The notes under the pieces were generated by a model. The model did not search any database. It worked only from the letters and a program-made list of their open reading frames with translations, and was not told the DNA's origin. The translations under genes were made by a program, and so were the position numbers. A stretch of DNA of 64,000 nucleotides from Thermoplasmata archaeon. GTDB taxonomy: Archaea > Thermoplasmatota > Thermoplasmata > Lutacidiplasmatales > UBA184. The first letter of the stretch is position 1, and the number at the start of each line of letters is the position of its first letter. Below are positions 1 to 64,000 of this stretch, in pieces. Location: the NCBI GenBank assembly GCA_027314165.1, contig DAHVCH010000002.1, forward strand, positions 103,716-167,715, given 5' to 3'.

Positions 1-1
1 C

Positions 2-472
2 GCGAAGCTCGGACCGACCTGGTTGCCGGTGGTCGCGAACCCGTCGGTGCCGAACCTCTTCGCGATCGCGACCTCGGGACCGGCAGGGGACGTCCTCTTC
101 GTCGTGAACTGCGACCAGAACCGCTCGGTGGGCCTGGACCTTGCAGGGTCCGGATTCCCGCTCGCCTCGGCCGGTTCGGCCTGGTCCTGGGGATCCTCGA
201 GCACGACCCCGACCGGTTCCTCATGGTCTCAGGGTGGACCGACCAGCTGGACCCTGGCGCCCGAGGGGCTGCTCCTGCTGGTGTCCTCCTCCCCCTTCCA
301 GCTCACCGCCGCGCCCACCCTCGCCGGGGCCCCCGCGGGCGTAGCCTCTGCCTCGCTGCAGCCCCCCCCGCCCTCGGGTCTTTCCTGGACCTCCGAGGGG
401 CTCGCGTTCTGGCAGCTCTCGGAGCCCCAGGTCCTCCTCTCTCGAGGAGGGCGACTAGCAGCGTTTATATAG
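2..472 (+). CDS. hypothetical protein, C-terminal fragment (gene starts upstream of the window)
   Basis: Frame is open from base 2 to TAG at 470-472. The Ser/Thr/Gly/Trp-rich, beta-strand-like tail (VVNCDQNRSVGLDL, TLAPEGLLLLV) resembles C-terminal sandwich domains of secreted hydrolases. No catalytic motif is visible. Confidence 0.35.
   Translation, partial: AKLGPTWLPVVANPSVPNLFAIATSGPAGDVLFVVNCDQNRSVGLDLAGSGFPLASAGSAWSWGSSSTTPTGSSWSQGGPTSWTLAPEGLLLLVSSSPFQLTAAPTLAGAPAGVASASLQPPPPSGLSWTSEGLAFWQLSEPQVLLSRGGRLAAFI
464..471 (+). promoter_or_regulatory. TATA-box-like element (TTTATATA) upstream of the thermosome gene
   Basis: AT island in otherwise GC-rich DNA, about 55 nt upstream of ATG 525. 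This is a typical archaeal BRE/TATA position if the 5' UTR is about 30 nt. Confidence 0.45.
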
Positions 473-493
473 AAGCGCTCCCTCACCCGACAT

Positions 494-509
494 GGCACGT
501 TAGCGTGCC
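494..509 (+). promoter_or_regulatory. perfect inverted repeat GGCACG-TTAG-CGTGCC at the predicted thermosome transcription start
   Basis: 6+6 bp palindrome read directly, 23 nt downstream of the TATA-like element and 16 nt upstream of the ATG. Candidate operator or 5' UTR hairpin. Confidence 0.3.
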
Positions 510-524
510 GTATCGGAGAAGAAC

Positions 525-2186
525 ATGATGTCCGGACAGACGCCGATCCTGGTGCTGAGGGAAGGAACGAAGCGAGAGAAGGGACGCGGAGCGCTCTCCA
601 ACAACATCTCCGCGGCGAAGGCGATCGCGGACTCCGTCCGCTCGACGCTGGGTCCGCGCGGGCTCGACAAGATGCTGGTGGACTCCATGGGCGACGTCGT
701 CGTCACGAACGACGGGGTCACTATCCTGAAGGAGATGGACGTCGAGCACCCGGCCGCGAAGATGCTGGTCGAGGTCGCCAAGACCCAGGACCAGGAGTGC
801 GGCGACGGTACGACCACCGCGGTCATCCTCGCCGGAGAGCTTCTGAAGCGCGCCGAATCCCTCATCGAACAGAACATTCACCCGACCGTGATCTCCCAGG
901 GGTACCGGATGGCCAGTCAGAAGGCCCTCGAGGTCCTGGACTCGATCAGCGAGAAGGTCGACATCAAGGACATCGCGACGCTCCAGAAGATCGCGAAGAC
1001 CGCGATGGCCTCCAAGACCGTCTCGTTCAACCGGGACTCCCTCGCGGACCTCTCCGTGAAGGCGGTGACCCTGGTCGCCGAGAAGACCGACCGCGGCTAC
1101 TACGTCGACCTGGACAACATCCAGATCATCAAGAAGCAGGGCGGCTCGATGTCCGACACCCAGCTCATCGAGGGCGTCATCGTGGACAAGGAGAAGGTCC
1201 ACAGCGGCATGCCTTCGACGGTCGCCTCCCCCAAGATCGCGCTGCTCGACGCCGCGCTCGAGATCAAGAAGACCGAGATCGACGCGAAGATCGAGATCAA
1301 CGACCCCTCGCAGCTGAACGCCTTCCTCCAGGAGGAGGAAAGCATGCTGCGCAAGATGGTCGAGACCGTGAAGCGCTCCGGTGCGACGGCCGTCTTCTGC
1401 CAGAAGGGGATCGACGACCTCGCCCAGCACTTCCTCGCCAAGGAGGGCATCTACGCGGTGCGCCGCGTCAAGAAGTCCGACATGGAGAAGCTCGCGAAGG
1501 CCACCGGCGGGAACATCGTCTCGAAGGTGAGCGAGCTCACCAAGGACGACCTCGGGACCGCAGGCAAGGTCGAGGAGCGGAAGATCGGTGACGACCAGAT
1601 GACCTTCGTCACTGGCGCGACCAAGGCGAAGGCCGTCTCCATCCTGATGCGGGGCGGCACCGAGCACGTCGTGGACGAGATCGAGCGCTCCATGGAGGAC
1701 GCGCTCAACGTCGTCGCCGTCGCCATCGAGGACGGGAAGATCGTCACCGGCGGCGGTTCCTCGGCCGAGGAGCTCGCCATGAGGCTCCGCGACGAGGCCG
1801 CGAAGATCGGGGGACGCGAGCAGATGGCGTTCGAGACCTTCGCCGAGGCGCTGGAGACGGTGCCCCGGACCCTCGCCGAGAACGCCGGGCTCGACCCCAT
1901 CGACATCCTGATCGAGCTCCGCAAGAGCCACAAGGCGGGGAAGCGCAATGCGGGCGTCAACGTCATGAGCGGCAAGGTCGACGACATGACCACCCAGAAC
2001 GTCATCGAACCGATCCGGGTCGGCCGCCAGGCCATCCAGTCGGCGACGGACGCGGCGGTCATGATCCTGCGGATCGACGACGTCATCGCCTCCAAGTCCG
2101 GCCCCGCGCCCGGCGGCGCCCCCCCTGGTGGGATGGGCGGCATGGGCGGCATGGGTGGAATGGGCGGCGACTTCGGCGAGGACTGA
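525..2186 (+). CDS. ths: thermosome subunit (group II chaperonin, CCT/TCP-1 family)
   Basis: Full-length 553-aa ORF with group II chaperonin hallmarks ([38 protein letters not shown]) and a C-terminal [14 protein letters not shown] tail. ATG at 525, TGA at 2184-2186. Confidence 0.97.
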
Positions 2187-2204
2187 ACCGCGGTCCCATC
2201 CGAG

Positions 2205-2262
2205 CCTGGGGGGCCTTCTGCCCCCCAGGCCGGAACCCTTTCCCGAACCCCTTCCCTTTTCT
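2205..2262 (+). terminator. terminator-like element: perfect 10-bp GC hairpin followed by pyrimidine/T tracts
   Basis: CCTGGGGGGC-CTTCT-GCCCCCCAGG at 2205-2229, then CCCTTTCCC...CCCTTTTCTCCC (TTTT at 2257-2260). It lies 19 nt after the thermosome stop. Confidence 0.4.
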
Positions 2263-2360
2263 CCCAGCCACGGCGCTCGATCTCGGGGTGCGGCAGGCGC
2301 CTGCGGGATATCGCGGACCCGGGGGAACCCTTCGGGTGCGCCGTTCGGTCGAGGACCGCG

Positions 2361-2933
2361 TCAGTCTCTCAGCCCGCGTACGAGCCCATCGAGGGCCTTC
2401 CCGCGGTGGGAGAGCCGGTCCTTCTCCTCGGGGGTCATCTCGGCGAAGGTCCGGTGCTCCCCCGAGGGGACGAAGATCGGGTCGAACCCGAACCCGCCAG
2501 CCCCTCGTGGAGCCGAGGAGATCTTCCCCAGCACCTCTCCCAGGATCAGCCTCGGTCGCCCCCCCGCGCCCTCGCGGAGGCCCATGACGGCCCGGAAGGT
2601 GGCCGAGCGGTCCCCTCTCGGGACGAGCCGGGCCACCGCCGCGGGGCCGAGCGTGCGCAGCACGTACGCGGAATAGACCCCCGGGAAGCCGTTCAACGCG
2701 TGGATGAACAGGCCCGCGTCCTCGACCAAGCAAAGACCCGGAGCGCGGGGGACCTGGTCGAGCTTCGCCCGCGCCACGGTCTCCAGGTCGTCGGCCTGGG
2801 GTTCCACGAGGGTCCGGCGACCCTGGACGACGTTCCATCCCAGGGGGGCGAGCCGGAGGCGCACCTCAGCAACCTTGCCCCGGTTCCCGGTGAAGAAGGT
2901 GAGCGTCCTTCGCCCGCGGGAGGGCGACGGCAT
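2361..2933 (-). CDS. rdgB: non-canonical purine NTP pyrophosphatase (RdgB/HAM1/ITPase family)
   Basis: Motifs FFTGNRGKVAE, EDAGLFI.ALNG.PGVYSA, GFGFDPIF, SHRGKAL. I trimmed the ORF-track 250-aa frame to the internal ATG at 2933 (cat at 2931-2933). Confidence 0.9.
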   Translation of the reverse strand: MPSPSRGRRTLTFFTGNRGKVAEVRLRLAPLGWNVVQGRRTLVEPQADDLETVARAKLDQVPRAPGLCLVEDAGLFIHALNGFPGVYSAYVLRTLGPAAVARLVPRGDRSATFRAVMGLREGAGGRPRLILGEVLGKISSAPRGAGGFGFDPIFVPSGEHRTFAEMTPEEKDRLSHRGKALDGLVRGLRD

Positions 2934-2938
2934 GCCCT

Positions 2939-3472
2939 TCACCAGCTGTAGGAGTCGTACCCGACGATCTCGGAGAGGGTCTTGCGGGGATTGTGACCGC
3001 CGTTGCTCGGGCCGGTAGCGTCCGCATAACCCAGGGGAAGGACCCCCACGACGCGAACCCCTTCCGGAAGCTCGAGCTGTTCGCGGAGCTTGTCCTCTCG
3101 GAACTCGGTGCACCAGCAGCTCCCGAGCCCTTCTGCGGTGGCCGCGAGGAGCATGTTCTGGATGGACGCGGCCACGTCCAGAGGGTAGGTCAACATGTAT
3201 CCGCCGAGAAGGGAAGCGGAGGCCTCCTCCACCCCGAGAGCGACCAGAACGACCGGGGCCTTCGTCAGGAAGTGGCCCTTGGTCACCGCCTGCGAAAGAC
3301 GGCGCTTGCTTTCCTCGTCACGAATGACGATGAACCGCCAGGGCTGCTGGTTGTCCGCCGAGGACGCGAACCGGGCGGCGTTCAGGATCCGCTGGAGGGT
3401 GTCTTCCTGGATCGGGCGGGGCTGGTACGCCAGGCAGGGCTTCCATGCCTTGATCGCTTCGTGAACGTCCAT
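2939..3472 (-). CDS. nitroreductase family protein
   Basis: The C-terminal 177 aa of ORF 2939..4129 match the nitroreductase fold (RFASSADNQQPWRFIVI, LLAATAEGLGSCW, PLGY). ATG at 3472. The upstream 219 aa of the ORF are Arg/Gly/Pro junk. The stop lies 5 nt from the rdgB start, so an operon is likely. Confidence 0.85.
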   Translation of the reverse strand: MDVHEAIKAWKPCLAYQPRPIQEDTLQRILNAARFASSADNQQPWRFIVIRDEESKRRLSQAVTKGHFLTKAPVVLVALGVEEASASLLGGYMLTYPLDVAASIQNMLLAATAEGLGSCWCTEFREDKLREQLELPEGVRVVGVLPLGYADATGPSNGGHNPRKTLSEIVGYDSYSW

Positions 3473-3700
3473 GACGACAGCGAAGGGGGATTTGGCCGAT
3501 CGCTCCCTCTTAGAGGGACACGCGGGAGGGCGAAGACACCATTCGAAGGTCCCCAGTCGCGTTGGCATAAAAGGTCGCTGTCCGATGCGCACCGGCCCTC
3601 GTCTGCCCCGTGGGACGGCTACGGGCTTCTGCGTGTCTTCCCGGTGGGCAAAAGTCGCTCTCAAAGGCCGGTTCTTATCCCTCGTGCGACCTCCCGGGGC

Positions 3701-4273
3701 ATGGTCGACCGCTCCGCGAAGTCGCCCGGACCGAGGCGAGCCGGTGGGGAAGGGCCCCCCCTCCCCCCCGGAATACGGAGGGTCGTCGAAGCGACCCATC
3801 GAGGGGCTACCGAGCGAGCCTCCCGTATCGTGGAAGAGGACGAGCCCCGTGACCCTGAGGTGGTCTCCCCCGACCACAAGATCCCGGAGGTCACCTCCGA
3901 GGAGCTCGAGGGGTGCGACTGGCTTCCCGCTCTGACGTGGCACCACCCCGAGGGCGGAGCGTTCCCGGGGGAGTACGGGGTCATCGCCCAGCCCTTCACG
4001 GCCGGTCCGACCCAAACAGGCTACCAGGACCATGAGGGACGACCCCTCACCTACCTCGTGCTCTTCGTCATGGGGGCGGTCGCCCCCGGGGCCGCGCTGC
4101 CTCCCGAGACCCTTCAGGCCGCGTTCCACGACACGATGATGCGGGCCACTCGCCTCGCGAAGGGCCTCAGCGAGGAGATGAACAACGCGACCATCCGTCT
4201 GCTCCTCGTGAGGATGCCGGAGTGGATGGCGCGAAAGCTCGTCCCCGGGATGCGCGGGGTCCGGCCGGTGTGA
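3701..4273 (+). CDS. hypothetical protein (start uncertain; alternative GTG at 3830)
   Basis: The 3' part of ORF 2993..4273 has coding-like codon usage and a non-degenerate sequence (PLTYLVLFVMGA...RLAKGLSEEMNNATIRLLLVRMPEWMARKL). No family recognised. Confidence 0.35.
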   Translation: MVDRSAKSPGPRRAGGEGPPLPPGIRRVVEATHRGATERASRIVEEDEPRDPEVVSPDHKIPEVTSEELEGCDWLPALTWHHPEGGAFPGEYGVIAQPFTAGPTQTGYQDHEGRPLTYLVLFVMGAVAPGAALPPETLQAAFHDTMMRATRLAKGLSEEMNNATIRLLLVRMPEWMARKLVPGMRGVRPV

Positions 4274-4471
4274 CCGGGCCGCTCCGCGGCCCTAGTGTTC
4301 ACGCGGGTGGACCCGCGGGTCGCGGTGAGGACCACTCCCCCGGAGGGGGGCGAAGCACGCGTTGACAGACGGACCCTTCTGCACCTCCTAGATTCGCTCC
4401 CTGGCTCAGCCATCCTTCGAACCGACCTTTGTCGACAGGATTATCTGCTCCTCGACCCGCCTCGCGGTGGA

Positions 4472-5335
4472 ATGTCCGGGGCTGAAGACTCCCATTTCTC
4501 AATGCCCTTCAGCATGGACGACGTCACGAGCAAGATCGCCTACGCCTATGCGAAGCAGCAGGTCTTCGTCGTCCTAGGGCTCTTCAGCGTGGTCGCGGGC
4601 GCGCTTCTGGTGGTCCTGGAGTGGCCGACGCAGGCGGGCGATTCCTACCTCGGGCTCATCGATGACGTCGTTCTGCTCCTGGGCGGACTGGGGATCCTCT
4701 CGACGGTTGCGGTCGAGAAGGACCTCAAGCGCGTCAACCGGCACGCGATGGCCGTGCTCGCAGTGGTCGGCCTGGTCCAGGTCGTGGTGCTGGCGTTGAG
4801 CTTCTCTGGGATCCTGAAGATCGAGGATGCGGGCGACCTCAGCGATGACCTCGGGGTGGCAGCCGTGATCATTCTCGCGCTGGTGGCCTACCCCTTCCCG
4901 ACGCGAAGAGGGAGCGGACTCTATTCTCCCGACAAGGTGCGCATCCTCTCGAACGCCCGGACGCTCGCCTTCGCCGCGCTCGCGGGTGCGGTGGCCGCCC
5001 TGGGGGCACTCCCATCCTCCTCCGAACGCGCGGCGGCCTCCGGGCTGTTCATGTCGCCGTTCTCGGACGAGATCGGTCTTCTCGTCGTGGGAGCCCTGGG
5101 TGTCGTCCTCTTCCTAACTCTGGAGAACGGCCCCAAGCTCGTCCGCTGGTTGAGCGCAGTGGTCGGGGTGGAACTGGTCGTGGCCATCGGCGGGGCCGCG
5201 GACGAGGTCCGGAGCGTGGAGGCCCTCGGGGACGACATCCCCAAGGTCCTCGTTGCGCTCTTCGCACTGATCATCGTGTTCCTGGTGAGCCAACGCCTGA
5301 ACAAGGGGAAGACCATCATCGACCGGCGGGCCTGA
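4472..5335 (+). CDS. polytopic membrane protein, hypothetical
   Basis: About 8 hydrophobic helices (VFVVLGLFSVVAGALLVVL, AVLAVVGLVQVVVLAL and others). Internal ATG at 4472 chosen over the Arg-rich upstream extension. Confidence 0.5.
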   Translation: MSGAEDSHFSMPFSMDDVTSKIAYAYAKQQVFVVLGLFSVVAGALLVVLEWPTQAGDSYLGLIDDVVLLLGGLGILSTVAVEKDLKRVNRHAMAVLAVVGLVQVVVLALSFSGILKIEDAGDLSDDLGVAAVIILALVAYPFPTRRGSGLYSPDKVRILSNARTLAFAALAGAVAALGALPSSSERAAASGLFMSPFSDEIGLLVVGALGVVLFLTLENGPKLVRWLSAVVGVELVVAIGGAADEVRSVEALGDDIPKVLVALFALIIVFLVSQRLNKGKTIIDRRA

Positions 5336-5481
5336 GCCCTGCGTGCTCCCGCTCACGTCGGGGGGCCAACTCGAGACCACTCTCGGTGGTTCGCCCAGTG
5401 AGGGCCCGAACTCGGGCGCACCCGAGTCCAGTCCCGCGACGGGTTGGAGCAGTTCCAGGGTCGTGGGAAGTCGTGCGCAGG

Positions 5482-6396
5482 TCAGGGGGGGACCTGGAGC
5501 GCCTTCACGATCCCCGGAAGGCCGTCGCGGAAACTCGGGAACCGTGGACGCCATCCGAGGCCGCGGAGCGCGGCATTTGACGCGCGGCGGTTCGCGGCGT
5601 TCAGCTCGGCAAGCTCGGCTCCCCACTCCTGACGGGCCTTGGCCATGGGAATGCCCTGTGGGGGCGGCGCATGCAAGAGCTCCGAGAGAACGGTCGCGAA
5701 CTCCTTGACGGTCACGGGCTCATCGTCCACGACGAGGTACGTCGAAGCGGGAGGTGCGTCCTTCGCCAGGCGGAGCAAGGCGGTGCCGGCGTCCTCCCAA
5801 TGGATGGGGGACATGAAGTTCGAACCGTCGTCCAGGAATCGGAAGGTCCCTTCCCGGAGCTCCTGGGCCCATCCTGCGAGCCAAGAGCCCGGGCCGTAGA
5901 CCATCCCGGGTCGAGCAACGACCAGCTCCCGGATCTGCCCCTCGAGGACGGCCCGCCGCCCCAGTTCCTCCGTTGCGTAGTTCACCGCAGAGAGGTGAAC
6001 CGGTCGGGGCTCGCTTTCCTCGGTGATGGACCCGGGGGTCGACCCGTGGACCCAGTACCCCGACCCGATGAGAAGCCTCGGAACTCCGGCCCGCTCCGAC
6101 GCCTCGACCAGACGAAGGCCACCTTCGACCCTGACCCGTCGCATCTCCTCGATCGGACCGGAGCCGTTCTGGGCCAGGTGCACGACCGTCTCGCATCCGC
6201 GGAGCCCCTCGAGGTAGGTCTCCGGACGTAGGATGTCGCCCACCAACGCCTCGGCCCCCGCCGCCTCGACCTCGTGAGCCTTCGAGGAACTCCGAACGAG
6301 CGCGAGGACCGGCGTGCCATCTTTCTTGGCGGCGTTGAGCAGGCTCATCCCGAGGAAGCCGGACGCGCCCGCCACGAAAAGTCGAGGATGACCCAT
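5482..6396 (-). CDS. NAD(P)-dependent epimerase/dehydratase family oxidoreductase (extended SDR)
   Basis: N-terminal Rossmann motif FVAGASGFLG and SDR-like body. ATG at 6396 (cat at 6394-6396). The upstream 131 aa of ORF 5482..6792 were rejected as junk. Confidence 0.85.
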   Translation of the reverse strand: MGHPRLFVAGASGFLGMSLLNAAKKDGTPVLALVRSSSKAHEVEAAGAEALVGDILRPETYLEGLRGCETVVHLAQNGSGPIEEMRRVRVEGGLRLVEASERAGVPRLLIGSGYWVHGSTPGSITEESEPRPVHLSAVNYATEELGRRAVLEGQIRELVVARPGMVYGPGSWLAGWAQELREGTFRFLDDGSNFMSPIHWEDAGTALLRLAKDAPPASTYLVVDDEPVTVKEFATVLSELLHAPPPQGIPMAKARQEWGAELAELNAANRRASNAALRGLGWRPRFPSFRDGLPGIVKALQVPP

Positions 6397-6601
6397 GCTC
6401 GACCCCCCGACCTCGGGCCCGAACAGCCACGAAGGTCGATAATCCTTGAGACCCAGATCGCTTCGTCTTTGGGCCACGTGGTGCCCGTTATCGAGCCCCA
6501 AGTGGGTGCCCCTCCCGAGCGACCGATCCTCACCGCCTGTCCGCCCCGCTCTGGCGTTTCTGCCGCGCCGGGCACTACCGTCATCTCGACCGAGCCTGGG
6601 C

Positions 6602-6892
6602 TCAAGCCTTGAACTCAAGCTTTCCGAGGTTGTGGCCCGTGGCGCGGCGGGGAGCGTCGTCGACTTGCGCAGCCGGGGACACCCCCGGGAGGTTGCCGCG
6701 CGCCGGCGGCCAGAATCCATCGCTCCGACCGGGTTCGCCGGCCGTTGCTGCGTGACCTGGATACGCTGCCTCGGGGTCCCGTTCGATGCCAACCACTCGA
6801 CCTTCGGGGCCCATCCTCCTGCTCAAGGGTCCGAGGATGCCCATGCCCCCGCAACCCAAATCCAAAGTGAACACGTCAGGCTGGAGGAACAC
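6602..6892 (-). pseudogene. remnant of a class I SAM-dependent methyltransferase (motif I region only)
   Basis: The 96-aa ORF contains VFTLDLGCGGMGILG...GRVVGIERD (SAM-binding motif I plus the acidic post-I residue). It lacks the usual N-terminal region and everything after motif II. No continuation is seen in other frames. Confidence 0.3.
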
Positions 6893-7054
6893 CAGGGAAG
6901 ACGTGGTGCGGCGTAGGGTGGTCTATTCCGCGCAGGTTCTGCCGAAGGCGGGAGCGCGCGGCGAGAGACGGAGTAGCCCCGACCGGATCGCGGCCCAGGG
7001 AAGGCTGGAATACGACCTGGAGGCGCCCCGGTCCTCTCCTCCAGCCGATGAACC

Positions 7055-7399
7055 CTAGGCCAACTCGAGGACTAGCCGGGTCCCCTTGTCCGGAGCGACC
7101 AGGACCTCCTGGCCGCTCTTCATCTTCAGATACCGGGCGAGGGGGGAGGGGATTCGCACCACGAGAGAATTCCCCGAGCGGGCGACCTTCACCTTTGAGG
7201 CAAGCCCCCATAGGCCCAACTCCTTCGCGCGAGACTCGAGGGCATCCATGCTCTTGGAAGAGAGGAAGGACTCCCCGCACGCGTCGCAAGTCTCTGCGTC
7301 GAACGACCCTAGATCCACCCCGAACAACCCCTCGTTGACGCGTCCGGCGTGGAGGGTTCCCTTCCCACACACCGGGCATCGCTCCTTCGCTGCTACCAT
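7055..7399 (-). CDS. antitoxin: YgiT/MqsA-type zinc ribbon fused to an AbrB/SpoVT-like domain
   Basis: CPVCGKG...CDACGES zinc ribbon at the N-terminus. The C-terminus SGNSLVVRIPSPLARYLKMKSGQEVLV is a typical AbrB/MazE swapped-hairpin motif. It overlaps the upstream toxin gene by 7 nt. Confidence 0.75.
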   Translation of the reverse strand: MVAAKERCPVCGKGTLHAGRVNEGLFGVDLGSFDAETCDACGESFLSSKSMDALESRAKELGLWGLASKVKVARSGNSLVVRIPSPLARYLKMKSGQEVLVAPDKGTRLVLELA

Positions 7400-7599
7400 C
7401 GGGGTTTCACGGTGATGACGAACACGCGCTCTCCTCGTACGACATAGGCCACCTCAAAATACCGATAGCTTGCGACCACTCGCCCCTCCTGACGGGACTT
7501 CGCCCCCGATCGGATCGCCGCCTCCACCTCTCGCCGCGAGATCCCCCGGAGCACCATTCGTTGACGGGCATGTCTGCTGTAGACGACCTCGGGGGTCAT
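7393..7599 (-). CDS. DUF4258-family toxin (putative RNase toxin)
   Basis: 68 aa. YSRHARQRMVLRGISRREVEAAI matches the DUF4258 signature (HA..Rm..RgI....V). Translationally coupled to the downstream antitoxin. Confidence 0.75.
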   Translation of the reverse strand: MTPEVVYSRHARQRMVLRGISRREVEAAIRSGAKSRQEGRVVASYRYFEVAYVVRGERVFVITVKPRW

Positions 7600-7795
7600 C
7601 CGTTACACGTACTATCCGTATTACCTTAAGGGTTTCGACCAGCTGCACGGACCGCCATCTCCCGACGGTTTCTGCGATGAGAAAACTCGACATGGGTCTT
7701 GTGTTGGACCAGCTTGGCAAAGCGGGCCAAGTGCGAAGGGACTGCCGGGCGAGAGGCTCGATCGGGGTTGGGCCGTCGATGTGGCGCCTATCGTC

Positions 7796-8902
<1,107 letters not shown>

Positions 8903-9028
8903 CTACGGCGTGACCCGCCATGGATCCTCCGTTCGGGTCTCGTCGCGTCATGGATGGGGGAACCTCAGAACCCCAACCGGTGGGATGCGGCCTTGACAGG
9001 AAAGGGTGTATTCCTGCTTGTACAAAGA

Positions 9029-9101
9029 TAGCCCCGACCGGATTCGAACCGGTGTCACAGGCTCCAAAGGCCCGTATGCTTGGCCACTACACCACGGGGC
9101 T
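9029..9101 (-). tRNA. tRNA-Gln (anticodon UUG)
   Basis: Cloverleaf folded by hand on the minus strand. Acceptor AGCCCCG/CGGGGCT, D stem GTGT/GCAT, anticodon stem CGGGC/GCCTG with loop CTTTGGA, T arm ACCGG-TTCGAAT-CCGGT, discriminator A. 73 nt, no CCA encoded. Confidence 0.9.
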
Positions 9102-9221
9102 GCGGAAGTTCCGCAGGCGGGAACGGTTTTGGAACTATCGCCTCCTCCCCCCGGGGCGCCACCCCCCCTTCGGGAGCTGTGGGAAGAGCTTCTATTACCC
9201 TCCCCGTGAAATCCCCGAATC

Positions 9222-10271
9222 GTGAAGGTCCTCCTCCTCGGCAGCGGCGTGCTCCCCGTTCCGCCCCCGGGCTGGGGGGCGGTCGAACGGGCGATCGACG
9301 GGCTCGCCCGGGGCCTCCAGAGCTTGGATGTCGAGGTCCAGGTCGTTCAGAGGATCGGCAGCGGCCGACCCATCGACGAGTACCGGTTCGCCCTCGCCCT
9401 CCCGAAGATGCTGCGGCAGGAGCGGGGCGACATCGTGCATGCGTCCACGCCGGTGGTCGCGAACCGTCTCATCCTCGCCCACGTACCGTACGTCTACACC
9501 TCCCATTCCCGGCACTGGAACGGGGTCCGCGGACCAAGCCAGTCCTGGGGGTTCTATCTGGAGAAGAGGGCGTGCGCACGGGCCGAAAGGACGTTCGCGC
9601 TGACGCCAAAGGTCGCGGAGCTGATGGGTCGCGTGCACCCCACGACCCGAAGGGACAGGATCCGGGTCATCCCGAACGGGGTGGACCCCGCCTTCTTCCA
9701 CGCCGAGTGGAGCGTTCGGTTCGGGCATCAGGTCCTGGGCGTGGGAGCCGTCCACCCGCGCAAGCGCTGGCACCTGGCGGCACGCGCGGTCCGGGAGATC
9801 CCCGGAGCGACGCTCACGATCGTCGGGCCCGTCCAGGACCGGGCCTACGCCGACCTAGTGGTCCGCCTGGGGGGAGGGTCCGAGCGGGTGGTCATCGCCG
9901 GCGAGGTCACCGAGGCTGAGCTTCAGCGACGCTACGCCGCAAGCGACCTCCTCCTGCATCCCAGCGGGTCGGAGCTCCTGAGCATCACCGTTCTGGAGGC
10001 CATGGCCAGCTCCCTCCCAGTGGTGGGCACGACGGTGCTCGAGGAGGAGGTGCCGGCAGGGACCGCGGGGGTCCTCGTCGACGAGCGCCTTCCCATCGAC
10101 CAGAAGGTCGCTCAGTTCCGTGAGGCGGTCTCGGCGCTTCTCTCCGACGAGGGCCGGAGGAGGGCCATGGGCCAAGAGGGGCGACGCGTCATCGAGGAGC
10201 GGCACGCGTGGCCGAAGGTGGCCGAAGCTACGCTCGCGGTCTACCGCGAGCTGCTCACTCCCCCGCGTTGA
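9222..10271 (+). CDS. glycosyltransferase family 4 (GT-B fold)
   Basis: N-terminal GWGAVERAI and C-terminal HPSGSELLSITVLEAMASSLPVV (the E-x7-E region). GTG start at 9222. Confidence 0.85.
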   Translation: MKVLLLGSGVLPVPPPGWGAVERAIDGLARGLQSLDVEVQVVQRIGSGRPIDEYRFALALPKMLRQERGDIVHASTPVVANRLILAHVPYVYTSHSRHWNGVRGPSQSWGFYLEKRACARAERTFALTPKVAELMGRVHPTTRRDRIRVIPNGVDPAFFHAEWSVRFGHQVLGVGAVHPRKRWHLAARAVREIPGATLTIVGPVQDRAYADLVVRLGGGSERVVIAGEVTEAELQRRYAASDLLLHPSGSELLSITVLEAMASSLPVVGTTVLEEEVPAGTAGVLVDERLPIDQKVAQFREAVSALLSDEGRRRAMGQEGRRVIEERHAWPKVAEATLAVYRELLTPPR

Positions 10272-11061
10272 GCGGGGTCTCGTCCTCGACACGGATCCCA
10301 TCGGCCCCGATCGTCAGGGTGTGCTCTTCCGTGTCGTGCGGGGTCCCACGCATCCGCAGGATCTGGATAGTCCGCTTCATCATCGGACCGGACCACTCCT
10401 TTCGGAGCAGCACCTCTCCACGGCAGATGACCTGCTCGGGGGTCAGCTCGTGCGACGGGGGAGGGAGCGCGGTGATGAGCGTCGTCACCTCCTTCTCGGC
10501 CAGGAAGCGGAGCAAGGACTGGATCTCCGTCCGGTCCGTCTGCTGCTCCCCCGTGGCCCTCAGCGCAAAGTGGCGGACGGAGGTCATGGAGTCGATCACG
10601 AGACGGCGTACCGGAAGGGTCTCGAGCTGGCGCCGAAGCCGGAGGTAGATCGACTGCATGGTGATGTCCTCCGTCTGCGCGGTGGCGCGGCGCTGGTCCC
10701 CGAGCTCCTGCATCGAGCGGATCTCCTGCAGGCTCTTGATCTCCTGGACGCTCCCCAGCCGGCGGTAGGCGAGCTGGCCCGGGTTCGCGTCCAGGGTGTG
10801 GATCTTCGAGAGGTCCCACCCGAACGCCCGGACGTTCTCCATGATCTCGTGCGGAGGTTCGTCCACGGCCACGAGCAGCACGGGCTCGCCGTGCCGGATG
10901 CCCTCCATCAGGAACTGAAGGCCCATGAGCGTCCGACCGCTCCCGTTGGGGCCCGTGATGAGGTAGGGTCGGCCCGGGGGGTATCCTCCCTTGAGCATCC
11001 GATCGAGCCCGGGGATGCCCGTCGTGGCCCGACCATCCTGCCGTCCACGTCCTACGACCAT
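10255..11061 (-). CDS. KaiC/RecA-like ATPase domain protein with a non-canonical Walker A
   Basis: GIPGLDRMLKGGYPPGRPYLITGPNGSGRTLMGLQF and Walker B RRLVIDSMTS. The Walker A lysine is replaced by arginine (GSGRT). ATG at 11061. Confidence 0.85.
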   Translation of the reverse strand: MVVGRGRQDGRATTGIPGLDRMLKGGYPPGRPYLITGPNGSGRTLMGLQFLMEGIRHGEPVLLVAVDEPPHEIMENVRAFGWDLSKIHTLDANPGQLAYRRLGSVQEIKSLQEIRSMQELGDQRRATAQTEDITMQSIYLRLRRQLETLPVRRLVIDSMTSVRHFALRATGEQQTDRTEIQSLLRFLAEKEVTTLITALPPPSHELTPEQVICRGEVLLRKEWSGPMMKRTIQILRMRGTPHDTEEHTLTIGADGIRVEDETPLNAGE

Positions 11062-11085
11062 GTTCGATCTCCTTCCTCCCCCGCG

Positions 11086-14000
11086 CTAGTTCCCATCGCC
11101 TTCGCCCGCGGGAGAGGAGCTCTCCTCCGCGCCCGGTTCCGCGGGGTCCTCCGGGGCCTCTCCATCGTCCGCGGGGGGAGCGGGGGATTCCTCTCCCGTC
11201 GTCGGTTCGCCGGAGGATGAGGGCTCCGTCGCCGAGTCTGCGGGTGAGGACTTCGCAGAAGAGGGATCGTCGCCCGCCGTCCCCTCAGCGGCCTGTCCCT
11301 TTCTCCGTCGGCGACCTCCACCGGAGGCTCCCGCGCCCTTCTTCCGCCGTCCGCCGCGCTTCTTGGGAGCCTCCTCTTCCGCCGGGGCCCCCGCTTCGGC
11401 GGAGGAGGAGGAAGGAGAGGTGTCGAGGGGGGGTTCGCTCCCGGCCTCAGGGGCTGAAGGAGTCACCGATGCCGCGGCGGTCCCCTCCGGGGTCTGGGGG
11501 GACACCGCATCCGGCTTCGGCGTCGGAGCGGGGGCTGGCTCCGCTCGGCTCCCCTCGCTAGGGGACGGTGGCCTCGCAGGCTCGGGGGTCGACGGGGGAC
11601 CGGGCTGGGTCCGCTCAGCCCGTGCTTCCTCCGCGGGACGGGAGATCGGCCGCTCCGAGCTTGCGGCAGGGGCCACAGGCGCGGGTGGAGTGGTGTCAGC
11701 GGGCTCCGGCCCGCTCGAGGACGCGGGCGCGGAGGGCGGCGTGGGACTCTTCTCCGGGGGCGTCGCGGTGGGTGCCACGGGCGGTGGAAGGACATCGGGG
11801 GTCGCTGGGGGCCTGGCGGGTGCCTCAGAGGCTTCAGTGGATGGTGGCGCAGGAGGCGCGGGCGCCGGGTGCTCGGCCGCCTCCACCTGCGCGGGGGACG
11901 GGTGCGGCGCAGCGGTGGAAGGCGTAGCGACCGGGGCGCCTTGTGGACGCGTCGCCTCGCGGATGCCGGCGTAGGGCGCGGGGCGAGGGGGCGCTCCCGG
12001 AGGGGGTGATCCGATCCGGCCCTGCCCCACCGGCGCACCGATGCGGTTCGGGGCCGTCGGCGCGCTTGGCCCGAGATTTACGGGGGGCGATCCGGACGGG
12101 GGCATCCTCGACACGGACGGGGCTGTCCAGGAGCCCGGAAGCGCCCGGCCGCCCGTGGGGGTCGACGCGGAATACTCGGCGCCGGAGGGGCGCGGCGTGA
12201 GCGTTGCGCCCTGCGACGGCGGGGGCGCTGCTGGAGGGGGAGATGGGCCGGGACCTGGAGCTGGGTTGGAAGGAGGCGCTGCGGCCGGCGTCGGGCCCTT
12301 GGGGGTCGGAGCCAGGGTCGCAGAGGTGGTCCCTGCCGAGGAGGCGGCCGCTGCGCTCGTGGGCGCGGTGGACTGGGCCGTAGGGGAGGGCGCGGGGGAG
12401 GATGGTTGAGCCCTCGGGGTGGCCGACGTGGTAGGAGGGGTCGGAACCTTGGGCACTGGCGGCAACGGCGTCCACGAGGACGGCCTGGCCGGGGGCGCCG
12501 CGGGGGCTTGCCCCGAGGCGGGCGGCCTCGCAATCGGAACCCCTGACGTCTGGCCCAGAACGGGCGGTGGTGTCCCCGTTCTCGGAGGAGGGGACGCGGC
12601 GGTTGGCGATCCCGTCGGCGGGGAGCCCGGTCGCTGAGGCAGGGCGGCGGGCCCGACATTGGTCCGAGGGGGGTTCGGTGAGGTTGACGGTGGGGTCGAG
12701 TACCCGCCCGAGGGAGGGGGCAGATTGCCGCCCGGCCGGGTAGGAGGGGCCGTCGGGGGAGGGTGTGGTGCGGGGACCGCCCCTCCTCCCGGGGAGGCGG
12801 GCGCGAGAGCTGGTCCGGGAGCGGTCCGAGGAGGAGCGGTGGGCGAGCTCGGAGGTATCACCGGGGGGGGAAGGGGTCTCAGCACCGTCGGAGCGGCAGG
12901 AGGCCGCGGGGGCGGTGTCGCGGTCGGTGGAGGGGGAGGCGGCCGGGAAACGGCCACATTCCCCGGGGGCGGAGCCGGATTGGGGGGTGATGTTGGAGAC
13001 GGTCTCGAGGTCGACTCCGAAGAGATGGGCGCCGCAGTGACCGGCGCGCGGGGCCCCTCGGGAGCCGGAGCCGCGGGTGCCGGTGGGTGGAAGACTGGTG
13101 CGAGAGGAGGTTCGGATGAACGCTGCGCGACGGGAGCCGTGGCCGCGGTCGGCGCGGAGGGAGCGGTCCCCGGAGAGGAGGGCCCGACGTCGCCCGAAGG
13201 AGCTCCCCCAGCTCGCTCGCTCTCCGAGGTCGCTGCGGCTCCGGGAGCGCCAGCCATCGCTTGGATTCCCGGAAGATCAGCCGCGCCCGCAACGGCCGCC
13301 GCCCGTTGGAGCAGCGCGGCAGGGAGGTTCGCCGTGATCGAGGCGCTCTCCTTCTTGCCAAGCACGCCGACGAGCCGAGAGAGCAGCGGGAGGAGCGAGG
13401 CCGCGGACTCCCGCGTGGGCTGGGAGAGCTGCGGAGCTTGTGCCGTCGGCCGAGGCGCGGGGCTCGGCGGGGTGCTGGCGACCGCGGGCGCTGCTGCGGT
13501 GGCGGAGGCGATGGAGCCCACCGGCGCCCGTCCCAGCTGGCTCTCGACGTCGCGCTTCAAGGCGAGAGATGGCCAGCTCGGCGCCCCTCCCTTCGCCGCG
13601 AACTCCTGCGACACCTGGTAGCCCAGCACCAGGTGGTTCACCATCTGCCGGGCCTCGAGCAGCAGCCGCAGCGACTCGCGGGTCTGCATCCGGGACAGCG
13701 CCGCGTGCGCCTGCTGGACCAGCTCACGCACCATGTCCACGTCGACCCCGACGTCCAGGAGGTCCTGGACATCCTCCTGGATGGTCAGGATGGCGCGTCG
13801 GGCCTCGATCATGAGCTCCGTCTCGGAGGGCTGCTCGACCTCCTCGGGCTCCTCGGAGGGGACCGGGACGACGGTGTGGGTGTCCCGAGAAATGGCGACG
13901 GACGTGTCGACGTCCATCCCGTGGGCGGAAAGCCGGAAGGGGTGGAGCCGCGGGTCGTGGGGGCTCCCCCGGATCTTCTCGATCCCCACGGCCCGGACGA

Positions 14001-14673
14001 CGCGCCCGGAGATGTCCCACCGGAAGAGGTGCACCTCCCCCCGGGCCAGCAGCCGTTCCGCGGTGGGCCGGTCGGAGTCCGCGGTCTCCACCGTGAGCAG
14101 CGAGGTGATCTTGAGGTCGGAGAGGAACCGGAGGAACGCTTGCGCGCCCTGGGCCTCGTCGAACCCTTTCATGCAGAAGTACTGGAGCGCCGTCATGGAA
14201 TCGATGACGATCCGGCTGTAGAGCCGGCGGACCGTCTCCATCTTGAGCGTCTGCATGAGGGCGCTGAAGGTGATCTCGACGCTCGTGAACTCGCCCGTCT
14301 TGCGGATCTCCTTCGGCACGTCGCCCAGGCGCATCGCCGAGCGGACCGCCGCGATGTCCTTGAACGGGGTCTTCTCGTAGCGCATGATGTCGGGGATGGC
14401 GTCGAAGATCCACACCTTGTCCAGCCCGTCCCCGAGCCCCGCGAAGTCCTGCCGAAGCTCGTTCGGGGGCTCCTCGAGCGTGACGTACAGCACGTCCTCG
14501 CCCTGCCGGACCCCCCGGAGCAGGAACTCCAGGGCCATCGTCGTCTTCCCCGCCCCCGGCGGGCCGACGATGAGGTAGGGCCGCCCGGGGAGGAGCCCCC
14601 CGTGCAGCATACGGTCGAGCCCGTCCACTCCCGTCGGTATCTTGATGTGGGGTCCGAGGAAAGCCCGCTGCAT
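11086..14673 (-). CDS. KaiC/RecA-like ATPase with a very long Pro/Ala/Ser/Thr-rich low-complexity C-terminal region
   Basis: The N-terminus GVDGLDRMLHGGLLPGRPYLIVGPPGAGKTTMALEF with Walker B RIVIDSMTAL forms a KaiC-like domain, followed by a helical segment. Roughly 800 aa of P/A/S/T-rich sequence then end in a basic patch (KKRGGRRKKG...GGGRRRRKG) and an acidic tail. Internal ATG at 14673 preferred over the ORF-track start at 14763. Confidence 0.8.
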   Translation of the reverse strand: MQRAFLGPHIKIPTGVDGLDRMLHGGLLPGRPYLIVGPPGAGKTTMALEFLLRGVRQGEDVLYVTLEEPPNELRQDFAGLGDGLDKVWIFDAIPDIMRYEKTPFKDIAAVRSAMRLGDVPKEIRKTGEFTSVEITFSALMQTLKMETVRRLYSRIVIDSMTALQYFCMKGFDEAQGAQAFLRFLSDLKITSLLTVETADSDRPTAERLLARGEVHLFRWDISGRVVRAVGIEKIRGSPHDPRLHPFRLSAHGMDVDTSVAISRDTHTVVPVPSEEPEEVEQPSETELMIEARRAILTIQEDVQDLLDVGVDVDMVRELVQQAHAALSRMQTRESLRLLLEARQMVNHLVLGYQVSQEFAAKGGAPSWPSLALKRDVESQLGRAPVGSIASATAAAPAVASTPPSPAPRPTAQAPQLSQPTRESAASLLPLLSRLVGVLGKKESASITANLPAALLQRAAAVAGAADLPGIQAMAGAPGAAATSESERAGGAPSGDVGPSSPGTAPSAPTAATAPVAQRSSEPPLAPVFHPPAPAAPAPEGPRAPVTAAPISSESTSRPSPTSPPNPAPPPGNVAVSRPPPPPPTATPPPRPPAAPTVLRPLPPPVIPPSSPTAPPRTAPGPALAPASPGGGAVPAPHPPPTAPPTRPGGNLPPPSGGYSTPPSTSPNPPRTNVGPAALPQRPGSPPTGSPTAASPPPRTGTPPPVLGQTSGVPIARPPASGQAPAAPPARPSSWTPLPPVPKVPTPPTTSATPRAQPSSPAPSPTAQSTAPTSAAAASSAGTTSATLAPTPKGPTPAAAPPSNPAPGPGPSPPPAAPPPSQGATLTPRPSGAEYSASTPTGGRALPGSWTAPSVSRMPPSGSPPVNLGPSAPTAPNRIGAPVGQGRIGSPPPGAPPRPAPYAGIREATRPQGAPVATPSTAAPHPSPAQVEAAEHPAPAPPAPPSTEASEAPARPPATPDVLPPPVAPTATPPEKSPTPPSAPASSSGPEPADTTPPAPVAPAASSERPISRPAEEARAERTQPGPPSTPEPARPPSPSEGSRAEPAPAPTPKPDAVSPQTPEGTAAASVTPSAPEAGSEPPLDTSPSSSSAEAGAPAEEEAPKKRGGRRKKGAGASGGGRRRRKGQAAEGTAGDDPSSAKSSPADSATEPSSSGEPTTGEESPAPPADDGEAPEDPAEPGAEESSSPAGEGDGN

Positions 14674-14908
14674 CCGACTCCGACCCTGCTCCGCTACGGG
14701 TGACCCCTGTCGGTCCAATGGGTCGGGCAGAACGCCACACCACTGGCCCGCACGCTCGCCCACCGTAGGCAGGCACAGTAGGGCTTGTAAGCCTACCGCC
14801 TAGCTTCTCTCGATAAGGACCACGGTGGCCTCGACCGCGGGGCCCCCGGAACCGGGTTCGTCCTCAGGCATATCTAGCAGGTGCCGCTCGGCCCCTCTCG
14901 TGGCAGAA

Positions 14909-15946
14909 ATGAACGCGCCTTCCGTGCCTGGCGAGAAGCGGATGTGGGAGCTCGCCGCGGGCTTTCCCCGCCAGCTCGAGGACGGGCTGAAGAGCGTCCC
15001 GCGGCACGACCTTCCCGTCCGTAGCGGGGTCCCCGTCGCGGTCTGCGGAATGGGCGGGAGCGGCATCGCCGGCGAGCTCCTCTCCGGCCTTGCGGGCAGG
15101 AGCGGGGAGTGTCCGATCATCCCGGTCCGGGACTTCGCCCTCCCCGCCTGGGTCCGGCCTCCCGTCCCCGCGGTCTTCCTCTCCTACTCCGGCGGCACCG
15201 CCGAGACCCTCTCGGCCTACGACGAGGCCGGGAGACGCGGGGTCACCCGGGCCGTCGTCGCCTCAGGGGGGCCCTTGATGGAGCGGGCCCGAGCAGACCG
15301 GGTCCTCCATGTGCAGGTCCCTCCGGGTCTACCTCCCAGGGCGAGCCTGGGCTACCTGATGGGCGCCCTGGTCGGCCTCCTCCGCGAGGCCATCCCCGGC
15401 ACCGACCGGGAGCTCCCCCGGGTCGCCGAGTCGCTCAGGGCTCGCACCGACGAGTTCACGGGGGATGGAGGACGGGCCTCCGTCCTCGCCGACGCCTGGG
15501 GCGGGAAGCGCGACCTCTGGGTCTACGCGCCCGAGCCTTTGGTCGCGGTGGCGCGACGCTGGAAGACGCAGGCGGAGGAGAACGCCAAGCGGCTGGGGCA
15601 CTTCGACTCGGTGCCCGAGCTCCTGCACAACGCGATCGTGGCCTGGGACGTGCTCGGGAAGGCGGAGGCCGAAGGGCGCTTCGTCGCGATCCTCCGGGGT
15701 CGGAGCGAGGGCGAGGCGATGCACCGTCGGATCGATTACCTCAGCGAGGCGCTTCGCGCGCAGGGCGCCCGCGTGGAGATCGTGTCCCCCGAGGTGCGCG
15801 GGGCCCTCGGCGAGCTCCTCGAGCTGGTCTGGCTCGGCGACTACGTGTCGCTGTGGTCCGCGAGGCGCCGGGGCGTCGACCCGTTGCCCGTACGGGGGAT
15901 CGACCGGATGAAGCAGTCGATGCCGACCGCCGCGCCGTCTGCCTGA
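14909..15946 (+). CDS. bifunctional phosphoglucose/phosphomannose isomerase (archaeal PGI/PMI, SIS domain)
   Basis: CGMGGSGIAGELL, FLSYSGGTAET, PPRASLGY and the C-terminal ELLHNAIV region. ATG at 14909 places the GMGGSG motif about 46 aa from the start, as in characterised homologues. Confidence 0.85.
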   Translation: MNAPSVPGEKRMWELAAGFPRQLEDGLKSVPRHDLPVRSGVPVAVCGMGGSGIAGELLSGLAGRSGECPIIPVRDFALPAWVRPPVPAVFLSYSGGTAETLSAYDEAGRRGVTRAVVASGGPLMERARADRVLHVQVPPGLPPRASLGYLMGALVGLLREAIPGTDRELPRVAESLRARTDEFTGDGGRASVLADAWGGKRDLWVYAPEPLVAVARRWKTQAEENAKRLGHFDSVPELLHNAIVAWDVLGKAEAEGRFVAILRGRSEGEAMHRRIDYLSEALRAQGARVEIVSPEVRGALGELLELVWLGDYVSLWSARRRGVDPLPVRGIDRMKQSMPTAAPSA

Positions 15947-16544
15947 TCCTCCCCCTCCTCCGCCTCCTCCCTCCGCGGCTTCGCCCCGGCCGCGTGACCG
16001 GTCGCGCCGGGGACTCTCGGGCGAGTTCGTCGTACCGCTCCCGCACCGCTCCGAGGAACTCCGAACGGACCTGCTCGAGCGAGAGGCCGGTCGTGGAGAT
16101 CACCTTCTCCCCGCGCATCGGTCGGGTGCCCCAGTTGCGGTGCAGCTCGCGGACCCGCTCCGGCGGGAGGTCCGTCTTTCTCCGGACAGCTTCCTCGGTC
16201 CCCACCTCGAGCCGGACCTTCAAGACGTGGCGGTCCGCGGCATGGGGCCCAGCCCGCCGGAGGACCTCCTCGACTTGCGCGGGATCTCGCAGGCCCGCGT
16301 CCAGCAGGACGTGATCGGAGACGGAGAGGACTCGGGCCAACGCGCGACCCACTGCGACGAGGACCCAGGCGAACTCCTCCTTTTCGGAGAGGCCGGGCTC
16401 ATCCACGTCGGCCTGAACGTCGTCGGTGGAAAGCACCGCGAAGCCCCACGGCGCCCGACCCTCCACGGACCGGGCCAAGGCGGTCTTGCCCGCGCCGGAG
16501 GGCCCTCGGAGGACCACCAAGAACGCTGGAGGGTCGGGCCGCAC
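15741..16544 (-). CDS. P-loop NTPase / AAA_33-like kinase with an Arg-rich C-terminal extension
   Basis: Walker A LRGPSGAGKT and a compact kinase-like body of about 175 aa. The frame then stays open for about 90 more Arg-rich residues, running 206 nt antisense into the PGI/PMI gene. GTG start at 16544. Confidence 0.6.
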   Translation of the reverse strand: MRPDPPAFLVVLRGPSGAGKTALARSVEGRAPWGFAVLSTDDVQADVDEPGLSEKEEFAWVLVAVGRALARVLSVSDHVLLDAGLRDPAQVEEVLRRAGPHAADRHVLKVRLEVGTEEAVRRKTDLPPERVRELHRNWGTRPMRGEKVISTTGLSLEQVRSEFLGAVRERYDELARESPARPVTRPGRSRGGRRRRRGRIRQTARRSASTASSGRSPVRATGRRPGASRTTATRSRRARPARGARRGPRAPRGTRSPRGRPAREAPR

Positions 16545-16596
16545 GGCGGGGCCGAAAGGCCTTATGGGAAAGAACCTCGCCTTCGGGGCAGGAGAA

Positions 16597-16679
16597 GCTG
16601 AGGTAGCCTAGCCCGGCAAGGCGCCGGTCTCGAAAACCGGTGGGTCTCACCCTCGGGAGTTCAAATCTCCCCCTCAGCG
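16597..16679 (+). tRNA. tRNA-Ser (anticodon CGA)
   Basis: Acceptor GCTGAGG/CCTCAGC, 3-bp D stem GCC/GGC, anticodon stem CCGGT/ACCGG with loop CTCGAAA. Long variable arm GGGT-CTC-ACCC, T arm GGGAG-TTCAAAT-CTCCC, discriminator G. 83 nt. Confidence 0.9.
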
Positions 16680-16693
16680 CTCGGCAACCGCCG

Positions 16694-16707
16694 CCCCCCC
16701 CCCCCCC
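16694..16707. repeat. C14 homopolymer tract
   Basis: 14 consecutive C residues counted directly, 15 nt downstream of tRNA-Ser and 126 nt upstream of the next gene. Confidence 0.95.
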
Positions 16708-16832
16708 GCCCACACGCCCGGCCTCCCTGACGCCGGTCCGCCTCGTCCGAGCCGGTCCCCCCTGCCACCCCACGCCGCCCCGACCAGTCCCCGACCTCCT
16801 GACGCACGGACGAGACCGCACGGAACGAACGC

Positions 16833-17060
16833 ATGGGCGAGGAACTCACGATCCGGGTCGTCTTCTCCTCGGGAAGGCCAGGCCGAGAGCCCGAGACCCT
16901 CCGCGTCCCGGAGGGCACGTCGCTGCGCGAGGTCCTCCGGAAGCTCGCTCTCCCTGTGGAGGGGTGCGCGCTCTTCTGGGGGGGCGAGTCGGTCCCTTCC
17001 GACCTCCGTCTCGACCGGTCGGGCGAGCTCGAAGTGGTCAGCACGTTCTCCGGTGGCTGA
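16833..17060 (+). CDS. ubiquitin-like beta-grasp protein (MoaD/ThiS/SAMP family) with C-terminal Gly-Gly
   Basis: 75 aa ending in ...VVSTFSGG-stop. The size and V.F....G.....L.VPEGTSLREVL pattern are typical of MoaD/ThiS/SAMP proteins. Confidence 0.65.
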   Translation: MGEELTIRVVFSSGRPGREPETLRVPEGTSLREVLRKLALPVEGCALFWGGESVPSDLRLDRSGELEVVSTFSGG

Positions 17061-17159
17061 GCGCGCTGGCGGGGAGGGACGCTTCCGCGTTCAGAGCGCT
17101 CCTCGCATGCCCAAGTACTCCTGTGGTCCTACCTAGGAAGAACTCAAGGGGCGGTCGGG

Positions 17160-18839
17160 GTGCCTAGTACGAGCGTGGAGGGGAGAGGCATCGTAGAGAT
17201 CTGCCCGATCTGCGACAGTGAGATTGACTCGGGACAGGCCAAGTGCGCCTCCTGCGGCTTCCCCACGGCTCTCCTGCCGGAGGCTCGAAAGGCCATCCAG
17301 GAGGAGGCTCCCGCGGGCGGGCCCCAGGGTCCGGCACCGACGGGCCCCGAGGGAACGGTCGATCCTCTCAACGCCGGGACCTCGCGAGGCGGTCGCGAGG
17401 AGGTTCGGGAGCCCGCCGCGGTGGTGCTCCCTCTGGGGCCAAGCGGGCCCACCGCCCCTCCCATCTCTGCGGCCGGGCTCGACATGGAGAAGACCGCGGT
17501 CGCGCTGCAGTCCTCGCTCCGGGTGGCCCAGCTTCTCGGCATGGAGACGACCGACGTGGCCTCCGCGCTCACGAACGCGGCGATGGCCGCCGCCCGCGGG
17601 GCCATGGGCGAGAGCCTGAAGGTCCTCCAGGGCGCCTACGACAAGATGGAACCGGAGATCACCGCCCGCTTCGAGGCGCTCTCGACGCAGCTCGAGGAGC
17701 AGGAGGGACGCCTGCGCGAGGAGGGCATCGCCGCGGACGTCGCGCGGGAGGTCTCCCGCTCCCGGAAGGTCTTCGAGGAGGGCGCGAGGATCGAAGGGGT
17801 CGACCTGCTGCTGCGATCCCAGCGGTCGCTGAACGAGCTGGAGTCCGCCTGGAAGCAGGTGAAGGAGACGCTGCTCCGTGTCGACAGCCTGCGGGAGACG
17901 GGCCAGAAGCTCGGCATGGACCTCTCGAAGGCCGACGAGCGTCTGGGCCAGGTCCGGGAGACCTTGGCCGAGTCGAACCTCTCGGCCGCCACGCTCCAGG
18001 AGGCGGGGACCCAGGCCTCCGCCGCGTTGGTGCTCCTGCACGAACAGGTCCGCAACCAGGTCGCGCTGCTCGGTCAGCAGGCGATCCGGAGCCTGAAGGC
18101 CCATCCCCCGCCCTCCGGACAGCGGGAGAAGGCGGAGTCGCGCCTCAAGGCGATCCTGGGCCATGCCCGGGCCGGCCGCCTGAAGGAGGCCAGCGAAGAG
18201 ATGATCCAGTTCCGCTCGCTCTTCCTCACGCCGGAGGCGGCGGCCGCACGCCCAGCCCCTCCCCCCGCGGAGGCGAGGGTGCCTCCCGAGCCCGCCGCGG
18301 CGGTCGCGCCTGCGGCCGAGTTCGTCAAGGCCGACGAAACGGCCACGTCCGCTGGGAGCGTTCCGCCCGCCCCGGTCCCGGTTCCCGAAGCCCCCTCCGA
18401 ACCCGCTCCCGCCGAACCTTCTCCACCCTCCGCGCCGGAGCCCGCGACGCGGGATGCGCCGCCTGCCGAGACCGCGCCCGTGCAGGAGACCGCGCCACCC
18501 GCGGAGGAACCCCAGTCCGCTCCGACCCCCCCCGCGCCCGCTCGGGGCTCGAGACGCCGTTCCGTCCCCGCGGAAGCCCCCAAGCCCGCCCCGGAGGCCG
18601 CGCCAGAGGAGGCGACGTCCACCGGTGGCCCCTCCACCCCCGCGCCCCGGAACCTCACGGAGATCATCACCGAGGCCCGCGACCTGGGGCTGAAGGTCCG
18701 CGATCGCCAGAAGAAGCGGAAGCCCATCGGCAACGCGGCCACGCTGCTCAAGGAGATCACGGTCCTCGTCAAGACCGGAAAGGCCGCCGAAGCCGAGCTG
18801 AAGCTCAAGGAGATCCGCGCGGAGCTTGGCGAGGACTAG
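17160..18839 (+). CDS. zinc-ribbon / coiled-coil protein with a Pro/Ala/Glu-rich linker, hypothetical
   Basis: N-terminal CPICDS...CASCG zinc ribbon, about 300 aa of heptad-like E/L/R/Q-rich sequence, a PAPE-rich segment, then a Lys-rich helical C-terminus. Overlapping frames are Arg/Gly junk. GTG start. Confidence 0.6.
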   Translation: MPSTSVEGRGIVEICPICDSEIDSGQAKCASCGFPTALLPEARKAIQEEAPAGGPQGPAPTGPEGTVDPLNAGTSRGGREEVREPAAVVLPLGPSGPTAPPISAAGLDMEKTAVALQSSLRVAQLLGMETTDVASALTNAAMAAARGAMGESLKVLQGAYDKMEPEITARFEALSTQLEEQEGRLREEGIAADVAREVSRSRKVFEEGARIEGVDLLLRSQRSLNELESAWKQVKETLLRVDSLRETGQKLGMDLSKADERLGQVRETLAESNLSAATLQEAGTQASAALVLLHEQVRNQVALLGQQAIRSLKAHPPPSGQREKAESRLKAILGHARAGRLKEASEEMIQFRSLFLTPEAAAARPAPPPAEARVPPEPAAAVAPAAEFVKADETATSAGSVPPAPVPVPEAPSEPAPAEPSPPSAPEPATRDAPPAETAPVQETAPPAEEPQSAPTPPAPARGSRRRSVPAEAPKPAPEAAPEEATSTGGPSTPAPRNLTEIITEARDLGLKVRDRQKKRKPIGNAATLLKEITVLVKTGKAAEAELKLKEIRAELGED

Positions 18840-18953
18840 GCTCCGAGGGAAGGACCTATCTCAAACATAGGGGCGGGAAGCGGGTGACACCCCGCCCTCC
18901 CCCCTCTTCACCTCGACCGGAACCCTGGATGGTCCGGTCCGGGTCGCATAAGC

Positions 18954-18959
18954 TTTATA
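18954..18959 (+). promoter_or_regulatory. TATA box (TTTATA) for the gar1-tfb unit
   Basis: AAGCTTTATAG in an AT-richer patch. It is centred about 29 nt upstream of the first possible gar1 start (TTG 18986), consistent with a leaderless or near-leaderless transcript. Confidence 0.45.
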
Positions 18960-18985
18960 GACCGTACATAGGTTGCTATTAACCC

Positions 18986-19282
18986 TTGTCGGTCCCGTCC
19001 AGGTCCGTTCGAGCGGTCGGACCGACGGAACCCCGCGAGGTGGGGCGTGTATCTTCCATCTCCGCGCGAGGAACACTGACGGTCCGGGCCCAGGGTGTGG
19101 TCCCGGAGGGCACCATCCTGGCCGAACCCCACGGCCGCTTCCGGGGACGCGTCGTCCGCGTCTTCGGTCCTGTGTCCCATCCCTACCTGTCCGTCGCTCC
19201 GCGACGACCGTTGTCTGCACCTGAGGCCCTGGCCTTGGTCGGCTGCTCCCTCTGGACGGAGGTTCGACGGCGTGACGGCTGA
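18986..19282 (+). CDS. gar1: H/ACA RNP complex protein Gar1
   Basis: [14 protein letters not shown]...[17 protein letters not shown] matches the Gar1 core (G.V.dvFGPv..PY). It has the conserved archaeal position immediately upstream of tfb. The start is uncertain (TTG 18986, or an internal GTG before GRVSSIS). Confidence 0.75.
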
Positions 19283-20246
19283 AGGGAGGGCCCCGTTGGT
19301 CCCTGGCGGGAGCGCTCCAACTGGCGAGGGCGTGACCCCGGCGCCGGTGCGCTGCTCCAGCTGCGGGTCCAACCACCTCACGAAGGACTACGACCGCGGC
19401 GAGCTCGTCTGCGACGAGTGCGGCCTCGTGCTCGAGGAGAGCATGATCGACCAGGGGCCCGACTGGCGCGCCTTTGACGCGGAGCAGGGGGAGAAGCGGG
19501 CCCGCGCAGGCGCCCCCACCACGCTCACGATCCACGACAAGGGTCTCTCCACCGAGATCGGCTGGAAGAACAAGGACCCCTACGGCAAGTCCATCCCGAC
19601 CCGGAACCGGGCCCAGCTCTACCGGCTGCGGAAGTGGCAGCGGCGCATCCGCGTCTCCAACGCCACCGAACGCAACCTGGCCTTCGCGCTCGCCGAGTTG
19701 GACCGTATCGCGAGCGCCATGGCGCTGCCCAGGAACGTGCGCGAGACGGCGGCCATGATCTACCGCAAGGCGGTCAATCACAACCTGATCCGGGGCCGGT
19801 CCATCGAGGGCGTCGTCGCCGCCTCCCTCTACGGGAGCTGCCGGCAGTGCAACGTCCCCCGGACCCTGGACGAGATCGCGGCGAAGAGCCACATCGGCCG
19901 CAAGGAGATCGGGCGGACCTACCGGTTCATGACCCGGGAGCTGCGGCTCCGTCTCCTGCCCACGCGCCCCCAGGACTACGTCCAGCGCTTCTGCTCCGAG
20001 CTCAAGTTGAAGGGCGAGGTGCAGACCCGCTCCAACGAGATCCTGAAGGAAGCGACCGAGCGGGAGCTCACGAGCGGGCGGGGCCCGACCGGGGTGGCCG
20101 CGGCCGCGATCTACATCGCCTCCCTCCAGTGCGGCGAGCGCCGGACCCAGCGCGAGGTGGCCGAGGTCGCGGGAGTGACGGAGGTCACGATCCGCAACCG
20201 CTACAAGGAGCTCACCGACAAGCTGGGGCTCAAGGTCACCCTCTGA
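19272..20246 (+). CDS. tfb: transcription initiation factor IIB (TFB)
   Basis: Zn ribbon CSSCGS...CDECGLV, B-reader/linker GPDWRAF, and two cyclin repeats (ERNLAFA...IRGRS; ...[15 protein letters not shown]). GTG 19272 overlaps the gar1 stop. GTG 19332 is an alternative start. Confidence 0.95.
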
Positions 20247-20333
20247 CCTCTCGGCCACGGACGCCGGCGACGCCGAAAGGCTAAACGTAGGGACTGCCGT
20301 CGCCCCCTCCTCTCCTCTCCTCGGAGAAGGGGG

Positions 20334-21800
20334 GTGCTCCGGTTGGTCGAAGAACTGCTCATCGAAGCGATCGACGCTGCCCAGGTCCCTGGTGTCCGGT
20401 TCGCGGACGTGAGGTACGTCGGACCCCGACGTTACCAGAGGTTCGCGGTGAAGAACGGGACGGCCGAGTCCCTGACCGACATTTTCGAGGCGGGGATCGG
20501 GGTACGGGTGCTGCGCGAGCGCGGCTGGGGCTTCGCGGCGACGAGCGAGGCCACCCTCGCCTCCGTCCGCACCGCGGCCAAGACCGCCGAGCGCCTGGCC
20601 CGCGCCTCCGAGCGCACGTCGAAGGAGCGGGTCCCGTTCGTGGAGGAGGCCGAGCTTCCCCGCAACGGCTCCTACTCCACGCCGATGAAGGAGGACCCCT
20701 TCCAGATCGGGACGGAGCAGAAGATCGAGCTGCTGAAGGACGCCGAGTCCCGGCTCCACACCGACCCCTCGGTCAAGAGCGGGAAGTCCTCGATCACCCT
20801 GTGGCAGGAGGAGAAGTGGTACCGCTCGACGGAGGGCGCTTCCTATCGCGCCTCCATCACCCACGTGGGCGGGGGTCTCGAGGCCACCGCCGTCGGGGAG
20901 GGCGAGGTCCAGCGCCGCTCCTACCCGAACAGCTTTGGCGGCGACTTCGCCCAGGCGGGTTTCGAGTTCATCCGGGGCATGGACCTCCCCGGTCACGCCG
21001 AGGAGTGCGGGAAGACCGCCGACGCGCTCCTGACCGCCCCTGCCTGCCCGCAGGGGGAGCTCGACCTGGTCCTTGCGAGCGACCAGTTGGGGTTGCAGGT
21101 GCACGAGTCCGTCGGTCACGCGACGGAGTTGGACCGGGTCCTGGCCTTCGAGGCGGGGTTCGCCGGCACCTCCTTCGTCAGGGCCCAGGACGTCGGGCGG
21201 CTGCGCTACGGCTCCTCGGCGATGACCATCGAAGCCGACGCGACCTGCGAGGGAGGCCTTGGCAGCTTCCCCTGGGACGACGAGGGCGTCCCCGGACGCC
21301 GCTACCCCCTCGTGAAGGAGGGGCTGCTCCAGGGATTCCTTTCCTCGCGGGAGACGGCCGGACGTGTCGGACTCCCCCGCAGCGGAGGGACGGCCCGCGC
21401 CGACGGCTGGTCCCGGACGCCACTCATCCGGATGACCAACGTGAACCTGGCCCCCGGCGACCTCTCCCGAGAGGAGCTCCTGCGGGGCGTGAAGGAAGGG
21501 GTCTACATGGAGACCAACCGCTCGTGGTCCATCGACGACAAGCGGCTGAACTTCCAGTTCGGGTGCGAGGTGGGTCGGAAGGTCCACCACGGGGAGCTGG
21601 GCGAGCTCGTGAGGAACCCCATCTACTCGGGCATGACCCCGGTCTTCTGGAACTCGCTCGCGGCCGTGTCCGACCGGAACTCCTGGCATCTCTGGGGGCT
21701 CCCGAACTGCGGCAAGGGCCAGCCTGGACAGGTGGGGCACGTGAGCCACGGCGCTCCCGTCGGCCATTTCACGAAGGTCCGGATCGGAGGAACGGCATGA
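20334..21800 (+). CDS. tldD: TldD-family metalloprotease
   Basis: TldD/PmbA fold with an intact HExxxH-type motif (VHESVGHATELD) and a C-terminal GxC..GQPG region. GTG start. Confidence 0.9.
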   Translation: MLRLVEELLIEAIDAAQVPGVRFADVRYVGPRRYQRFAVKNGTAESLTDIFEAGIGVRVLRERGWGFAATSEATLASVRTAAKTAERLARASERTSKERVPFVEEAELPRNGSYSTPMKEDPFQIGTEQKIELLKDAESRLHTDPSVKSGKSSITLWQEEKWYRSTEGASYRASITHVGGGLEATAVGEGEVQRRSYPNSFGGDFAQAGFEFIRGMDLPGHAEECGKTADALLTAPACPQGELDLVLASDQLGLQVHESVGHATELDRVLAFEAGFAGTSFVRAQDVGRLRYGSSAMTIEADATCEGGLGSFPWDDEGVPGRRYPLVKEGLLQGFLSSRETAGRVGLPRSGGTARADGWSRTPLIRMTNVNLAPGDLSREELLRGVKEGVYMETNRSWSIDDKRLNFQFGCEVGRKVHHGELGELVRNPIYSGMTPVFWNSLAAVSDRNSWHLWGLPNCGKGQPGQVGHVSHGAPVGHFTKVRIGGTA

Positions 21801-23281
21801 GTCCCCCTGCCTCCCGTCCGCGGCCCACGAAGGCGCGCGCTCCGGCCCCCCGGAAGGCTCCCGCGCATCCTTCTCGAGCGTCCGACCGTGCCGGTCCCGA
21901 CCCCCCCAGCCGCCCGGAGGTGAAGGAGGGCCTCGAGATCCTCGACCGGATGCTCCGGTTCGTCCACGGCGACGCGGACGCCCGGTTCTACGAGGATCGC
22001 TGGACGACGCTGCGCTGCGCGAACTCCCGCCTCTACCAGCCGCACTGGGAGTCGACGAGGGCCGTGTCGCTCCGCGTGGCCGCGGAGGGCGGCAAGCTGG
22101 GGGTGGCCATGACGACCGACCTCTCGCCGGAAGGGCTCCGCGCGGTGGTGGAGCAGGCGACGTCGCTCGCCCGCGTGGCCCCACCGGCGCCGGGGTTCCA
22201 CGGGTTCGCGAAGGACCCGGGAGGTCCCACGCCCGAGATCCCGTTCTCCACCAAGGTCCTGGCCCACGACCTGGAGAAGCTCGGCGACAGGATCGCCGCC
22301 GCGTTCTCGATCGTCGAGGAGAACCTCGGCCCCGCGCGGATCTCCGGGGTCTACAACCAGGGCTACAGCCTGCTGGCGGTCGCGAACACCAACGGTCTGC
22401 GCCGGGGCCACCGAAGGAGCGCGGCCCAGGCCTCCATCTTGACCGAACTCCCGGAGAAGGACCCTCCGGTCTCGGGCTGGGCGGAGGGGTCCCACTGGGA
22501 CCCGTCCCGCGTCGACCTCACTTCGCTCGCGAAGGAGGCGGTCGAAGCGACCCCCCGGACCGCGCCGAAGGCGGTCGGCCCGGGAAAGTACCGGGTCCTG
22601 CTGATGGGCCCCGCGGTCTCCGAGCTCACCGGTCACCTTTCCTGGCTTGGGCTCGGCGCGAGCTCGGTGGAGGAGGGATGGAGCTTCCTCACGACCGGCA
22701 CCGGACAGAAGCTCGTCTCGCCCACCTTCGAGCTCTCGGACGACCCGTTCTGCTCCGAAGGGCTTCCCTCCTCGATCGACTTCGAGGGACTTCCGCACCA
22801 GGTCCGACCGGTGTTCCAGGACGGGCGGGCCCACGGACCCGCCCACGACACCCTGACCGCGGCCCGGGCCGGCACCACCTCGACCAAGAACGCGATGCCT
22901 CCGGAAGCCCCGTTCGGGGAGATGGGCCCGCTCCCGCTGCACCTCACGATGAAGCCGGGAGACCTGGACCGCAACGGGCTCGTCAAGGAGCTGAAGGAGG
23001 GGGTCGTCGTGACCCGGTTCTGGTACGTGCGCGCGGTGCACCCTGGGAAGACCATCATCACCGGGATGACCCGGGACGGGACGTACTGGGTCGAGAACGG
23101 GGAGATCAAGCACCCGATCCGCAACCTGCGGTTCACGGAGAGCATCCTCTCCACGCTCGCGGGCGTCGAGGCGGTGGGGGAGCAGCGCCGATGCTACAGC
23201 GACGAGCGCGGGTACATCGCGCCCGTCCTCGCCCCGATCGTGAGCAAGGCGTTCACCTTCACGAGCGCCACCACGTTCTGA
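21797..23281 (+). CDS. pmbA: PmbA/TldE-family protein (TldD partner)
   Basis: ATG at 21797 overlaps the tldD stop (ATGA). TldD/PmbA-family C-terminal motifs are present (VTRFWYV, GMTRDGT, IKHPIRNLRF) and there is no HExxxH. The ORF-track 826-aa frame was trimmed. Confidence 0.85.
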   Translation: MSPPASRPRPTKARAPAPRKAPAHPSRASDRAGPDPPSRPEVKEGLEILDRMLRFVHGDADARFYEDRWTTLRCANSRLYQPHWESTRAVSLRVAAEGGKLGVAMTTDLSPEGLRAVVEQATSLARVAPPAPGFHGFAKDPGGPTPEIPFSTKVLAHDLEKLGDRIAAAFSIVEENLGPARISGVYNQGYSLLAVANTNGLRRGHRRSAAQASILTELPEKDPPVSGWAEGSHWDPSRVDLTSLAKEAVEATPRTAPKAVGPGKYRVLLMGPAVSELTGHLSWLGLGASSVEEGWSFLTTGTGQKLVSPTFELSDDPFCSEGLPSSIDFEGLPHQVRPVFQDGRAHGPAHDTLTAARAGTTSTKNAMPPEAPFGEMGPLPLHLTMKPGDLDRNGLVKELKEGVVVTRFWYVRAVHPGKTIITGMTRDGTYWVENGEIKHPIRNLRFTESILSTLAGVEAVGEQRRCYSDERGYIAPVLAPIVSKAFTFTSATTF

Positions 23282-23307
23282 GGACGAGCTTGCCCTCCGG
23301 GAGACCT

Positions 23308-23991
23308 GTGACCGCGAGCTCTCCCTCCCCTCCCGCATCGTCCCCCGCTCTCTCCCCGGCCGCTCGGGGGGCCCCCCCGACACGACCTCTGCGGCTCGCG
23401 GTCCTCGTCTCCGGGGCCGGGACCACGATGGCCGCCGTGGCGGAGGCGGTCCGTCGGAAGGAGCTGAACGCCGAGATCGTCCTCGTCGCCTCCGACCGCA
23501 GGACGGCCCACGCGCTCGAGACGGCACAGGGGCTGGGACTTCGTACGCTCGCCTTCTCCGTGAAGGAGGGCCCCCCTGGCGCCTGGCAGGGGCCGCTCAT
23601 CGAAGAGATGGTCCGCGCCGGGACCGACCTGGTGGTACTCGCCGGGTTCCTTCGGGTCCTGGGTCCCCCCTTCTTCGAACGCTTCAAGGGACGGATCGTG
23701 AACACCCACCCGTCGCTCCTCCCCAAGCACTCCGGCCCGGGGATGTACGGGCTCCGGGTCCACGAAGCGGTCCTCGCGGCCCACGAGCCGACGACCGGCG
23801 CCTCCGTCCATGTGGTCACCCCCGAGGTCGACCGCGGCCCCGTCCTGGCCCGCGCCGAACTTCAGGTCGAACCTGGCGAGTCTGCCCAACAGCTCTCCGA
23901 CCGGCAGAAGCCCGTGGAGCATCGCATCCTCGTGGAGGTCCTGCGGCGCTTCGCCAAGGGAGAACTTCCGCTCCCGTATCCCACCGGGTAG
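23308..23991 (+). CDS. purN: phosphoribosylglycinamide formyltransferase
   Basis: LAVLVSGAGTTMAA, LVVLAGFLRVL, VNTHPSLLPKHSGPGMYG, VHVVTPEVDRGP. Start is GTG 23308 or TTG 23290. Confidence 0.85.
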   Translation: MTASSPSPPASSPALSPAARGAPPTRPLRLAVLVSGAGTTMAAVAEAVRRKELNAEIVLVASDRRTAHALETAQGLGLRTLAFSVKEGPPGAWQGPLIEEMVRAGTDLVVLAGFLRVLGPPFFERFKGRIVNTHPSLLPKHSGPGMYGLRVHEAVLAAHEPTTGASVHVVTPEVDRGPVLARAELQVEPGESAQQLSDRQKPVEHRILVEVLRRFAKGELPLPYPTG

Positions 23992-24036
23992 CGAAGCCTC
24001 GGTCCTCCCGCTCCGCCCCGTGCGGGACCCGTGCGC

Positions 24037-24852
24037 CTACGCCGCGGGAGCGAGGCGCGCGATCGTCGCGAGGCCCATGCCGGCGAGGAAGCGGAGCGTG
24101 GTCCTCCGGGTCACCCAGAGGAACCTCACGTACACCCCCCAGGTCCATCCCTGGGCGTAGCGTCTCCGGGACTGCCGGAAGAACCCCGGCCCCTTCTTCC
24201 AAGGTTCCCGGACCGCGACGTATCCGCGGCTCGCCGTCCTCAGGTCGTCCCCGATCCGGTCCACGAGACAGCGCCGCACCTTCCCCTCCAGGAGCGCCTG
24301 ACGCACGGCGACCACGTCGTCCGCGACGTTGACGTCCGGGTAGCCCGGAGTGCGCAGGTAGAAGGCCCGGTCCCAGACGAAGAGCTTCGTTCCGTCGGGG
24401 TCGGGGTCCCGCTCCCCCACCACGAGCACCATCCCGGTGCCGGGGTGCGCCTGGAGCGCCGCGACCCCGGTCCGGATCGCTTCGGGACGATAGCGGACGT
24501 CCGCGTCCACCTGAGTGATGACGACGGGGGCCCCGGTCTCGAGGATCCCCCGGTGCCGCCCCCTGCCCATGCTGCAGGGCTCGACGACCAGCCGGAGGGA
24601 CGAGCGCCCGGACATCCCTCGAAGGTAGTCCGTCGTGCCATCGGTGGAGACGGCATCGACGACGACCAGCTCCCCGTCCTGGCCCAGGGCGGGGAGCACC
24701 GATGGGATCGCCTCCTCGATCCATGGGCGACCGTTCTTGACCGTCATCACCACGGCGAAGGCGGCGGCCTTCTGAGCGGAACCCCCGGAGGACGCGGCTG
24801 GGGTCGCCGCGGAGGGTGACGTGGAGGGTGGGGATGCGGGAACGGAGCTCAC
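24037..24852 (-). CDS. glycosyltransferase family 2
   Basis: VVMTVKNGRPWIEEAI, VVVDAVSTDGT, and a QVDADV (DxD-like) motif. GTG start. Confidence 0.8.
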   Translation of the reverse strand: MSSVPASPPSTSPSAATPAASSGGSAQKAAAFAVVMTVKNGRPWIEEAIPSVLPALGQDGELVVVDAVSTDGTTDYLRGMSGRSSLRLVVEPCSMGRGRHRGILETGAPVVITQVDADVRYRPEAIRTGVAALQAHPGTGMVLVVGERDPDPDGTKLFVWDRAFYLRTPGYPDVNVADDVVAVRQALLEGKVRRCLVDRIGDDLRTASRGYVAVREPWKKGPGFFRQSRRRYAQGWTWGVYVRFLWVTRRTTLRFLAGMGLATIARLAPAA

Positions 24853-25003
24853 GGGGACCTACCTCGGAGAGGGAGAGGTGTAGGTAAGCGCTACGTTGGC
24901 GCGGGTCGGCCGGCCCCGAGGTCGACCGGGGCGGTGTCGGAGCCCTCTCCGGGAGCGACTGGAGCGTGGGGTTTTATCAGCCCGCTCCCGGGTCCGCTCT
25001 CCG

Positions 25004-25336
25004 ATGACGTGGGAACCCCTGACCTACTCGTTCGACACGTGCACGTCCTGTGGAAAGGCCTCCGATGAGCTTCTCGTGCTCCGACGAGGAGAGATCGCGG
25101 ACGAATGGCTGTGCGATGGGTGCGCAGGGCGTTTCCGGTCCGGCATGGGACACCTGGGACCCAACCAGGTCGTCGCCTCCTCCCCTCTCCGCGTCTCGGA
25201 CGACCCCATCTGCCCGTACCACCAGGGCCCCGAGGCCAACATGTGCAAGCTCCACAAGTGGGGCAACCGGGGCTTCCTCGCCGGCCTCGCCCGACAGGGC
25301 TCCGGTCGGAATGTTGCCCGGTTCCCCGGGATCTGA
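25004..25336 (+). CDS. small Cys-rich (zinc-ribbon-like) hypothetical protein
   Basis: CTSCG...CDGCAG plus CPYH...C..H. ATG at 25004, internal to ORF 24896..25336. Divergent from the GT2 gene. Confidence 0.4.
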   Translation: MTWEPLTYSFDTCTSCGKASDELLVLRRGEIADEWLCDGCAGRFRSGMGHLGPNQVVASSPLRVSDDPICPYHQGPEANMCKLHKWGNRGFLAGLARQGSGRNVARFPGI

Positions 25337-25381
25337 GACCTCGGGGAGACGAGGCCCCCCTGGACGGGGACCCGGCAAGGC

Positions 25382-25840
25382 TCAGAGAAGATCGCCGATC
25401 GGCGTCATCTTGGCAGGGAGCGCCAACCGGAGCGTGTGACGGGTGGTCTTCGGGGGCAGCAGCTTGGAGGCGCGCGCGTGGGCGAGGACCTCCTCCTTCG
25501 TGACCTTGCCCGGGTAGGGGGAGTCCGGCCACCGCTCCAGGTCGACGGCATCGCTCAGGTAGTCGATGACCCAGGCGGGGATGCGGCGCGCCCCCAGGCG
25601 GCTCAGCGCCGCAAGGCGGTGGTGGCCGTTGAGGACCACGTAGCCCTCCCTTGCCACGAGGATCGGCTCGCGTAGACCGCCCTCCCGCTTCAGGTCCGAG
25701 AGGACCTCGTCGAGCACCTCCGGGACGATCTCCTCGTGGGGGTGGAGCCTCTCCAGCGGGACGAGCTCGAAGACCGCCCCGTCCGGGAGGGAGGAGCGGA
25801 CCTGCCGCGAGCGGGGTGAGGTCGTTGGCGGCGCGTTCAC
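25382..25840 (-). CDS. ParB/Sulfiredoxin-fold (ParB N-terminal domain-like) protein
   Basis: LERLHPHEEI...EPILVAREGYVVLNGHHRLAAL is the ParB/Srx core pattern. The GTG start overlaps the stop of the upstream FAD-subunit gene by 4 nt (GTGA). Confidence 0.7.
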   Translation of the reverse strand: MNAPPTTSPRSRQVRSSLPDGAVFELVPLERLHPHEEIVPEVLDEVLSDLKREGGLREPILVAREGYVVLNGHHRLAALSRLGARRIPAWVIDYLSDAVDLERWPDSPYPGKVTKEEVLAHARASKLLPPKTTRHTLRLALPAKMTPIGDLL

Positions 25841-26820
25841 GATCCGCTCCGGAGGGCGCCGATCGCACGGCGCACGAACACTCCTGTCATCTTCCGGCGG
25901 TAATCGGGGGCGAGGAACGTGTTGTGCACCGGCCTCACGGCCTTGACGAGGTCCTCGGAAAGGGCCTTCACGCGCTCCTCGGTCAGGGGCTCGCCGACGA
26001 GCGGCGCGGTCTGGGCCTTCATGAGCCGAGGATAGGTCTCGAGCCCTCCCAGCGCGATCTCGAGCCGCGCGACCTTGCCGCCCTTCTCCTCGAGCGCGAC
26101 GGCCACTCCCAGCTCGGGGAAGTCGAAGGAAGGGCGCACCCGAAGCTTGCTGTACTTGGCCTTCAGGTGCTCGGCCCCCGGCGGGATCTGGACCCCCACC
26201 AGGAGCTCTCCGGGGCCGAGCTTGGTCCGACGGACCCCGTCCCCCTTAGGGTCGTAGAGGTCCGCGACGGCGACCCGGCGCCGGCCGCCAGGCCCGGCGA
26301 TCTCGGCGTGGGCGTCCAGGACCATCAGCGCGGGGGCGAGGTCGCCCGAGAAGGTCGCGTAGCAGCGCGTCTTCTGCGGGACGACGTGGCATTGGTCCCC
26401 GTCAGCCTTCAGGCAGAATCCGAGCGCCTGGCGCCAGGGATAGGACTGGTTGAAGAAGAAGCACCGCGTCTCGACGAGCAGGTTGCCTCCGACGGTCCCG
26501 CTCGCGCGCACCAGCGGCGTCGCGATCTCCTCCGCGGCCTCCGCGATCCCCGGGTAACGCCGAATGAGCGTCGAGGAGCCCTCCAGGTTGCGCAGCCGGA
26601 CGGTCGCCCCCAGCCAGCCGGCCTCCGGGCGGAAGGATCGAAGCTCCGCGACGTGGTCGAGGGAGATGAGGTGGGGACGTACGTTCAGGTGCATCTTGTA
26701 GTTCGGGATGAGGTCCGTCCCTCCCGCCAGGAAATCGAACTTCCCCGCATGGCGCTGGGCGAGCGCGAGGGCCTCCTCGACCGACGTGGGCTGGTGGAGG
26801 TCGAAGGCGTCGAGATGCAT
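25837..26820 (-). CDS. molybdenum hydroxylase FAD-binding (medium, CoxM/XdhB-like) subunit
   Basis: FDLHQPTSVEEAL, LAGGTDLIPN, and ASGTVGGNL FAD-binding motifs. ATG at 26820, internal to ORF 25837..27090. Confidence 0.9.
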   Translation of the reverse strand: MHLDAFDLHQPTSVEEALALAQRHAGKFDFLAGGTDLIPNYKMHLNVRPHLISLDHVAELRSFRPEAGWLGATVRLRNLEGSSTLIRRYPGIAEAAEEIATPLVRASGTVGGNLLVETRCFFFNQSYPWRQALGFCLKADGDQCHVVPQKTRCYATFSGDLAPALMVLDAHAEIAGPGGRRRVAVADLYDPKGDGVRRTKLGPGELLVGVQIPPGAEHLKAKYSKLRVRPSFDFPELGVAVALEEKGGKVARLEIALGGLETYPRLMKAQTAPLVGEPLTEERVKALSEDLVKAVRPVHNTFLAPDYRRKMTGVFVRRAIGALRSGS

Positions 26821-26848
26821 GCTTCTCTCCTCGGTGGGGGGGTCTTCC

Positions 26849-29302
26849 CTACCGCCCTCCGTGAGTGGGGGTCCGTTCGGAGGGCCGCGTCGGCGCCGGA
26901 GGCCTGACGGCGCCCCCTTTCTTCCTCTGCTCCTCGAGGGCCCGCAGGACCTTGTCCGGGGTGATGGGGAGGTCCATGAGGCGCACGCCGATCGCGTCGT
27001 AGATCGCGTTCCCCACCGCGGGGAGCGCGGCCACGAGGGGGCCCTCTCCGGCCTCCTTCGCCCCGAAGGGGCCTTCCGGGTCGTCCTCACCGACCAGGAG
27101 GCATTCGACCTTGGGCATCTGCATCGGAGTGAGGATCTTGTAATCGAGGAGCGACGGGTTCATGAGGCGCGCCCCCCGGTAGGAGAGCCCCTCGGAGAGG
27201 AGCTGGCCGAGGCCCATGTGGATCGAGCCCTCGATCTGGCCCTCCACGGCGAGCGGGTTGAGCGGTCGGCCGCAATCGAAGGCCGCCCAGACGTTCTCCA
27301 CGTGGACGAAGCCGGTCTCGAGGTCCACGTCGACCTGGGCGACGTAGGCGGAGAAGGAGTACGCCGGGGCCGTCCCGGCCTTCGCCCCCTTGAACGTCCC
27401 CCCCAGGGGCTTCGTCGAGTAGGCGCCGGAGGCCACCAGGGCCCCCTTCGTCTCCATCGCCTTGTGCAGCGCCTCGTGGAAGGGCACTCCCTGCGAGGGT
27501 CGTCCCTTGACGTGGATCCGCTCTTCGGAGGCTTCGAGGCGGTCCGGGGGGACCTCGAGCAGCTCGCTCGCGGCCTGGAGGAGCGGGACCTTCAGGTTCT
27601 CCGCGGCCGCCTTCGCCGCATTCCCCATCATGAACGTGACCCGGGACGAGTAGCTCCCGAGGTCGACCGGGGCCGTGTCGGAGTCCACGGGGGCGACGCG
27701 GCACCGGTCCATCCGGATCCCGAGGACCTCGGCGACCACCTGCGCGAGCACCGTCTTCGAGCCCTGGCCGATGTCGGCGGCCCCGCAGTGGATCGTGACC
27801 CCCGCGTCCATGTCGGCCTTGAGGTGGACCGTGCACTGGGGGAAGACCGGGGTGAAATGGATGGGGGAGTTCGATCCGGAGATGTAGAACCCGCAGGCGA
27901 CCCCGATACCCCGTCCGTAGGGGAGCTTTCGGAACTTCTCCTCCCACCCCGACCGGTCCCGGGCCGCGAGGATGCACTGGCGTACGGAGTTGGAGGTGAT
28001 GCGGAACTCGTTGATCGTCTTGAAGTTCGGCGGGAGGAAGTTCTGGAGTCGGAGCTCGATCGGGTCGAAGCCCATCCGCGCGGCGATCTCGTCGACGACG
28101 GACTCCACCGTGTAGCGCATGTTCGTCCCGCCGTGCGCGCGCATGGCGCCGGAGGGCGGATGGTTCGTGTACGCCCGCGCCCCGTGGTAGCGGAAGTTGT
28201 CGAAGCGGTAGGGGCCCATCGCCAGGACCCCGTTGTAGTAGGTCGTGACGACCCCGAAGGAGCTCCACGCCCCCCCGTCGAGGAGCGCGTCGATGTCCAT
28301 GGCGAGGAACTTCCCGTCCCCGTCGACCCCGACCGTGACGTCGTTCTGCGTCGGGTGGCGCCCGTGGTTGAGGTAGAAGACGTCCTCCCGGTCGAAGAGG
28401 ACCTTCACGGGCCTTCCGGTCTCGATGGCGAGCGCGGCGCAGGCGATCTCGTGGGGGAACGGGTCGCTCTTCCCTCCGAAGCCCCCTCCGACCTCGGGCT
28501 TGACCACCCGGATCCGGTGCATCGGCATGCCGAGCACCTCCGAGAGCGAGCGGTGGAGGTAGTGGGGGACCTGTGTCGCGGACCAAACGGTGAGCCGGCC
28601 GTCGGGGGTGTGCTCGGCGATGGTGCAGTGAGGCTCGGTGAAGCCGTGGGTCACTCCCAGGTACTTCCCCGAGAGCTTCACCTTCTGGGAGGCGCCCTCG
28701 AGCGCCTTCGGCACGTCGCCGAAGTGCTGGAAGACCTCCTTCTGGAGGTTCGTGTCGCGGAGCGCCCGGTCGTGGATCTTGACCGGGACCGGCTCCCGGG
28801 AGACCTTCGGGTCGTCGTAGACCGGCAGAGGCTCGTACTCGACGCGGATCAGCTCGAACGCGCGTTCGCACGTCTCCTCGTCCACCGCCGCCACCGCGGC
28901 CACGTGCTCCCCCAGGAACCGGACCCTGCCGACGGCCAGCGCGGTCTCGTCGTGGGTCATCGGGAGGACCCCGAAGGGCGTGGGGTACCGGTCGCCGGTG
29001 AGCACCGCGGCGACGCCGGGGAGCCGGCGCGCCTCCTCGACGTCGATGGAACGGATCCGGGCGTGGGGATGGACCGACTTCAGCAGCCGGCCGACGAGCA
29101 TGCCGGGGCGCTTGATGTCGTCCGTGTACTCCGCGCGCCCCGTGACCTTGAGCGCGGCATCGATGAGCGGCGTCCGCTTGCCGATGAGGTGGTACCCGGA
29201 GCTCGCGCGCGTCGCCTCGGCCTCCTTGACGAGGTCGGTCTCGGCCGAGGAAGGCCTCGGCGTCCCCGCGCTCCCGCTCTTCCGGCTGGAAGTCCCGGCC
29301 AT
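26849..29302 (-). CDS. molybdenum hydroxylase large (molybdopterin-binding, CoxL/XdhA-like) subunit
   Basis: KVTGRAEYTDD, VGGGFGGK, and GQG..T aldehyde oxidase/xanthine dehydrogenase family motifs. ATG at 29302, 3 nt after the small-subunit stop. The form I CODH active-site loop was not seen. Confidence 0.92.
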   Translation of the reverse strand: MAGTSSRKSGSAGTPRPSSAETDLVKEAEATRASSGYHLIGKRTPLIDAALKVTGRAEYTDDIKRPGMLVGRLLKSVHPHARIRSIDVEEARRLPGVAAVLTGDRYPTPFGVLPMTHDETALAVGRVRFLGEHVAAVAAVDEETCERAFELIRVEYEPLPVYDDPKVSREPVPVKIHDRALRDTNLQKEVFQHFGDVPKALEGASQKVKLSGKYLGVTHGFTEPHCTIAEHTPDGRLTVWSATQVPHYLHRSLSEVLGMPMHRIRVVKPEVGGGFGGKSDPFPHEIACAALAIETGRPVKVLFDREDVFYLNHGRHPTQNDVTVGVDGDGKFLAMDIDALLDGGAWSSFGVVTTYYNGVLAMGPYRFDNFRYHGARAYTNHPPSGAMRAHGGTNMRYTVESVVDEIAARMGFDPIELRLQNFLPPNFKTINEFRITSNSVRQCILAARDRSGWEEKFRKLPYGRGIGVACGFYISGSNSPIHFTPVFPQCTVHLKADMDAGVTIHCGAADIGQGSKTVLAQVVAEVLGIRMDRCRVAPVDSDTAPVDLGSYSSRVTFMMGNAAKAAAENLKVPLLQAASELLEVPPDRLEASEERIHVKGRPSQGVPFHEALHKAMETKGALVASGAYSTKPLGGTFKGAKAGTAPAYSFSAYVAQVDVDLETGFVHVENVWAAFDCGRPLNPLAVEGQIEGSIHMGLGQLLSEGLSYRGARLMNPSLLDYKILTPMQMPKVECLLVGEDDPEGPFGAKEAGEGPLVAALPAVGNAIYDAIGVRLMDLPITPDKVLRALEEQRKKGGAVRPPAPTRPSERTPTHGGR

Positions 29303-29304
29303 CG

Positions 29305-29793
29305 TCACCGCTCCTGGGCGGGGGCGAGCGTACGGGCCGCCGCCTCCACCGCATCGAGGATCTTCACGTAGCCGGTGCAACGGCAGAGGTTCCCCGAGAG
29401 GGCCCTCGAGATCTCGTCCCTGGTCGCTCCCGGGTGGTCGCGTAGGAAGGCGACCGCGGTCACGATGAACCCCGGCGTGCAGAAGCCGCACTGGGTCGCC
29501 CCAAGGTCGATGAAGGCCCTCTGGACCGGGTGAAGAGCGCCCGCGGGGGAGATCCCCTCCACGGTGGTCAACTGGTGGCCCTCGGCGAGCTTCGCCAGCA
29601 TGAGGCAGGAGAGCCTCGGCTCCCCGTCGACCAGCACCGTGCAGCAGCCGCAGGTTCCCAGGTCGCACCCGCGCTTCGTCCCCGTGAGGTTCAGCTCCTC
29701 GCGCAGCACATCCAGCAGGATGCGCTGGGGAGGCAGATGGAGCTCGTGCTCCTCCCCGTTCACCCTAAGCCGGACCGGGACTTTCTTCGGCAT
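29305..29793 (-). CDS. molybdenum hydroxylase small [2Fe-2S] (CoxS/XdhC-small-like) subunit
   Basis: Two [2Fe-2S] clusters: CDLGTCGCCTV...C and QCGFCTPG...CRCTGY. Confidence 0.95.
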   Translation of the reverse strand: MPKKVPVRLRVNGEEHELHLPPQRILLDVLREELNLTGTKRGCDLGTCGCCTVLVDGEPRLSCLMLAKLAEGHQLTTVEGISPAGALHPVQRAFIDLGATQCGFCTPGFIVTAVAFLRDHPGATRDEISRALSGNLCRCTGYVKILDAVEAAARTLAPAQER

Positions 29794-30622
29794 GGGCCTG
29801 GGCGGCCTCCTCCGCCTTGGATCGGACCGTCCCTCCCTCTCGGGGGGGATGGAGGTCCTGGATGATCTCGCCTACGAGGCTCACGGCGATCTCCTCCGGG
29901 CTCTGGGCGCCCATCGGGACCCCCACCGGGGAGCGAAGTCGGACAAGGGTCTCCTCGGGGAGCCCTCGGGCCCGGAGCCCCTTGAAGGTCAGCTCCCGCT
30001 TCGTGCGGCTCGCGATGAGCCCCACACGGCCCTCGAAGTCCGGCAGCAAATGGAACGCAGCCTCCTCGTCCTTCTGAGCGTCGTATCCGAGAAGATAAGC
30101 GTGGCTGAAGTGGTCCCCGGAGGCCCGGAGGGTGGGCAGGAGCTCCGACGGGGCGACCGTCCATCGGTGGCGGGCCCGGGGGAACCGCTCGGCGGTGGTG
30201 AACTCGGGTCGATCGTCGGAGATCGAGTAGTCGTAGTCCAGGAGGTCCATCTGCTTCGCGAAGGCCAGCGCCACGTGCCCTCCTCCCCAGATCAGAACGT
30301 TAGGGCGTGGCGGAACGTACTGGAGCGACACGTCCACGCTTCCTCCGCACCGGCTCGAGAGCCCGCCGGGCTTCCACGCCATCAGGTCGAAGCGATGGAG
30401 GCCCCCTTCCTTCTGGCGGAGCGCGCCCCGGGCTAAGAACCTCACCTTCTCCTCGAGCCCCGCGCCGCCCACGGTGCCCACGACGCTGCCGTCCTCATGG
30501 ACGAGCATCGTCGTGCCTTTCTTCCCCGGCACCGAGCCGTGCGCGTCGACGATCGTCGCGAGCACGACCGGCCGGTGCGCCTCGGTCAGGGCCAACGCCT
30601 CCTTGAGCACCTTCCGGTCCAT
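29765..30622 (-). CDS. XdhC/CoxI-family Mo-cofactor insertion accessory protein
   Basis: LATIVDAHGSVPGKKGTTMLV..GTVGGAGLE N-domain plus a Rossmann-like VLIWGGGHVALAFA C-domain. It overlaps the small-subunit start by 29 nt. Confidence 0.85.
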   Translation of the reverse strand: MDRKVLKEALALTEAHRPVVLATIVDAHGSVPGKKGTTMLVHEDGSVVGTVGGAGLEEKVRFLARGALRQKEGGLHRFDLMAWKPGGLSSRCGGSVDVSLQYVPPRPNVLIWGGGHVALAFAKQMDLLDYDYSISDDRPEFTTAERFPRARHRWTVAPSELLPTLRASGDHFSHAYLLGYDAQKDEEAAFHLLPDFEGRVGLIASRTKRELTFKGLRARGLPEETLVRLRSPVGVPMGAQSPEEIAVSLVGEIIQDLHPPREGGTVRSKAEEAAQAHAEESPGPA

Positions 30623-30624
30623 GG

Positions 30625-31290
30625 TCAGCTCTCCCGGGCTGGAGGGAGGGAGGTCCCCGGGGGCCCGAGTCGCTGGATCCGACCCAACGCCGACGCGAGC
30701 GCTTCCGGGGTGTCGATGTTCTCCAGGACCCCGGGGTCCTCGACGGGAACTTCGAGCACGTGCCCGGGGTGGGACCGAAGATAGCGGAAAAGGGGTTCGT
30801 CGTCCCGATAGCCGAGGACCTCCTCGCGCGCGGTGTCGCTCAAGAGCACAGGATGCCCGCGGCGCCCCTCGAAGGTCGGCAGGGCCCAGTGGGCCGGGTC
30901 AGGGGTCCGGGTCTTGGAGAGGCGGGAAGCGGCCGCGCGGAGGAGAGTGTCGAGGGTAGAGGGGAGCACGAAGGGATGGTCGACGGGCCACAGGAGGGTG
31001 CCCCCCAGACCCGCTCCCGCCTCCGCTAGACCGCGCTTGAAGGAGCCGGTGCGTCCCTGGGCCCATCCGGCGTGGACGCAGGAACGTGCCCCGGGCAGGT
31101 CACGAAGCTCCTCCTGAAGCGCCGGGGCGTGGGCCCCGAGCACCACGATCACGGGGGAGAACGAGGCGGAGATGGCGGTCCCGACGATCCTGCGAAGGAC
31201 CGTTCCCCCGCCGGGGACGGCGAGGAGCGCCTTCGGGACCGGGCCCGACCGGACCGAGGCCCCGGCGGCCAGCACGACGCAGGCGGGCAC
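30625..31290 (-). CDS. MobA/MocA-like nucleotidyltransferase (molybdenum cofactor cytidylyl/guanylyltransferase family)
   Basis: VVLAAGASVRSG..PKALL and WPVDHP motifs. GTG start. The stop is 2 nt from the xdhC-like start. Confidence 0.8.
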   Translation of the reverse strand: MPACVVLAAGASVRSGPVPKALLAVPGGGTVLRRIVGTAISASFSPVIVVLGAHAPALQEELRDLPGARSCVHAGWAQGRTGSFKRGLAEAGAGLGGTLLWPVDHPFVLPSTLDTLLRAAASRLSKTRTPDPAHWALPTFEGRRGHPVLLSDTAREEVLGYRDDEPLFRYLRSHPGHVLEVPVEDPGVLENIDTPEALASALGRIQRLGPPGTSLPPARES

Positions 31291-31469
31291 GTCCGGGGCA
31301 AGGTCGCGTGATGTGAAGAACCCTCGCGGACGCTCCTTCCCGGAGCCCTCGGTCGCCCTAAGCGTGCGGTCGGAACGTCGGGCAGCCCCCGAACCCGTCT
31401 TCCCCAGGCTTCAAAGACCTGTTCGATTTCCGTAAAGAGGGGCCCAGGGTCGGGTTCCACCCTGAGTGC

Positions 31470-32792
31470 ATGGCGGTAGGGCAACGTGGTCAGGTCCAGC
31501 GATCTCCGGGGGGGATTCCTCCCCCCGCCCCCGGGGTGCCGCCCCCGCCGCCCACCCCGCCTATAGGCGGGCGTCCGGGCTATCCCACCAAGAAGAAGGA
31601 GCGCCTAGGCGCGGGGTTCCTTCGCCGGAAGAGGCCCGTTCCCGTTCCGGGCCGGGAGATGCCCTCCCCGTCCGAGGTGGTCCAAGCTCTCACCCACTTC
31701 CCCCACACCGCCGCCCCTCCCCTGCGGGGAGCGATCCCGCTCGATGTCCGGTTCCACCCGATGACGTTCCCTCACCCTTCGCGCCCTCCCTGGAGGTCTT
31801 GCGGACGGTACGCGATCGTCTTCCAGCTCCTCTTCGGCCACAACAACCCGACGCCGATGATCCTCCGGCTCTACCACACCCAGTGGCTGCCGTCGGCCGA
31901 CGCTCGCTACGCCGCGATCACGCGGTGGGTCTGGCAGGCGCCCTCGACGCTCAAGGGGGTGTTCGTCGGGACCTGGTACTACCACCAGGGCGCGCACATC
32001 ATGTTCACGGGAGCGAACGGCCAGAAGCGGGCCGAGTGGTTCCCCGCGCTGGTCATGGAGCGGGCCACGGGGACCTCGCTCGACGAGCACCTCCGAGTGC
32101 TGGACTCCCTCGAACCCGCCGAGCGGGACTGGCGCTACCGCAGGCTGACGAACAACGTGCTGACCTTGGCCGACCGACTGCAGGACGCGGGGGTGTCGCA
32201 CGGTGACGTGAGCTTCGACAACCTCTTCATCGACAGCCAGGACGACATCCATCTCGTCGACTACGACAGCCTGTACATCCGCGGGGTCGACCTGCCGCCC
32301 TCCCCCATCGTCGGGCAGCCGGAGTTCCAGCACCCGGACGTCATCAGCGGGAAGGCCAAGTGGCCGAAGAAGTCGGACCGCGGGGCCGTGGCCGACTCCT
32401 TCGCGTTCCTCGTGCTCACGCTGCTTCTCACCCTGAACCGCGTCGACCCGCAGTTCTGGCGGATGGTGGGGAGGACCAAGCCGGCCTTCTCCGGACGTGA
32501 CTTCGAGCGGGCCTCCCTCTACAACCGGAAGAGCGAGCTGGTCCGGCTGCTCGGCCACCCTCACGCCGGGGTGCGGCGGCTCGCCCAGATCCTGATCAAG
32601 GGGTGCGACGACCACCTGGCCACCTGCGTGCCGCTCCGCCAGCTCCTGCTTCCCGACCTGCGCGCAGCCATCGACCGAGGGGCGCCGCCCCGGGTGGATG
32701 TCCCGCATCGGGGTCAGTTCGCCGCCTACGGCGGAGCGTATCCCCCGCCAGGCCCCCCTCCACCGGGCGCCGCCTACCATCCGCCCGGATGA
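31470..32792 (+). CDS. atypical protein kinase-like protein with Pro-rich termini
   Basis: Catalytic-loop-like HGDVSFDNLFI followed by LVDYDSLY (at the DFG position) and a helical C-lobe. No obvious Gly-rich loop. Both termini are Pro-rich (PPPAPGVPPPPPTPP; YPPPGPPPPGAAYHPPG). ATG 31470 is preceded by a weak TATA-like element (TTTCCGTAAAGA). ATG 31659 is an alternative start. Confidence 0.6.
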   Translation: MAVGQRGQVQRSPGGIPPPAPGVPPPPPTPPIGGRPGYPTKKKERLGAGFLRRKRPVPVPGREMPSPSEVVQALTHFPHTAAPPLRGAIPLDVRFHPMTFPHPSRPPWRSCGRYAIVFQLLFGHNNPTPMILRLYHTQWLPSADARYAAITRWVWQAPSTLKGVFVGTWYYHQGAHIMFTGANGQKRAEWFPALVMERATGTSLDEHLRVLDSLEPAERDWRYRRLTNNVLTLADRLQDAGVSHGDVSFDNLFIDSQDDIHLVDYDSLYIRGVDLPPSPIVGQPEFQHPDVISGKAKWPKKSDRGAVADSFAFLVLTLLLTLNRVDPQFWRMVGRTKPAFSGRDFERASLYNRKSELVRLLGHPHAGVRRLAQILIKGCDDHLATCVPLRQLLLPDLRAAIDRGAPPRVDVPHRGQFAAYGGAYPPPGPPPPGAAYHPPG

Positions 32793-32857
32793 ACCTCCGG
32801 GCCCCCCTGCGCTCCCCACGAGCAGCCCGCGTCGTGTGTGAAGGAGGACCTAAGCGA

Positions 32858-32877
32858 GCATGCGGGCTCCCGCATGC
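32858..32877. terminator. perfect inverted repeat GCATGCGGG-CT-CCCGCATGC between convergent genes
   Basis: 9-bp arms read directly, 66 nt downstream of the kinase-like gene stop. Confidence 0.3.
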
Positions 32878-32952
32878 CCCCGGCCCCTCTCAGGTGAGCC
32901 CGTTGGGTCTCGAGGCGCGGCATCCCCCCTCGCACGGCGCCGGGACGGGGGA

Positions 32953-32976
32953 GGGCGGGGCGTTCTCGCCCCGCCC
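32953..32976. terminator. perfect 10-bp GC hairpin GGGCGGGGCG-TTCT-CGCCCCGCCC
   Basis: Read directly. It lies 18 nt downstream (minus-strand sense) of the vWA gene stop at 32994. Confidence 0.3.
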
Positions 32977-32993
32977 GGAGCTCCGTGTCGGTC

Positions 32994-33848
32994 TTACGCC
33001 ATGGGTGGGGCCACCATGGGCCCCGTCCGGGTTCCGACCTGCAGGATCTTGATGAGTTCCTTGCCGCCGATGTTGTATCCGTAGCACTTGGGCAGCCCCG
33101 GGGAGACCGGAAGCCCGACCCGCTGGGCCTCGGCGGCCATCGAGGGGGGCAAGTGGCTCGCGCACCGGAAGAGCAGCTGCGCCTCGGGCGTCTGCGGGGC
33201 CTCCTGCTCGTTGCAGAAGATCGCCGGAGGGAACGTGTCGGAGTCCCCGATGTGCAGGCTGAAGATGAGCACCATCGACCCGTTCGCGTTCGTGACGCGC
33301 TTGAGCCGCGTGCAGATGTCGACGAGAGACTGCCAGTTCTCCTGGGTCCTGGGCTCGGGGATCCCGTCGGTGATGTTCAGGATGATCGGGGGGTAGCTGT
33401 TCGGGTTCGTCGCCACCCACTCCTTCACCGGCTCCTCCAGCAACGCGAAGGCCTGCGTCATCGGCGTGCGGCCCTCGGCGACCGGTCGGATGACCTGGAG
33501 CCGGCCGTCCGCCCAGCCGTTGTTCTGGTCGGTCCACTCCGCCATTCGGTCGAGCGGGAGGATGAGGGGGTCCTGCTGGCTGCCGACGATCGGAGCGACG
33601 AGGTCTCCCTGGAAACCGTAGGAGATGATCTGGCTGTGGAAGTAGGGAACGACCTTGTTGTTCTTCGTGCAACGGAGGAGCAGGTCGTCCAGGATGCCGT
33701 TGATCTGGTCGGCGAGGAAATCGCACTTGCGGACCCCAGGCATGCCCCGGATCTCCGCCTTCATGGAACCGCTCTGGTCGATCAGGAAGATGATGCACCC
33801 TGGCTGGTTGTGCGTTACGCTGACTTCTTCGGTGTAGGGCTCGACCAC
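32994..33848 (-). CDS. von Willebrand factor A (vWA) domain protein, TerY-like
   Basis: MIDAS motif IIFLIDQSGSM, a downstream Thr (GRTPMTQA), and ILNITDG. No signal peptide or TM segment, so it is predicted cytoplasmic. GTG start, TAA stop. Confidence 0.85.
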   Translation of the reverse strand: MVEPYTEEVSVTHNQPGCIIFLIDQSGSMKAEIRGMPGVRKCDFLADQINGILDDLLLRCTKNNKVVPYFHSQIISYGFQGDLVAPIVGSQQDPLILPLDRMAEWTDQNNGWADGRLQVIRPVAEGRTPMTQAFALLEEPVKEWVATNPNSYPPIILNITDGIPEPRTQENWQSLVDICTRLKRVTNANGSMVLIFSLHIGDSDTFPPAIFCNEQEAPQTPEAQLLFRCASHLPPSMAAEAQRVGLPVSPGLPKCYGYNIGGKELIKILQVGTRTGPMVAPPMA

Positions 33849-33881
33849 GTGTATCCCTCACGCGTGCGAACCACTCGCACG

Positions 33882-33887
33882 TATAAA
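33882..33887 (-). promoter_or_regulatory. TATA box (TTTATA on the minus strand) for the vWA gene
   Basis: Plus strand reads GTATAAATGG. It is centred about 36 nt upstream of the vWA GTG at 33848, in the only AT-rich patch of the divergent intergenic region. Confidence 0.35.
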
Positions 33888-34102
33888 TGGCTCGGTTAAG
33901 GGAATGGGCTCCAGAGAGCTCACCTCAAGGCCCGAGAAGGAACGCGGGTTGCGCACCGCCCCGGAGGCTCCGGGGAGCGCCGGGCAGGGAACAGTGCGTT
34001 CGACCACCGGCTTCTTGTACACCTTCTCATCCTCCACCAGCGCAGGGGACCCGGCGACGCCCGGGACCGTGGAGGCCTCGTTCCCGGACGGAACCGACCC
34101 GC

Positions 34103-34990
34103 ATGCCGAGCAAGTCCTCTCCACTCTTCACCTTCTTCGAGAGCATGGTCATCTCGAAGGGCCCGCTCTCGGACTGCGACGACCGGGTCTCGCACTCCCC
34201 GCTCGACAAGTACGTACGGGTCGCTTCCTCTGACGAGCACCGCGTGCTCGAGGCTGGGACCTTCCGACGCAAGCAGGAGACGGTCCGCATCGCGGTCTCC
34301 GACGGAGCCACGGAGTCCTCCTGGTCGGGGATGTGGGCCCAGATCCTGACGGACGCCTTCGTCGAGGGCACGCTGCCCTGCTCGTCCCCCGATGCGTTCC
34401 TGGCCGCACTGCCGGACCTCGCCAAGCGGTGGAAGAAGGACACCGAGCCGCTGCTGGACACGTCGAACCAGAGGGCCGTGCGCAAGCGCGACCAAGGGGC
34501 GTTCGCGACCTTCCTGGGCATCGAGGCGAATCCCGCGGAGGGGACCTGGCGCGCGATCACGGTCGGAGACTCCTGCCTGCTCCGCAACTCGGGCGACAGC
34601 AAGCCCCGTCTGGTCTCCTGGCCGGTGGAAAGGGCCTCGGACTTCGACACGACCCCTCCCCTCGTCACGACCCAGGAGGGGACGACGCCCCAGCCCCTCG
34701 TCCAGGAGGGTTCGCTCGAGAACGGGACCCACCTCTGGGGCGCCACGGACGCCCTGGCCAAGTTCCTCATCCAGTGGCCCGGAGTGCTGCTCGACCGCGA
34801 ACGGTTCAGCGAGGTCGCCGACGGGCTGTTCGAGATGCTCGGCCCGCTCCAGGGCGGGGGCGTGCTGAAGATGGACGACCTGACGTTGGTCTCGCTGGAG
34901 TTCGACAAGGACGAGACGGTGTTCAAGCGCCGGTACGCCCTCCACCACCTCTTCCGAGCGGGCCGGATGCTCTCGAAGCTCTCGCGCTGA
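34103..34990 (+). CDS. PP2C-family (PP2C_2-like) serine/threonine phosphatase
   Basis: IAVSDGATES, ATFLGI, ITVGDSCLL, LWGATDALAKF, and MDDLTLVSL correspond to the metal-binding Asp motifs of bacterial PP2C_2 phosphatases. ATG at 34103 (alternative 34145). The upstream part of ORF 33887.. is Arg/Pro junk. Confidence 0.75.
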   Translation: MPSKSSPLFTFFESMVISKGPLSDCDDRVSHSPLDKYVRVASSDEHRVLEAGTFRRKQETVRIAVSDGATESSWSGMWAQILTDAFVEGTLPCSSPDAFLAALPDLAKRWKKDTEPLLDTSNQRAVRKRDQGAFATFLGIEANPAEGTWRAITVGDSCLLRNSGDSKPRLVSWPVERASDFDTTPPLVTTQEGTTPQPLVQEGSLENGTHLWGATDALAKFLIQWPGVLLDRERFSEVADGLFEMLGPLQGGGVLKMDDLTLVSLEFDKDETVFKRRYALHHLFRAGRMLSKLSR

Positions 34991-35109
34991 GCGGCAGAGG
35001 TCTTGCCACCGGAACGGTGGTCGTGCCCGGCTCCACCCGGGGCGCCTTGGGACGTGGACGCGACGCGAAGGCATATCTGAGCCCGAAGGCCGTTCGGTGT
35101 CCATCGACC

Positions 35110-37320
35110 GTGGGGCCCCGACCTAGTCCTGGAAACGCCTTCCCCAAGAGCCTCGCCGCGCCACAGGCGCTCCTTGCGGCGATCCTCCTCGCGGCCCTTG
35201 CGCTTCTCTCCCCCCTCGGGACCTTCGTGGCTCTCGCCCCGTACGCGCCAGAGCCCTCGGCATCCCCCGCGCCATCTCCCTCGCCCCCCTCGCCCCCCTC
35301 GCCCTTGCTCCCGTCCTCTCACGATGGGGGCACGCCGGAGCACGTCGCGGGGGCCCTCCCCCCGGCGGGTCTCTCCCCCTCGGTCCACGCCAATCCGCCC
35401 CGACCGACCCTCTCCGAAGCCCGGGCGGGGATCGGCCCTTCCCCACACCTGGCCCTGACGGGTCCCACGGCCTCTCCCGCGAGCGTGGACCAGGGCCAGT
35501 GGGTCAACTTCTCGACCACCCTCACGGGCGGGATTCCGCCCTACAACTACACCTGGTATGGGCTGCCCTCTCCTTGCAACAGCAGCTGGACCCCGGTCGT
35601 CGACTGCTTGTCGACGGTCGCCTCCACGTTCTCCATCTACGTGAACGCCTCCGACAGCTTCGCGGTCAATGCCACCAGCGGGACCCTCGCGTTCCCGGTG
35701 CTGCCGGATCCGGCGGTCTCCGTGACCGCGAACCGGACGTCGCTGACCCTGGGAGGTTCGGTGCAGTTCCTGGCCACCGCCAGCGGAGGCGCCGGGACCT
35801 ACCCGACCTACGCCTGGACGGAGAGCTCCACCCAGCTCGGCTGCGCCAGTTCGAGCGGGCCGACCCTGGTCTGCACACCTCTCTCGTTGGGTTCGGGCTG
35901 GACCGCGTCGGTGGCCGTGACCGACTCCAACGGCTGGACCACTCCCGCGCAGACCTCGCCTCCCGTCAGCGTCCAGGGCGTGCTGAAGGCCCCGGCGCCG
36001 GTCGCGAACCGGAGCAGCGTGGACGTGGGACAAGCGGTGCTCTTCACCGAGACCGCCTCGGGAGGCTCTCCTCCCTACACGTACTCCTGGTCCGGGCTGC
36101 CCAGCGGCTGCCTCGCGTCGAACTCCCCCTCGATCTCCTGCACGGTCCTGGGTGCGGGCACCCAAGCGGTGCAGGTCACGGTGACCGACTCGGGGTCCTC
36201 CTCCGCGTCCAGCCCGGTCCTCCCGTTCAGCTCCTACACCGACCCCGTCGTGGGGTCTCCCGTCGCATCGCCCCCCTCCGTTGACGCGGGCATGTCCTCG
36301 AACCTGTCGGTGTCGGTGACCGGAGGGATCGGGCCGTTCTCGTACGCCTGGGAGGGTCTCCCCTCGGGCTGCCCGGCCGCCCCTCTTGTCGTGACCTGCG
36401 TCTTCCCGACCGCGGGGACCTACCCGGTCCGGATGTCGGTGATCGACGGCGACCAGTTCTCGTCGCTCGGGCCGGTGCTCGACGTCCTCGCGGCGGCGGA
36501 CCCCACGGTCAACGCGACCGGCACGAGGGCGAGCGTGGACCTCGGACAGAGCGTCACGCTCCTCGCCGTGGTGAGGGGCGGCGTGGGGAACTTCACGTTC
36601 AACTGGTCGTCGGTCCCCTGCGCTCTCGGCGGACCGAGCCCTAACGGGCTCCCACCTTCCATCACCTGCATCCCGGTCGTGACCGGGGAGTTCAACGTGA
36701 CCGCCCTGGCCACGGACCGCGTGGGATGGACGAGCTCCTCGCTGCCCTTCCGTCTCCACGTCTGGCCGCGCCCCTGGATCGAGAACTTCAACGCGAGCGC
36801 GACGAGCCTCCAGGTCGGAGGGACGAGCACGTTCTCGGTCAGGGCCCACGGTGGGGGAGGGACCCTGCACTACGCGTACGCGGGTCTGCCGAAGGGCTGC
36901 ACCGGGGTCGACGCCCCGACGCTCACCTGCACCTTCGACCGGGCCGGGAACTACACGGTCCGCGTGGTGGTCTCGGACCCCACGGGAGCCAACGCCACCG
37001 CCTCGCTCTCCGTCCACGCCAGCGGGACCCTGCCGCCCGCGGCGCCCGCCTCCTCGGTCACGCCGGTGGGGGTGGTCGCCGCGGTCCTGCTGCTCGGAGG
37101 GCTTCTGGTCCTCGCCCTGCTGGGTTTGATGTACGTGCTCTTCCGGGGGTCCCGGGCCTCCACCCGCCCCCCTCAGACCGGCTTCACCGGTCTTCCGTAC
37201 CGGGCCCGTCCCTCGGGACCGGAGCCCGCGCCGCGGGAGCCGCGACCGCCCGCGAGCCGCGGTCCGGCGGTCGGCGCGCCGTCCTCGGACCCGGGAAACC
37301 CATCAGCCGGGATTAAATAG
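35110..37320 (+). CDS. cell-surface glycoprotein with about 7 PKD/Ig-like repeats, N-terminal signal peptide and C-terminal TM anchor
   Basis: Signal-like LLAAILLAALALLSPLG, then repeats each carrying GG.PPY.Y.W.GLP.GC (for example GGIPPYNYTWYGLPSPC, GGSPPYTYSWSGLPSGC, GGIGPFSYAWEGLPSGC). There are more than 15 N-x-S/T sequons and a C-terminal VGVVAAVLLLGGLLVLALLGLMYVLF followed by a basic/Pro tail. GTG 35110 chosen as start. Confidence 0.8.
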   Translation: MGPRPSPGNAFPKSLAAPQALLAAILLAALALLSPLGTFVALAPYAPEPSASPAPSPSPPSPPSPLLPSSHDGGTPEHVAGALPPAGLSPSVHANPPRPTLSEARAGIGPSPHLALTGPTASPASVDQGQWVNFSTTLTGGIPPYNYTWYGLPSPCNSSWTPVVDCLSTVASTFSIYVNASDSFAVNATSGTLAFPVLPDPAVSVTANRTSLTLGGSVQFLATASGGAGTYPTYAWTESSTQLGCASSSGPTLVCTPLSLGSGWTASVAVTDSNGWTTPAQTSPPVSVQGVLKAPAPVANRSSVDVGQAVLFTETASGGSPPYTYSWSGLPSGCLASNSPSISCTVLGAGTQAVQVTVTDSGSSSASSPVLPFSSYTDPVVGSPVASPPSVDAGMSSNLSVSVTGGIGPFSYAWEGLPSGCPAAPLVVTCVFPTAGTYPVRMSVIDGDQFSSLGPVLDVLAAADPTVNATGTRASVDLGQSVTLLAVVRGGVGNFTFNWSSVPCALGGPSPNGLPPSITCIPVVTGEFNVTALATDRVGWTSSSLPFRLHVWPRPWIENFNASATSLQVGGTSTFSVRAHGGGGTLHYAYAGLPKGCTGVDAPTLTCTFDRAGNYTVRVVVSDPTGANATASLSVHASGTLPPAAPASSVTPVGVVAAVLLLGGLLVLALLGLMYVLFRGSRASTRPPQTGFTGLPYRARPSGPEPAPREPRPPASRGPAVGAPSSDPGNPSAGIK

Positions 37321-37358
37321 TGAACCCCGTTGAATCGGCTCCCGCTCGAGAACCGCGC

Positions 37359-37814
37359 ATGACCCATCCTAAGGAAGTCCCCGCAAGCCACCTCCTGCCG
37401 AGGCTGGCCGCCGAGCTCAGGAACAACGCCTCGATCAAGCCCCCCGTCTGGGCGGCGTACGCGCGCACCGGTGTCCACACCGAGCGTGCCCCCGTGCAGG
37501 CCGACTGGTGGTACCTTCGGACCGCTTCGGTCCTCCGCAAGCTCCACACGGTTGGCCCATCCGGTGTCAGCAACCTGGCGGCCACCTATGGTGGTCGGCG
37601 GGACCGGGGCAGCGCGCCCTACCACGCGCGCAAGGGCAGCCGCTCGGTCGCCCGCGAGATCCTCCAGCAGCTCGAGAAGGCGGGGCTCGTCCAGCAGGTC
37701 CGGCTACGGGGACGCTCCCTGTCGCCTCAGGGCCAGAAGCTCCTCTCCAAGGTCTCCGGCGAGGCCTTCAAGGCCCTCGCCGAGAAGGACCCGTCGCTCA
37801 AGAAATACCTCTGA
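37359..37814 (+). CDS. rps19e: 30S ribosomal protein S19e
   Basis: KPPVWAAYARTG..ERAP....WWY.R.ASVLRK.....GV..L...YGG signature. ATG at 37359. Confidence 0.95.
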   Translation: MTHPKEVPASHLLPRLAAELRNNASIKPPVWAAYARTGVHTERAPVQADWWYLRTASVLRKLHTVGPSGVSNLAATYGGRRDRGSAPYHARKGSRSVAREILQQLEKAGLVQQVRLRGRSLSPQGQKLLSKVSGEAFKALAEKDPSLKKYL

Positions 37815-37919
37815 CGCCTCTCCAGGCATCACCCCGGTCGGTCGAGCGAGCGGATGGAGCGTGGCTTGGCACAGCGGAAGCAGCTCGGACGACCGGACGG
37901 AACAGGAGGGAGAAAGCGC

Positions 37920-38282
37920 ATGGCCCAGGGCGGTGAGGATACGGAGCTCGAGGAGCTGCGCCGGCGGCGCATCGCGTCGCTCCAATCCCAGCTCTCCGCC
38001 GGTCAGGTCGACCCGAACTTCCTCGCGGCGCAGCAGGCCGAGATGGAACGCCGTTCGTCCGAGCAGCGGGATGCACTTCGGAAGATCCTGACCCCGGAGG
38101 CCCGGGAGCGCCTCGGCAGGATCCGACTGGCGAAGCCCGACGTGGCCCAGTCCGTCGAACAGCAGATCCTCTCCCTCGCGGCGTCCGGGCGGCTCCGCCG
38201 TCAGATCGATGACGAGACGCTGCGTCAGATCTTGGAGCGGCTCATGCCCGAGAAGCGGGAGATCAAGATCACCCGCCGATGA
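37920..38282 (+). CDS. DNA-binding protein, PDCD5/TFAR19 family
   Basis: ILTPEARERLGRIRLAKPDVAQSVEQQIL core. It has the conserved archaeal position between rps19e and rpl39e. ATG at 37920 is preceded by AGGAGGG. Confidence 0.85.
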   Translation: MAQGGEDTELEELRRRRIASLQSQLSAGQVDPNFLAAQQAEMERRSSEQRDALRKILTPEARERLGRIRLAKPDVAQSVEQQILSLAASGRLRRQIDDETLRQILERLMPEKREIKITRR

Positions 38283-38330
38283 GCTAACGATTTAAACCGG
38301 TCGAGGGAGGGTAGGGAGCGTTCAAGGACC

Positions 38331-38489
38331 ATGGCGAGCCGTCACAAGCCCTTCGCACGGAAGCTTCGGCTCCTCCGTGCGGTCAAACAGAACCGTCGAG
38401 TCCCCGCCTGGGTCATGCAGAGGACCTCCCGCCGATTCACGAAGCACCCGAAGCGTCGCAGCTGGCGCCGGGGCCACATGCAGCTCTAG
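38331..38489 (+). CDS. rpl39e: 50S ribosomal protein L39e
   Basis: Not on the ORF track (52 aa). I translated it by hand as [52 protein letters not shown]-stop, a typical L39e. A TTTAAA element lies about 38 nt upstream. Confidence 0.9.
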
Positions 38490-38513
38490 GGGCGGAGGCG
38501 AGGTCGGTCGGAC

Positions 38514-38810
38514 ATGGCGAAGGAAGAGAAGACCCGTATCGAGGAGCTCGAGCGAGAGTTCATCGTGCCGCTCCGTGCGAGCCAGCACGCCCCGCCGCGC
38601 CGGGAGCGCGCGAGCCACTCCATCCTGACGATCAAGCGCTTCATGGTCCGCCACATGAAGGGCGAGATGAAGGACATCTGGATCGACCCTCGTCTCAACG
38701 AGTTCCTCTGGGAGCGTTCCATCGCGCACGTCCCCTCGAAGGTGCGCGTGAAGGCGATCCGGTTCGAGGACGGCCTCGTTGAGGTCGACCTGGCCGAGGA
38801 CGAGAGCTAG
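38514..38810 (+). CDS. rpl31e: 50S ribosomal protein L31e
   Basis: REFIVPLR...RRERA...I..F..RHMK......ID..LNE.LW.R L31e pattern. Confidence 0.95.
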   Translation: MAKEEKTRIEELEREFIVPLRASQHAPPRRERASHSILTIKRFMVRHMKGEMKDIWIDPRLNEFLWERSIAHVPSKVRVKAIRFEDGLVEVDLAEDES

Positions 38811-38843
38811 GGAGGACCCACCTCCCCGGGGGCAGGGCTCAGT

Positions 38844-39509
38844 TTGCCGGTCGGCAAGGCCTCATACTCTGGCAGCCCCTATCTCGGGGTCTACCTCCGC
38901 GTGGGAGAGAAGCTCGCGGTCGCGCCTCCCTCGTGCCCGGGCGAGCTCGTCCGGGCCAGCGAGCACACGCTCGGAGTGAAGGTCATTCGGAGCCGCGTCG
39001 GGGACACCGAGCTCGTCGGCTCGCTTCTCGCGCTCAACGACCGCGGGGCGGTGCTTTCCGAGGAGCTGACGCCGCTCGAGCGCAGCCACCTCGAAGAACA
39101 CCTGAACGTCACCATCCTGAGGAGCCGGCTGAACGCCCTGGGGAACAACATTCTCGCCAACAACAAGGGCGCCGTCTGCCACCCGGATTTCACCCCGGAC
39201 CAGCGGCGCCGCCTCTCCGAGGCCCTCGGGGTCCCGGTCGTCCCCTCGACCGTCGCGGGGCTGGGGACGGTGGCCATGGCCGCCGTGACCACGGACCGCG
39301 GCACCGTCGTCCACCCCCGGGCCACCCCAAAGGAGGTCGAGGTCCTCGAGCAGGCGCTCGGGGTCCCGGCCCACCGTTCCACGGCGAACTTCGGGGTGCC
39401 CCTGGTCGGAGCGTGCATCGTCGCGAACTCTCGCGGGGTCCTGGTCGGAGACCCGACCACGCCCGTGGAGGTCGTCCACATCCAGGAAGGGCTGCGCATC
39501 TTCGACTGA
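38844..39509 (+). CDS. eif6: translation initiation factor 6 (aIF6)
   Basis: Five-fold pseudo-repeat with GSPYLGVY, VGSLLALNDRGAV, LGNNILANNKGAV, VAMAAVTTDRGTV, and VGACIVANSRGVL. TTG start. Confidence 0.95.
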   Translation: MPVGKASYSGSPYLGVYLRVGEKLAVAPPSCPGELVRASEHTLGVKVIRSRVGDTELVGSLLALNDRGAVLSEELTPLERSHLEEHLNVTILRSRLNALGNNILANNKGAVCHPDFTPDQRRRLSEALGVPVVPSTVAGLGTVAMAAVTTDRGTVVHPRATPKEVEVLEQALGVPAHRSTANFGVPLVGACIVANSRGVLVGDPTTPVEVVHIQEGLRIFD

Positions 39510-39792
39510 ACGGGCGAGGCTCCCCGACCGCCAAGCGCGGGAGTGGGCTCGATCCCAACGCTCTCAGATCGTGCTCTCGAGCGCACCGCCTTGGGAGGGG
39601 GGGCGAGGAGGGGGTGTGTCGCTCGGGGACCGGGGTCGCCGGCCCCTCGTCGCCCTTTCCGGGGTTCGTGGAGGCCCTTCAGGGCCCTTTCGCGGCCCGA
39701 AGGCTACGGCGCCCCCTGAAGCTGGACCACCGAACTGCGCAGCGTGCCATCGGGAAATCTTCGACCGCTCCCGGCCGCCCGACAGGGCGGGC

Positions 39793-40026
39793 CTAGGCGA
39801 CCACGCGCTTCTGGCGCTTGTAGTACCGCGTCACGTACCCGGCGATGCGGTTGGCGAGCTTCTTGAACTTCACCCGGTCCACACCCGTGGGCCCCTTCTC
39901 GACAAGGTCCGTGAGCTCCAGGACCTTCGTGTGGTTGTGCTTGTAGTCCGCCGTGAACGCGTCGGGGTGGAGCTTCACCAGCTCGATGGCGACGCGCTTG
40001 ATGTACGTTTGGCGGATGTTTCCCAT
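39793..40026 (-). CDS. rps17e: 30S ribosomal protein S17e
   Basis: MGNIRQTYIKRVAIEL......F..D...NK S17e N-terminus. 77 aa. Confidence 0.95.
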   Translation of the reverse strand: MGNIRQTYIKRVAIELVKLHPDAFTADYKHNHTKVLELTDLVEKGPTGVDRVKFKKLANRIAGYVTRYYKRQKRVVA

Positions 40027-40102
40027 GCGCGGCCGCCCACTTTCGACCCGTTCATAACGGTTTCCGTCTCGGCGAGGGCGAGGGAGCGCCGCTCCGGGGC
40101 CC

Positions 40103-41416
40103 TCAACCGAGCCCGACGGACTTGGCCGAGTGGTCGTCGCTCCCCGCGCTCACCGGACCGGTGCCGAGCGCGTGGCGGACCCGGTGGATCGCCTCCGCGC
40201 TCGTGAGGACGAAGGCCGTGCTCCCCGCGCGGATCACGAAATCGTCGTGGGGGTTGCTGAGCATCTTGCCCTCCTGCATCACGAGCAGGACGGGGGCGAG
40301 CGCGTTCAGGCGGGCGAAGGTGATGTCGTGGCCCTTCGGCACCTCGAACTCGGCCAGGTAGCGCCCCGGGACCTTCGAGGAGAGGATGACGCCGGCGACC
40401 TCCCTCGAGACCGCGGAGAGCCCCAGGAGGTCCCCGAGGATGTTGGCGGTAGGGACGACGACGTCGGCCCCCGCCATCTTGGCCGAGGGAACGAGGTCGC
40501 TGTCGTGGACCACGGTGATGATGCGCAGTTCCGGATGGACCTTGTTCGCGTAGAGGATCGCGATGAGGTTGTCCGGGTCCTCTCCGAAGGTGCAGATCAT
40601 CGTCGAGGCCCTACGGACCCCGACCTCCTCGAGCGCCTTGTGGAACTCGGCGACCGTGCTCGCGAAGGCGGGGACCCCCTGATTGCGCAGCCGGGCCAGG
40701 TCCTGGTCGTGGCGGACGATCACGACGTACGGGACGTCCATGTCCTGGAGCTTCTGGCCGACGTACTGGCCCAGGTAGGAGTAGCCCATGACGATGACAT
40801 GGTCCTTCATCTTCTCCACCTCCCTCCGCAGGACCTCTTCGGTCCACAGCTCTCGGTTCACCATCTGCGACATGACCGTCTGCACGATGCTCGCGGCAGC
40901 CCCCACGCTGACCAGGAAGATGATGATGAAGGCGACCTTCACGTTGTCCGGCAGAAGGACCAGGTTCGGGGGAGCGTAGATCCCGATCGTGGTGATGGTC
41001 GAAACCGAGGCCAGGAGGGCCCCCACGAAGTCCATCGTGGGGTTCTGCAGCTGGACCCGCTCGGCATAGAACAGCGCGGCGGAGGAGAAGAACATCGCCA
41101 GCAGCACGACGAGCTGCACCCAGAGATGGCGCAGGACCGCTCCCGGCGCGTAGAGGAGGATGTCGGTCTTCCGGTAGACCTTTCGCCCGGCTTTCTTCCT
41201 GACCTCTTCCTGCGGAGTCAGCGAAGCTCCGGAGAGCGCCTCGGGGGAGTTCGCGCGCGCGGCCGCGGCGGCGACCCCCAGCTCGGTGATCCTTGCTGCG
41301 GCACGGCTCGAGCGCCGTAGGCCACGACCGCGAGGTGGGTGCGGGTCGATCACGATAGCCCTCGAAATCCCCCCTCCTAAGAGCGTTGCCCCGGGGAGGG
41401 TCCGGGACCCGCCCAC
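40103..41416 (-). CDS. 2-TM pore-loop cation channel with RCK (TrkA-N/TrkA-C) domains, MthK-like, non-canonical selectivity filter
   Basis: TM1, pore helix and filter (LLASVSTITTIGIYAPP), TM2, then a Rossmann motif HVIVMGYSYLGQYV and a TrkA-C-like C-terminus. The start is uncertain (GTG 41416 is 25 nt after the upstream stop). Confidence 0.8.
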   Translation of the reverse strand: MGGSRTLPGATLLGGGISRAIVIDPHPPRGRGLRRSSRAAARITELGVAAAAARANSPEALSGASLTPQEEVRKKAGRKVYRKTDILLYAPGAVLRHLWVQLVVLLAMFFSSAALFYAERVQLQNPTMDFVGALLASVSTITTIGIYAPPNLVLLPDNVKVAFIIIFLVSVGAAASIVQTVMSQMVNRELWTEEVLRREVEKMKDHVIVMGYSYLGQYVGQKLQDMDVPYVVIVRHDQDLARLRNQGVPAFASTVAEFHKALEEVGVRRASTMICTFGEDPDNLIAILYANKVHPELRIITVVHDSDLVPSAKMAGADVVVPTANILGDLLGLSAVSREVAGVILSSKVPGRYLAEFEVPKGHDITFARLNALAPVLLVMQEGKMLSNPHDDFVIRAGSTAFVLTSAEAIHRVRHALGTGPVSAGSDDHSAKSVGLG

Positions 41417-41441
41417 GCCCGGGACCTCCCCCCTGAGGGGA

Positions 41442-42137
41442 TCAGCCGCTGAGGAGCGAGTACCAGGTCAGGGGGCCCACGAGCGCCAGGAAGATCGCGA
41501 GAAGGACCGCAATGACCCCGAGCTCCACCCAGGCGCGGGGGTCCCGGATCCGCTTGTCGTGCCGGCCGAGCGCAAGGAGGAAGAGCCCCCCCGCGAAGAC
41601 GACCAAGAGGCCCTCGACGACGGGGGAGAGCGTCCAGCGCGAGAACACGACGGGGGCCAGGAGCGGGAGGCTCCCTCCGTCCACCGCGAGGTGGGTGAGG
41701 ACCGCGCCGCCGACGCCGAAGGCCATCCAGCCTCCTTTCCAGGCAAGGGCGACCACGACGGCCAGAGCCACGAAGAGAAGGGTGTGGGAGGGCCGGTAGA
41801 CCGCGGCCGGGACGACCAGCCCGAAGACGTGGTCGACGTCCAGGCCAAGCGAGAGGGCAGGGGCCAGCAGGTAGAGGCGCCGGTCGCGTGCGGGAATGGC
41901 CACGAGCAGGCCGGTGGCGAGGTGCCACACCGCGTCGATCGCGTCGGCTTGGCCCGGATGGGACGCGGCGTGGGACTGGACGTGGACCGCCCCGGCGAGG
42001 AGGTTCACCAGCGCTGCCCACCCCAGGTCGAGCAGGAGGAAGACCGCCACGAAGGGGAGCAAGGGACGGCCGAGCCGCCAGACCTCCCGTGCGAAGCGGG
42101 TGGGGAAGCTCTCTCGGTCCACGGGCGCGGCGGTCAT
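41442..42137 (-). CDS. polytopic membrane protein, possibly a membrane-bound metal-dependent hydrolase (YdjM/DUF457-like)
   Basis: About 6 hydrophobic helices with conserved-looking His/Asp positions (LGLDVDHVFG, THLAVDGG). ATG at 42137 preferred over TTG at 42170. Confidence 0.5.
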   Translation of the reverse strand: MTAAPVDRESFPTRFAREVWRLGRPLLPFVAVFLLLDLGWAALVNLLAGAVHVQSHAASHPGQADAIDAVWHLATGLLVAIPARDRRLYLLAPALSLGLDVDHVFGLVVPAAVYRPSHTLLFVALAVVVALAWKGGWMAFGVGGAVLTHLAVDGGSLPLLAPVVFSRWTLSPVVEGLLVVFAGGLFLLALGRHDKRIRDPRAWVELGVIAVLLAIFLALVGPLTWYSLLSG

Positions 42138-42272
42138 TCGTTCCGACCGACAGCGCGAACCGGCGCTCAAGGCGCTTTCCGGTTCCCCCGCGACAGGGGT
42201 CGGACGAGGGCGAGAGCCCGGCCGCCATGCCCAGGGGACAGCGCGGTCCCCCGCCCGCGTATCCTAGGGGGG

Positions 42273-45212
42273 CTAACGGATGCGCTCGAGCGAGAAGCTC
42301 CCGAGCTGGATCGACCTCTGCGTGAAGCGGTAGTCGACCCACTGCCGGGACTGGACGTCACCGAGCCCCAGGATCTGCAACTGGGTCTTGCCCCGCTCGG
42401 TCTGGAACTGGACCGCGCCGTCCATCTGCGAGACGATTCCCTGGACCTGCTGCTCGCTGTGCATCCCGCGGTCGACGCTGTAGGCGCCGAGGCTCCCCTT
42501 CGGGCGCAGGATCCCCAGGACGTTCTGGACGAAGGCCGCCGCACCCTTCTCGTCGGTCTGCGTGATGCAGGCGGAGAGCGTCAGGAAGGCCACACGGAAG
42601 CCGGTCTTGGCCTTCTCCATGTCCGCGGCGTGCCGGGAGATCGCCTGCAGGATCCCGACCATGTCGGCCGGGCCCTTGACCGTGCTCCCGCGCGCGGCCC
42701 TCGAGTCCGTCCCGGCGACCCCGGCCGGGTTGGAGGCGTCGACCCATACGAGCCGGCCCGCGCCCTCGTACTCCATCAGCGACGGGACGAGCACGCCCAG
42801 CTCCTTGGCGGTCTCCGAAGGCGATCGGCTCGTGGTGACGATGATGGCCCCCTCGCCCTTCCTCAGCCCTTCGGCCAGGAAGGCGTAGATCGCCACTTCC
42901 TTGCCCACGAAGGACGGGCCCACGAAGCCCACCTGGGCGCGTTCGGGGAAGCCCCCGAGCAGCAGGTCGTCCAGACGTGGCGTGCCCGTCGACACCTTCC
43001 CCGGCCGCGTCACCGAAGGCGTGGGGCCGATCGAGAGCATGCCCCCGGCCTCCTCGGCAGGGGCGGCCGCGGCGCCCTGGCGCTCGCGCTCGTACTGCTG
43101 GGCGCGGAGCTTCTGCTCGCGGTCTCCCAGCTGGCGCTCACGGAGCTCCAGCGCCTTCTCACGGTCCCGTAGCGCCTGGGAGATCGCCGTGTCCGCCTCG
43201 GCGCGGGACGGTGCGAGCCGCGCGGTGGTCTCCTCCAGACGGGCGCTGCGGACCCGGAGGTCCGCGAGCTGGGCCTCCACGGCGCGCTTCTGGGCGGAGG
43301 CCTCCTGCGTCATCCGTTCGGACTCCTCCCGGCGCTGCTGGACCTCCCGCTCGCGCTCCTGGAGCTTCTGCTCACGCAGGGTCGCGCTTGTCTCGCGGTC
43401 CTTCAGCTGGTTCAGCATGAGGCTCGATTGGCTCTCGACGAGCGTGCTCTTCTTCGTCGCGTCGAAGTACTTCCGGATCTCCTCTTCGTGACGCTTCGTC
43501 GCGCCCTTGAGGAGGTCGAGCTCGACCTCGTACTGCTTCTCCTTGGCCGAGAGCGCCGCCTCGCGGTTGGCGACCCCCTTCTCACGCTCGAGGATCGTGG
43601 AGGCCACCTGCTGGAGCTCGAGTCGGCGGCGTTCGACGGCCTGCTCCTTCTGGCCGGCCGCGTTGACGCGGTCGGAGACCTCGGCGCGTTGCGCCTCGAT
43701 CGCGGCCTCCCTCCGGGAGATCTCGGCGTCCTTCGCCTGGACGCGCGAACGGGCGTCGGGCGGCAGGACCAAGGAGGACTCCTTCGAGCGGACCTCGGCC
43801 TCCTTCGCGGTGGCCGCCGCGAAGCGCACCTCGGCCTCGTGCAAACGTCCCTGCGCGGTCTGGTCCACGATGCGGGCCTGGGCCTCCTGCCGGGCGACCT
43901 CCGCCTGGCGGTTCTGGACCTCGAGCTCCTTCTGGCGGACCCCCTGCTCCCGGTCGAGCAGGTTCTTTTCGCGGTCGCCGAGCCGCTGGAACCCGGTCTG
44001 CATCTCGTGCTCCCGGGCGGCGATCTGAGCGTTCCTTTCCTTGAGCGAGGCCTCGGAAGCGGTCACCTCGGCGGCCCGGGGGAGCAGCGCCTGCTCGCGG
44101 GCCCCCACCTCGTCGCCCTTCCCCCGCAGGTGCTTGTCCAGGGTCTCGAGCTCCTGGCGGCGGTCCTCGAGGAACCGGGCCCGCTCGACGAGCGTCCCTT
44201 CCTGGGCCTCGACGTCCGCCTCGCGTCGGGAGAGCGCTTCCTCCCGGAACATCGCCGCCTCGTTGCGGGTGGAGAGCTCCTGGGAGAGGGCGAAGAGCTT
44301 CTCGTGGCTGCCGGCGACGACCTCGCGCTCCTGGGCACGGGTGGCGCTCGCCATCAGGTGGAGCTGCGCGCCGCTCGCCGTGTAGAGGAACGCGGCGAAG
44401 CTGAAGGTGATCGAGAGCGCCAGGTTGAAGGCGCCCCCTCGAGACCCGAGCGCCCCCACGTTGTTGATGGGGGCCAGGGAGAAGGAGAGGGGGATGGCCA
44501 GGACCGGCGGCAGGATGGCCATGCCGACGCTGAAGATCTTCCGGTAGGGCCAGCCGCGCCAGGTGGTCCCCAGGGAGACCATCCCCAGGCTGAGGGCGAT
44601 CAGCACGAGGATGTAGATCACTCCCGAGAGGGAGACCAGCAGGTCGGGCTTCTTCCCGGTGAAATGGAAGGCGTAGATCACGGTCAGGGCGATCGAGAGG
44701 CCGAGCGCGGCCACGGTGACCGCGAAGTGGTCCTCGAACGGCCAGAACCCGTAGGTGTCGTACTTCTCGATGAACACCGCCGCAGAGAGGAAGAGCGAAG
44801 CGGCCAGAGGGAGCGCGAGGGGCAGCTGGTTGGTGATGACGGAGTCCAGGAAGGCCCCGACCTGACCCACCGTCGAGAGGGCGGAGGACCCGACGAAGAG
44901 GGCGATCGCGGAGTCCACGATGAGCAGGAGGCCGACAATGAATCCGAAGGCGAGGGCCTGGCGTCCCAGGCGGAGCTGGAAGAGGGCCTCGGCCCGGGCC
45001 CGCCCCATGTCCACCACCGTGGGAACGGTCGAGCGGCCGCGCCGCCCGCTCCTCGGCGGGGCGGTCTCGCGGGGCGCTGCCCCCGAGCCGTCGGCGGGGG
45101 AGCCGTCCGTCCCGGCGCCGGAGGCGGAGTCTGCCGAGGACCCCCAGGAGCCCTCCACGGGCCCGGACGGGGCCGCGGGAAGCCTTCGTGAGGTGGTCTT
45201 CCGCTTCGCCAT
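42273..45212 (-). CDS. multidomain protein: polytopic membrane domain + long coiled coil + C-terminal KaiC/RecA-like ATPase domain
   Basis: Residues about 75-330 contain 8-9 TM helices. Residues about 340-720 are heptad-rich E/R/A/L/Q sequence. The C-terminus GTPRLDDLLLGGFPERAQVGFVGPSFVGKEVAIYAFLAEG...WVDASNP is a KaiC-like domain with Walker A GxxxxGKE. ATG at 45212. Confidence 0.8.
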   Translation of the reverse strand: MAKRKTTSRRLPAAPSGPVEGSWGSSADSASGAGTDGSPADGSGAAPRETAPPRSGRRGRSTVPTVVDMGRARAEALFQLRLGRQALAFGFIVGLLLIVDSAIALFVGSSALSTVGQVGAFLDSVITNQLPLALPLAASLFLSAAVFIEKYDTYGFWPFEDHFAVTVAALGLSIALTVIYAFHFTGKKPDLLVSLSGVIYILVLIALSLGMVSLGTTWRGWPYRKIFSVGMAILPPVLAIPLSFSLAPINNVGALGSRGGAFNLALSITFSFAAFLYTASGAQLHLMASATRAQEREVVAGSHEKLFALSQELSTRNEAAMFREEALSRREADVEAQEGTLVERARFLEDRRQELETLDKHLRGKGDEVGAREQALLPRAAEVTASEASLKERNAQIAAREHEMQTGFQRLGDREKNLLDREQGVRQKELEVQNRQAEVARQEAQARIVDQTAQGRLHEAEVRFAAATAKEAEVRSKESSLVLPPDARSRVQAKDAEISRREAAIEAQRAEVSDRVNAAGQKEQAVERRRLELQQVASTILEREKGVANREAALSAKEKQYEVELDLLKGATKRHEEEIRKYFDATKKSTLVESQSSLMLNQLKDRETSATLREQKLQEREREVQQRREESERMTQEASAQKRAVEAQLADLRVRSARLEETTARLAPSRAEADTAISQALRDREKALELRERQLGDREQKLRAQQYERERQGAAAAPAEEAGGMLSIGPTPSVTRPGKVSTGTPRLDDLLLGGFPERAQVGFVGPSFVGKEVAIYAFLAEGLRKGEGAIIVTTSRSPSETAKELGVLVPSLMEYEGAGRLVWVDASNPAGVAGTDSRAARGSTVKGPADMVGILQAISRHAADMEKAKTGFRVAFLTLSACITQTDEKGAAAFVQNVLGILRPKGSLGAYSVDRGMHSEQQVQGIVSQMDGAVQFQTERGKTQLQILGLGDVQSRQWVDYRFTQRSIQLGSFSLERIR

Positions 45213-45514
45213 TCGTCTCTTGGGACCTATCCGCCCAGGTGGACCGTAAGATGACGCTACTTAAGGGAGTGAGGATGCAAGCGTTCCCAGGGCGCGCAGC
45301 GCGACACCCGAAGGTTCTCGAGAGATCGCGACCACAGGCTGCCGCGCACCGCGCGCATGGCGCGGCCTCGCGACATCCTTGAGCTAGAATGGTCTCGGGA
45401 GTATTTGGAGCCCTCGACCTCACACGGGTCGAACGCGACCCGGGCTCGGACGCGGTCGACGGGGCCCGCGTGCCGGTGCCCTCTCCTCCCTCCCGTGGTC
45501 GGGGGGGCCCCGGT

Positions 45515-46807
45515 TCAGGGGCCCTTCAGGGGTCTGCCACAGGCGACACAGGAGGCGAACGACATCGGGTTCGGCCTGCGACAGTTCGGGCAGAGGACGA
45601 GCCCGGGCGGAAGGCCGTTGGACGGCCCCGGTGCCCCTCCCGAGGGGGGGGTCCCCGCACCGCTCCCTGCGCGGGCGGTCGCCGCGGCGTGGGCGGCCAT
45701 GGCGGCCTTCATCCTGGCCTCGAACATCGCACGGGCCTCCGGAGGCATCCTCGCGAGCGCCTCGGGAGGGATCCCCGGGGGCATCCCGGGCGGCATGCCT
45801 CCCACGGCGCCGGGAGCCGACCCTTGGGGGCCGGCCGCGAACGACGGTGGCATCCCTCCGTATCCCCTCGCGTCGAAGGCGATGGACCGCACGCCGAGGC
45901 CCGCCTCCGCGAGCCAGGAACGCAGGAGGGTCTCGAGCTTGCCGTGGTCCCCTAGGGTGGGAGCGTCCAACCCCTGGAGCTTCGTCTGAACGACGCTGCT
46001 GAGCAGCTGCTGGGGCTGGGGAGCGGAGCTCTCCAGGACCTTCACCGCGGGGGTCGCGGCGAGCTTCGAGGGCTCCGCGATCCAGAACCGGACCGTGGCG
46101 GAGAACATCGGCGGAGGGACGGGGGGAGGACGCGCGGAGTGCTGGACCTTGCCCTCGAGGTCGCCCAGGTAGCAGAACAGCGGCGTCGCCGCGAGGCTGT
46201 ACCGCGCGGTGCCCGGAGCCGGGCGGCGCGAGGCCGCGGCCGCCTTCGGAGCGGTCGTCGCGGAGAGGACATGCTCTCCCGCCGGGAAGACTTCCAGCGG
46301 CTGGCCGTTGCTGTCGACAAGGATGGCGGCCGCCCCTTGGGGCACTTGGAGCCGTGACCCCGCCGCCAGGGCCGTCACGGGCAGACGCGCGACCCACTTC
46401 GAAGGGTCGAGCGCGGGGCCCGCAAGGACCGGGTTGACCGCGAGGAAGACCTCCCCAGGGTCGCGATACGTTCCCTCCGGCAGGTGGGTCTCCAGCCAGC
46501 GCGGGTCATCCAGAGTGGCGTCGCTGTCCGAGAGGATATCCTCCATCCTCTCCTTCCACGCGCCGAGGAGCTGGGCCCGGGTCGCCGGGTACCTCTCGAA
46601 CCCCGGGCTCTCGGACCCCTGCCCGCCGAGGAAGTCCGAGACCCAGTCGGGCGCGCCGACGACCCCCATCCCCCACCACCAGTCGAGGCAGGGGTGTCCG
46701 CACGTCGGACACTGCGCGGGGCCCTGGAGCGAGCAGGCGCAGCCCGACCCCTTCGCCGAGCAGACCGGGTGGCGGCATTCGGGATCGGAGGCGCAGTGTT
46801 CGCACAT
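45515..46807 (-). CDS. Cys-rich protein with C-terminal zinc ribbon, possibly an SPFH/band-7-like core (COG4260-like architecture)
   Basis: The first 40 aa hold 11 Cys (CEHC..C....C.....CAC......CPTC..PC). The central region has RLQVPQGAAAILVDSNGQPLEVFPAGEHVL. A GMPPGMPPGIPP repeat follows, and the C-terminus carries CPNC...CVACG. Confidence 0.6.
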   Translation of the reverse strand: MCEHCASDPECRHPVCSAKGSGCACSLQGPAQCPTCGHPCLDWWWGMGVVGAPDWVSDFLGGQGSESPGFERYPATRAQLLGAWKERMEDILSDSDATLDDPRWLETHLPEGTYRDPGEVFLAVNPVLAGPALDPSKWVARLPVTALAAGSRLQVPQGAAAILVDSNGQPLEVFPAGEHVLSATTAPKAAAASRRPAPGTARYSLAATPLFCYLGDLEGKVQHSARPPPVPPPMFSATVRFWIAEPSKLAATPAVKVLESSAPQPQQLLSSVVQTKLQGLDAPTLGDHGKLETLLRSWLAEAGLGVRSIAFDARGYGGMPPSFAAGPQGSAPGAVGGMPPGMPPGIPPEALARMPPEARAMFEARMKAAMAAHAAATARAGSGAGTPPSGGAPGPSNGLPPGLVLCPNCRRPNPMSFASCVACGRPLKGP

Positions 46808-46958
46808 GAGCGAGGGTGCTCCTTTCGCGGCCCGGGACGGGTCGCAGCGGCCGGGGGAAGTTGTTCAGCGGTTAATCGTTCGCTGGAGGCCCCGGCGCTC
46901 GGTCTGCGCCGGGCCCCGCCCGAGACGGGAGCGGGGGCGACACGCCGCGCTGGGCGGC

Positions 46959-49900
46959 TCACTCGGAGTACCGGATCGCTTCCGCCGGAGGGATCCGCGA
47001 CGCGCGGAAGGAGGGCATCCCGGTCGCGACCAGCGTCAGCGCGTAGCTCGTCCCAAGGACGAAGGCGAGGTTCGCCCAAGGGATCGAGAACGCGAAGAAC
47101 CCTCCCACCGCCTCGTTCAGGTTGTAGGCCAGGACGAGCCCCATCACCGCTCCGATCCCGATGCCCATGAGGGCCAGGAAGGAGTACTCCGTGAGGAACA
47201 CGGCCAGCACCTGCGAGCGCCGGAACCCCACCGCCCGGATGACCCCGATCTGCGTCCTCCGCTCCACCACCGCACGAAGGGCCAGGATCCCCAGCGACGT
47301 GATCCCGACGATGAGCCCCAGGGCCACGAAGACCTCGAGGAGGTCGATGAACGCGTTGGTGAACTGCAGCGTGGTCGACAGGATCTGCGCGAAATCGAAG
47401 ACCTCAAGGTTGTCGGCGAAGAAGTGGGTCTGGAAGGTCTGGATCACCGTCCGCGAGTCGACCCCCGGAGCTCCCGTCAGAAGGAAAAGCTGCTGGGTGG
47501 AGAAATGGAAGGTGCCGGTCAGCAGCGCAGGGCTCACCAGCACGGCCTGGAGGACCTGCTCGGAGAGGACCCCGATGACCTCCACGGTGGACGTTCCTCC
47601 GAAGAGCCCCTCGATCGTGACCCGGTCACCGGGCCGGACCCCCGCGTGACCGGAGCCTCCTTGGATGGCCGCGGCGAGCGCGTTCGTCTGGAAGCTCCCG
47701 TCCACGACGGCGACGCTGGTGTTGGTCTCGAGCGCCTGCCAGATCTGCGAGGGCGACCAACCGGGCAGGGTGGCGGAGAAACTGAACTGGTTCGTCGAGT
47801 AGAAGTCCTGCCAGGCCGGGGTCCCGTCCTGCGGGGTGGGGGCGGCGGCGAGCCCGTAGCCGAAGCAGGCCCGGGAGGAGGAGCACGATTGGGACGGGAG
47901 CGGATTGACCATGCCCATCCCCGAGTAGAACGAGACAAGCGTCGAGACCTCCCCTCGCAGTGTCGAGTTGTTCTGGACCTGGGAGGCGAGGTCGGTGATC
48001 GGCGTGGGGGAGACGCCGTAGAACTGGTACCCCCCCGACTCGGTATGGATGGAGTTCGACACCCCGGAGGAGATCCCGTTCCCTATGGCGGCAATGGCCG
48101 TGATCGTGAAGAGGACCATGGCGAAGATGCTGATGGTCATGGCCGAACGGAACCGTCGTTGGGACGGGTAGGAGAACGCGAGACGGACGACCGGGAGGTT
48201 CCTCGAACCGCTCCGGGAGAGCCTCGTGAGCGCCTGGACGATGAGGTCGGAGTTGAACACGTAGAGGATGACCGCGGCGAGGATCAGGAAGACCCCCATC
48301 TGGAAGAACACGAAGATCGTCCCCGAGTGCGTGCCCGGGAACAGTTCGTTCCGAAGCTGGAGGTCGCCCCAGAACACCAGGAGGCCGAGCGCGGAGGCGG
48401 AGAACGTCCAGCGCAGCGGCACCCGGTAGGCGGCGATGAGCCCGACCGCGAGGATGAGGAGGCTCGCTCCCAGGAATCCCACGTCGATGTCCGTCCCCGA
48501 CTTGTGTCCCACCTCGTACAGGGCCGCGCCCAGGAGGAGCAGCAGGACCCCGGAGCCGAGCAGGGCACGGCGGGAGCGCTCCTTGTGGATCAACTCCGGC
48601 TGGCTGCGGATCGCGCGGACGATGTTCATCCGGCTGACGTAGGCCGAGGTCACGCTCACGGTGACGAGCGTGAGCAGGAAACCGGCGGAGTAGGCGAGGG
48701 CGAGGCTCCTGGGGGTGAAGGTGAAGGAGTCGACGATGGCGGAGGCGGCGACCCCGCCGCCGCTCCCGAACAGGCTCGCGAAGAGCTGGATGATGCCCCA
48801 TCCGACCAGGACCCCTAGGAACGTCCCGAGGAGGGCGGAACCCGCGGAGTAGGCGAGTCCCTCGAAGTAGTAGGCCCGGATGAGCTGGCCTCGACGCATC
48901 CCGACGGCCCGCGCCACCCCCATCTCGCCGCGCCGCTCCTCCGCGAGCATCGCGAAGATGCCCACGATCAGGACGCAGCCCGCCCCGATCGAGAAGAGCC
49001 CCAGGACGAGGAAGAGCTGGGTCAAGGACTGGGCGTTGGCCTCTGCCGTAAGGAGGTCGGAGAGGAGAACGGAATGGACCTCGAGGCCTCTCGGCGGAGT
49101 TCCCCCGGCCCTCTGGTCCGCGAGGACGGAGGCGCTCTTCGAGCTGTTGAGCGGCCCCCAGACCTGGTTCGTATGGGCGGTCCCTCCCACGAGCCCTCCC
49201 GTGTTCGTCACGGCGATGTAGTTGATCGGCTGGGTGGCGTAGGCGGAGCAAATCCCTCCGCACAGCGCCTGAGCGTCCGAGAGCGAGAGGAAGACGTCGC
49301 CCATGCCGGAGTCCTGGAACCCGCCGCGCGTGTCGGACTTGACCAGGGAGAGCACCGAGAAGTTGACCGGGACCTGCGCCGCTCCGCTCAGGGAGACCTT
49401 GTCGCCCACCTGCGCGGAGAGCTCGGTCGCCGCCGCCGCGTTGAGCAGGATCTTCCCTGGAGAGGGACCGCTCACGGGGGCGCCGGTCGTGGAGGTGAAG
49501 CTCCCGAGGTTCGAGCTCGCCCAGGCGTCGACCCCGATGAGCGTGAGGCCAGGCTGCGCGACGTTCTGGGTCCGGTCGTAGGCCGACCCCGTCGTGATGA
49601 GCATCGGGGTGAGCCCCTGGACGTTAGGGACGCGCGCGGCCGTCGTGTTCATGGACGAGAAGATGGCCATGTCGAACGTGCTGTAGCTGACCGAGGTCCC
49701 CCCGACCCCTCCCTGCGGGGCGGGGGCGTAGACCGCCTCGTCCACGGCCCCGTCCGCGATGTAGGTGAAGTGGACCGAGAGGTTGTCCACCGTGTCGCCG
49801 ATCACCAGGCTCGAGGAGATGATCGCGCTGCCGATCAGCAGCCCGAAGAGGAGCACCAGCGTCCGGGTCCTCGCGCGGGTGACGTTCCGAAGGCCGATCT

Positions 49901-50219
49901 TCGCGATGACCCGGTCCTTGAGCCCCAGGGCGAGGGAGAAGAGCGCGACGGCGATGACCATCAGGACGAGGAGCCCCACCAGGGGGTCGCCCACCCCGAG
50001 CGCGGTGAGCCCCGCGCTCGCCTGGGAAAGGCCCTGGGGCGTCCCCAGCCACAAGGAGGTCCCGATGAGAAGGAGGCCGAGCGTGACGCCGGTCAACAGG
50101 ACCTGGTTCGACAGGCGCTGTCGCCGGAGCTTCTCCGAGGCGGAGGAGCCCGGCAGGTCGGTCAGAGGAGCCGGTCGAGAGGCCGGCCCCTTCGATCTAC
50201 TCCCCGATGATCCGGCCAT
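46959..50219 (-). CDS. ABC transporter permease, duplicated FtsX/MacB-type (about 10 TM with large extracytoplasmic domains)
   Basis: Two FtsX-domain signatures ([22 protein letters not shown]; [21 protein letters not shown]), each after a large Ser/Thr/Gly-rich loop. ATG at 50219. Confidence 0.9.
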
Positions 50220-50880
50220 CCCGCATCCTCATCGTCCGGTCGCAGCCCGCGGCGACGGCCGGGTCGTGCGTGACCACGACGAAGGTCTGATGGTGCTCCC
50301 GGTTCAGGTCCCGCAAGAGCTCCATCACGGCGTGACTGTTCTCCTCGTCGAGGTTGCCGGTGGGCTCGTCGGCCCACACGATCGCCGGACGGTTCGCGAG
50401 CGCGCGCGCGAGCGTGACCCGCTGCTGCTCCCCACCGGAGAGCGCGCTGGGCCGATGGAGCTCCCGGCCTTTGAGCCCGAGCTCTTTCAGCCAGAGCACC
50501 GCCCGTTGCCGCGCCTCCTTGGGCGGGACGCCGGCCACGAGCAGGGGGAGCTCGACGTTCTCCTGCGCGGTCAGGACCGGCAGCAGGTTGTAGGCCTGGA
50601 AGACGAACCCCATCCGGAGCGCCCGGTACTCGCTGCGGGCGTTGTCGGAGAGGTTCTTGAGGTCCCGACCTTCGATCCGGATGGTCCCCCGGCTGATGTC
50701 GTCCAGGCCGGAGAAGCAGTTGAGGAACGTGGTCTTCCCGCAGCCGGACGGGCCCATGACCGCGACCATCTCGCCCTTCCGGATGTTGACATCGATCCCC
50801 TTGAGCGCGGGGACCTCGCCGGCCTCGGAGGCGTAGATCTTCCAGACCTTCTGGCCCTCGACAACGACGGGAGCGGGCAT
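50197..50880 (-). CDS. ABC transporter ATP-binding protein (MacB/LolD-like)
   Basis: Walker [11 protein letters not shown]-loop, signature LSGGEQQRV, Walker [14 protein letters not shown]-loop VTHD. ATG at 50880. It overlaps the permease start by 23 nt. Confidence 0.95.
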
Positions 50881-50966
50881 TCGAGCGAGCGAGCAGGGTG
50901 GGTGGGGCGGATAAGCTTGGCCGGCGCGCGTCGTGGGCCGGCCCCCGACCGCTCGGGGAGCGACGC

Positions 50967-52082
50967 TCACCTCCCCGGGAGCTCTCGCTTGCGAGGCGGG
51001 CGTCGACCGTCCCTTCCGTGCTCGAGGCCCAGGCTGATGACCGTCAGCCCGTCGACCGTGGGGGCGCTCACCGACCGGCCGCGGTCGCGGACCCGGGGGT
51101 CGGCTCGAGCCCGCGGACCGAACCGGCCGAGGTCGGTGACCGGGAGCCGATGCCTCTCGAGAGCATGCACGACGGCGGCGACCTGTTTGGAGTGGACGGC
51201 GAGCAGGAGGGAGCCTTGGCCCATGGAGGTCAGGGGGTCCGCGCCGAACCGGGTACAGAGCTCCCCCACCTCGGGCTCCACCGGCACCTGAGAGAGATCG
51301 ACCTCGAGGTCCAGACGGGAGGCGCTGGACATCTCGACCAGCGCCCCGACGATGCCTCCCTCGGCCACGTCGTGCATCGCCGAGACCCCGCGGGGGCCCA
51401 GGCCGGCCACGCGGGCCGCGGTGAGCGCCTCCGGGGAGCTCGAGAGCTCCTCGAGCCGGCGGCGCAGGCTTCGGGTCGTGTAGATCCCGAGCAGCTCCTC
51501 GGTCTCGTGAGGGTGGAGGTGGGCCACGGTGACCGCCGTCTCGAGAGCGGCGGTACGGGTGAGGAGCACCCTGGACCCCGGGCAGGCGTCGGCGCTCGTG
51601 ACGAACGCTCCCGGCTTCGCCACCGCGAAGAGCGTCGCGCCCCCGACCATGGGGAAGCTCACGCCGGGGTAACGCCCGGTGTGCCCCGCGACCACCGCGG
51701 TCCCGAACTTGCGGCACTCGTCATGGAGCGCCCGCAGGACGGTCTCCATGTCGCGTTCGGACATCTCCACCGGGAGGTTCCAATCGACACTGAGGTACTG
51801 GGGCGCGACCCCGGTCGTGGTCAGGTCGTTCGAGAGCACGTGGAAGGCGTACCGGGCCGCCCCCTCCCACCCGAAGGAGGGGATGAGACAGAGGGGGTCG
51901 GTCGTCAGGAGCAACGAGCGCTGCCGAGATAGCCGGATCACCCCGACGTCGACCCCGTGCCGGGGGCCCACCTTCACTTCCCGTCGCGGGGCCCCGAGCG
52001 AACGGGCGATGCTCTGGAGGAAGAACCGGTGGGACACCTTTCCGGAGGCCCTTGCGGAGGCCTTCGGGCTCGTGGAGGACAA
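50967..52082 (-). CDS. AIR synthase-related protein (PurM/HypE/ThiL superfamily)
   Basis: GVDVGVI...[27 protein letters not shown], and [13 protein letters not shown] follow the N- and C-domain patterns of the PurM-like fold. Start is TTG 52082 or GTG 52037. Confidence 0.75.
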
Positions 52083-52104
52083 GGCCGGAGGAAGGAGGCG
52101 ACCT

Positions 52105-52491
52105 TTAGATCCGTTCGGCGAGCCTGGACGAGGACCGGGCGGCTCCAAGGAAGTCCGGCTCGGAGACGGGGCTCTTGAGCGCGAAGTCGTTCCAGCGTCC
52201 CTTCCCGATGTAGGCGCGGATCTCTTCCGCCTTGACGACGACCCCGACACGGCCTTGGAAGCCCTGAGCCCGCCGCTCGTGGACCCACACGCCAGATTGC
52301 GCGAGGTCCTGGGGCCTCACGAGCACCAGCGTGCAGCCCGGCTGCGCCGCCAGGTGAGGCAACGCGTCCGTGAGCTGAGGAACGGAAGCCAGGACCCCAA
52401 CGTTGTTCCGGGCCAGGTAGAGCTTCAACAGTTCGCGCTCCCCGTCAGGTCCTCCCACGAGCAGCAATGGGGGCGTGTCCGCAGCGGTCAT
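52105..52491 (-). CDS. hypothetical protein, CheY-like receiver-fold candidate lacking the acidic pocket
   Basis: 128 aa. The beta-alpha pattern PLLLVGGPDGERELLKLYL...CTLVLVRPQDL...VGVVVKAEE resembles a receiver domain, but DD is replaced by GG and the phospho-acceptor Asp by Arg. The ATG overlaps the upstream ATPase stop (ATGA). Confidence 0.45.
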   Translation of the reverse strand: MTAADTPPLLLVGGPDGERELLKLYLARNNVGVLASVPQLTDALPHLAAQPGCTLVLVRPQDLAQSGVWVHERRAQGFQGRVGVVVKAEEIRAYIGKGRWNDFALKSPVSEPDFLGAARSSSRLAERI

Positions 52492-53606
52492 GGTCCTCCA
52501 GACTCCCCCGACGCGAACCCCCTCTTGAAGCCATTGGGAGGGAGGTCCTGAGGGAGTTCGACGGTCCGCTCGAAGCGGAGGTGGACCTTCGTTCCGACCG
52601 CAGGGGTCCCTGCCCCGGCGCCTCCGCGCGGAAGCAGGAGCTCGAGCAACGGCGACTCCTCTCTTCCCGCACCCAGGGGTCCGGCGGGTGTCGAGAGTCG
52701 GACGAACATCCGGATCTGAGAGCCGGTCTCGCCCCGGGACTCCACGACCCCCTCCAGGGCGCCCGAGGCACCGGGGTCGCACAGCCGCACCTCCTCCGGG
52801 AGGACCGCGACGGTGCCGTGGTGTGAGGCGGGTTTCGGAAGGACGTTGTAGCCGAGGAACCACGCAACGAACGGGTCGCTCGGTCGGTCGAAGACCTCCT
52901 CCGCGGGTCCCTCCTGGACCCAACGGCCCTCTCGAAGAAGGGCCATCCGCTGCGCGAGGAAGAACCCCTCGTCGAAGTCGTGGGTGACGTAGATCGCCGG
53001 GGTCCCGGCGGCCCGGAGGTAACCCTTGATCTCGCCGCGCAGCTCGCGAGCGTGCCGCGGGTCGGCCGAGGAGAGCGGTTCGTCAAGGAGCAGCAGGGAA
53101 GGCCGAGGCGCGAGAGCACGGGCGAGCGCGACGCGCTGCCGTTCCCCGCCCGAGATCTCCGAAGGGAGCCGTTCGGCGAGGAAGGAGAGGTGGAAGTCGC
53201 GCAGGAGCTCCTCTCCCCGCTTCTCGGCCTCCTGTCGCGACCACCGCTGGACGACGAGCCCGTAGGTGAGGTTGTCCCAGACCGTCTTCCCGGGGAAGAG
53301 CGCCAGGTCCTGGAAGACCATCCCCACGCTCCGACGGTGGGGCGGAAGGTCGGTGATGTCCCTCCCCGCGAGCCGGATGCGGCCGCGCTCGACGGGCTCC
53401 AATCCCGCGAGCAGTCGCAGGAGGGTGGACTTTCCCGAGCCGTTCGGGCCCAGCACGACGAGCGTCTCCCCCTTCCCCACGCTGAGGTCGATCGGTCCCA
53501 GACGGAACTCGGGGTAGCGGGCGACCAGTCCCCGAACCTCGAGATACCCGGGGGCGTCTCGCTCCCGCTCCCCGTCCCCCTCCCTCTCACCCTCGCCCAT
53601 GTCCAC
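52488..53606 (-). CDS. ABC transporter ATP-binding protein (PotA/FbpC/ThiQ-type importer ATPase with C-terminal regulatory domain)
   Basis: Walker A GPNGSGKST, signature ISGGERQRVALARAL, Walker B LLLDEPLSSAD, H-loop YVTHD. The start is GTG 53606 or ATG 53600. Confidence 0.92.
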   Translation of the reverse strand: MDMGEGEREGDGERERDAPGYLEVRGLVARYPEFRLGPIDLSVGKGETLVVLGPNGSGKSTLLRLLAGLEPVERGRIRLAGRDITDLPPHRRSVGMVFQDLALFPGKTVWDNLTYGLVVQRWSRQEAEKRGEELLRDFHLSFLAERLPSEISGGERQRVALARALAPRPSLLLLDEPLSSADPRHARELRGEIKGYLRAAGTPAIYVTHDFDEGFFLAQRMALLREGRWVQEGPAEEVFDRPSDPFVAWFLGYNVLPKPASHHGTVAVLPEEVRLCDPGASGALEGVVESRGETGSQIRMFVRLSTPAGPLGAGREESPLLELLLPRGGAGAGTPAVGTKVHLRFERTVELPQDLPPNGFKRGFASGESGGP

Positions 53607-55386
53607 GACGGCCCACCCCCAGGATGATGTAGAACGCGGCCAGGCTGATCACGACCAGGAGGGCTCCGATGGCCGCGGCCGCCCCGGGAGCCGTCGCGGA
53701 GAAGTGGTTGAGACCCAGGACGTACATCTCGACCACGAGCGTCGTGTAGGCCGGGGTATAGAGGAAGTTCGTCGCAGTGAACTCTCCCAGGGACAGTGCG
53801 AAGGCGAACAGCGCGCCGGCGATCAAGGCCTCCTTCGCCATGGGCACGTCCGCGTCCAGGAAGGCACGGAAGCGGCGAGCTCCCAGCGTCTGCGCGGCCT
53901 CTCGGGGATATCGAGAATGGGAGCGGAGCGCGAGCGAGATCGTCTCGAGGACGAACGGGAGCGCGAGCCCGGCCTGGGCCCCCACGATAAGGACCCAGAG
54001 GAACGCCGGGACGTACAGCGTCCCGTAGTAGAACAGCCAGAGGGCGAGCGCCAGGATGACGGGAGAGACGAGCATCGGGACGAAGCTCATGAGGTCGACC
54101 AGGGACCCCACGTGCGGGTGCCGTAGCCTCGCGTAGCCCGCCGCGAGGGCCACGAGCAGCAGCAGCAGCGTCACCACCACCGCGAAGAACACCGTGTTGA
54201 GGATCGCCCCCACGGTGGAGGTCCCTCCGAGGGCTTGCGTGGTCCGGGGAGAGAACAGGAGGAGCCAGTTCCCGGTGCCCAGGCGGGCGGAGGTGAGCGT
54301 CGTTCCGCTCGAGACAACGAAGGAACCCACGAGCACCGAGGCGATCATCACCGCGACGAACCCCACCAGCGCGGCGCTCGCGGCGAGGAAGGGGAGCGCG
54401 CGCCAGGAACGCGCTCCGAGCCGGACCGTTCGCACCGGGCGCGGCGTCCCCCCGAAGAGCCGCGCATGGCGGGCGAGGAGGACGTAGAGTAGGCTCGGTC
54501 CGAGCAGGAAGAGCACCGTCCACAGGGAGACGGCGACGGCGAGGTCGGGGCTGACGACCGTCGACCGGAGCTGGAAGAGCGAGTAGATCCAGTCCTCGAT
54601 GGTCCAGTTCGAGTACTGTCCCAGGATGAGCGGGGGTGCGAAGCTCAGGAAGCTGAACAGGAACGTGAGCAGGGCCCCCGTCGCCCCGCCCACGAGGGCG
54701 TGCTTTCCCCACGCGTCGCGGAACGCGCGCCAGGGCCCCCCCCCGAGCGTCGCCACGGCCTCCTCGATCGCGGGCGAGCTCTGACCGATCCCCGCCACGG
54801 TGAAGAGCGCGACCATCGGGGTGTTGTAGAACACGTTCACGGTGAGGATCCCGGGGAGACCGGAGCCGAGCGCGCCGAGCACCGGCCAGAGGGAGGAGAG
54901 GAAGCCGGTGCACGCGCCCTGAGCGGGGCAGGTGAAGAGTTCCTGCACGCCCAGCACCACGACGAGGACGGGCAGCAGGAAGGGGACCAGGAGGAACGCC
55001 AGCAGGAGATCGCGTCCGGGGAACCGGTTCCGCGCCAGGAAGACCCCCACGGGGACTCCCCATAGCGAGGCGAGCCCCGCGCTGAGCACCCCCTGCTCCA
55101 GAGAGTTCCCGAGCGCCTCCCGGGTGGCGCGCCCGAGGACGTTGTTCGAGCGCAGGAGGAAGATCACTCCCCGGACGCCGTGCCCGAACGTCCAGGCCTG
55201 CGAGAAGACGTCCAGAAGGGGGAGGAGGGAGAAGAGCAGGACGAACGCGACGGCGGGCAGGAGCCATGGGAGGTCCTCCAGCCAGGTCCGCCACCGGCGG
55301 AACGTCCCGCGCGAGGGCATCCGGCCACCGAACCCGGCCTCCGGCCCTCCCGGCGAGGGGCTGGCGGGGGGCTTGGAGGACGCCAT
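53587..55386 (-). CDS. ABC importer permease, duplicated BPD-type (ThiP/FbpB-like, about 12 TM)
   Basis: Two tandem 6-TM modules, each with an EAA-like loop (EEAVATLGGGPWRAF; EAAQTLGARRFRAF). ATG at 55386 is 23 nt after the binding-protein stop (alternative ATG at 55320). Confidence 0.88.
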   Translation of the reverse strand: MASSKPPASPSPGGPEAGFGGRMPSRGTFRRWRTWLEDLPWLLPAVAFVLLFSLLPLLDVFSQAWTFGHGVRGVIFLLRSNNVLGRATREALGNSLEQGVLSAGLASLWGVPVGVFLARNRFPGRDLLLAFLLVPFLLPVLVVVLGVQELFTCPAQGACTGFLSSLWPVLGALGSGLPGILTVNVFYNTPMVALFTVAGIGQSSPAIEEAVATLGGGPWRAFRDAWGKHALVGGATGALLTFLFSFLSFAPPLILGQYSNWTIEDWIYSLFQLRSTVVSPDLAVAVSLWTVLFLLGPSLLYVLLARHARLFGGTPRPVRTVRLGARSWRALPFLAASAALVGFVAVMIASVLVGSFVVSSGTTLTSARLGTGNWLLLFSPRTTQALGGTSTVGAILNTVFFAVVVTLLLLLVALAAGYARLRHPHVGSLVDLMSFVPMLVSPVILALALWLFYYGTLYVPAFLWVLIVGAQAGLALPFVLETISLALRSHSRYPREAAQTLGARRFRAFLDADVPMAKEALIAGALFAFALSLGEFTATNFLYTPAYTTLVVEMYVLGLNHFSATAPGAAAAIGALLVVISLAAFYIILGVGRRGHGRG

Positions 55387-55409
55387 CGCGACCGGGCTCC
55401 CTGCTCCGC

Positions 55410-56651
55410 TCAGAACACGATCGCCTCGAGCTGGAGGACCCAGGAGGTCATCTCCGAGGAGCTCTGCGAGGGGGTCGTGAACTGGTTCACCGCCGAGATC
55501 GAGGAGAGCGGTAGGGTCCAGTTGTACACGCCCGGCATCGTGACGGTGTTGTTCGCCGGTTCCATCCACTCGTTCGTCGGGACCTCCCGCTGGACCGTGC
55601 CCCCCAAGGTCCAGTCGATGAAGTCCTGGGCGAGGGTCAGGTTGTGGACCCCGCCCTTGACGATGCCCGTCCCGTAGACGGTCATCCAGCTCCAGTTCTT
55701 CCCCCCGTGCTGCGCGACGCTGGTGTTCATCCATCCGCCGGCCCCGAAGTAGGCCTCCGCCGCGGGATCGCTGATGTAGCTCAGGCACGTCGGGGCCACC
55801 CCCGAGGTGAACTCGGTCCAGCAGGTGGACCAGTCCGGCAGGGGGTGGATGTCCGGGGCCACCGAGGTCCAGAACGTCGTCCAGTTCTGGTGGAGCACGT
55901 TGGTGTAGTACTCGACCTCCCAGGCCAGGAACTCCTCACCCGTGATGTCCCCCTGGACGGGGTCGGGATAGTAGAGGTCCTTCGCGAGGCTCGGGTTCGC
56001 CTGGAGCGTCTGGAAGAAATCGCCCTGGCTGAACGGGTGCCCCAGGGACGTGTCGGTCGAGATGTTGTAGTCCAGACCCAGGTAGCCGTATTCGTACGGC
56101 GTCACGCTGTGGTCCGGCGCGATGGTGGAGACCACCGCGGGGTCCACGTGGGCGAGCTGCGGCGAAGTGTAGGGGACCAGAAGTCCCGCCTGGTCGGCCT
56201 CCGGGGCCTCGAGCTCGTCCAGCCCCATCACCACGTCCGGGAGCGTCCCCGGTTTCGCGTTGATGAGCGCCTGGGCCAGGTTGCCCGACACGCTCACGAC
56301 GGTGACGGTGCTCCCGGTCAGGTTCCCGAACTGCTGGAAGACCGCTCCTCTGGCCGCCCCGGGAGAAGATCCCCCACCGAAGATCCCGTCGTAGGCCCAG
56401 ACCACGAGCGAATGGCACTGCGACGTGCAACCGTTCCCCGACGAGGAGCCCTTCGACGCGGCAAGGATGTGGTAGGCGGCAAAGCCGGCGACCGCAGCTA
56501 GAAGCACCACGGCCACGACCACCCACACCGAGACCGACCGACGGACCCGGTGGACCCGCTCCGGCGAGGGCGATAGCCCCCCGGGGGTCGAGGACGGAAC
56601 GTTCGTCGCTTCGGTCTCGCTCTCGATCGTATTCCCGGGCCGCGTGGTCAT
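55410..56651 (-). CDS. ABC importer substrate-binding protein (thiamine/iron TbpA/AfuA-like), membrane-anchored
   Basis: N-terminal TM anchor (VWVVVAVVLLAAVAGFAAY), a Ser/Gly linker, then a periplasmic-binding-protein-like body rich in Trp/Tyr with several N-x-S/T sequons. It is the first gene after the TPP riboswitch. Confidence 0.8.
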   Translation of the reverse strand: MTTRPGNTIESETEATNVPSSTPGGLSPSPERVHRVRRSVSVWVVVAVVLLAAVAGFAAYHILAASKGSSSGNGCTSQCHSLVVWAYDGIFGGGSSPGAARGAVFQQFGNLTGSTVTVVSVSGNLAQALINAKPGTLPDVVMGLDELEAPEADQAGLLVPYTSPQLAHVDPAVVSTIAPDHSVTPYEYGYLGLDYNISTDTSLGHPFSQGDFFQTLQANPSLAKDLYYPDPVQGDITGEEFLAWEVEYYTNVLHQNWTTFWTSVAPDIHPLPDWSTCWTEFTSGVAPTCLSYISDPAAEAYFGAGGWMNTSVAQHGGKNWSWMTVYGTGIVKGGVHNLTLAQDFIDWTLGGTVQREVPTNEWMEPANNTVTMPGVYNWTLPLSSISAVNQFTTPSQSSSEMTSWVLQLEAIVF

Positions 56652-56684
56652 GTCCCGCCTTCTGCGGGGGAACCCTCTACGCTG

Positions 56685-56790
56685 GCCATCGTCTTCCCTG
56701 CGCCGGCATTACCCGGATCAGGTTCGAGGGGTCGACAGACGAGGTCTGTCCTCTCAGCCGCATGATGGCTCCCCCAGCTGGGGGGCTCGA
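56685..56790 (-). promoter_or_regulatory. TPP (THI-box) riboswitch aptamer
   Basis: The minus-strand RNA reads GGGGGAGCCAUCAUGCGGCUGAGAGGACAGACCUCGUCUGUCGACCCCUCGAACCUGAUCCGGGUAAUGCCGGCGCAGGGAAG. It contains the invariant CUGAGA (plus 56752-56757) and ACCUGAUC.GG.UAAUGCC.GCG.AGGGA (plus 56695-56723) blocks in the canonical order and spacing, 35-125 nt upstream of AUG 56651. Confidence 0.9.
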
Positions 56791-56996
56791 ACGGCGGGGG
56801 ACTAATAGGGTTGCCCGAGGGCCCCCCCCGGCGGGGCTCCCTCGGTCCGGCCTCCGTCCTCGGGGGGAGGCGTTCCGTCCCTGACCCTCAGAACGGAAAC
56901 GGGCCCTGCCGGGCGGCGGTCCCTCCCTCGGATCCGGCCACCGGCGTCCTCGACGCGCGGCGGACCGATCTCGGTCCTCCCGAGGGGCCCCGCGCT

Positions 56997-58982
56997 TCAG
57001 TGAGGCTTGAGCCCGGCTTCCTTCTGGAGCGCGCGGATCCGGTCGCGGATCCTGCCCGCCTTCTCGAACTCCAGGCGGTCGGCGGCGAGACGCATCTCCT
57101 CCTCGAGGTTCGCGAGCAGCATCGGGAGCCGCTCCTTCCACTTCTTGCCGAGGCCGCTCGTGGAGAGCTCGCCGCTCTGCGCGCCCTCTTCCTGCTCGAG
57201 GAGGCTGTGGACCTCCTTCACGATGGTCGCGGGGACGATCCCGTGGGCATGGTTGTAGGCCACCTGCTTCTCGCGCCGTCTCGCGGTCTCCTGCATCGCA
57301 CGGGCCATGGACCCCGTGATCCGGTCGGCGTACAGGATGACCTTCCCGTCCAGGTTGCGCGAGGCTCGTCCGGAGGTCTGGATGAGCGAGGTCTCCGAAC
57401 GGAGGTATCCCTCCTTGTCGGCGTCCAGGATGGCGACCAGGCTGACCTCGGGGAGGTCCAAGCCCTCCCGCAGCAGGTTGATCCCCACGAGGATGTCGAA
57501 GCGGCCGAGCCGGAGGTCGCGCAGGATCTCCACCCGCTTGAGCGTCTCCACGTCGCTGTGGAGGTAGCGGACCTTCAGGTGGAGACCGGCGAGGTAGTTC
57601 GCGAGCTCCTCCGCCGTCGACTTGGTGAGGGTCGTGACCAGGCAGCGCTGGCCCTTCTCCACCCGCGCGCGGAGCTCCTGCACGAGGTCCGTCATGTGCC
57701 CCTGGATCGGGCGCACCTCGATCGGGGGGTCGACCAGCCCCGTGGGCCGGATGATCTGCTCGGCCACCTGGTCGCCGGAGAGCTTGAGCTCGAGCGGTCC
57801 CGGCGTCGCCGAGACGAAGATCATCTGGTGCGTGCGCTGGAGGAACTCCGGCCACTTGAGCGGGCGGTTGTCCCGGCAGGAAGGGAGGCGCCAACCGAAC
57901 TCGACCAGGTTGTCCTTGCGGCTCCTGTCGCCCTCGTACATCCCCCGGATCTGCGGGAGCGTCACGTGCGACTCGTCGACGAAGACGAGCGCGTCCTTCG
58001 GGAAGAAGTCGAGGAGCGTGTAGGGCGCCTCTCCCGGCTGCCGCCGCGTCAGGTGGCGGGAGTAGTTCTCGATCCCGTTGCAGTAGCCGACCTCCCGGAT
58101 CATCTCCAGGTCGTACTCGGTCCGGCTCTTCAGCCGCTGGGCCTCCAGGAGCTTCCCCGAAGCGTGGAGCTCACGGTACCGCACGTCCAGCTCCTTCTCC
58201 ACCTCTGCGAGCGCGTCCTGGAGGGATTCCTGGGGCGTGAGGAAGTGCGTTGCCGGGAAGACCTGCAACTGCTCCACAGGGGCCCGGTCCTCCCCCGTCA
58301 CCGGATCGAACCCGAGGATCTCCTCGAGCAGGTCCCCCTCGAACACGAGGCGGTGGCCGGCCTCCGCCGCGCCCATGAGGTCGATGGTCGAGCCGCGCAC
58401 CCGGAAGCGCCCGCGCTTGAGCTCCGTGTCGTTGCGCTGGTAGCGCATGGAGACGAGCTTCTGCAGGAGGTCCCGGCGGGACCAGGATTCGCCCTTGCGA
58501 AGCGTCAGCACCTGGGCGCGGTAGTCTTCCGGAGAGCCGAGGCCGTAGATGCAGCTCACGGAGGCCACGATGATGACGTCCCGGCGGGTGAGCAGCGCCT
58601 GCGTCGCCCGGTGGCGCAGCCGGTCGATCTCCTCGTTGATCGACGCGTCCTTCTCGACGAACAGGTCGATCTGGGGAACGTAGGCCTCCGGCTGGTAGTA
58701 GTCGTAGTAGCTGACGAAGTACTCGACCGCGTTGTGAGGGAACACGTCGCGGAACTCGCTGACCAACTGGGCCGCGAGGGTCTTGTTGGGGGAGATGACC
58801 AGGGTCGGTCGCTGCAGCGCCTCGACCACGTGGGCCATGGTGAAGGTCTTGCCCGAACCCGTGACCCCGAGGAGGGTCTGATAGCGCGTGCCGTCCTTGA
58901 CACCCTTGACCAGCTGCCGGATGGCCTGAGGCTGGTCTCCCCGAGGCTCGAGCGGGGACTCGAGCCGGAACTTCCCCGGCAT
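56997..58982 (-). CDS. uvrB: excinuclease ABC subunit B
   Basis: GDQPQAI, GVTGSGKTFTMA, YVSYYDYYQPEAY, DESH, and the C-terminal UVR motif (LEFEKAGRIRDRI). ATG at 58982, internal to ORF 56997..59624. Confidence 0.95.
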   Translation of the reverse strand: MPGKFRLESPLEPRGDQPQAIRQLVKGVKDGTRYQTLLGVTGSGKTFTMAHVVEALQRPTLVISPNKTLAAQLVSEFRDVFPHNAVEYFVSYYDYYQPEAYVPQIDLFVEKDASINEEIDRLRHRATQALLTRRDVIIVASVSCIYGLGSPEDYRAQVLTLRKGESWSRRDLLQKLVSMRYQRNDTELKRGRFRVRGSTIDLMGAAEAGHRLVFEGDLLEEILGFDPVTGEDRAPVEQLQVFPATHFLTPQESLQDALAEVEKELDVRYRELHASGKLLEAQRLKSRTEYDLEMIREVGYCNGIENYSRHLTRRQPGEAPYTLLDFFPKDALVFVDESHVTLPQIRGMYEGDRSRKDNLVEFGWRLPSCRDNRPLKWPEFLQRTHQMIFVSATPGPLELKLSGDQVAEQIIRPTGLVDPPIEVRPIQGHMTDLVQELRARVEKGQRCLVTTLTKSTAEELANYLAGLHLKVRYLHSDVETLKRVEILRDLRLGRFDILVGINLLREGLDLPEVSLVAILDADKEGYLRSETSLIQTSGRASRNLDGKVILYADRITGSMARAMQETARRREKQVAYNHAHGIVPATIVKEVHSLLEQEEGAQSGELSTSGLGKKWKERLPMLLANLEEEMRLAADRLEFEKAGRIRDRIRALQKEAGLKPH

Positions 58983-59047
58983 GGGCTGGTGGACCAGTTC
59001 CGTGCTGGGCGCCTTCGCTCCGACGGTCGCGGCGGGGGTGGAGGACG

Positions 59048-59887
59048 TCACGTGCCGCCGCTCCCCGCAGGTCCCGGGCCGACCGGCCCGGGGGCCTCGG
59101 GTCCGTCCCACGTCCGCGTTCCCGCGGGGCGGTAGCCCTGCGGGTCGATGGAAACGTTGGAGAACCCCAGGGCGAGGAGTTCCTGGCCGATCTGCACACG
59201 GAGAAAGGGGTCGCCGAACCGGGGGACCTCCTCCGGCCCGACCTCGATGCGCGCCTTTCCCTGCGAGGTGCGGACGCGGACCTGGCGGAACCCGTGGGCG
59301 CGCAGCAGCCCCTCGGCGGCGTCGATGCGCCGCAGGAGCTCCGGGGAGATCGCCTCCCCGTGGGCGATCCGAGAGGCGAGGCAGCTGTTCGAAGGGGCGT
59401 CGTGGTTCGGGAGCCCCCACGCCCGGGCCATCTCCCGGACGTCCGACTTCCCGGCCCCGGCCTCCAGGAGGGGGTGGCGAACTCCGAGCTCGCCCATGGC
59501 CCGCATTCCCGGCCGGTCGTCGCCCAGGTCGTCCGCGTGGATGCCGTCGACGACCGTCGCAAAGCCCTGCCGTTCGGCGATCTCCTTCAGGCGTCCGCCT
59601 TCCTGCGAGCGGCAGAAGTAGCAACGGTCGAGGGGGTTCGCCGTGTACCGGGGGTCCGCCGTCGGATCCAGGGGTTCGAGGAGGTGGCGTATCCCGATCG
59701 CGCGCGCTGCACGCTCGGCCATCTCGACCTCCTCCTTCGGCACGGCCGGCCCGACGAGGGTGACCGCGAGCGACCTCTCCCCCAGCGCGCGATGGGCGGC
59801 GGCGGCCACGACGGCCGAGTCCACCCCCCCAGAGAAGGCGACCAACACGGACCCCATCTCCCGGAGCTTCCGCTCGAGGGTCACCAT
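59048..59887 (-). CDS. PP-loop ATP pyrophosphatase (LarE / TIGR00268-like sulfur transferase family)
   Basis: SGGVDS PP-loop (LVAFSGGVDSAVV), CYFCR, and the C-terminal ..SCLASR.. motif. ATG at 59887. Confidence 0.8.
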   Translation of the reverse strand: MVTLERKLREMGSVLVAFSGGVDSAVVAAAAHRALGERSLAVTLVGPAVPKEEVEMAERAARAIGIRHLLEPLDPTADPRYTANPLDRCYFCRSQEGGRLKEIAERQGFATVVDGIHADDLGDDRPGMRAMGELGVRHPLLEAGAGKSDVREMARAWGLPNHDAPSNSCLASRIAHGEAISPELLRRIDAAEGLLRAHGFRQVRVRTSQGKARIEVGPEEVPRFGDPFLRVQIGQELLALGFSNVSIDPQGYRPAGTRTWDGPEAPGPVGPGPAGSGGT

Positions 59888-60145
59888 GCGTTCTTCGAGC
59901 GCTCCGGCCCCGGGCACGCCCCTGCCAGGAACTGAGGGGGCAAGAGGTTTCCCAGGAGTTCGTGAAACCGACCCCTCAGGGACCGCCCGACCATTCTTTC
60001 CGAGCCACACCCTCGCGAGGGCCGCCGCTGCCCCCACCGTCGGCCGCGGGGGCCGCGGGGGCCGGGCCCCCCCGTGGTCGCGGCCCGGACGCCCTCTGGG
60101 TCGGCCTTATTCGCTTTGAGGTCCAGAGGTCCCACCTCGCTGAAC

Positions 60146-62992
60146 ATGCGCCCTCCGACCCCCGACGTCCCTCTCGGACTACCTGAGATCCTCCACGCGC
60201 GTGTGCGCGCCGTCGCGGAGGCCCGGGGGATCCGCGAACCCACCGAGATCCAGACGGCGGCCTGGCCGGTCCTCGCGGCCGGGGAAGAGGCGCTCCTGGT
60301 CGCGCCCACAGGGACGGGCAAGACCGAGGCGGCCCTCCTGCCGTTGCTGGGAGAGCTCCTGGACGACATCCGGCCTCCGATCGGCATCCTCTACATCACC
60401 CCCCTCCGGGCGCTCAATCGTGACCTGGACGGCCGTCTGGTCGGCTGGATGGAGTCCCTGGGCATGCGCGCCGCGGTCCGGCACGGGGACACGCCGACGC
60501 GAGAGCGGGCGCGGCAGTCCGCGTCCCCTCCGGACCTCCTGGTGACCACCCCCGAGACGCTGCAGCTCCTGCTCGTCGGCACGCAGCTCCGCAAGGGGTT
60601 GCTCAACCTGAGGGCCGTGATCGTGGACGAGATCCACGAGCTCGCCTCGAACGACCGGGGGGCCCAGCTCGCGGTCTCCCTCGACCGGCTGGACGCTTTC
60701 GCGGGCCACCACGTCCGGAGGATCGGCCTCTCGGCCACCATCGGGAACCCCCTGGAGATCGCCACCTACCTTTCCCCGCGCACCGCGGTCAAGGTCGTCA
60801 ACGCTCCCGCGGTGAAGGAGTTCAAGGTGAGCGTCCGACCGCCGGCGAGCGTCGAGGCGGTCTCCGCGCTGCCCGCGAAGCTGCGGAGCGACCTGAAGGC
60901 GGACGAGGGCCTGCTCGCCGCGCTCCTGGCCGTCGTCGAGGAGCTGAAGGCCCACCGCTCCACGCTCATCTTCGTCAACACGCGCCCCACGGCGGAGTCC
61001 CTCGCGGCCCGCCTGAGGCTCCTCGCCCCGGACCTCCCGGTCGCGGTCCATCACGGCTCGCTCTCGCGCGAGGTCCGGGAGGAGACCGAGGAGCGGTTCC
61101 GCTCCGGTGAGCTGAGGGCGCTCGTGGCCACGAGCTCGCTGGAGCTCGGGATCGATATCGGGGCCGCCGACCACGTGGTCCAGTTCGGCTCGCCCCACCA
61201 GGCTTCGCGCCTGCTGCAGCGGATCGGCCGGTCCGGGCACCGTCGGGGAGCGGTCTCCTCCGGAACCGTGATCGCGCTCGACGACGAGGACCTCGAGGAG
61301 TCCCTGGTGCTCGGGCGCCGGGTGCTCACTCGGGAGGTGGAGCCGGTGGCGATCCGCCCCCGCAACCGCCTCGCGCTCGCCCAGCAGCTGATCGCTTGCC
61401 TGAGGGCGGAGAAGGACGTGCCGGCGGACGCGACGCTCTCGACGCTTCTCGCCTCCGTCCCCACACGCGACCTCTCCATGGGGGAGGTGCGCGAGCTCGC
61501 CGAGTACCTCGAGGGGCTGGGCTCGATCCGGCGCGAGGGGGCAAGGTTCCGTCCCGGACGGGGGACGCTCCAGCGGTTCTACGCGTCGCTCTCGCTCATC
61601 CCCGAGGAGAAGACCTACCCCCTGCGGGACATGGGCTCGCGGAAGGTCATGGGCACCCTTGACGAGCGGTTCGTCGTGACCCAGGTGCTGGCGAACCCGG
61701 AGTTCACCTTCCTCCTCCACGGCACCACGTGGAGGGTCGTCGAGTTCCGGGAGGACGAACTGCTCGTCGAGGCCGTCCAGGAGATCGGGGCCGAGCCACG
61801 GTGGGCGGGGGAGGACATCCCCGTCCCCTTCGATGTCGCCCAGGAGATCGGGCGGCTGCGTCGAGCGGGGGAGCCTACGGCCTACCCGGGGTCGCCGGAG
61901 GCCCTGGAGCGGCTGCGGCGTCGGCTCCTCCAGGTCCGCGCGCTCCCGGAGTTCCCCACCGACCGGCGGGTCACGGTGGAGGTGCACGGCCGCATGATGG
62001 TGGTCGGGGCCTGCTTCGGCACCCGGGTCAACGCGACCCTCGCCACGATCATCGCCGGGCTCGCCACCTCGAAGTTCGGGGTCCGCTCCGACGTGCTGCT
62101 CATCGAGCCCACGTGGTTCGTCGTGGGGCTCCCCTCCCTCCCCGCCCCGACGGAGGTGTCCTCGCTGCTGGACATCGACCCCGACACGGTCCCGGGCCTC
62201 CTGGAGCGGATGGTGCCCTCCGGAATGGAGTACCGATGGAGCTTCACCACTGTCGCGAGGAAGTTCGGCCTCCTGCCGCTCGGCGCTGACGCCCGCCAGC
62301 TCCGGACGCTCGAGCCTCTGCTCGAGGCGAGCCGGACCACGCCTCTGGGGGAGGAGGCGCTGGAGAAGACCCTCCACGATCGCTACGACGTGGACCGGAC
62401 GCGCGAGGTCCTACGGCGGCTTCGCACGGGCGAGCTCACGTTCGTCCTCGTCCCGCCGCTTCCCGGCTCGCTCGGCAGCCGCGTCCTGGAGCGACTCCGC
62501 TGGCAGCAGATGGGGGACGTACCACCCCCCACCCTGCTCCGTGCCGTTCGTGAACGGCTCCGCAAGGAGCCGCTCCTGCTCGTGTGCGTGCGTTGCGGCT
62601 TCGAGCGGACCGTGACGGCGGACAGCTGGAGGACCGCCGGAGGCTCGGCCTGCCGGATCTGCAAGGGGTCGCTTTCCGCGGTCGTCTCCCCCCGACGCGA
62701 GGAGGAGCTGCGGATCCTGCGGCGGTACCTGAAGTCCCGCCGACGACGGAACGCCTCCTCCGGGCGTCTGGTGAGCGCGCAGGAACGCAAGCTCATGCAG
62801 GCGGCGTACACCACCGCGGACCTCCTCGCGACGCACGGGGAGATCGCCCTCATCGCCCTCGCTGCCCGGGGGGTGGGCCCGGACACCGCCCGGAGGATCC
62901 TCGCTGGACATCACCGGAGCGAGGACGAGCTGCTGGGGGAGCTCCTGAAGGCGGAGCGCAGGTACGCCCAGACCCGGGCCTTCTGGGACTGA
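60146..62992 (+). CDS. Lhr-like ATP-dependent DEAD/DEAH-box helicase (superfamily 2)
   Basis: Motif I APTGTGKT, II VDEIHE, III SAT, VI QRIGRSGHR, then a long Lhr-type C-terminal extension with CxxC...CxxC near the end. ATG at 60146. Confidence 0.9.
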   Translation: MRPPTPDVPLGLPEILHARVRAVAEARGIREPTEIQTAAWPVLAAGEEALLVAPTGTGKTEAALLPLLGELLDDIRPPIGILYITPLRALNRDLDGRLVGWMESLGMRAAVRHGDTPTRERARQSASPPDLLVTTPETLQLLLVGTQLRKGLLNLRAVIVDEIHELASNDRGAQLAVSLDRLDAFAGHHVRRIGLSATIGNPLEIATYLSPRTAVKVVNAPAVKEFKVSVRPPASVEAVSALPAKLRSDLKADEGLLAALLAVVEELKAHRSTLIFVNTRPTAESLAARLRLLAPDLPVAVHHGSLSREVREETEERFRSGELRALVATSSLELGIDIGAADHVVQFGSPHQASRLLQRIGRSGHRRGAVSSGTVIALDDEDLEESLVLGRRVLTREVEPVAIRPRNRLALAQQLIACLRAEKDVPADATLSTLLASVPTRDLSMGEVRELAEYLEGLGSIRREGARFRPGRGTLQRFYASLSLIPEEKTYPLRDMGSRKVMGTLDERFVVTQVLANPEFTFLLHGTTWRVVEFREDELLVEAVQEIGAEPRWAGEDIPVPFDVAQEIGRLRRAGEPTAYPGSPEALERLRRRLLQVRALPEFPTDRRVTVEVHGRMMVVGACFGTRVNATLATIIAGLATSKFGVRSDVLLIEPTWFVVGLPSLPAPTEVSSLLDIDPDTVPGLLERMVPSGMEYRWSFTTVARKFGLLPLGADARQLRTLEPLLEASRTTPLGEEALEKTLHDRYDVDRTREVLRRLRTGELTFVLVPPLPGSLGSRVLERLRWQQMGDVPPPTLLRAVRERLRKEPLLLVCVRCGFERTVTADSWRTAGGSACRICKGSLSAVVSPRREEELRILRRYLKSRRRRNASSGRLVSAQERKLMQAAYTTADLLATHGEIALIALAARGVGPDTARRILAGHHRSEDELLGELLKAERRYAQTRAFWD

Positions 62993-63099
62993 GGAGCGAC
63001 GAACGTCCGAGGTCCCTTCCTGACCCACTTCACCCCGGCGCCGGAGCGGGTAGGACCCCTTCCCGGTCCGCGCGCTCGAGGACCCTGCTCCTATGGCCC

Positions 63100-63543
63100 G
63101 TGCCCGCGCTCTTCGTGGTGCTCGACCTCCTCCTGATCCGCTTCTTCCACGCCGCAGCGTGGTCTCCTCTCATCGGGTACGGCCTGCTGGGGCTGCTGCT
63201 CTCCCCCGCCGCACCCCACCTTCTCGGCCGGGTCCGGCTGCACCTCCTAGGCACACTGGAGTTCCCGATTCTCTGGCTCACGATGATGCTGCTCTTGGTC
63301 GGCGGGGTCACCGCCGCGCTCTACGCGCTCTTCCCGTTCACGAACGGAGGGTTGTCCCACCTGCTCCTCTCGCTCCTCGTCTACGCCCCGGCCGCCCGGT
63401 ACCTCTCCCTGGGGTTCCTGGCGACAGACCGGCTCGCCTCGGACGGTCTGCTCTCCCTGGCCCGGTCCCATCCGACCCCCGGGATCGTCGTCGGCCATCG
63501 GCAGGTCCGCGAGGAGTCGACCGGCAAAGTGACCGAGGCCTGA
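63100..63543 (+). CDS. small membrane protein, hypothetical
   Basis: About 4 hydrophobic helices. GTG at 63100 is the only in-frame start after the helicase stop. Confidence 0.4.
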   Translation: MPALFVVLDLLLIRFFHAAAWSPLIGYGLLGLLLSPAAPHLLGRVRLHLLGTLEFPILWLTMMLLLVGGVTAALYALFPFTNGGLSHLLLSLLVYAPAARYLSLGFLATDRLASDGLLSLARSHPTPGIVVGHRQVREESTGKVTEA

Positions 63544-63568
63544 GGACCCCCCCGAGGAGGGCGGCGGG

Positions 63569-64000
63569 TCAGGCCCCGGTCGCGCGACCCGCAGGTGCCC
63601 CGGTCGCCCCGTGCGCCCCTCCGGCGGGGGGCGGGGGTCGTCGCTCCGCCCGGCGGATGCACCGCTCCACTTCCGGCCAGGGGGCGTCGGTCCGCCATCC
63701 GGACGGTTCCATGGTGGTCCGCGCGGCCTTACATCCGGCCTCCTTGAGCTCGGCCAGGATGCTCTCCAGCGGGGGCTGGCTCGTGAGGTGCAGGAGGCGC
63801 CCCACCTCCCCGCTCTCGTAGTAGAAGAGCGCGTCCACCTTCGACTCTTCTCGGAGGCGCTCGAGCCAAGAGGCAAGCTCGAGGGGGCGGGCGGGTTCCC
63901 TCGGGGGTCGCAGCCCGTCCACAAAGGTCGCGTCGTGGAGCGGCCCCGTCCAGAGGGGGCCCCCCTTGACGCCGTGGAGCAGCGGCGGTCCGAGGTAGCC
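63569..64000 (-). CDS. trm1: tRNA (guanine26-N2)-dimethyltransferase Trm1, C-terminal part (gene continues beyond the window end)
   Basis: The frame is open from the window edge. GPLWTGPLHDATFV and the terminal KAARTTMEPSGWRTDAPWPEV resemble the Trm1 GPLW.G.L.D..F and R(T)HF.P.GIKTDAP motifs. The call rests on recalled motifs only. Confidence 0.55.
   Translation of the reverse strand, partial: GYLGPPLLHGVKGGPLWTGPLHDATFVDGLRPPREPARPLELASWLERLREESKVDALFYYESGEVGRLLHLTSQPPLESILAELKEAGCKAARTTMEPSGWRTDAPWPEVERCIRRAERRPPPPAGGAHGATGAPAGRATGA

Follow-up and report, generated by a model that had tools for sequence, protein, structure and literature searches.

The window analysed here, 64,000 nucleotides of a Thermoplasmata archaeon genome (GCA_027314165.1, DAHVCH010000002.1:103716-167715), contains a two-gene locus on its minus strand, in which a long KaiC gene is followed by a small KaiC paralog. 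Its features, with the evidence for each in brackets, are:

11086-14673, minus strand: long gene, 1195 aa plus stop, with KaiC domain, helical module, predicted disordered tail, basic patch and acidic end (ORF listing, Pfam, homologue N-termini, ORF statistics, dN/dS)
13894-14646, minus strand: KaiC/RecA-like ATPase domain, residues about 10-260 (Pfam, AlphaFold pLDDT, Foldseek)
14542-14565, minus strand: canonical Walker A, GPPGAGKT (translation; G37, G40, G42, K43 and T44 invariant in alignment A1)
14197-14211, minus strand: Walker B strand IVIDS, residues 155-159 (sequence; D158 and S159 invariant in alignments A1 and A2)
13594-13824, minus strand: family-specific three-helix module, residues 284-360 (translation, AlphaFold model, database search)
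13291-13422, minus strand: short helical island, residues 418-461, SLLPLLSRLVGVL...ALLQRAAAV (AlphaFold, relatives)
11089-13287, minus strand: Pro/Ala/Ser/Thr-rich tail, predicted disordered, residues 463-1195, about 730 in all (AlphaFold, composition, stops, dN/dS)
11299-11364, minus strand: bipartite basic patch KKRGGRRKK...RRRRK, residues 1104-1125, sequence KKRGGRRKKGAGASGGGRRRRK (translation, family census of K/R runs)
11089-11295, minus strand: acidic Ser/Pro-rich C-terminal end, residues 1127-1195 (net charge, dN/dS)
11062-11085, minus strand: intergenic spacer of 24 nt with Shine-Dalgarno-like GGAGGAAGGAG (sequence)
10255-11061, minus strand: partner gene, encoding a 268-aa single-domain KaiC-like protein (Pfam PF06745, PDB sequence match, dN/dS, gene order)
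10930-10953, minus strand: variant P-loop GPNGSGRT of the partner, with the Arg codon CGG at 10933-10935 (translation, codon census and tree, K/R census)

The long ORF spans positions 11086-14763 on the minus strand, and the ATG at 14673, which yields 1195 aa in the ORF listing, agrees with the N-termini of homologues (MQRAFLGPH). PF06745 (KaiC) covers residues 12-256 of this protein (E 7.8e-34; 117.5 bits against a Pfam cutoff of 26.6), its PDB sequence matches are KaiC chains, and the AlphaFold model of the domain, with pLDDT mostly 85-95, matches PH0284 and KaiC CI in Foldseek (E 1e-16; target TM-scores 0.81-0.86). The motif RIVIDSMT is present, and K43/T44, E67/E68 (LE67E68PP), D158 (IVID158S) and K233/R235 (EK233IR235G) are invariant or nearly so in the family. 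Beyond the ATPase domain, AlphaFold predicts helices at residues 284-308, 313-327 and 331-360 (pLDDT 87-94); this three-helix module has no Pfam match, always starts near residue 286 and, among 1.84 billion representatives, is restricted to the long-tailed KaiC family described below. The short helical island has predicted helices at residues 418-439 and 452-461 (pLDDT about 85) and is conserved in close relatives (P0001-P0003).

The stop codon of the long gene (11086-11088) is followed by the 24-nt spacer and then by the partner ATG at 11061. The partner protein also matches PF06745 (E 1.3e-46; 159.3 bits, same cutoff), its best PDB sequence match is a KaiC chain (E 2.7e-44), and there is a weak match to PAXNEB/Elp4 (E 3.4e-4); its RecA-like fold is assigned on sequence grounds alone. 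Alignment to KaiC allows us to infer catalytic roles for the Walker B Asp, the acidic pair after strand 2 and the K/R-x-R-G finger motif in both proteins. Thus far the locus agrees with the original prediction, which had read it as tandem KaiC-like ATPases, an upstream one with a canonical KaiC/RecA domain and a helical segment, and, 24 nt downstream, a stand-alone paralog with the P-loop GPNGSGRT.

To place this arrangement, we scanned genomes and found 168 related stretches, from which we kept 80 loci, all from Thermoplasmata MAGs; 60 of the 80 have a complete long ORF and form the basis for counting pairs. In every one of these 60 informative loci, the next gene downstream, on the same strand, is of the small type. 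Most loci have a 4-bp overlap between the two genes, and most junctions are either such overlaps or gaps of less than 30 nt. We defined a long-tailed KaiC pair by a long-type domain (FDAIPDxMRYE), the helical module and a P/A-rich tail, followed by a small-type gene (LDANPG, VAVDEPP, LTPE); the window and all 60 informative loci have each of these elements. The locus is thus shown to be an operon of two co-translated genes, conserved in Thermoplasmata archaea, and its products are two distinct single-domain KaiC/RecA-like ATPases. The original prediction did not recognise the architecture, but the databases hold it as a large Thermoplasmata family, unannotated and apparently undescribed. The exact full-length protein is not among the database matches, the best of which is 78% identical. 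Since public gene calls truncate or miss the gene, and its exact product is missing from those matches, long-tailed KaiC proteins are under-represented in protein databases.

In seven protein clusters (P0009-P0015), a single chain without the tail combines the long-type domain with the helical module and the small-type domain, which argues that the two domain types are functionally linked. These fusions are paralogs rather than orthologs of the split pair; one MAG (GCA_050011075.1) contains a fusion (L082) as well as a split pair (L039), the two in different surroundings. The structure prediction for a fusion (pLDDT 53) is too poor to show how the domains are arranged.

Neither protein reaches the cutoff of any NCBIfam KaiC family compared. 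Against the circadian KaiC equivalogs, the two proteins score 101.7 and 131.9 bits for PRK09302 (cutoff 408) and 51.4 and 89.7 bits for TIGR02655 (cutoff 546). Their best scores against archaeal KaiC subfamilies (TIGR03877, TIGR03880, TIGR03881 and TIGR03878) are 66 and 81 bits, with cutoffs of 232-307, and scores for ArlH (18-21 bits against 215) and RadB (19-24 bits against 172-278) are far lower than required; the RadA cutoff is likewise not reached. KaiC of cyanobacteria and proteobacteria, with RecA-like CI and CII domains in tandem (PDB 1tf7, 8dba and others), provides the best sequence and fold matches of the pair; Walker A and B, the catalytic acidic pair and the K/R-x-R-G finger occupy the same places, and the fusion paralogs recreate its two-domain chain. 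In a single pairwise alignment, the 'ST' autophosphorylation pair of KaiC CII (S431/T432 in S. elongatus) falls in a gap of the query, and only the upstream Thr of LTPEQ is aligned, opposite the Thr of VTES. A helical C-terminal extension is also present in Rhodobacter KaiC (8dba, released as 'dodecameric KaiC'). Unlike in KaiC, however, the two domains here are on separate polypeptides, one domain each, and the first is followed by an 80-residue helical module; to our knowledge, no KaiC has a disordered tail as long as this one (about 730 residues). Archaeal single-domain KaiC-like ATPases (PH0284/2dr3, PH0186/2zts, SSO2452 and ArlH), reportedly described by Makarova, Galperin and Koonin in mBio in 2017 as 'signal transduction hubs', resemble the pair in their archaeal origin, in a domain of about 230-260 aa, in often having multiple paralogs per genome and, for PH0284, in being the best fold match. 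The helical module, the giant tail and the obligate pairing of two distinct paralog types set the long-tailed family apart from them.

The genes called within about 10 kb of the pair comprise a PGI-like gene, a GT4 glycosyltransferase, an aldo-keto reductase, TFB and TldD. This neighbourhood (PGI-like, GT4 glycosyltransferase, TFB, TldD) is housekeeping synteny and provides no functional lead. A PADLOC search for defence systems gave no significant model match for either protein, only weak P-loop-level similarity to mad8 (E 9e-8 and 2e-3), and no match for the GT4 neighbour. A third KaiC paralog, membrane-anchored, also lies within the window.

The long protein conforms to the Walker A consensus GxxGxGK[ST], whereas its partner departs from it by a Lys-to-Arg change. 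The original prediction took an active and a degenerate subunit to be the defining architecture. This does not hold for the family: the canonical Lys is kept in 111 of 120 partner protein clusters and in 53 of 60 genome loci, and the change is therefore a derived trait of one sub-clade, with one recurrence. A codon census and tree show a monophyletic Arg clade in which the residue is encoded by CGG, AGG or CGC, and a second, independent origin of Arg in L011, whose sister L010 keeps AAG. Given this variety of codons across a monophyletic clade, and a partner dN/dS of 0.056, the Arg is not a sequencing error. Arg-bearing partners also occur beside short-tailed long-type proteins of 621-634 aa, so tail size and the Arg are independent.

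An Arg-bearing partner might still be a working ATPase or kinase, or the change might be neutral, in which case both proteins would be active enzymes, as they are in most family members. The partner does retain Walker B (LVIDS), the acidic pair D67-E68 (VD67E68PP) and an arginine-finger motif (LRMRG), its dN/dS indicates strong purifying selection, and the Arg clade differs from the Lys majority at only seven family-conserved columns. However, the prevalence of Lys in partner clusters argues against this explanation, as does the Arg itself, which has been kept through synonymous codon turnover and arose twice, suggesting a selected change of mode rather than drift. In RecA, K72R "all but eliminates" ATPase activity (PMC4001326), and Rad51 K133R is described as hydrolysis-deficient, with K133A described as binding-deficient (bioRxiv 10.1101/070276). 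By extrapolation from RecA and Rad51, hydrolysis may be lost in the Arg-bearing partner, and we consider it unlikely, if well short of negligible, that the pair is two active enzymes in the window's clade.

The tail of the long protein has no secondary structure from about residue 463 in the AlphaFold model, with pLDDT mostly below 50, and is predicted to be disordered. Pro accounts for 26% of residues 421-1195, Ala for 18%, Ser for 12% and Thr for 8%; hydrophobic or aromatic residues make up 8.8% of this region, compared with 35% of the KaiC domain, and only 6 of its 775 residues are aromatic. The tail is not a tandem DNA repeat, because Tandem Repeats Finder detected just five tiny arrays, none scoring above 45. 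Charge is arranged in blocks along its length: residues 500-900 are mildly basic and residues 900-1100 acidic, followed by the basic patch (+7) and an acidic end whose last 45 residues have a net charge of -13. The original prediction had described this region in outline (a disordered Pro/Ala/Ser/Thr-rich tail ending in an Arg/Lys patch and an acidic segment, and not a tandem repeat), with roughly 800 residues rather than about 730.

Several observations indicate that this region is read as protein. There are no stops in the tail frame, against 8.6 expected from base composition (none of 2000 shuffles reached zero), while the other five frames have 3-9 stops. In the coding frame, dN/dS is 0.36, compared with 1.0-1.8 in four of the five alternatives; the fifth, an antisense frame with the same third positions, gives 0.44. 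Substitutions by codon position number 92/66/164, and the last 100 codons of the gene are more constrained (dN/dS 0.13). Neither a nucleotide divergence of 15-19% nor the many in-frame indels interrupt the long ORF in the window, L001 or L002; L002 retains 1195 codons with 54 gapped positions, all net in-frame. The near-identical contig DAHVCG010000015.1 has no indel or stop in the ORF relative to the window, such that independent assemblies keep the reading frame open through the tail. On this evidence, the tail is translated and under selection, although the dN/dS of 0.36 could reflect selection on composition alone.

Across the family, pairing is strict, and the tail is consistently present with a similar composition (Pro/Ala/Ser/Thr 0.44-0.72, Pro alone 0.18-0.34), but its sequence is little conserved. 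This raises the alternative that the tail is tolerated 'junk', a low-complexity expansion by slippage and GC-biased mutation in a permissive linker, with only the ATPase core and helical module mattering. Total protein length spans 575-1315 aa, and 621-1315 aa in a single clade, with tail length varying about twofold among close relatives; over 13.6 kb, no stretch is more divergent than the tail (nucleotide identity 81-85%, compared with 89-98% in the remainder); and codon bias is relaxed, with GC3 of 0.64-0.84 in the tail versus 0.94-0.98 in the KaiC domain, and A/T-ending codons 2-3 times commoner. The tail-less fusion paralogs, which keep the three-helix module, also fit such an explanation. 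Yet a tail of at least about 190 aa of like composition is found in all 60 complete split-type genes, and in the complete tabulated proteins, whereas a neutral tail should often be truncated by stops, and none was seen. Both the tail dN/dS, below 1, and the constraint on the C-terminal 100 codons are at odds with neutrality. Moreover, basic residues are clustered at a conserved distance from the C-terminus: family tails contain 175 K/R runs, against 13 expected from shuffled tails, and runs of at least three occur in 55 of 57 complete members, the last at a median of 49 aa from the C-terminus and followed by a median net charge of -4. The basic patch is not indispensable, because it is absent or weak in short-tailed Arg-clade members (L006 and L008). 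Overall, we judge a purely tolerated tail to be rather improbable.

It is more doubtful still that the tails form a condensate or multivalent scaffold, in which six or more Pro-rich, block-charged tails per ring would phase separate or recruit clients, with assembly regulated by ATP. KaiC and PH0284 cores are oligomeric, hexameric entries are among the structure and sequence matches, and such cores would provide multivalency to a long, predicted disordered chain with a block-polyampholyte layout. On the other hand, there are only six aromatic and few 'sticker' residues, and the Pro content is high, which favours expanded, non-cohesive chains. Lastly, it is scarcely credible that the long ORF is an assembly or annotation artefact, with the gene ending after the helical segment and the tail separate or non-coding: although GC3 drops in the tail and the public gene call on DAHVCG010000015.1 splits the region (852 aa from window position 13644, with two ORFs called antisense across the KaiC domain), that call is plainly wrong because it misses a KaiC domain with GC3 of 0.95, and the intact ORFs of that contig and L002, the continuous ORF in all 60 related loci with a complete long ORF, the ORF statistics and dN/dS favour translation.

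We favour, with somewhat more confidence than doubt, a KaiC-like complex whose two modules are split between proteins, with a flexible tether and, in the window's clade, a hydrolysis-impaired partner. The two proteins would form one machine, a split two-module KaiC-like ATPase arranged as stacked rings or a mixed ring, with the upstream subunit the catalytically competent one. The three-helix module, and then the very long, fast-evolving Pro/Ala-rich linker, would project from the ATPase core, and the linker would act as a flexible tether or spacer that presents the clustered basic motif and acidic tip near the C-terminus. Their binding target might be polyanionic (nucleic acid or a membrane surface), another protein or the ring itself. 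The Arg partner most likely binds nucleotide and hydrolyses it very slowly, and we therefore propose that it is a regulatory or sensor subunit.

There are precedents for parts of this scheme. FtsZ has a C-terminal linker and a conserved C-terminal peptide, and bacterial SSB has a disordered linker and an acidic tip; by analogy, the long protein may follow the same design grammar, with a folded nucleotide- or DNA-binding core, a freely varying linker of kept composition and, at the very end, a short conserved charged motif of the kind that mediates interactions in FtsZ and SSB. The folds and lineages are unrelated, however, and the linker here is 3 to 10 times longer. Two paralogous RecA-fold subunits that are encoded or work together, one of them with an altered P-loop, are also found as catalytic/non-catalytic pairs in RecA-like and related rings: in F1-ATPase alpha/beta, in Rad55-Rad57 and other Rad51 paralogs, and in Elp4-6, but here the degenerate state is limited to one sub-clade and most members have two canonical P-loops.

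A bolder extension, to which we give little credence, is that the pair is the core of an unrecognised archaeal ATP-driven organiser. This would be a two-ring KaiC-like switch bearing at least six disordered arms of roughly 700 residues each, with a contour length that could reach about 200 nm. The arms would capture nucleic acid or membrane by their basic tips or surround the ring as a brush or condensate, and the process would be gated by the nucleotide state, with the non-hydrolysing Arg-bearing partner as its sensor.

Few unexplained ATPases of archaea are as abundant as the KaiC-like ones, and it is unusual for an archaeal protein to contain a very long disordered region. Our analysis defines a phylogenetically broad family, from Thermoplasmata of soil, peat and sediment, in which an intact KaiC core carries a linker that can reach about 1000 residues, in strict pairing with a second KaiC paralog. 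Its split, fused, long-tailed and short-tailed forms, with Lys and Arg P-loops, constitute a natural experiment in which ring pairing, pseudo-ATPase regulation and linker function are testable. If the organiser reading is true, the tail would be a rare very long functional disordered region in archaea, and the pair would provide a concrete effector mechanism for the large and enigmatic KaiC-like family.

The two KaiC-type genes lie on the minus strand, in a window with a GC content of about 70%, arranged with their downstream neighbour as follows:

14763 to 11086, minus strand: long open reading frame, as given in the ORF listing
24 nt between the long-gene stop and the partner ATG, minus strand: spacer, containing GGAGGAAGGAG
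11061-10255, minus strand: partner ORF of 268 aa, with a KaiC domain (E = 1.3e-46) and the P-loop GPNGSGRT
9222-10271, plus strand: GT4 glycosyltransferase, convergent on the small KaiC gene, the 3′ ends overlapping by 17 nt

We place the start of the long gene at the ATG at 14673, which has GGAG just 5′ of it and yields a 1195-aa product whose first residues, MQRAFLGPH, agree with the N-termini of the closest homologues. Pfam KaiC (PF06745) matched the N-terminal domains of both proteins, as had been anticipated, covering residues 12-256 of the long protein (E = 7.8e-34). The long protein has the Walker A sequence GPPGAGKT, together with an IVIDS Walker B strand, an LEEPP acidic pair and an EKIRG finger motif that are invariant or nearly so across the family. 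From residue 421 on, it consists of 26% Pro, 18% Ala, 12% Ser and 8% Thr; hydrophobic and aromatic residues make up 8.8% of this tail, versus 35% of the KaiC domain, no segment of transmembrane character was found in it, and its charge is laid out as a basic patch (+7) followed by an acidic end (-13). Tandem Repeats Finder reported nothing more than five tiny arrays, in agreement with the view that the tail is not a tandem DNA repeat. By Pfam, translation, composition and spacer, the original prediction had described both genes correctly throughout.

We modelled the long protein with AlphaFold2, using a 60-sequence alignment. The KaiC domain was modelled confidently (pLDDT mostly 85-95), as were three helices (residues 284-308, 313-327 and 331-360; pLDDT 87-94), and a short helical island spans residues 418-461. 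From about residue 463 to the end the model has no secondary structure and a pLDDT mostly below 50 which, with the scarcity of hydrophobic residues, upholds disorder of the tail as a prediction. In a Foldseek search of the PDB, only the ATPase domain aligned, the best matches being PH0284, a hexameric ATPase of the RecA superfamily, and the CI domain of KaiC (target TM-scores 0.81-0.86). The helical module had no Pfam match up to E = 10; a phmmer search of 1.84 billion representative proteins gave 11 matches, nine of them members of the paired-KaiC family, and the module starts near residue 286 in every recurrence within the family. As judged from these searches, which gave no functional lead, the module is private to the paired-KaiC family.

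Both proteins have the features of the KaiC/RecA-like domain family, save the Walker A Lys in the small protein. Each has a single domain and falls far under the equivalog cutoffs for circadian KaiC; by these sequence measures, neither is a circadian KaiC. In a single pairwise alignment to KaiC CII, the phosphosite Ser-Thr pair had no aligned counterpart. Neither is a member of the curated archaeal KaiC subfamilies, ArlH, RadB or RadA. We found no description of a tailed KaiC-like ATPase or of the paired family in full-text literature searches, a mention in Makarova et al. 2017, on KaiC-like hubs, being possible.

Protein searches recovered hundreds of relatives. Virtually all come from uncultivated members of the Thermoplasmata, and such names as they bear go no further than "KaiC/GvpD/RAD55 family RecA-like ATPase" or "ATPase domain-containing protein". 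A query with the N-terminal 420 aa listed only proteins of at most 735 aa, making tails look about 300 aa long; the full-protein query added relatives of 884-1315 aa. Scanning one genome per GTDB species gave 168 relatives, and we examined the best 80 of these 168 loci. A small-type KaiC gene lies directly downstream on the same strand in 60 of the 60 loci with a complete long ORF, most commonly with a 4-bp overlap; hence the pairing is conserved among homologues. We conclude that the two distinct KaiC-type paralogs of this locus form a conserved operon and are translationally coupled.

Fusions of the two domain types make up seven protein clusters (P0009-P0015), about 584-627 aa in length: a long-type domain and the helical module are connected through some 20 linker residues to a small-type domain, and there is no P/A tail. 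As these fusions show, both domain types work within a single chain; the fusions are paralogs, not orthologs, of the split pairs. One metagenome-assembled genome, Thermoplasmata archaeon SPRUCE 32 (GCA_050011075.1), has both a fusion (L082) and a split long-tailed pair (L039), in different gene contexts, the fused gene adjoining an APH-type kinase-like gene and a PQQ/PKD protein. Since both forms coexist there, the family must have duplicated, which weakens an argument from Rosetta-stone orthology. A structure model of one fusion (P0010) was unusable as a guide to domain arrangement (7-sequence alignment, pLDDT 53, pTM 0.36). P0135 (850 aa) looks like a fusion in which long-type domain, tail and small-type domain follow one another; we treated it as an artefact because its junction is Arg-rich, as is typical of frameshifted read-through.

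We propose that the long protein and its partner would assemble into a single complex, as a two-module KaiC in split form. The tail may serve as a flexible tether that shows a basic/acidic terminal motif to a polyanionic partner, a protein partner or the ring itself, by analogy with the linker and C-terminal peptide of FtsZ and the linker and acidic tip of SSB. In the clade with a Walker A Arg, the partner may have turned into a slow or non-hydrolysing regulatory subunit. Taken jointly, these three proposals form a model towards which we lean cautiously.

The original prediction saw an active and a degenerate ATPase, linked with the giant tail as one architecture. The Arg is real and clade-specific: among 120 small-type clusters, 111 have Lys, eight have Arg and one has a dubious regular-expression match. 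In genome loci, Arg marks one monophyletic clade (the window and related loci L002-L004 and L006-L008), encoded by CGG, AGG or CGC, and is found again in L011; in L010, the sister of L011, the residue is still Lys, encoded by AAG. Thus, Arg arose twice independently and was kept through synonymous turnover. Seven otherwise conserved columns differ between the Arg clade and the Lys majority. The Arg-bearing partner keeps Walker B, the D67-E68 pair and the RMRG motif, and its gene has a dN/dS of 0.056 between the window and L002 (Thermoplasmata archaeon WH2.bin11, the nearest GTDB representative); hence, it is a functional protein with a selected P-loop change rather than a decaying copy. In RecA, K72R "all but eliminates" ATPase activity (PMC4001326), and the Rad51 mutant K133R has served as a form that still binds but is deficient in hydrolysis (bioRxiv 10.1101/070276). 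By analogy, we infer that the Arg-bearing partner may bind nucleotide and hydrolyse it poorly. That it is still fully active, as its retained motifs would allow, is possible though rather unlikely, and bears on the regulatory role of the Arg partner alone. As for the proposed link to the tail, long proteins paired with Arg partners are both long-tailed (1072-1315 aa) and short-tailed (621-634 aa), so tail size and Arg are independent.

Across the family, the long protein ranges from 575 to 1315 aa (median 759), with seven members of at least 1000 aa. The comparison of homologues gave a divided answer on conservation of the tail: composition and a basic/acidic end are kept, and there is hardly any alignable sequence. 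Runs of at least three K/R occur in 55 of 57 complete members (175 observed versus 13 expected from shuffled tails); a median of 49 residues separates the last run from the C-terminus, and the end beyond that run is net acidic, the basic motif in many lineages being approximately KPKRRAPRRRKA-S/P-PV. A functionally neutral low-complexity expansion would fit the scarcity of alignable sequence and fit the recurrent charged end less well; we regard it as unlikely. A condensate scaffold seems to us more doubtful still. The tether reading of the tail is the one that we retain.

The tail frame contains no stop in 775 codons, where base composition predicts 8.6; none of 2000 shuffles was free of stops, and the other five frames hold 3-9. 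A near-identical contig (L001; GCA_027314175.1, DAHVCG010000015.1) is 99.75% identical to the window, with seven substitutions and no indel within the long gene. L002 keeps a 1195-codon ORF, its many tail indels all being net in-frame. Thus, no frameshift or stop breaks the long ORF in either independent assembly. Nucleotide identity to L002 is 81-85% in the tail versus 89-98% elsewhere, the lowest stretch in the 13.6-kb alignment, with 92, 66 and 164 tail substitutions at codon positions 1, 2 and 3. Tail dN/dS is 0.36 in the annotated frame versus 1.0-1.8 in four other frames; in the antisense frame whose third positions coincide with those of the tail it is 0.44, as would be expected. Region by region, dN/dS rises from 0.06 in the KaiC domain through 0.23 in the helical region to 0.36 in the tail, and drops to 0.13 over the last 100 codons. 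We conclude that the tail is translated in the annotated frame and that purifying selection on it is weak, the C-terminal end being more constrained; an artefactual long ORF is extremely improbable. GC3 falls from 0.94-0.98 in the KaiC domain to 0.64-0.84 in the tail, A/T-ending codons are 2-3 times commoner in the tail (11089-13287) than in its flanks, and dS against L002 is threefold higher (0.34-0.52, versus 0.10-0.15 in the two KaiC domains). The pattern points to relaxed codon selection, or else to a locally raised mutation or slippage rate, rather than to a wrong frame.

The public gene call on L001 truncates the long gene, starting at window position 13644 (852 aa, no Pfam match), and lays two antisense ORFs over the KaiC domain (equivalent to window 13644-14673). 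This is a gene-caller error and no argument against the long ORF. The exact full-length protein was absent among the full-length search matches, the best being 78% identical. High-GC genes with low-complexity tails are a systematic annotation blind spot.

A PGI-like gene lies divergently upstream of the pair, and in about 33 related loci the next gene downstream is the convergent GT4 glycosyltransferase; further neighbours are a zinc-ribbon/coiled-coil protein, TFB and TldD. Shadow ORFs in the 70% GC DNA made the clustering of conserved neighbours noisy, and core-genome synteny alone emerged. The neighbourhood is conserved core synteny, with no clue to the process controlled. The GT4 protein has a secondary "GT4-conflict" match (E = 4.8e-8); general GT4 families score far higher and PADLOC returned nothing meaningful, including no defence association of the KaiC pair, so we rejected a defence-system reading.

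Other features of the window were also seen. A 559-aa protein (17160-18839, plus strand) begins with a zinc ribbon (CPICD...CASCG) and continues with a long helical/coiled-coil region and about 170 residues rich in Pro, Ala and Glu, before a C-terminal helix. Apart from its ORF and the long KaiC gene, none in the window contains a long P/A-rich region. An ORF cluster that includes the L002 counterpart of the 559-aa protein is found in 45 related loci, on the strand opposite to the KaiC pair and about 1.5 kb upstream of it. A 979-aa ORF (42273-45212, minus strand) has a KaiC-like architecture of yet another, third kind. Its N-terminus is disordered; it also has several hydrophobic, membrane-like segments, a highly charged coiled-coil-like stretch of about 450 residues and, C-terminally, a degenerate KaiC domain (Pfam, residues 740-830, E = 7e-9; P-loop GPSFVGKE) with DUF7090. 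Homology to L002 ends exactly at a tRNA-Gln (9029-9101, minus strand), and L001 is collinear past it down to position 255, suggesting that the segment below 9029 is strain-variable and possibly an integration site beside the tRNA-Gln.

The upstream protein of the operon thus has all catalytic motifs, a private helical module, a translated, fast-evolving tail predicted to be disordered and a conserved charged end. The architecture is real, widespread and unstudied, and its disordered region is unusually large for an archaeon. Within the family, split forms occur alongside fused ones, long tails alongside short ones and Lys P-loops alongside Arg ones, which makes a useful natural series.

What the first reader, a model, noticed from the sequence alone, without database searches (positions are those of the whole stretch)
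31470..34990. Clustered vWA + PP2C phosphatase + atypical kinase triad (TerY-P-like) in an archaeon, in a non-operonic convergent/divergent layout
**Seen in sequence.** Three adjacent genes encode:
- A kinase-fold protein with HGDVSFDN and DYD motifs, no recognisable Gly-rich loop, and Pro-rich ends.
- A cytoplasmic vWA protein with an intact MIDAS (DQSGSM).
- A PP2C_2-type phosphatase (VSDGATES, VGDSCLL, GATDAL, DDLTLV).

**Established knowledge.** This combination was described by comparative genomics as the TerY-P triad of bacterial Ter stress-response loci. Its function is still experimentally undefined.

**Inference.** Here the kinase and vWA genes are convergent, separated by two perfect GC hairpins. 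The vWA and PP2C genes are divergent around a 254-bp region with a TATA box. The cluster is followed directly by a seven-repeat PKD surface glycoprotein. It may be a phosphorylation-controlled vWA switch linked to envelope or stress sensing. Archaeal examples are essentially uncharacterised.
Basis: partly seen in the sequence, partly recalled or inferred. Interest (0 to 1): 0.75.

Follow-up and report, generated by a model that had tools for sequence, protein, structure and literature searches.

The report
Rearranged TerY-P defence-type triad, archaeal
Three neighbouring genes in a Thermoplasmata archaeon (a metal-binding vWA protein, a PP2C phosphatase and an atypical protein kinase) are a very divergent copy of the bacterial 'TerY-P' module, which has been reported to protect against phages. 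Here it is split into three separately transcribed genes instead of one operon.

Summary
Each protein matches one of three consecutively numbered PADLOC models named TerY, PP2C and STK_OB (E = 2.6e-33, 2e-18 and 2.6e-15).

In about 165 related loci the normal layout is a co-directional vWA>PP2C>kinase operon. The kinase> <vWA PP2C> layout occurs only in this Thermoplasmata clade. There it is kept in four genomes at one chromosomal site, between molybdoenzyme genes and ribosomal-protein genes.

All catalytic and MIDAS residues are intact, and all three genes are under purifying selection. The vWA protein is 97.5-99% identical between species whose ribosomal proteins are only 85-94% identical.

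The kinase has none of the C-terminal OB, zinc-ribbon or membrane modules of its relatives. Like most of its family, it has Arg in place of the beta3 catalytic Lys.

The PKD neighbour is not conserved, so an envelope link is unsupported.

Verdict: a divergent archaeal variant of a known system, of moderate interest. Its mechanism and its role in this archaeon remain inferred.

The parts
31470..32792 (+). Atypical ePK-like Ser/Thr kinase, TerY-P type. The conserved core starts at M64 (31659). Residues 1-63 are a lineage-specific Pro-rich and basic extension, and the protein ends in a Pro-rich tail. It has no OB fold, zinc ribbon or TM segment.
   Evidence: PADLOC STK_OB 2.6e-15 for residues 130-332 against model positions 58-236 of 562. 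Pfam Pkinase 2.2e-5. A 23-sequence family profile hits PAK, ULK3, WNK and PKC kinases at about 1e-10. H244/D246/N251 and D264-Y-D266 are kept. R133 aligns with PKA K72. dN/dS is 0.11-0.16. The upstream frame is open with an ATG in L008 and L087.
32858..32877 (.). Perfect 9-bp GC hairpin with a 2-nt loop, 66 nt downstream of the kinase stop codon.
   Evidence: It is degraded in the 96%-identical genome L007, so it is probably not a conserved element.
32953..32976 (.). Perfect 10-bp GC hairpin with a 4-nt loop, 17 nt downstream of the vWA stop codon on the minus strand. Candidate 3'-end element of the vWA transcript.
   Evidence: It is identical in L007 although the rest of the spacer differs. 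It is absent from L008 and L087, where other genes fill the spacer. No T-tract follows it.
32994..33848 (-). TerY-like cytoplasmic vWA protein with a complete MIDAS (D24, S26, S28, T128, D161). It is the most constrained gene of the module.
   Evidence: PADLOC TerY 2.6e-33, residues 8-275 against model positions 4-273 of 277. AF2 pLDDT 82.8, with Foldseek hits to CMG2, integrin I, Rpn10 and Ku vWA domains. MIDAS columns are 99-100% conserved in 90 homologues. The start codon is GTG, TTG or ATG at the same position in three species. dN/dS is 0.016-0.035. No hydrophobic segment.
33882..33887 (-). Archaeal TATA box (TTTATA on the minus strand), 34 nt upstream of the vWA start codon. It might also drive PP2C divergently.
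   Evidence: It is the only invariant block of the spacer in four genomes. The hexamer occurs 3 times in 64 kb against 0.24 expected. Its function as a promoter is inferred.
33849..34102 (.). 254-bp divergent spacer between the vWA and PP2C genes.
   Evidence: It is poorly conserved apart from the TATA box, and only 180 bp long in L087. No conserved TATA-like element lies close to the PP2C start.
34103..34990 (+). PP2C (PPM) phosphatase of 295 aa, with all metal-binding aspartates kept (D27, D67, D156, D216, D258/D259).
   Evidence: PADLOC PP2C 2e-18, model positions 23-240 of 242. Pfam PP2C_2 9e-6, above the cut-off. Conservation map of 73 homologues. DNA conservation begins at ATG 34103. dN/dS is 0.13-0.28.

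Best explanation
This is a highly divergent member of the TerY-P (TerY-phosphorylation) triad family, inherited vertically in a Thermoplasmata lineage.

**Shown.**
- The three proteins are homologues of the TerY vWA, PP2C and kinase components.
- All active-site and MIDAS residues are intact.
- All three genes are under purifying selection.
- They stay together at one chromosomal site in four genomes, but as three separate transcription units rather than one operon. The vWA gene has its own conserved TATA box.

**Inferred mechanism.** The vWA protein is the hub. It binds a partner or trigger through its MIDAS metal site. The kinase (writer) and the PP2C (eraser) set the phosphorylation state of the vWA protein or of a protein bound to it, giving an on/off switch. 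PP2C holds the system off until a trigger lets kinase activity dominate.

**Most likely role.** By homology with stand-alone bacterial TerY-P modules, the role is defence against viruses or other invaders. The downstream effector step is unknown, as it is for the bacterial systems. This kinase lacks the OB, zinc-ribbon or membrane module that its relatives carry.
For: **Family identity.**
- Hits to three consecutively numbered PADLOC models named TerY, PP2C and STK_OB, at 2.6e-33, 2e-18 and 2.6e-15.
- Of 80 genome loci found with the vWA profile, about 50 carry vWA>PP2C>kinase co-directionally. The same pattern is the commonest one in 80 metagenome loci.
- All three archaeal proteins are outliers to the same degree. 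The vWA protein is 34% identical to the others against a bacterial median of 46%; PP2C is 28% against 36%; the kinase is 24% against 34%. This fits co-evolution as a set.

**Integrity.**
- MIDAS, PP2C aspartates and the kinase HxD..N and DYD motifs are all kept.
- dN/dS is 0.016-0.28.
- The same conservation order (vWA, then kinase, then PP2C) is seen in most of the closest bacterial pairs, which fits the vWA protein being the hub.

**Defence link.**
- PMC11090510 and PMC7699616 report that Gao et al. 2020 showed TerY-P modules to be anti-phage.
- Relatives sit next to an MmeI-like restriction-modification gene with Mrr_N, and next to a PIF1 helicase with a DEAD/MZB protein.
- One relative is on a conjugative plasmid.
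- A family kinase is fused to a TIR domain.

**No extra component.** No conserved fourth gene was found across phyla.
Against: - No experiment exists on this or any archaeal copy.
- The locus is not in a defence island. It lies between molybdoenzyme/XdhC genes and a ribosomal-protein cluster.
- It is fixed in synteny across species with dS up to about 0.9, which is unlike typical patchy defence genes.
- The vWA protein is more conserved than the neighbouring ribosomal proteins.
- The kinase lacks the OB fold of the experimentally tested type. It has Arg at the beta3 Lys position and no alphaC Glu. In canonical kinases a K-to-R change there is inactivating (my own knowledge), so kinase activity is unproven.
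- The three genes are not co-transcribed, so co-regulation is assumed rather than shown.
- No relative was found in IMG/VR.
Confidence: 0.6

Rival explanations
1. Domesticated signalling circuit. The triad descends from TerY-P, but in this lineage it has become a fixed, core regulatory switch (for example for stress or growth-state signalling) and is no longer an antiviral system. Splitting it into three promoters lets writer, eraser and hub be regulated independently.
For: - The same syntenic slot between housekeeping genes is kept in four genomes.
- vWA dN/dS is 0.016-0.035, lower than S19e, L31e and eIF6 in the same comparisons.
- A rare, canonical TATA box is conserved in front of the vWA gene.
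- The effector-like C-terminal kinase modules are lost.
- No adjacent defence genes.
- An archaeal precedent exists for a phosphorylation-controlled vWA regulator: ArnA/ArnB with the ArnC/D kinases and PP2A (PMC6509490, PMC12852372).
Against: - Equally low vWA dN/dS occurs in bacterial TerY-P pairs (0.020-0.04), so strong constraint is a family trait and not a sign of domestication.
- Only four closely related genomes were available, so synteny among them is weak evidence of fixation.
Confidence: 0.28
2. Envelope or surface-sensing module. The triad works with the adjacent PKD-repeat surface glycoprotein and relays an extracellular signal by phosphorylation.
For: - A PKD surface protein follows PP2C in the window.
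- In L008 a Kelch/PKD surface protein with a TrmB-like cytoplasmic tail lies directly downstream of the kinase gene.
- Surface-propeller + vWA + kinase/phosphatase threat sensors exist in Actinobacteria (the Esr pathway, bioRxiv 10.64898/2026.09.08.750141).
Against: - The surface genes differ in position and are only 29% identical over generic PKD repeats.
- L087 has no such gene. It has a GNAT acetyltransferase and a 208-aa protein without Pfam hits.
- Bacterial relatives have no conserved surface partner.
- The triad proteins have no TM segment.
- There is no MoxR ATPase or FHA protein, which the Esr and ternary systems have.
Confidence: 0.07
3. Ter-type metal or tellurite stress response, the context in which the TerY-P triad was first described.
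For: The family name and the original comparative-genomics description (Anantharaman et al. 2012, as cited in PMC11090510 and PMC4978471). An intact metal-binding MIDAS.
Against: - No TerD, TerB, TerC or TerZ genes within about 10 kb.
- tblastn against all PLSDB plasmids found only three hits, none annotated as TerY.
Confidence: 0.04
4. Chance adjacency of three unrelated genes, or a decaying remnant.
For: The genes are not co-oriented. Insertions of up to 5 kb separate the kinase from the vWA gene in relatives.
Against: - Each protein's best defence-library match is the corresponding TerY-P component.
- Homologues of the same three proteins are operonic in about 90 other loci.
- Reading frames and catalytic residues are intact and dN/dS is far below 1.
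Confidence: 0.01

Closest known systems
Stand-alone TerY-P anti-phage system (Gao et al. 2020; PADLOC models TerY, PP2C, STK_OB)
   Same: The same three protein families. The vWA and PP2C proteins match the models over their full length, and the kinase matches over its catalytic domain. MIDAS and catalytic residues are conserved. It is a self-contained three-gene set with no conserved fourth gene.
   Different: - Archaeal host.
- Genes arranged kinase> <vWA PP2C> as three transcription units, instead of a vWA>PP2C>kinase operon.
- The kinase has no C-terminal OB fold.
- All three proteins are long-branch outliers at 24-34% identity.
- Not in a defence island.
- Anti-virus activity is untested.
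TerY-P triads embedded in Type II/III-A CoCoNuT (McrBC-related) systems and Ter-associated loci (Anantharaman 2012; PMC11090510; PMC4978471)
   Same: A triad of TerY-like vWA protein, PP2C and Ser/Thr kinase, proposed to act as a phosphorylation-dependent switch.
   Different: Those kinases carry a C-terminal zinc ribbon. They sit in large operons with McrB/McrC-like, helicase, nuclease or WXG100/FtsK genes. None of these genes is near the archaeal triad, and the kinase has no zinc ribbon.
ArnA (FHA) / ArnB (vWA) with kinases ArnC/ArnD and phosphatase PP2A in Sulfolobus (PMC6509490, PMC12852372)
   Same: An archaeal cytoplasmic vWA protein whose interactions are switched by eukaryotic-type Ser/Thr kinases and reversed by a phosphatase. 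This is the only experimentally studied archaeal vWA phospho-switch I found.
   Different: No homology was shown here. There is no FHA partner, the phosphatase is PP2A-type rather than PP2C, and the genes are not a triad. The output there is archaellum expression. This is an analogy of mechanism only.
vWA-MoxR 'ternary' conflict systems / Esr threat-sensing pathway (bioRxiv 10.64898/2026.09.08.750141)
   Same: A vWA protein plus a kinase/phosphatase pair used for threat sensing. Some family kinases give weak hits to TCAD9, a ternary-complex-associated domain.
   Different: No MoxR AAA+ ATPase, no FHA protein and no conserved surface sensor are present here.

Membership tests
TerY-P triad | TerY-like vWA protein with an intact MIDAS motif | tested here: met
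   PADLOC TerY 2.6e-33 over the full length. D24/S26/S28/T128/D161 are present and 99-100% conserved in the family. The vWA fold is confirmed by an AF2 model and Foldseek.
TerY-P triad | PP2C-family phosphatase encoded next to the vWA gene | tested here: met
   PADLOC PP2C 2e-18 and Pfam PP2C_2 above the gathering score. All metal-binding Asp residues are kept. The gene lies 254 bp from the vWA gene.
TerY-P triad | Eukaryote-type Ser/Thr kinase encoded in the same cluster | tested here: met
   PADLOC STK_OB 2.6e-15 over the kinase domain. The family profile hits ePKs at about 1e-10. HxDxxxxN and DYD are present. Catalytic competence is uncertain because the beta3 Lys is Arg.
TerY-P triad | The three genes form one co-directional operon (vWA>PP2C>kinase) | tested here: not met
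   The window has kinase(+), vWA(-), PP2C(+). Among about 165 loci, only this Thermoplasmata clade has the vWA gene inverted relative to both partners. This is a typical property of the family rather than part of its definition.
Gao-type stand-alone TerY-P (STK_OB) | Kinase fused at its C-terminus to an OB fold | tested here: not met
   Only model positions 58-236 of 562 match. The C-terminal 100 aa are helical and then Pro-rich. The Bathyarchaeota homologue L049 (807 aa) has a long C-terminal extension whose sequence I read as OB-like; no domain search confirmed this.
CoCoNuT-associated TerY-P | Kinase with a C-terminal zinc ribbon, and neighbouring CnuH/CnuE/McrBC-like genes | tested here: not met
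   No Cys/His cluster in the C-terminus. The neighbours are molybdoenzyme, XdhC, MobA-like and ribosomal-protein genes.
Ter (tellurite-resistance) stress locus | Association with terZABCDE, TerD or TerB genes | tested here: not met
   No such Pfam families within about 10 kb on either side in L001 and L087. No TerY-annotated plasmid gene was recovered by tblastn.
TerY-P triad | Confers resistance to phage or virus infection | not testable with these tools
   This needs expression and infection assays. For the bacterial family it is reported only through secondary sources (PMC11090510, PMC7699616). The primary paper was not available.

The most novel reading that the evidence does not exclude
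In this Thermoplasmata lineage an ancient TerY-P module has been domesticated into a chromosomally fixed core phospho-signalling circuit. The vWA protein is held under tighter constraint than ribosomal proteins and is driven by one of the very few canonical TATA boxes in the region. It would be a hub whose state is set by separately regulated kinase and PP2C genes, and the circuit would no longer serve antiviral defence. That would be a case of an immune module turned into housekeeping regulation in archaea.
Probability: 0.25. Interest if true: 0.55.

Novelty: new variant of a known kind. Interest (0 to 1): 0.35.

Why it matters
TerY-P has been reported as an anti-phage system, but I found no mechanistic study of it in the searchable literature and no characterised archaeal example. 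This copy offers three things.
- It is a minimal version: the kinase domain alone, with no OB, zinc-ribbon or membrane module.
- It is a natural experiment in which the three genes have been uncoupled transcriptionally yet kept together and intact. This suggests the three proteins suffice as a unit, and that stoichiometry can be set by separate promoters.
- It gives clear family-wide clues. The vWA protein is the most constrained part. The kinase has Arg in place of the beta3 Lys and no alphaC Glu. Both points direct mechanistic experiments.

It does not open a new category. Standard defence-system annotation with PADLOC would probably flag it.

Tried and rejected
- AF2 model of the kinase from a 4-sequence alignment gave pLDDT 43.8. 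It was too poor to use, so no fold search was run on it.
- The word-indexed homologue search for the kinase, full length and core, found only its own clade plus one weak hit.
- A metagenome scan with kinase-derived patterns found nothing. The vWA-profile metagenome scan found only relatives at 36% identity or less, so no intermediate archaeal lineages turned up.
- The IMG/VR scan found no relative.
- The Gao et al. 2020 primary paper is not held, by DOI or by PMC id, so its results are cited second-hand.
- The Rfam scan of 29-40 kb found nothing. No tRNA lies nearby. No bacterial-type promoter or terminator was found.
- I first read the extreme conservation of the vWA protein as evidence of domestication. 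I then found equally low dN/dS in some bacterial TerY-P pairs, so I downgraded the idea to a rival.
- I looked for a conserved fourth (effector) gene in bacterial relatives and found only lineage-specific synteny.
- I looked in the window for the second VWA_2 gene seen downstream in L087. It is not there.
- I considered the two hairpins as conserved terminators. Only the vWA-proximal one is kept in L007, and neither is present in L008 or L087.

Full report
**1. What is in the sequence**

The window has about 70% G+C. It carries archaeal ribosomal-protein genes: ORFs at 37320-37814 and 38514-38810 are the counterparts of genes with S19e and L31e Pfam hits in the related contig L087. Near-identical and related contigs are deposited as 'Thermoplasmata archaeon' MAGs.

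- a kinase-like protein, 31470-32792 (+), 440 aa;
- a vWA protein, 32994-33848 (-), 284 aa;
- a PP2C protein in ORF 33887-34990 (+).

Every quoted motif is present. The true PP2C start is ATG 34103 (295 aa). DNA conservation among four genomes begins exactly there, and bacterial homologues are mostly about 240-290 aa.

The vWA start is well defined. The same codon position is GTG, TTG or ATG in three species.

None of the three proteins has a hydrophobic segment.

**2. Family assignment**

Pfam alone is lukewarm: PP2C_2 9e-6 (passes), Pkinase 2.2e-5 (below the cut-off), VWA_2 0.055.

Against PADLOC, each protein hits one of three consecutively numbered models named TerY, PP2C and STK_OB:
- TerY, 2.6e-33, full length;
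- PP2C, 2e-18, full length;
- STK_OB, 2.6e-15, kinase domain only (model positions 58-236 of 562).

An AF2 model of the vWA protein (pLDDT 82.8) matches solved vWA domains, including CMG2/ANTXR, integrin I domains, Rpn10 and Ku.

A profile of 23 family kinases hits eukaryote-type kinases (PAK, ULK3, WNK, PKC) at about 1e-10.

**3. Co-conservation and layout**

A vWA-profile scan of one genome per GTDB species found 545 relatives. I analysed the best 80, plus 80 metagenome loci and a few others, with iterated HMMs for the three proteins.
- The dominant pattern is vWA>PP2C>kinase on one strand: 48 of the first set and 39 of the second, plus variants with duplicated genes.
- This includes a Bathyarchaeota MAG (L049) and a conjugative Acaryochloris plasmid.
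- Mixed orientation with the vWA gene inverted relative to both partners occurs only in the Thermoplasmata clade.
- Two Obscuribacterales loci have only the kinase divergent.
- Pseudanabaena loci have the vWA gene alone.
- No fourth gene is conserved across phyla.

**4. The archaeal clade**

Four genomes carry the same arrangement at the same site, between XdhC/MobA-like molybdoenzyme-maturation genes and the S19e-L39e-L31e-eIF6 cluster:
- the window, which is nearly identical to GCA_027314175;
- L007, 95.8% nucleotide identity;
- L008, 78-90% nucleotide identity;
- L087, whose kinase is 80% identical at the protein level.

Two slots vary. Between the kinase and vWA genes there is 201 bp (window, L007), a 1600-aa Kelch/PKD surface protein (L008), or a GNAT acetyltransferase (L087). 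After PP2C there is a 736-aa PKD protein (window), nothing (L008), or a 208-aa protein (L087). The two PKD proteins share only 29% identity over generic repeats. So the divergent vWA/PP2C pair with the kinase nearby is the conserved unit, and the PKD neighbour is not part of it.

No closer relatives were found in the 5.8-billion-protein index, the metagenome collection, IMG/VR or 1.84 billion cluster representatives. All three proteins are long-branch outliers to a similar degree, which fits co-evolution as a set.

**5. Selection and integrity**

Nei-Gojobori estimates against L008 / L087:

| Gene | aa identity | dN/dS |
|---|---|---|
| vWA | 98.9% / 97.5% | 0.016 / 0.035 |
| Kinase core | 89% / 80% | 0.11 / 0.16 |
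| PP2C | 86% / 72% | 0.13 / 0.28 |
| S19e | 87% / 85% | 0.10 / 0.12 |
| L31e | 94% / 93% | 0.054 / 0.076 |
| eIF6 | 76% / 74% | 0.17 / 0.29 |

The vWA protein is therefore more constrained than the neighbouring ribosomal proteins. This is not specific to the archaea. Some bacterial TerY-P pairs show vWA dN/dS of 0.02-0.04, and most of the closest pairs show the same order of vWA, then kinase, then PP2C. I read this as the vWA protein being the hub of the module.

MIDAS residues, the PP2C metal-binding aspartates and the kinase catalytic loop (H244, D246, N251) and DYD (264-266) are all kept.

**6. Oddities of the kinase**

- Only one glycine of the Gly loop remains.
- The residue aligned with PKA Lys72 is Arg. 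It is R133 here, and the column is Arg in 84% of the family, whose consensus is AVRCF.
- There is no conserved alphaC Glu, but an invariant R-Y pair instead.
- Relatives end in different modules: TM anchors (my reading of the C-terminal alignment columns), a long OB-like extension in L049 (also my reading, not confirmed by a domain search), tandem kinase domains, or a TIR domain in P0017. The archaeal protein ends in a Pro-rich tail.
- It may carry a 63-aa Pro-rich and basic N-terminal extension. The reading frame, an upstream ATG and a KKxxRxGxGxxRRK motif persist in L008 and L087 despite in-frame indels. Gene callers start at M64.

**7. Regulatory features**

The only invariant block in the 254-bp vWA/PP2C spacer is TATAAA at 33882-33887. 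It reads TTTATA on the vWA strand and lies 34 nt before the start codon. The hexamer occurs 3 times in 64 kb against 0.24 expected. No comparable element precedes PP2C or the kinase gene.

The two perfect hairpins in the kinase/vWA spacer are non-random: none of 2000 shuffles gave two, and the window has only 7. Only the vWA-proximal one is conserved in L007, and neither is present in L008 or L087. No T-tract follows either. No Rfam family or tRNA lies nearby.

**8. Interpretation**

Membership of the TerY-P family is secure.

How it works is inferred. I propose a MIDAS-vWA hub whose phosphorylation state, or that of a bound partner, is written by the kinase and erased by PP2C.

The role is most likely defence, for these reasons:
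- TerY-P-like modules were reported as anti-phage, active against T7-like phages, by Gao et al. 2020 (as cited in PMC11090510 and PMC7699616);
- relatives sit beside restriction or helicase genes and on a conjugative plasmid;
- a family kinase is fused to a TIR domain.

Against a defence role here are the housekeeping neighbourhood, the stable synteny and the loss of kinase accessory domains. These keep a 'domesticated signalling circuit' reading alive, at about 0.25-0.3.

**9. Verdict**

It is a divergent archaeal variant of a known system, with a unique non-operonic layout and a minimal kinase. Interest is moderate (0.35). It is a useful minimal model and a source of mechanistic hints, not a new kind of system.

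Noticed in passing
window 31866-31868 (kinase R133); family alignment A4: The residue aligned with the catalytic beta3 lysine (PKA K72) is arginine in this kinase, and that column is Arg in 84% of the TerY-P-type kinases examined (family consensus AVRCF). The alphaC glutamate is also not conserved, while an R-Y pair is invariant. This raises the question of whether these are conventional kinases.
   Followed up: partly
window 32994-33848 compared with 37320-39509: The vWA protein is 97.5-99% identical between species in which the ribosomal proteins S19e and L31e and the factor eIF6 are 74-94% identical (dN/dS 0.016-0.035). Similar constraint occurs in some bacterial TerY-P loci.
   Followed up: yes
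L008 7995-12797 (-): In a sister species a 1600-aa protein sits between the kinase and vWA genes. It has Kelch beta-propellers and PKD repeats. From the sequence I also read a TM segment, and there is a weak TrmB-like match (E = 0.007) in the C-terminal tail. This looks like a membrane-tethered regulator architecture.
   Followed up: partly
window 35110-37320 (+): The PKD neighbour is 736 aa. It has an N-terminal hydrophobic leader, six PKD-like repeats (GG..PY.Y.W.GLP.GC motif), 15 N-x-S/T sequons, a C-terminal TM segment and a cytoplasmic tail of about 65 aa. The start codon is probably GTG 35110, so the long ORF from 34333 that overlaps PP2C is an artefact of high G+C.
   Followed up: partly
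window 464, 18954, 33882: TTTATA occurs only three times in the 64-kb window on both strands, so canonical TATA boxes are rare in this 70% G+C genome. One of the three is the vWA promoter candidate.
   Followed up: partly
P0017 and P0015 (one search hits); L009, L010, L012, L013 kinases: Relatives of this kinase occur as tandem double-kinase proteins, as a double kinase fused to a TIR domain, and (in Dehalococcoidia and Acidimicrobiia) as what look like tail-anchored proteins with a Pro/Ala-rich linker and a C-terminal TM helix. The C-terminal module is the variable part of the family.
   Followed up: partly
L001 (GCA_027314175 contig DAHVCG010000015.1): In the near-identical MAG the contig ends 17 nt upstream of the vWA start codon, inside the vWA/PP2C spacer. 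This may reflect strain heterogeneity or an assembly problem at that spot.
   Followed up: no
L033, L034, L039, L041, L042, L053 and other Pseudanabaena loci: Cyanobacterial homologues of the vWA protein (296 aa) have no PP2C or kinase homologue within the fetched flanks (up to 7 kb each side), so the TerY-like vWA protein also exists outside the triad.
   Followed up: no
window 26849-31290 (-): A molybdenum hydroxylase (xanthine/CO dehydrogenase family) cluster lies directly upstream of the kinase gene and is syntenic in all relatives. It comprises large subunit, Fer2 subunit, XdhC and a MobA-like nucleotidyltransferase.
   Followed up: no

Follow-up and report, generated by a model that had tools for sequence, protein, structure and literature searches.

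The minus-strand gene at 42273..45212 of the window analysed here, a 64,000-nucleotide stretch from a Thermoplasmata archaeon, encodes a real, conserved and uncharacterised protein of uncultured soil Thermoplasmata archaea, in which a six-helix membrane module and a long helical stalk precede a C-terminal KaiC-like head. Because this head is devoid of the ATP-splitting residues, the protein is probably an adaptor. The 979-aa open reading frame reported in the initial annotation was confirmed, and among the other observations made there the KaiC-like domain and its aberrant P-loop held, while the numbers of transmembrane (TM) helices and cysteines and the length of the coiled coil did not. The features are as follows, with residue numbers referring to the fusion protein.

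42273..45212, minus strand: fusion gene (979 aa), composed of an N-tail, a six-TM module, a helical stalk, an inactivated KaiC head and an invariant C-terminal peptide
45015..45212, minus strand: N-tail (residues 1-66), variable, basic, cytoplasmic, with a composition rich in Ser, Gly and Pro
44325..45014, minus strand: six-TM membrane module (residues 67-296), N-in and C-in topology according to the AF2 model, hydropathy and K+R distribution
43002..44324, minus strand: helical stalk (residues 297-737), rich in E, R, A, L and Q, alpha-helical, of conserved length
42309..43001, minus strand: iKaiC head (residues 738-968), inactivated KaiC/RecA fold according to Pfam PF06745, AF2 and Foldseek
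42897..42920, minus strand: remodelled P-loop GPSFVGKE (residues 765-772) with an invariant Lys-Glu pair
42273..42308, minus strand: invariant C-terminal peptide (L)GSFSLERIR (residues 969-979) and stop codon, unpacked in the monomer model
45515..46807, minus strand: upstream gene (430 aa) with a 9-Cys N-terminal cluster, a weak DUF2795-like and SPFH-like core, a Pro-rich linker and a putative C-terminal Zn ribbon
41442..42170, minus strand: downstream gene (242 aa), separated from the fusion gene by 102 bp and encoding a polytopic membrane protein with conserved His/Asp motifs

The fusion is a genuine gene architecture and no assembly artefact; the reservation that it might be a mis-join unique to this contig fails, as it is kept in well over 100 genomes. 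Full-length homologues number 52 (870-1058 aa), and a genome contig collection yielded 490 related stretches, whose titles all refer to Thermoplasmata or Methanobacteriota MAGs. The membrane module is present in 135 of the 401 genomes of the class, with one copy each, in a frame of approximately 900-1000 aa. The phyletic survey proposed with the initial annotation thus shows conservation across Thermoplasmata families, the single-copy gene being stably inherited in eight families of the class and in one family of another class.

The assignment of the C-terminal domain to the KaiC/RecA-like proteins was upheld at the level of both profile and fold, which disposes of the objection that it might not belong there: residues 740-830 match Pfam PF06745 with 35.9 bits (cut-off 26.6), the family profile retrieves PDB KaiC with E=3e-27, and the AF2 model (pLDDT 91) has as its top Foldseek matches KaiC (E=5e-14), PH0284 (TM 0.81) and FlaH (TM 0.77). 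As had been described, the window contains three such domains (PF06745 matches), of which this one is the third and the second to have a deviant P-loop, the match at 10258..11085 also being without GxxxxGK[ST]. The P-loop GPSFVGKE was correctly located at residues 765-772 and fails the GxxxxGK[ST] pattern, with Glu at the Ser/Thr position; no exception to G765, G770, K771 and E772 occurs among 32 aligned homologues, and the Lys and Glu are kept in 51/51 sequences of a second set. This description of the active site was incomplete, in that two further losses had been overlooked. Ser-Arg stands in place of the catalytic Glu-Glu pair (KaiC 'vtfEEsp' aligned to 'VTTSRSP', with the Arg present in 43/51 sequences), and Leu in place of the Walker B Asp (KaiC 'RvviDS' aligned to 'RVAFLT'), a position occupied in the family by Leu, Phe or Met. 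With Walker A Ser/Thr, Glu pair and Walker B Asp all replaced, and this in the same way throughout the family, the head is predicted from its sequence to be catalytically dead, unable to hydrolyse ATP by the RecA/KaiC mechanism.

With its KaiC homology and the loss of its catalytic motifs, the head qualifies as an inactivated KaiC (iKaiC) domain, an established concept in archaeal signalling (PMC5847659). According to that paper, which cites Makarova, Galperin and Koonin (2017), the term covers DUF835, MEDS and divergent PF06745 domains of proposed archaeal KaiC signalling hubs. Like these domains, the head is KaiC-derived and without catalytic residues, and its host genome carries many KaiC paralogues. 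In the iKaiC proteins described, the domain is fused to REC, PAS and other domains of this signalling type, whereas no REC, HK, PAS or active KaiC domain was found in the fusion protein or among its conserved neighbours at 80 loci; hhalign detected no direct similarity of the head to DUF835, and the combination of six TM helices, a 420-aa stalk and an iKaiC domain was not found in the searchable literature.

The same fold is found in the archaeal single-domain KaiC-like proteins PH0284 (2dr3; TM 0.81), PH0186 (2zts) and SSO2452 (2w0m) of PF06745 and COG0467, which also resemble the head in the N-terminal G-x-x-x-LD-x-x-L-GG motif and in the KaiC-type order of strands. These are free proteins of 230-250 aa in which GxxxxGK[ST], the catalytic Glu and the Walker B Asp are intact, whereas all three are replaced in the fusion head, which moreover ends a 730-aa membrane-plus-stalk extension and has the added invariant tail peptide. 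ArlH/FlaH and ArlX/FlaX of the crenarchaeal archaellum motor (PMC5019145; PDB 4yds) similarly combine a KaiC-fold protein that is no conventional ATPase with a membrane coiled-coil scaffold, but these are separate proteins encoded in an archaellum operon, with a single TM helix in FlaX, in contrast to the single chain with six described here; the fusion gene gave no ArlH hit, and no arl genes were found near the loci examined. Circadian KaiC possesses tandem CI and CII domains, a KaiB partner and Ser/Thr phosphosites, whereas the fusion has only one KaiC-like domain and scores 19 bits against the NCBIfam circadian KaiC cut-off of 408. An SMC/Rad50-type protein was also considered and rejected: such proteins build an ABC-type head from both chain ends and carry a hinge or hook at the coiled-coil apex, whereas here the head is RecA-type and at the C-terminus only and the N-terminus is the membrane module. 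The only Rad50 match was a coiled-coil cross-match on the soluble paralogue introduced below (14.8 bits versus a cut-off of 1000).

A long helical region indeed follows the membrane part, as annotated, but it comprises approximately 440 rather than 380 residues (family median 422, range 380-469, sd 23, 83 sequences), and its heptad periodicity is modest, with the power of the 3.5-residue period 2.2 sd above shuffles (z=2.2). The midpoint column of the stalk alignment is Gly or Pro in 67% of the sequences and separates arms of 222 and 202 aa, whose lengths correlate (r=0.54). Based on this midpoint Gly/Pro and on a compensated length change in one clade, the stalk could possibly form an antiparallel hairpin with its turn near G520. 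The C-terminal peptide (GSFxLERIR) is flexible and strictly kept, its G, F, L, E, R and I being invariant in 51/51 sequences, and has low confidence in the AF2 model (pLDDT ~60 at model residues 241-250 and <50 for the last six).

The polytopic membrane nature of the N-terminal region was recognised correctly, but instead of the 8-9 helices initially counted it has six, with both ends cytoplasmic. The AF2 model (pLDDT 87.7) displays six long helices, and in the family K+R averages 1.6-9.3 on inner segments versus 0.2-0.3 on outer loops; the N-terminal segment (residues 1-88), which includes the N-tail (0-69 aa across the family), has a mean K+R of 9.3. The conserved surface of the module, including the consensus motifs KWExYQLWPWExHF and LTWxGWxxRK, faces the cytoplasm, and almost nothing is exposed outside. 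No Pfam hit, PDB sequence hit or PDB fold match was obtained, and among 1.84 billion representatives the module matches only 86 clusters. It is a mobile module, found also inside OppC-type ABC permeases in 1-5 copies.

This mobility, together with a mean column identity of 47%, a level of conservation well above the requirements of a plain anchor, would suit a sensor of membrane state, in which the six-TM module perceives lipid, tension or a transported solute in the bilayer or at its inner face and the signal travels down the stalk, as in chemoreceptors, to an iKaiC head that modulates active KaiC-like ATPases; iKaiC domains are known signalling modules (PMC5847659). A class I SAM methyltransferase is encoded near the fusion in 35 of 80 sampled loci, and in 30 of these 35 it precedes the fusion on the same strand at a distance of 15-45 bp; in such a sensor it could tune the Glu/Gln-rich stalk. 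We consider the sensor and its signalling route rather unlikely. Variable and no longer than about 10, 10 and 4 aa, the outer loops leave no extracellular ligand site, and no MCPsignal, HAMP, HisKA or REC domain was found in or beside the gene at the loci examined. The methyltransferase is of a generic type (Methyltransf_25/11) and no CheR, and in this genome a different contig encodes it. Its linkage is seen only in related loci, where the gene order may have been inherited.

Exactly two genes of the genome combine this head and tail: the fusion and one soluble paralogue elsewhere in the genome, which the initial annotation had overlooked. The paralogue family, exemplified by G000 C33:86424-89018, shares with the fusion the head subfamily, a GK[DE] P-loop (29/30), a long helical stalk and the tail (GSFSL[DE]HI[RK]), and the heads of both form one clade (100/100), separate from the other KaiC-like proteins of the genome. 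The paralogue differs from the fusion in its soluble N-terminus of DNA-binding type, which takes the place of the membrane-embedded one, and in its catalytic position, which is still acidic (T[DE]K); its Walker B frequently has a Glu, and its distribution in the class is far wider. Its scores against the NCBIfam ArlH/FlaH models are far below the cut-offs. All sampled families with the membrane form contain it (f1 19/22, f6 12/12, f16 4/4, f24 6/6, f27 8/8, f29 1/1 and f30 2/2; f26 was left out of the sampling). In relatives, its N-terminus matches the HhH regions of RadA, Hel308 and UvrC, and many carry CxxC pairs. From this pairing a tether between membrane and DNA can be imagined, in which the membrane form and the paralogue, with its Zn ribbon and RadA-type HhH, co-assemble through heads and tails and link the nucleoid or other DNA to the membrane at a distance fixed by the stalks. 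Such a tether appears improbable: with almost the whole class possessing the paralogue, its co-occurrence with the fusion carries little weight, the two genes are never adjacent, and the paralogue of this genome has no HhH Pfam hit.

The invariant Lys-Glu pair of the P-loop may have retained the ability to bind a nucleotide or some other anion, which would make a ligand-regulated switch or unusual chemistry possible. That the head should still be an enzyme or nucleotide switch, with Glu772 taking over Mg2+ or water coordination to permit slow ATP/GTP turnover or autophosphorylation of the ArlH/KaiC kind, is nevertheless very doubtful. The invariant P-loop Gly and Lys would favour it, as would the structural neighbour FlaH/ArlH (TM 0.77), which according to PMC5019145 binds ATP without a canonical Walker B, but substitutions affect each of the three acidic or hydroxyl catalytic sites (T->E, EE->SR, D->L), and in a stalk-less 6TM-iKaiC variant even the Gly-Lys of the P-loop is lost.

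The surroundings of the fusion gene are variable across the loci examined, and there is thus no operon indicative of a pathway. The upstream neighbour has 9 cysteines in its first 40 residues, not 11 as initially counted; its repeat GGMPPGMPPGIPP and its C-terminal CPNC...CVAC were found in the 430-aa frame as described. For the SPFH/band-7-like core suggested for it, the Band_7_1 search returned no SPFH hit at E<=1 for the neighbour itself, while its homologue P0061 scored just over the cut-off (24.4 vs 24) and P0060 12-15 bits; the family profile matched PH stomatin weakly (E=0.2). All six homologues keep C406, C409, C420 and C423, the two CxxC pairs of the putative Zn ribbon, and with the Zn_Ribbon_1 and DZR profiles the neighbour reaches 16.4 bits (cut-off 25) and P0062 passes (43-45 bits). 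The proposal that this gene and the fusion form a functional two-gene module, based on their adjacency on the same strand here and in a 98%-identical same-genus genome, is extremely improbable and contradicted by the lack of conserved linkage, since the two are separated by 302 bp, that genome is the only one of 80 related loci in which they adjoin, the neighbour is missing at the fusion locus of a 75%-identical relative, and its only six homologues lie in unrelated contexts. The Cys-rich gene is an unrelated neighbour, and a functional link is unsupported.

Downstream, the 242-aa protein, without Pfam or NCBIfam hit, falls in a de novo neighbour cluster and is an occasional co-directional neighbour, found by tblastn on the same strand at ~90-370 bp in 10/80 loci and at ~2.2 kb in one more.

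On balance we favour, with some confidence, an adaptor or scaffold of the iKaiC kind that is anchored in the membrane and has no enzymatic role. The 'membrane-anchored signalling or scaffolding machine' of the initial annotation is thereby supported in part: a dead KaiC head, a stalk and a membrane anchor fit this description, and the pairing with the neighbour does not. In the adaptor proposed here, head and tail peptide would serve as protein-protein docking elements, and the head may form homo-oligomers, enter mixed assemblies with the single soluble paralogue that shares both elements, or contact active KaiC-like ATPases, about ten of which are encoded in the genome. A hairpin-like fold-back of the stalk is probable and would bring the head close to the conserved cytoplasmic face of the module; the stalk-less variant of the same family, in which the invariant tail peptide is also absent, is consistent with such a fold-back. 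With its docking head in this position, the fusion protein would bring partners to the membrane or position them there, or pass a signal on the state of the membrane to the archaeal KaiC network.

The fusion gene of the window, whose G+C content is about 70%, is a minus-strand open reading frame (42273..45212) encoding 979 aa, arranged as an N-tail, a six-TM module, a helical stalk, a KaiC-like head and a C-terminal tail peptide. Searching at the protein level recovered 52 full-length homologues (870-1058 aa), each of them from a Thermoplasmata or 'Euryarchaeota' MAG, and 490 related stretches were found in the species-representative genomes scanned. A profile built from the membrane module alone (A3) and run on 401 genomes of the class matched 135 of them, distributed over eight families, as a rule once per genome and within open frames of approximately 900-1000 aa; the profile had no match in families f8 (0/65), f20 (0/58) and f17 (0/25), and the module is also present in one family of another class of the same phylum (5/5).

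Genomes matched by the membrane-module profile A3, by family of the class
f1: 73/87
f6: 22/25
f16: 5/5
f24: 7/9
f26: 3/3
f27: 20/20
f29: 2/2
f30: 2/2

The initial annotation had allowed that the fusion might be unique to this contig and result from a mis-join; as the full-length frame is conserved in more than 100 genomes, this is excluded without read mapping. A defence-system reading was likewise rejected, with zero PADLOC matches for the fusion gene, its neighbours and its soluble paralogue.

The proposed KaiC/RecA-like nature of the C-terminal domain was upheld by both profile and fold. The Pfam KaiC domain was matched at residues 740-830 with 35.9 bits, above the cut-off of 26.6. The last 251 residues of the protein were aligned across 52 sequences (A2), and the AF2 model of the head made from this alignment (pLDDT 91) had as top PDB matches KaiC, PH0284 (TM on the target 0.81) and FlaH (TM 0.77). 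For the fusion protein, a phmmer search of the PDB returned KaiC, PH0284, PH0186 and SSO2452, and NCBIfam returned archaeal KaiC families only, all sub-threshold; DUF835 was rejected as a relative of the head (hhalign probability 0.2%). Column counts give the P-loop as G-x4-G-K-E, with Lys and Glu in 51/51 sequences, the catalytic 'EE' of KaiC is aligned to Ser-Arg (Arg in 43/51), and in profile-to-KaiC alignments the Walker B Asp is aligned to Leu, Phe or Met. With these three catalytic sites changed, the head is a KaiC homologue incapable of the RecA/KaiC hydrolytic mechanism, and it is an inactivated KaiC (iKaiC) as Makarova et al. 2017 use the term, according to the summary in PMC5847659. 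The C-terminal end, GSF[AS]LERIR, is invariant across the family, yet has low confidence in the monomer AF2 model, from which we infer that this tail peptide docks in trans. We read the fusion protein, with moderate confidence, as a non-enzymatic, membrane-anchored adaptor, for which docking through the head and tail, a hairpin in the stalk and a binding partner are all putative.

For the membrane anchor, hydropathy gave five to six hydrophobic stretches within residues 82-249, and residues 66-300 were modelled by AF2 as six long helices (pLDDT 87.7). Lys and Arg are concentrated on one side (9.3 in the N-tail, about 2 in the TM2 end and loop 2, 1.8 in loop 4 and 1.6 after TM6), with 0.2-0.3 in the three other loops, which are about 10, 10 and 4 residues long; therefore both ends of the module lie in the cytoplasm and hardly any of it projects to the exterior. 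R84, K150, H162, F163 and W218 are the invariant residues; they fall in the consensus motifs KWExYQLWPWExHF and LTWxGWxxRK, on the cytoplasmic side. The module had no match in Pfam and none in the PDB by sequence, and no known fold was found for it in the PDB: the best Foldseek matches (E 0.07, TM <0.45) were generic helix bundles and GPCRs, and were rejected. Among 1.84 billion representative proteins, only 86 clusters matched the module. Three architectures contain it, chiefly that with stalk and iKaiC head. The fusion protein could instead be a bilayer or inner-face sensor relaying to KaiC ATPases, a reading that we consider rather unlikely.

Other architectures containing the membrane module
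P0124, P0130 and L092 1264..3327 (-): stalk-less variant, with six-TM module, Pro-rich linker and related head
P0090, P0126, P0137 and L091 1444..3648 (+): permease fusion, with 1-5 module copies

In the stalk-less variants the P-loop of the head is without Gly-Lys and the invariant tail is missing; the partners in the permease fusions are OppC-type oligopeptide ABC permeases of Thermoplasmata.

Within the stalk, residues 300-720 are enriched in Glu, Ala, Arg, Leu and Gln, and the periodogram of the stalk peaks at 3.5 residues with a power 2.2 sd above shuffles. Its length varies little among 83 homologues (median 422 aa, range 380-469, sd 23). The midpoint column, G520, which is Gly or Pro in 67% of the sequences, divides it into halves of 222 and 202 aa, whose lengths are correlated (r=0.54): stalks with a first half approximately 20 aa longer have a longer second half as well. 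Because of this midpoint and the co-varying half lengths, a putative antiparallel hairpin fits the stalk, although the co-variation may stem from one clade only.

A search of the whole source genome with the head profile gave exactly two strong matches, the window gene and a soluble paralogue of 862 aa (contig C33:86424-89018), both terminating in GSFSL[ED][RH]IR. From the stalk onwards, the two proteins can be aligned to their ends with 27% identity (E=1e-41), and in relatives the soluble form carries N-terminal CxxC pairs, a RadA-type HhH region and 'WLxG' repeats. The paralogue was found in 113/148 high-quality genomes of the class and, among the families sampled (f26 being outside the sample), in all those with the membrane form. 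In a maximum-likelihood tree the heads of both forms constitute one clade (100/100), exclusive of four other KaiC-like proteins of the source genome; a single split between the two head types is compatible with this tree, though at 37/100 it lacks support. In the source genome the soluble paralogue (L007 8422..11010, -) lies just downstream of a gene for a 451-aa DUF835 (iKaiC-type) protein (L007 11720..13075, -) and of two unnamed ORFs, all on one strand; these pseudo-KaiC parts possibly make up an operon. The membrane form and the soluble paralogue, which is of a DNA-binding type, might co-assemble through the dead KaiC heads and invariant tails common to both into a fixed-length membrane-nucleoid tether. 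This is quite improbable; if true, it would be an archaeal membrane-to-chromosome linker made of pseudo-ATPase rings. The soluble-form heads have GK[DE] in 29/30 sequences; most of them show T[DE]K at the catalytic position, and the Walker B position is Glu, Arg or Gln. Residual nucleotide chemistry in a membrane-form head that has an invariant P-loop Lys and three changed catalytic sites is very improbable indeed.

The genomic context was surveyed by de novo clustering of neighbours over 80 loci, with a GC3 filter against spurious high-GC ORFs. A conserved operon partner was rejected, the clustering having given clade-specific gene order only.

Genes neighbouring the fusion gene
Window 45515..46807 (-): Cys-rich gene, 430 aa
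Window 41442..42170 (-): 242-aa polytopic membrane protein, downstream of the fusion gene in 11/80 loci
L053 1655..2578 (+) and 34 other loci, position -1, strand of the fusion gene: class I SAM methyltransferase (Methyltransf_25/11)
Window 46959..50219 (-), upstream of the fusion gene: duplicated FtsX/MacB-type permease, 1086 aa
Window about 50200..50900 (-): ABC ATPase of this permease

The methyltransferase lies directly upstream in 35/80 loci, with a gap of 15-45 bp in 30 of these 35, and its orthologue in the source genome is on another contig (C55, about 96134-97048). DUF998 recurs at position -2 and an opposite-strand gene for a 2-hydroxyacid dehydrogenase at +1. These recurrent neighbours may reflect inherited gene order, because most such loci come from one family. 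The 242-aa membrane protein, which had no Pfam or NCBIfam match, has conserved His/Asp motifs (WH, DxDH, SH, H..DGG) that we take to be reminiscent of YdjM-type membrane hydrolases.

The pairing of the fusion gene with the Cys-rich gene, put forward in the initial annotation, was not borne out: the Cys-rich gene lies 302 bp upstream and adjoins the fusion gene in 1/80 loci, only that of the 98%-identical same-genus genome, so that their working as a pair is scarcely credible. The Cys-rich gene has six homologues in total; elsewhere, its homologues have as neighbours Kelch/PKD giant proteins, a double-zinc-ribbon gene or a small gene for DUF835. In a 75%-identical relative the same position is taken by an opposite-strand gene of 159 aa; the permease/ABC ATPase pair is syntenic there, with no Cys-rich gene between it and the fusion gene. 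SPFH matches of the Cys-rich family were marginal, and nine N-terminal and four C-terminal Cys are conserved. This small Zn-ribbon family of six members combines the 9-Cys N-terminal cluster with a weak DUF2795-like segment, and in two other genomes (L088, L089) stands beside genes for giant Kelch/PKD surface proteins.

Elsewhere in the window, two adjacent frames look like a live/dead KaiC pair.

11089..14799 (-): canonical KaiC-like ATPase (GPPGAGKT, TLEE, VIDS), running on for approximately 900 Pro/Ala/Ser-rich low-complexity residues
10258..11085 (-), directly downstream: 276-aa KaiC-like frame (PF06745, 159 bits) without GxxxxGK[ST]

KaiC-like proteins are numerous in archaeal genomes and have been proposed to form an archaeon-specific signalling network, inactivated copies included. 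The literature that could be searched gave no instance of six TM helices combined with a stalk and an iKaiC head; iKaiC as a domain kind is already known, and with an uncultured host lineage the finding is of specialist interest. With its fixed replacement residues, invariant tail, conserved stalk length and inheritance as a single copy in several families, this family is a clear case of strong selection on a dead KaiC domain, here joined to a previously unseen membrane module. As a probable adaptor family, it offers a concrete system for what pseudo-KaiC domains bind, its paired membrane and soluble forms suggest an interaction open to direct test, and it bears on the membrane organisation of signals or structures in uncultured soil Thermoplasmata.
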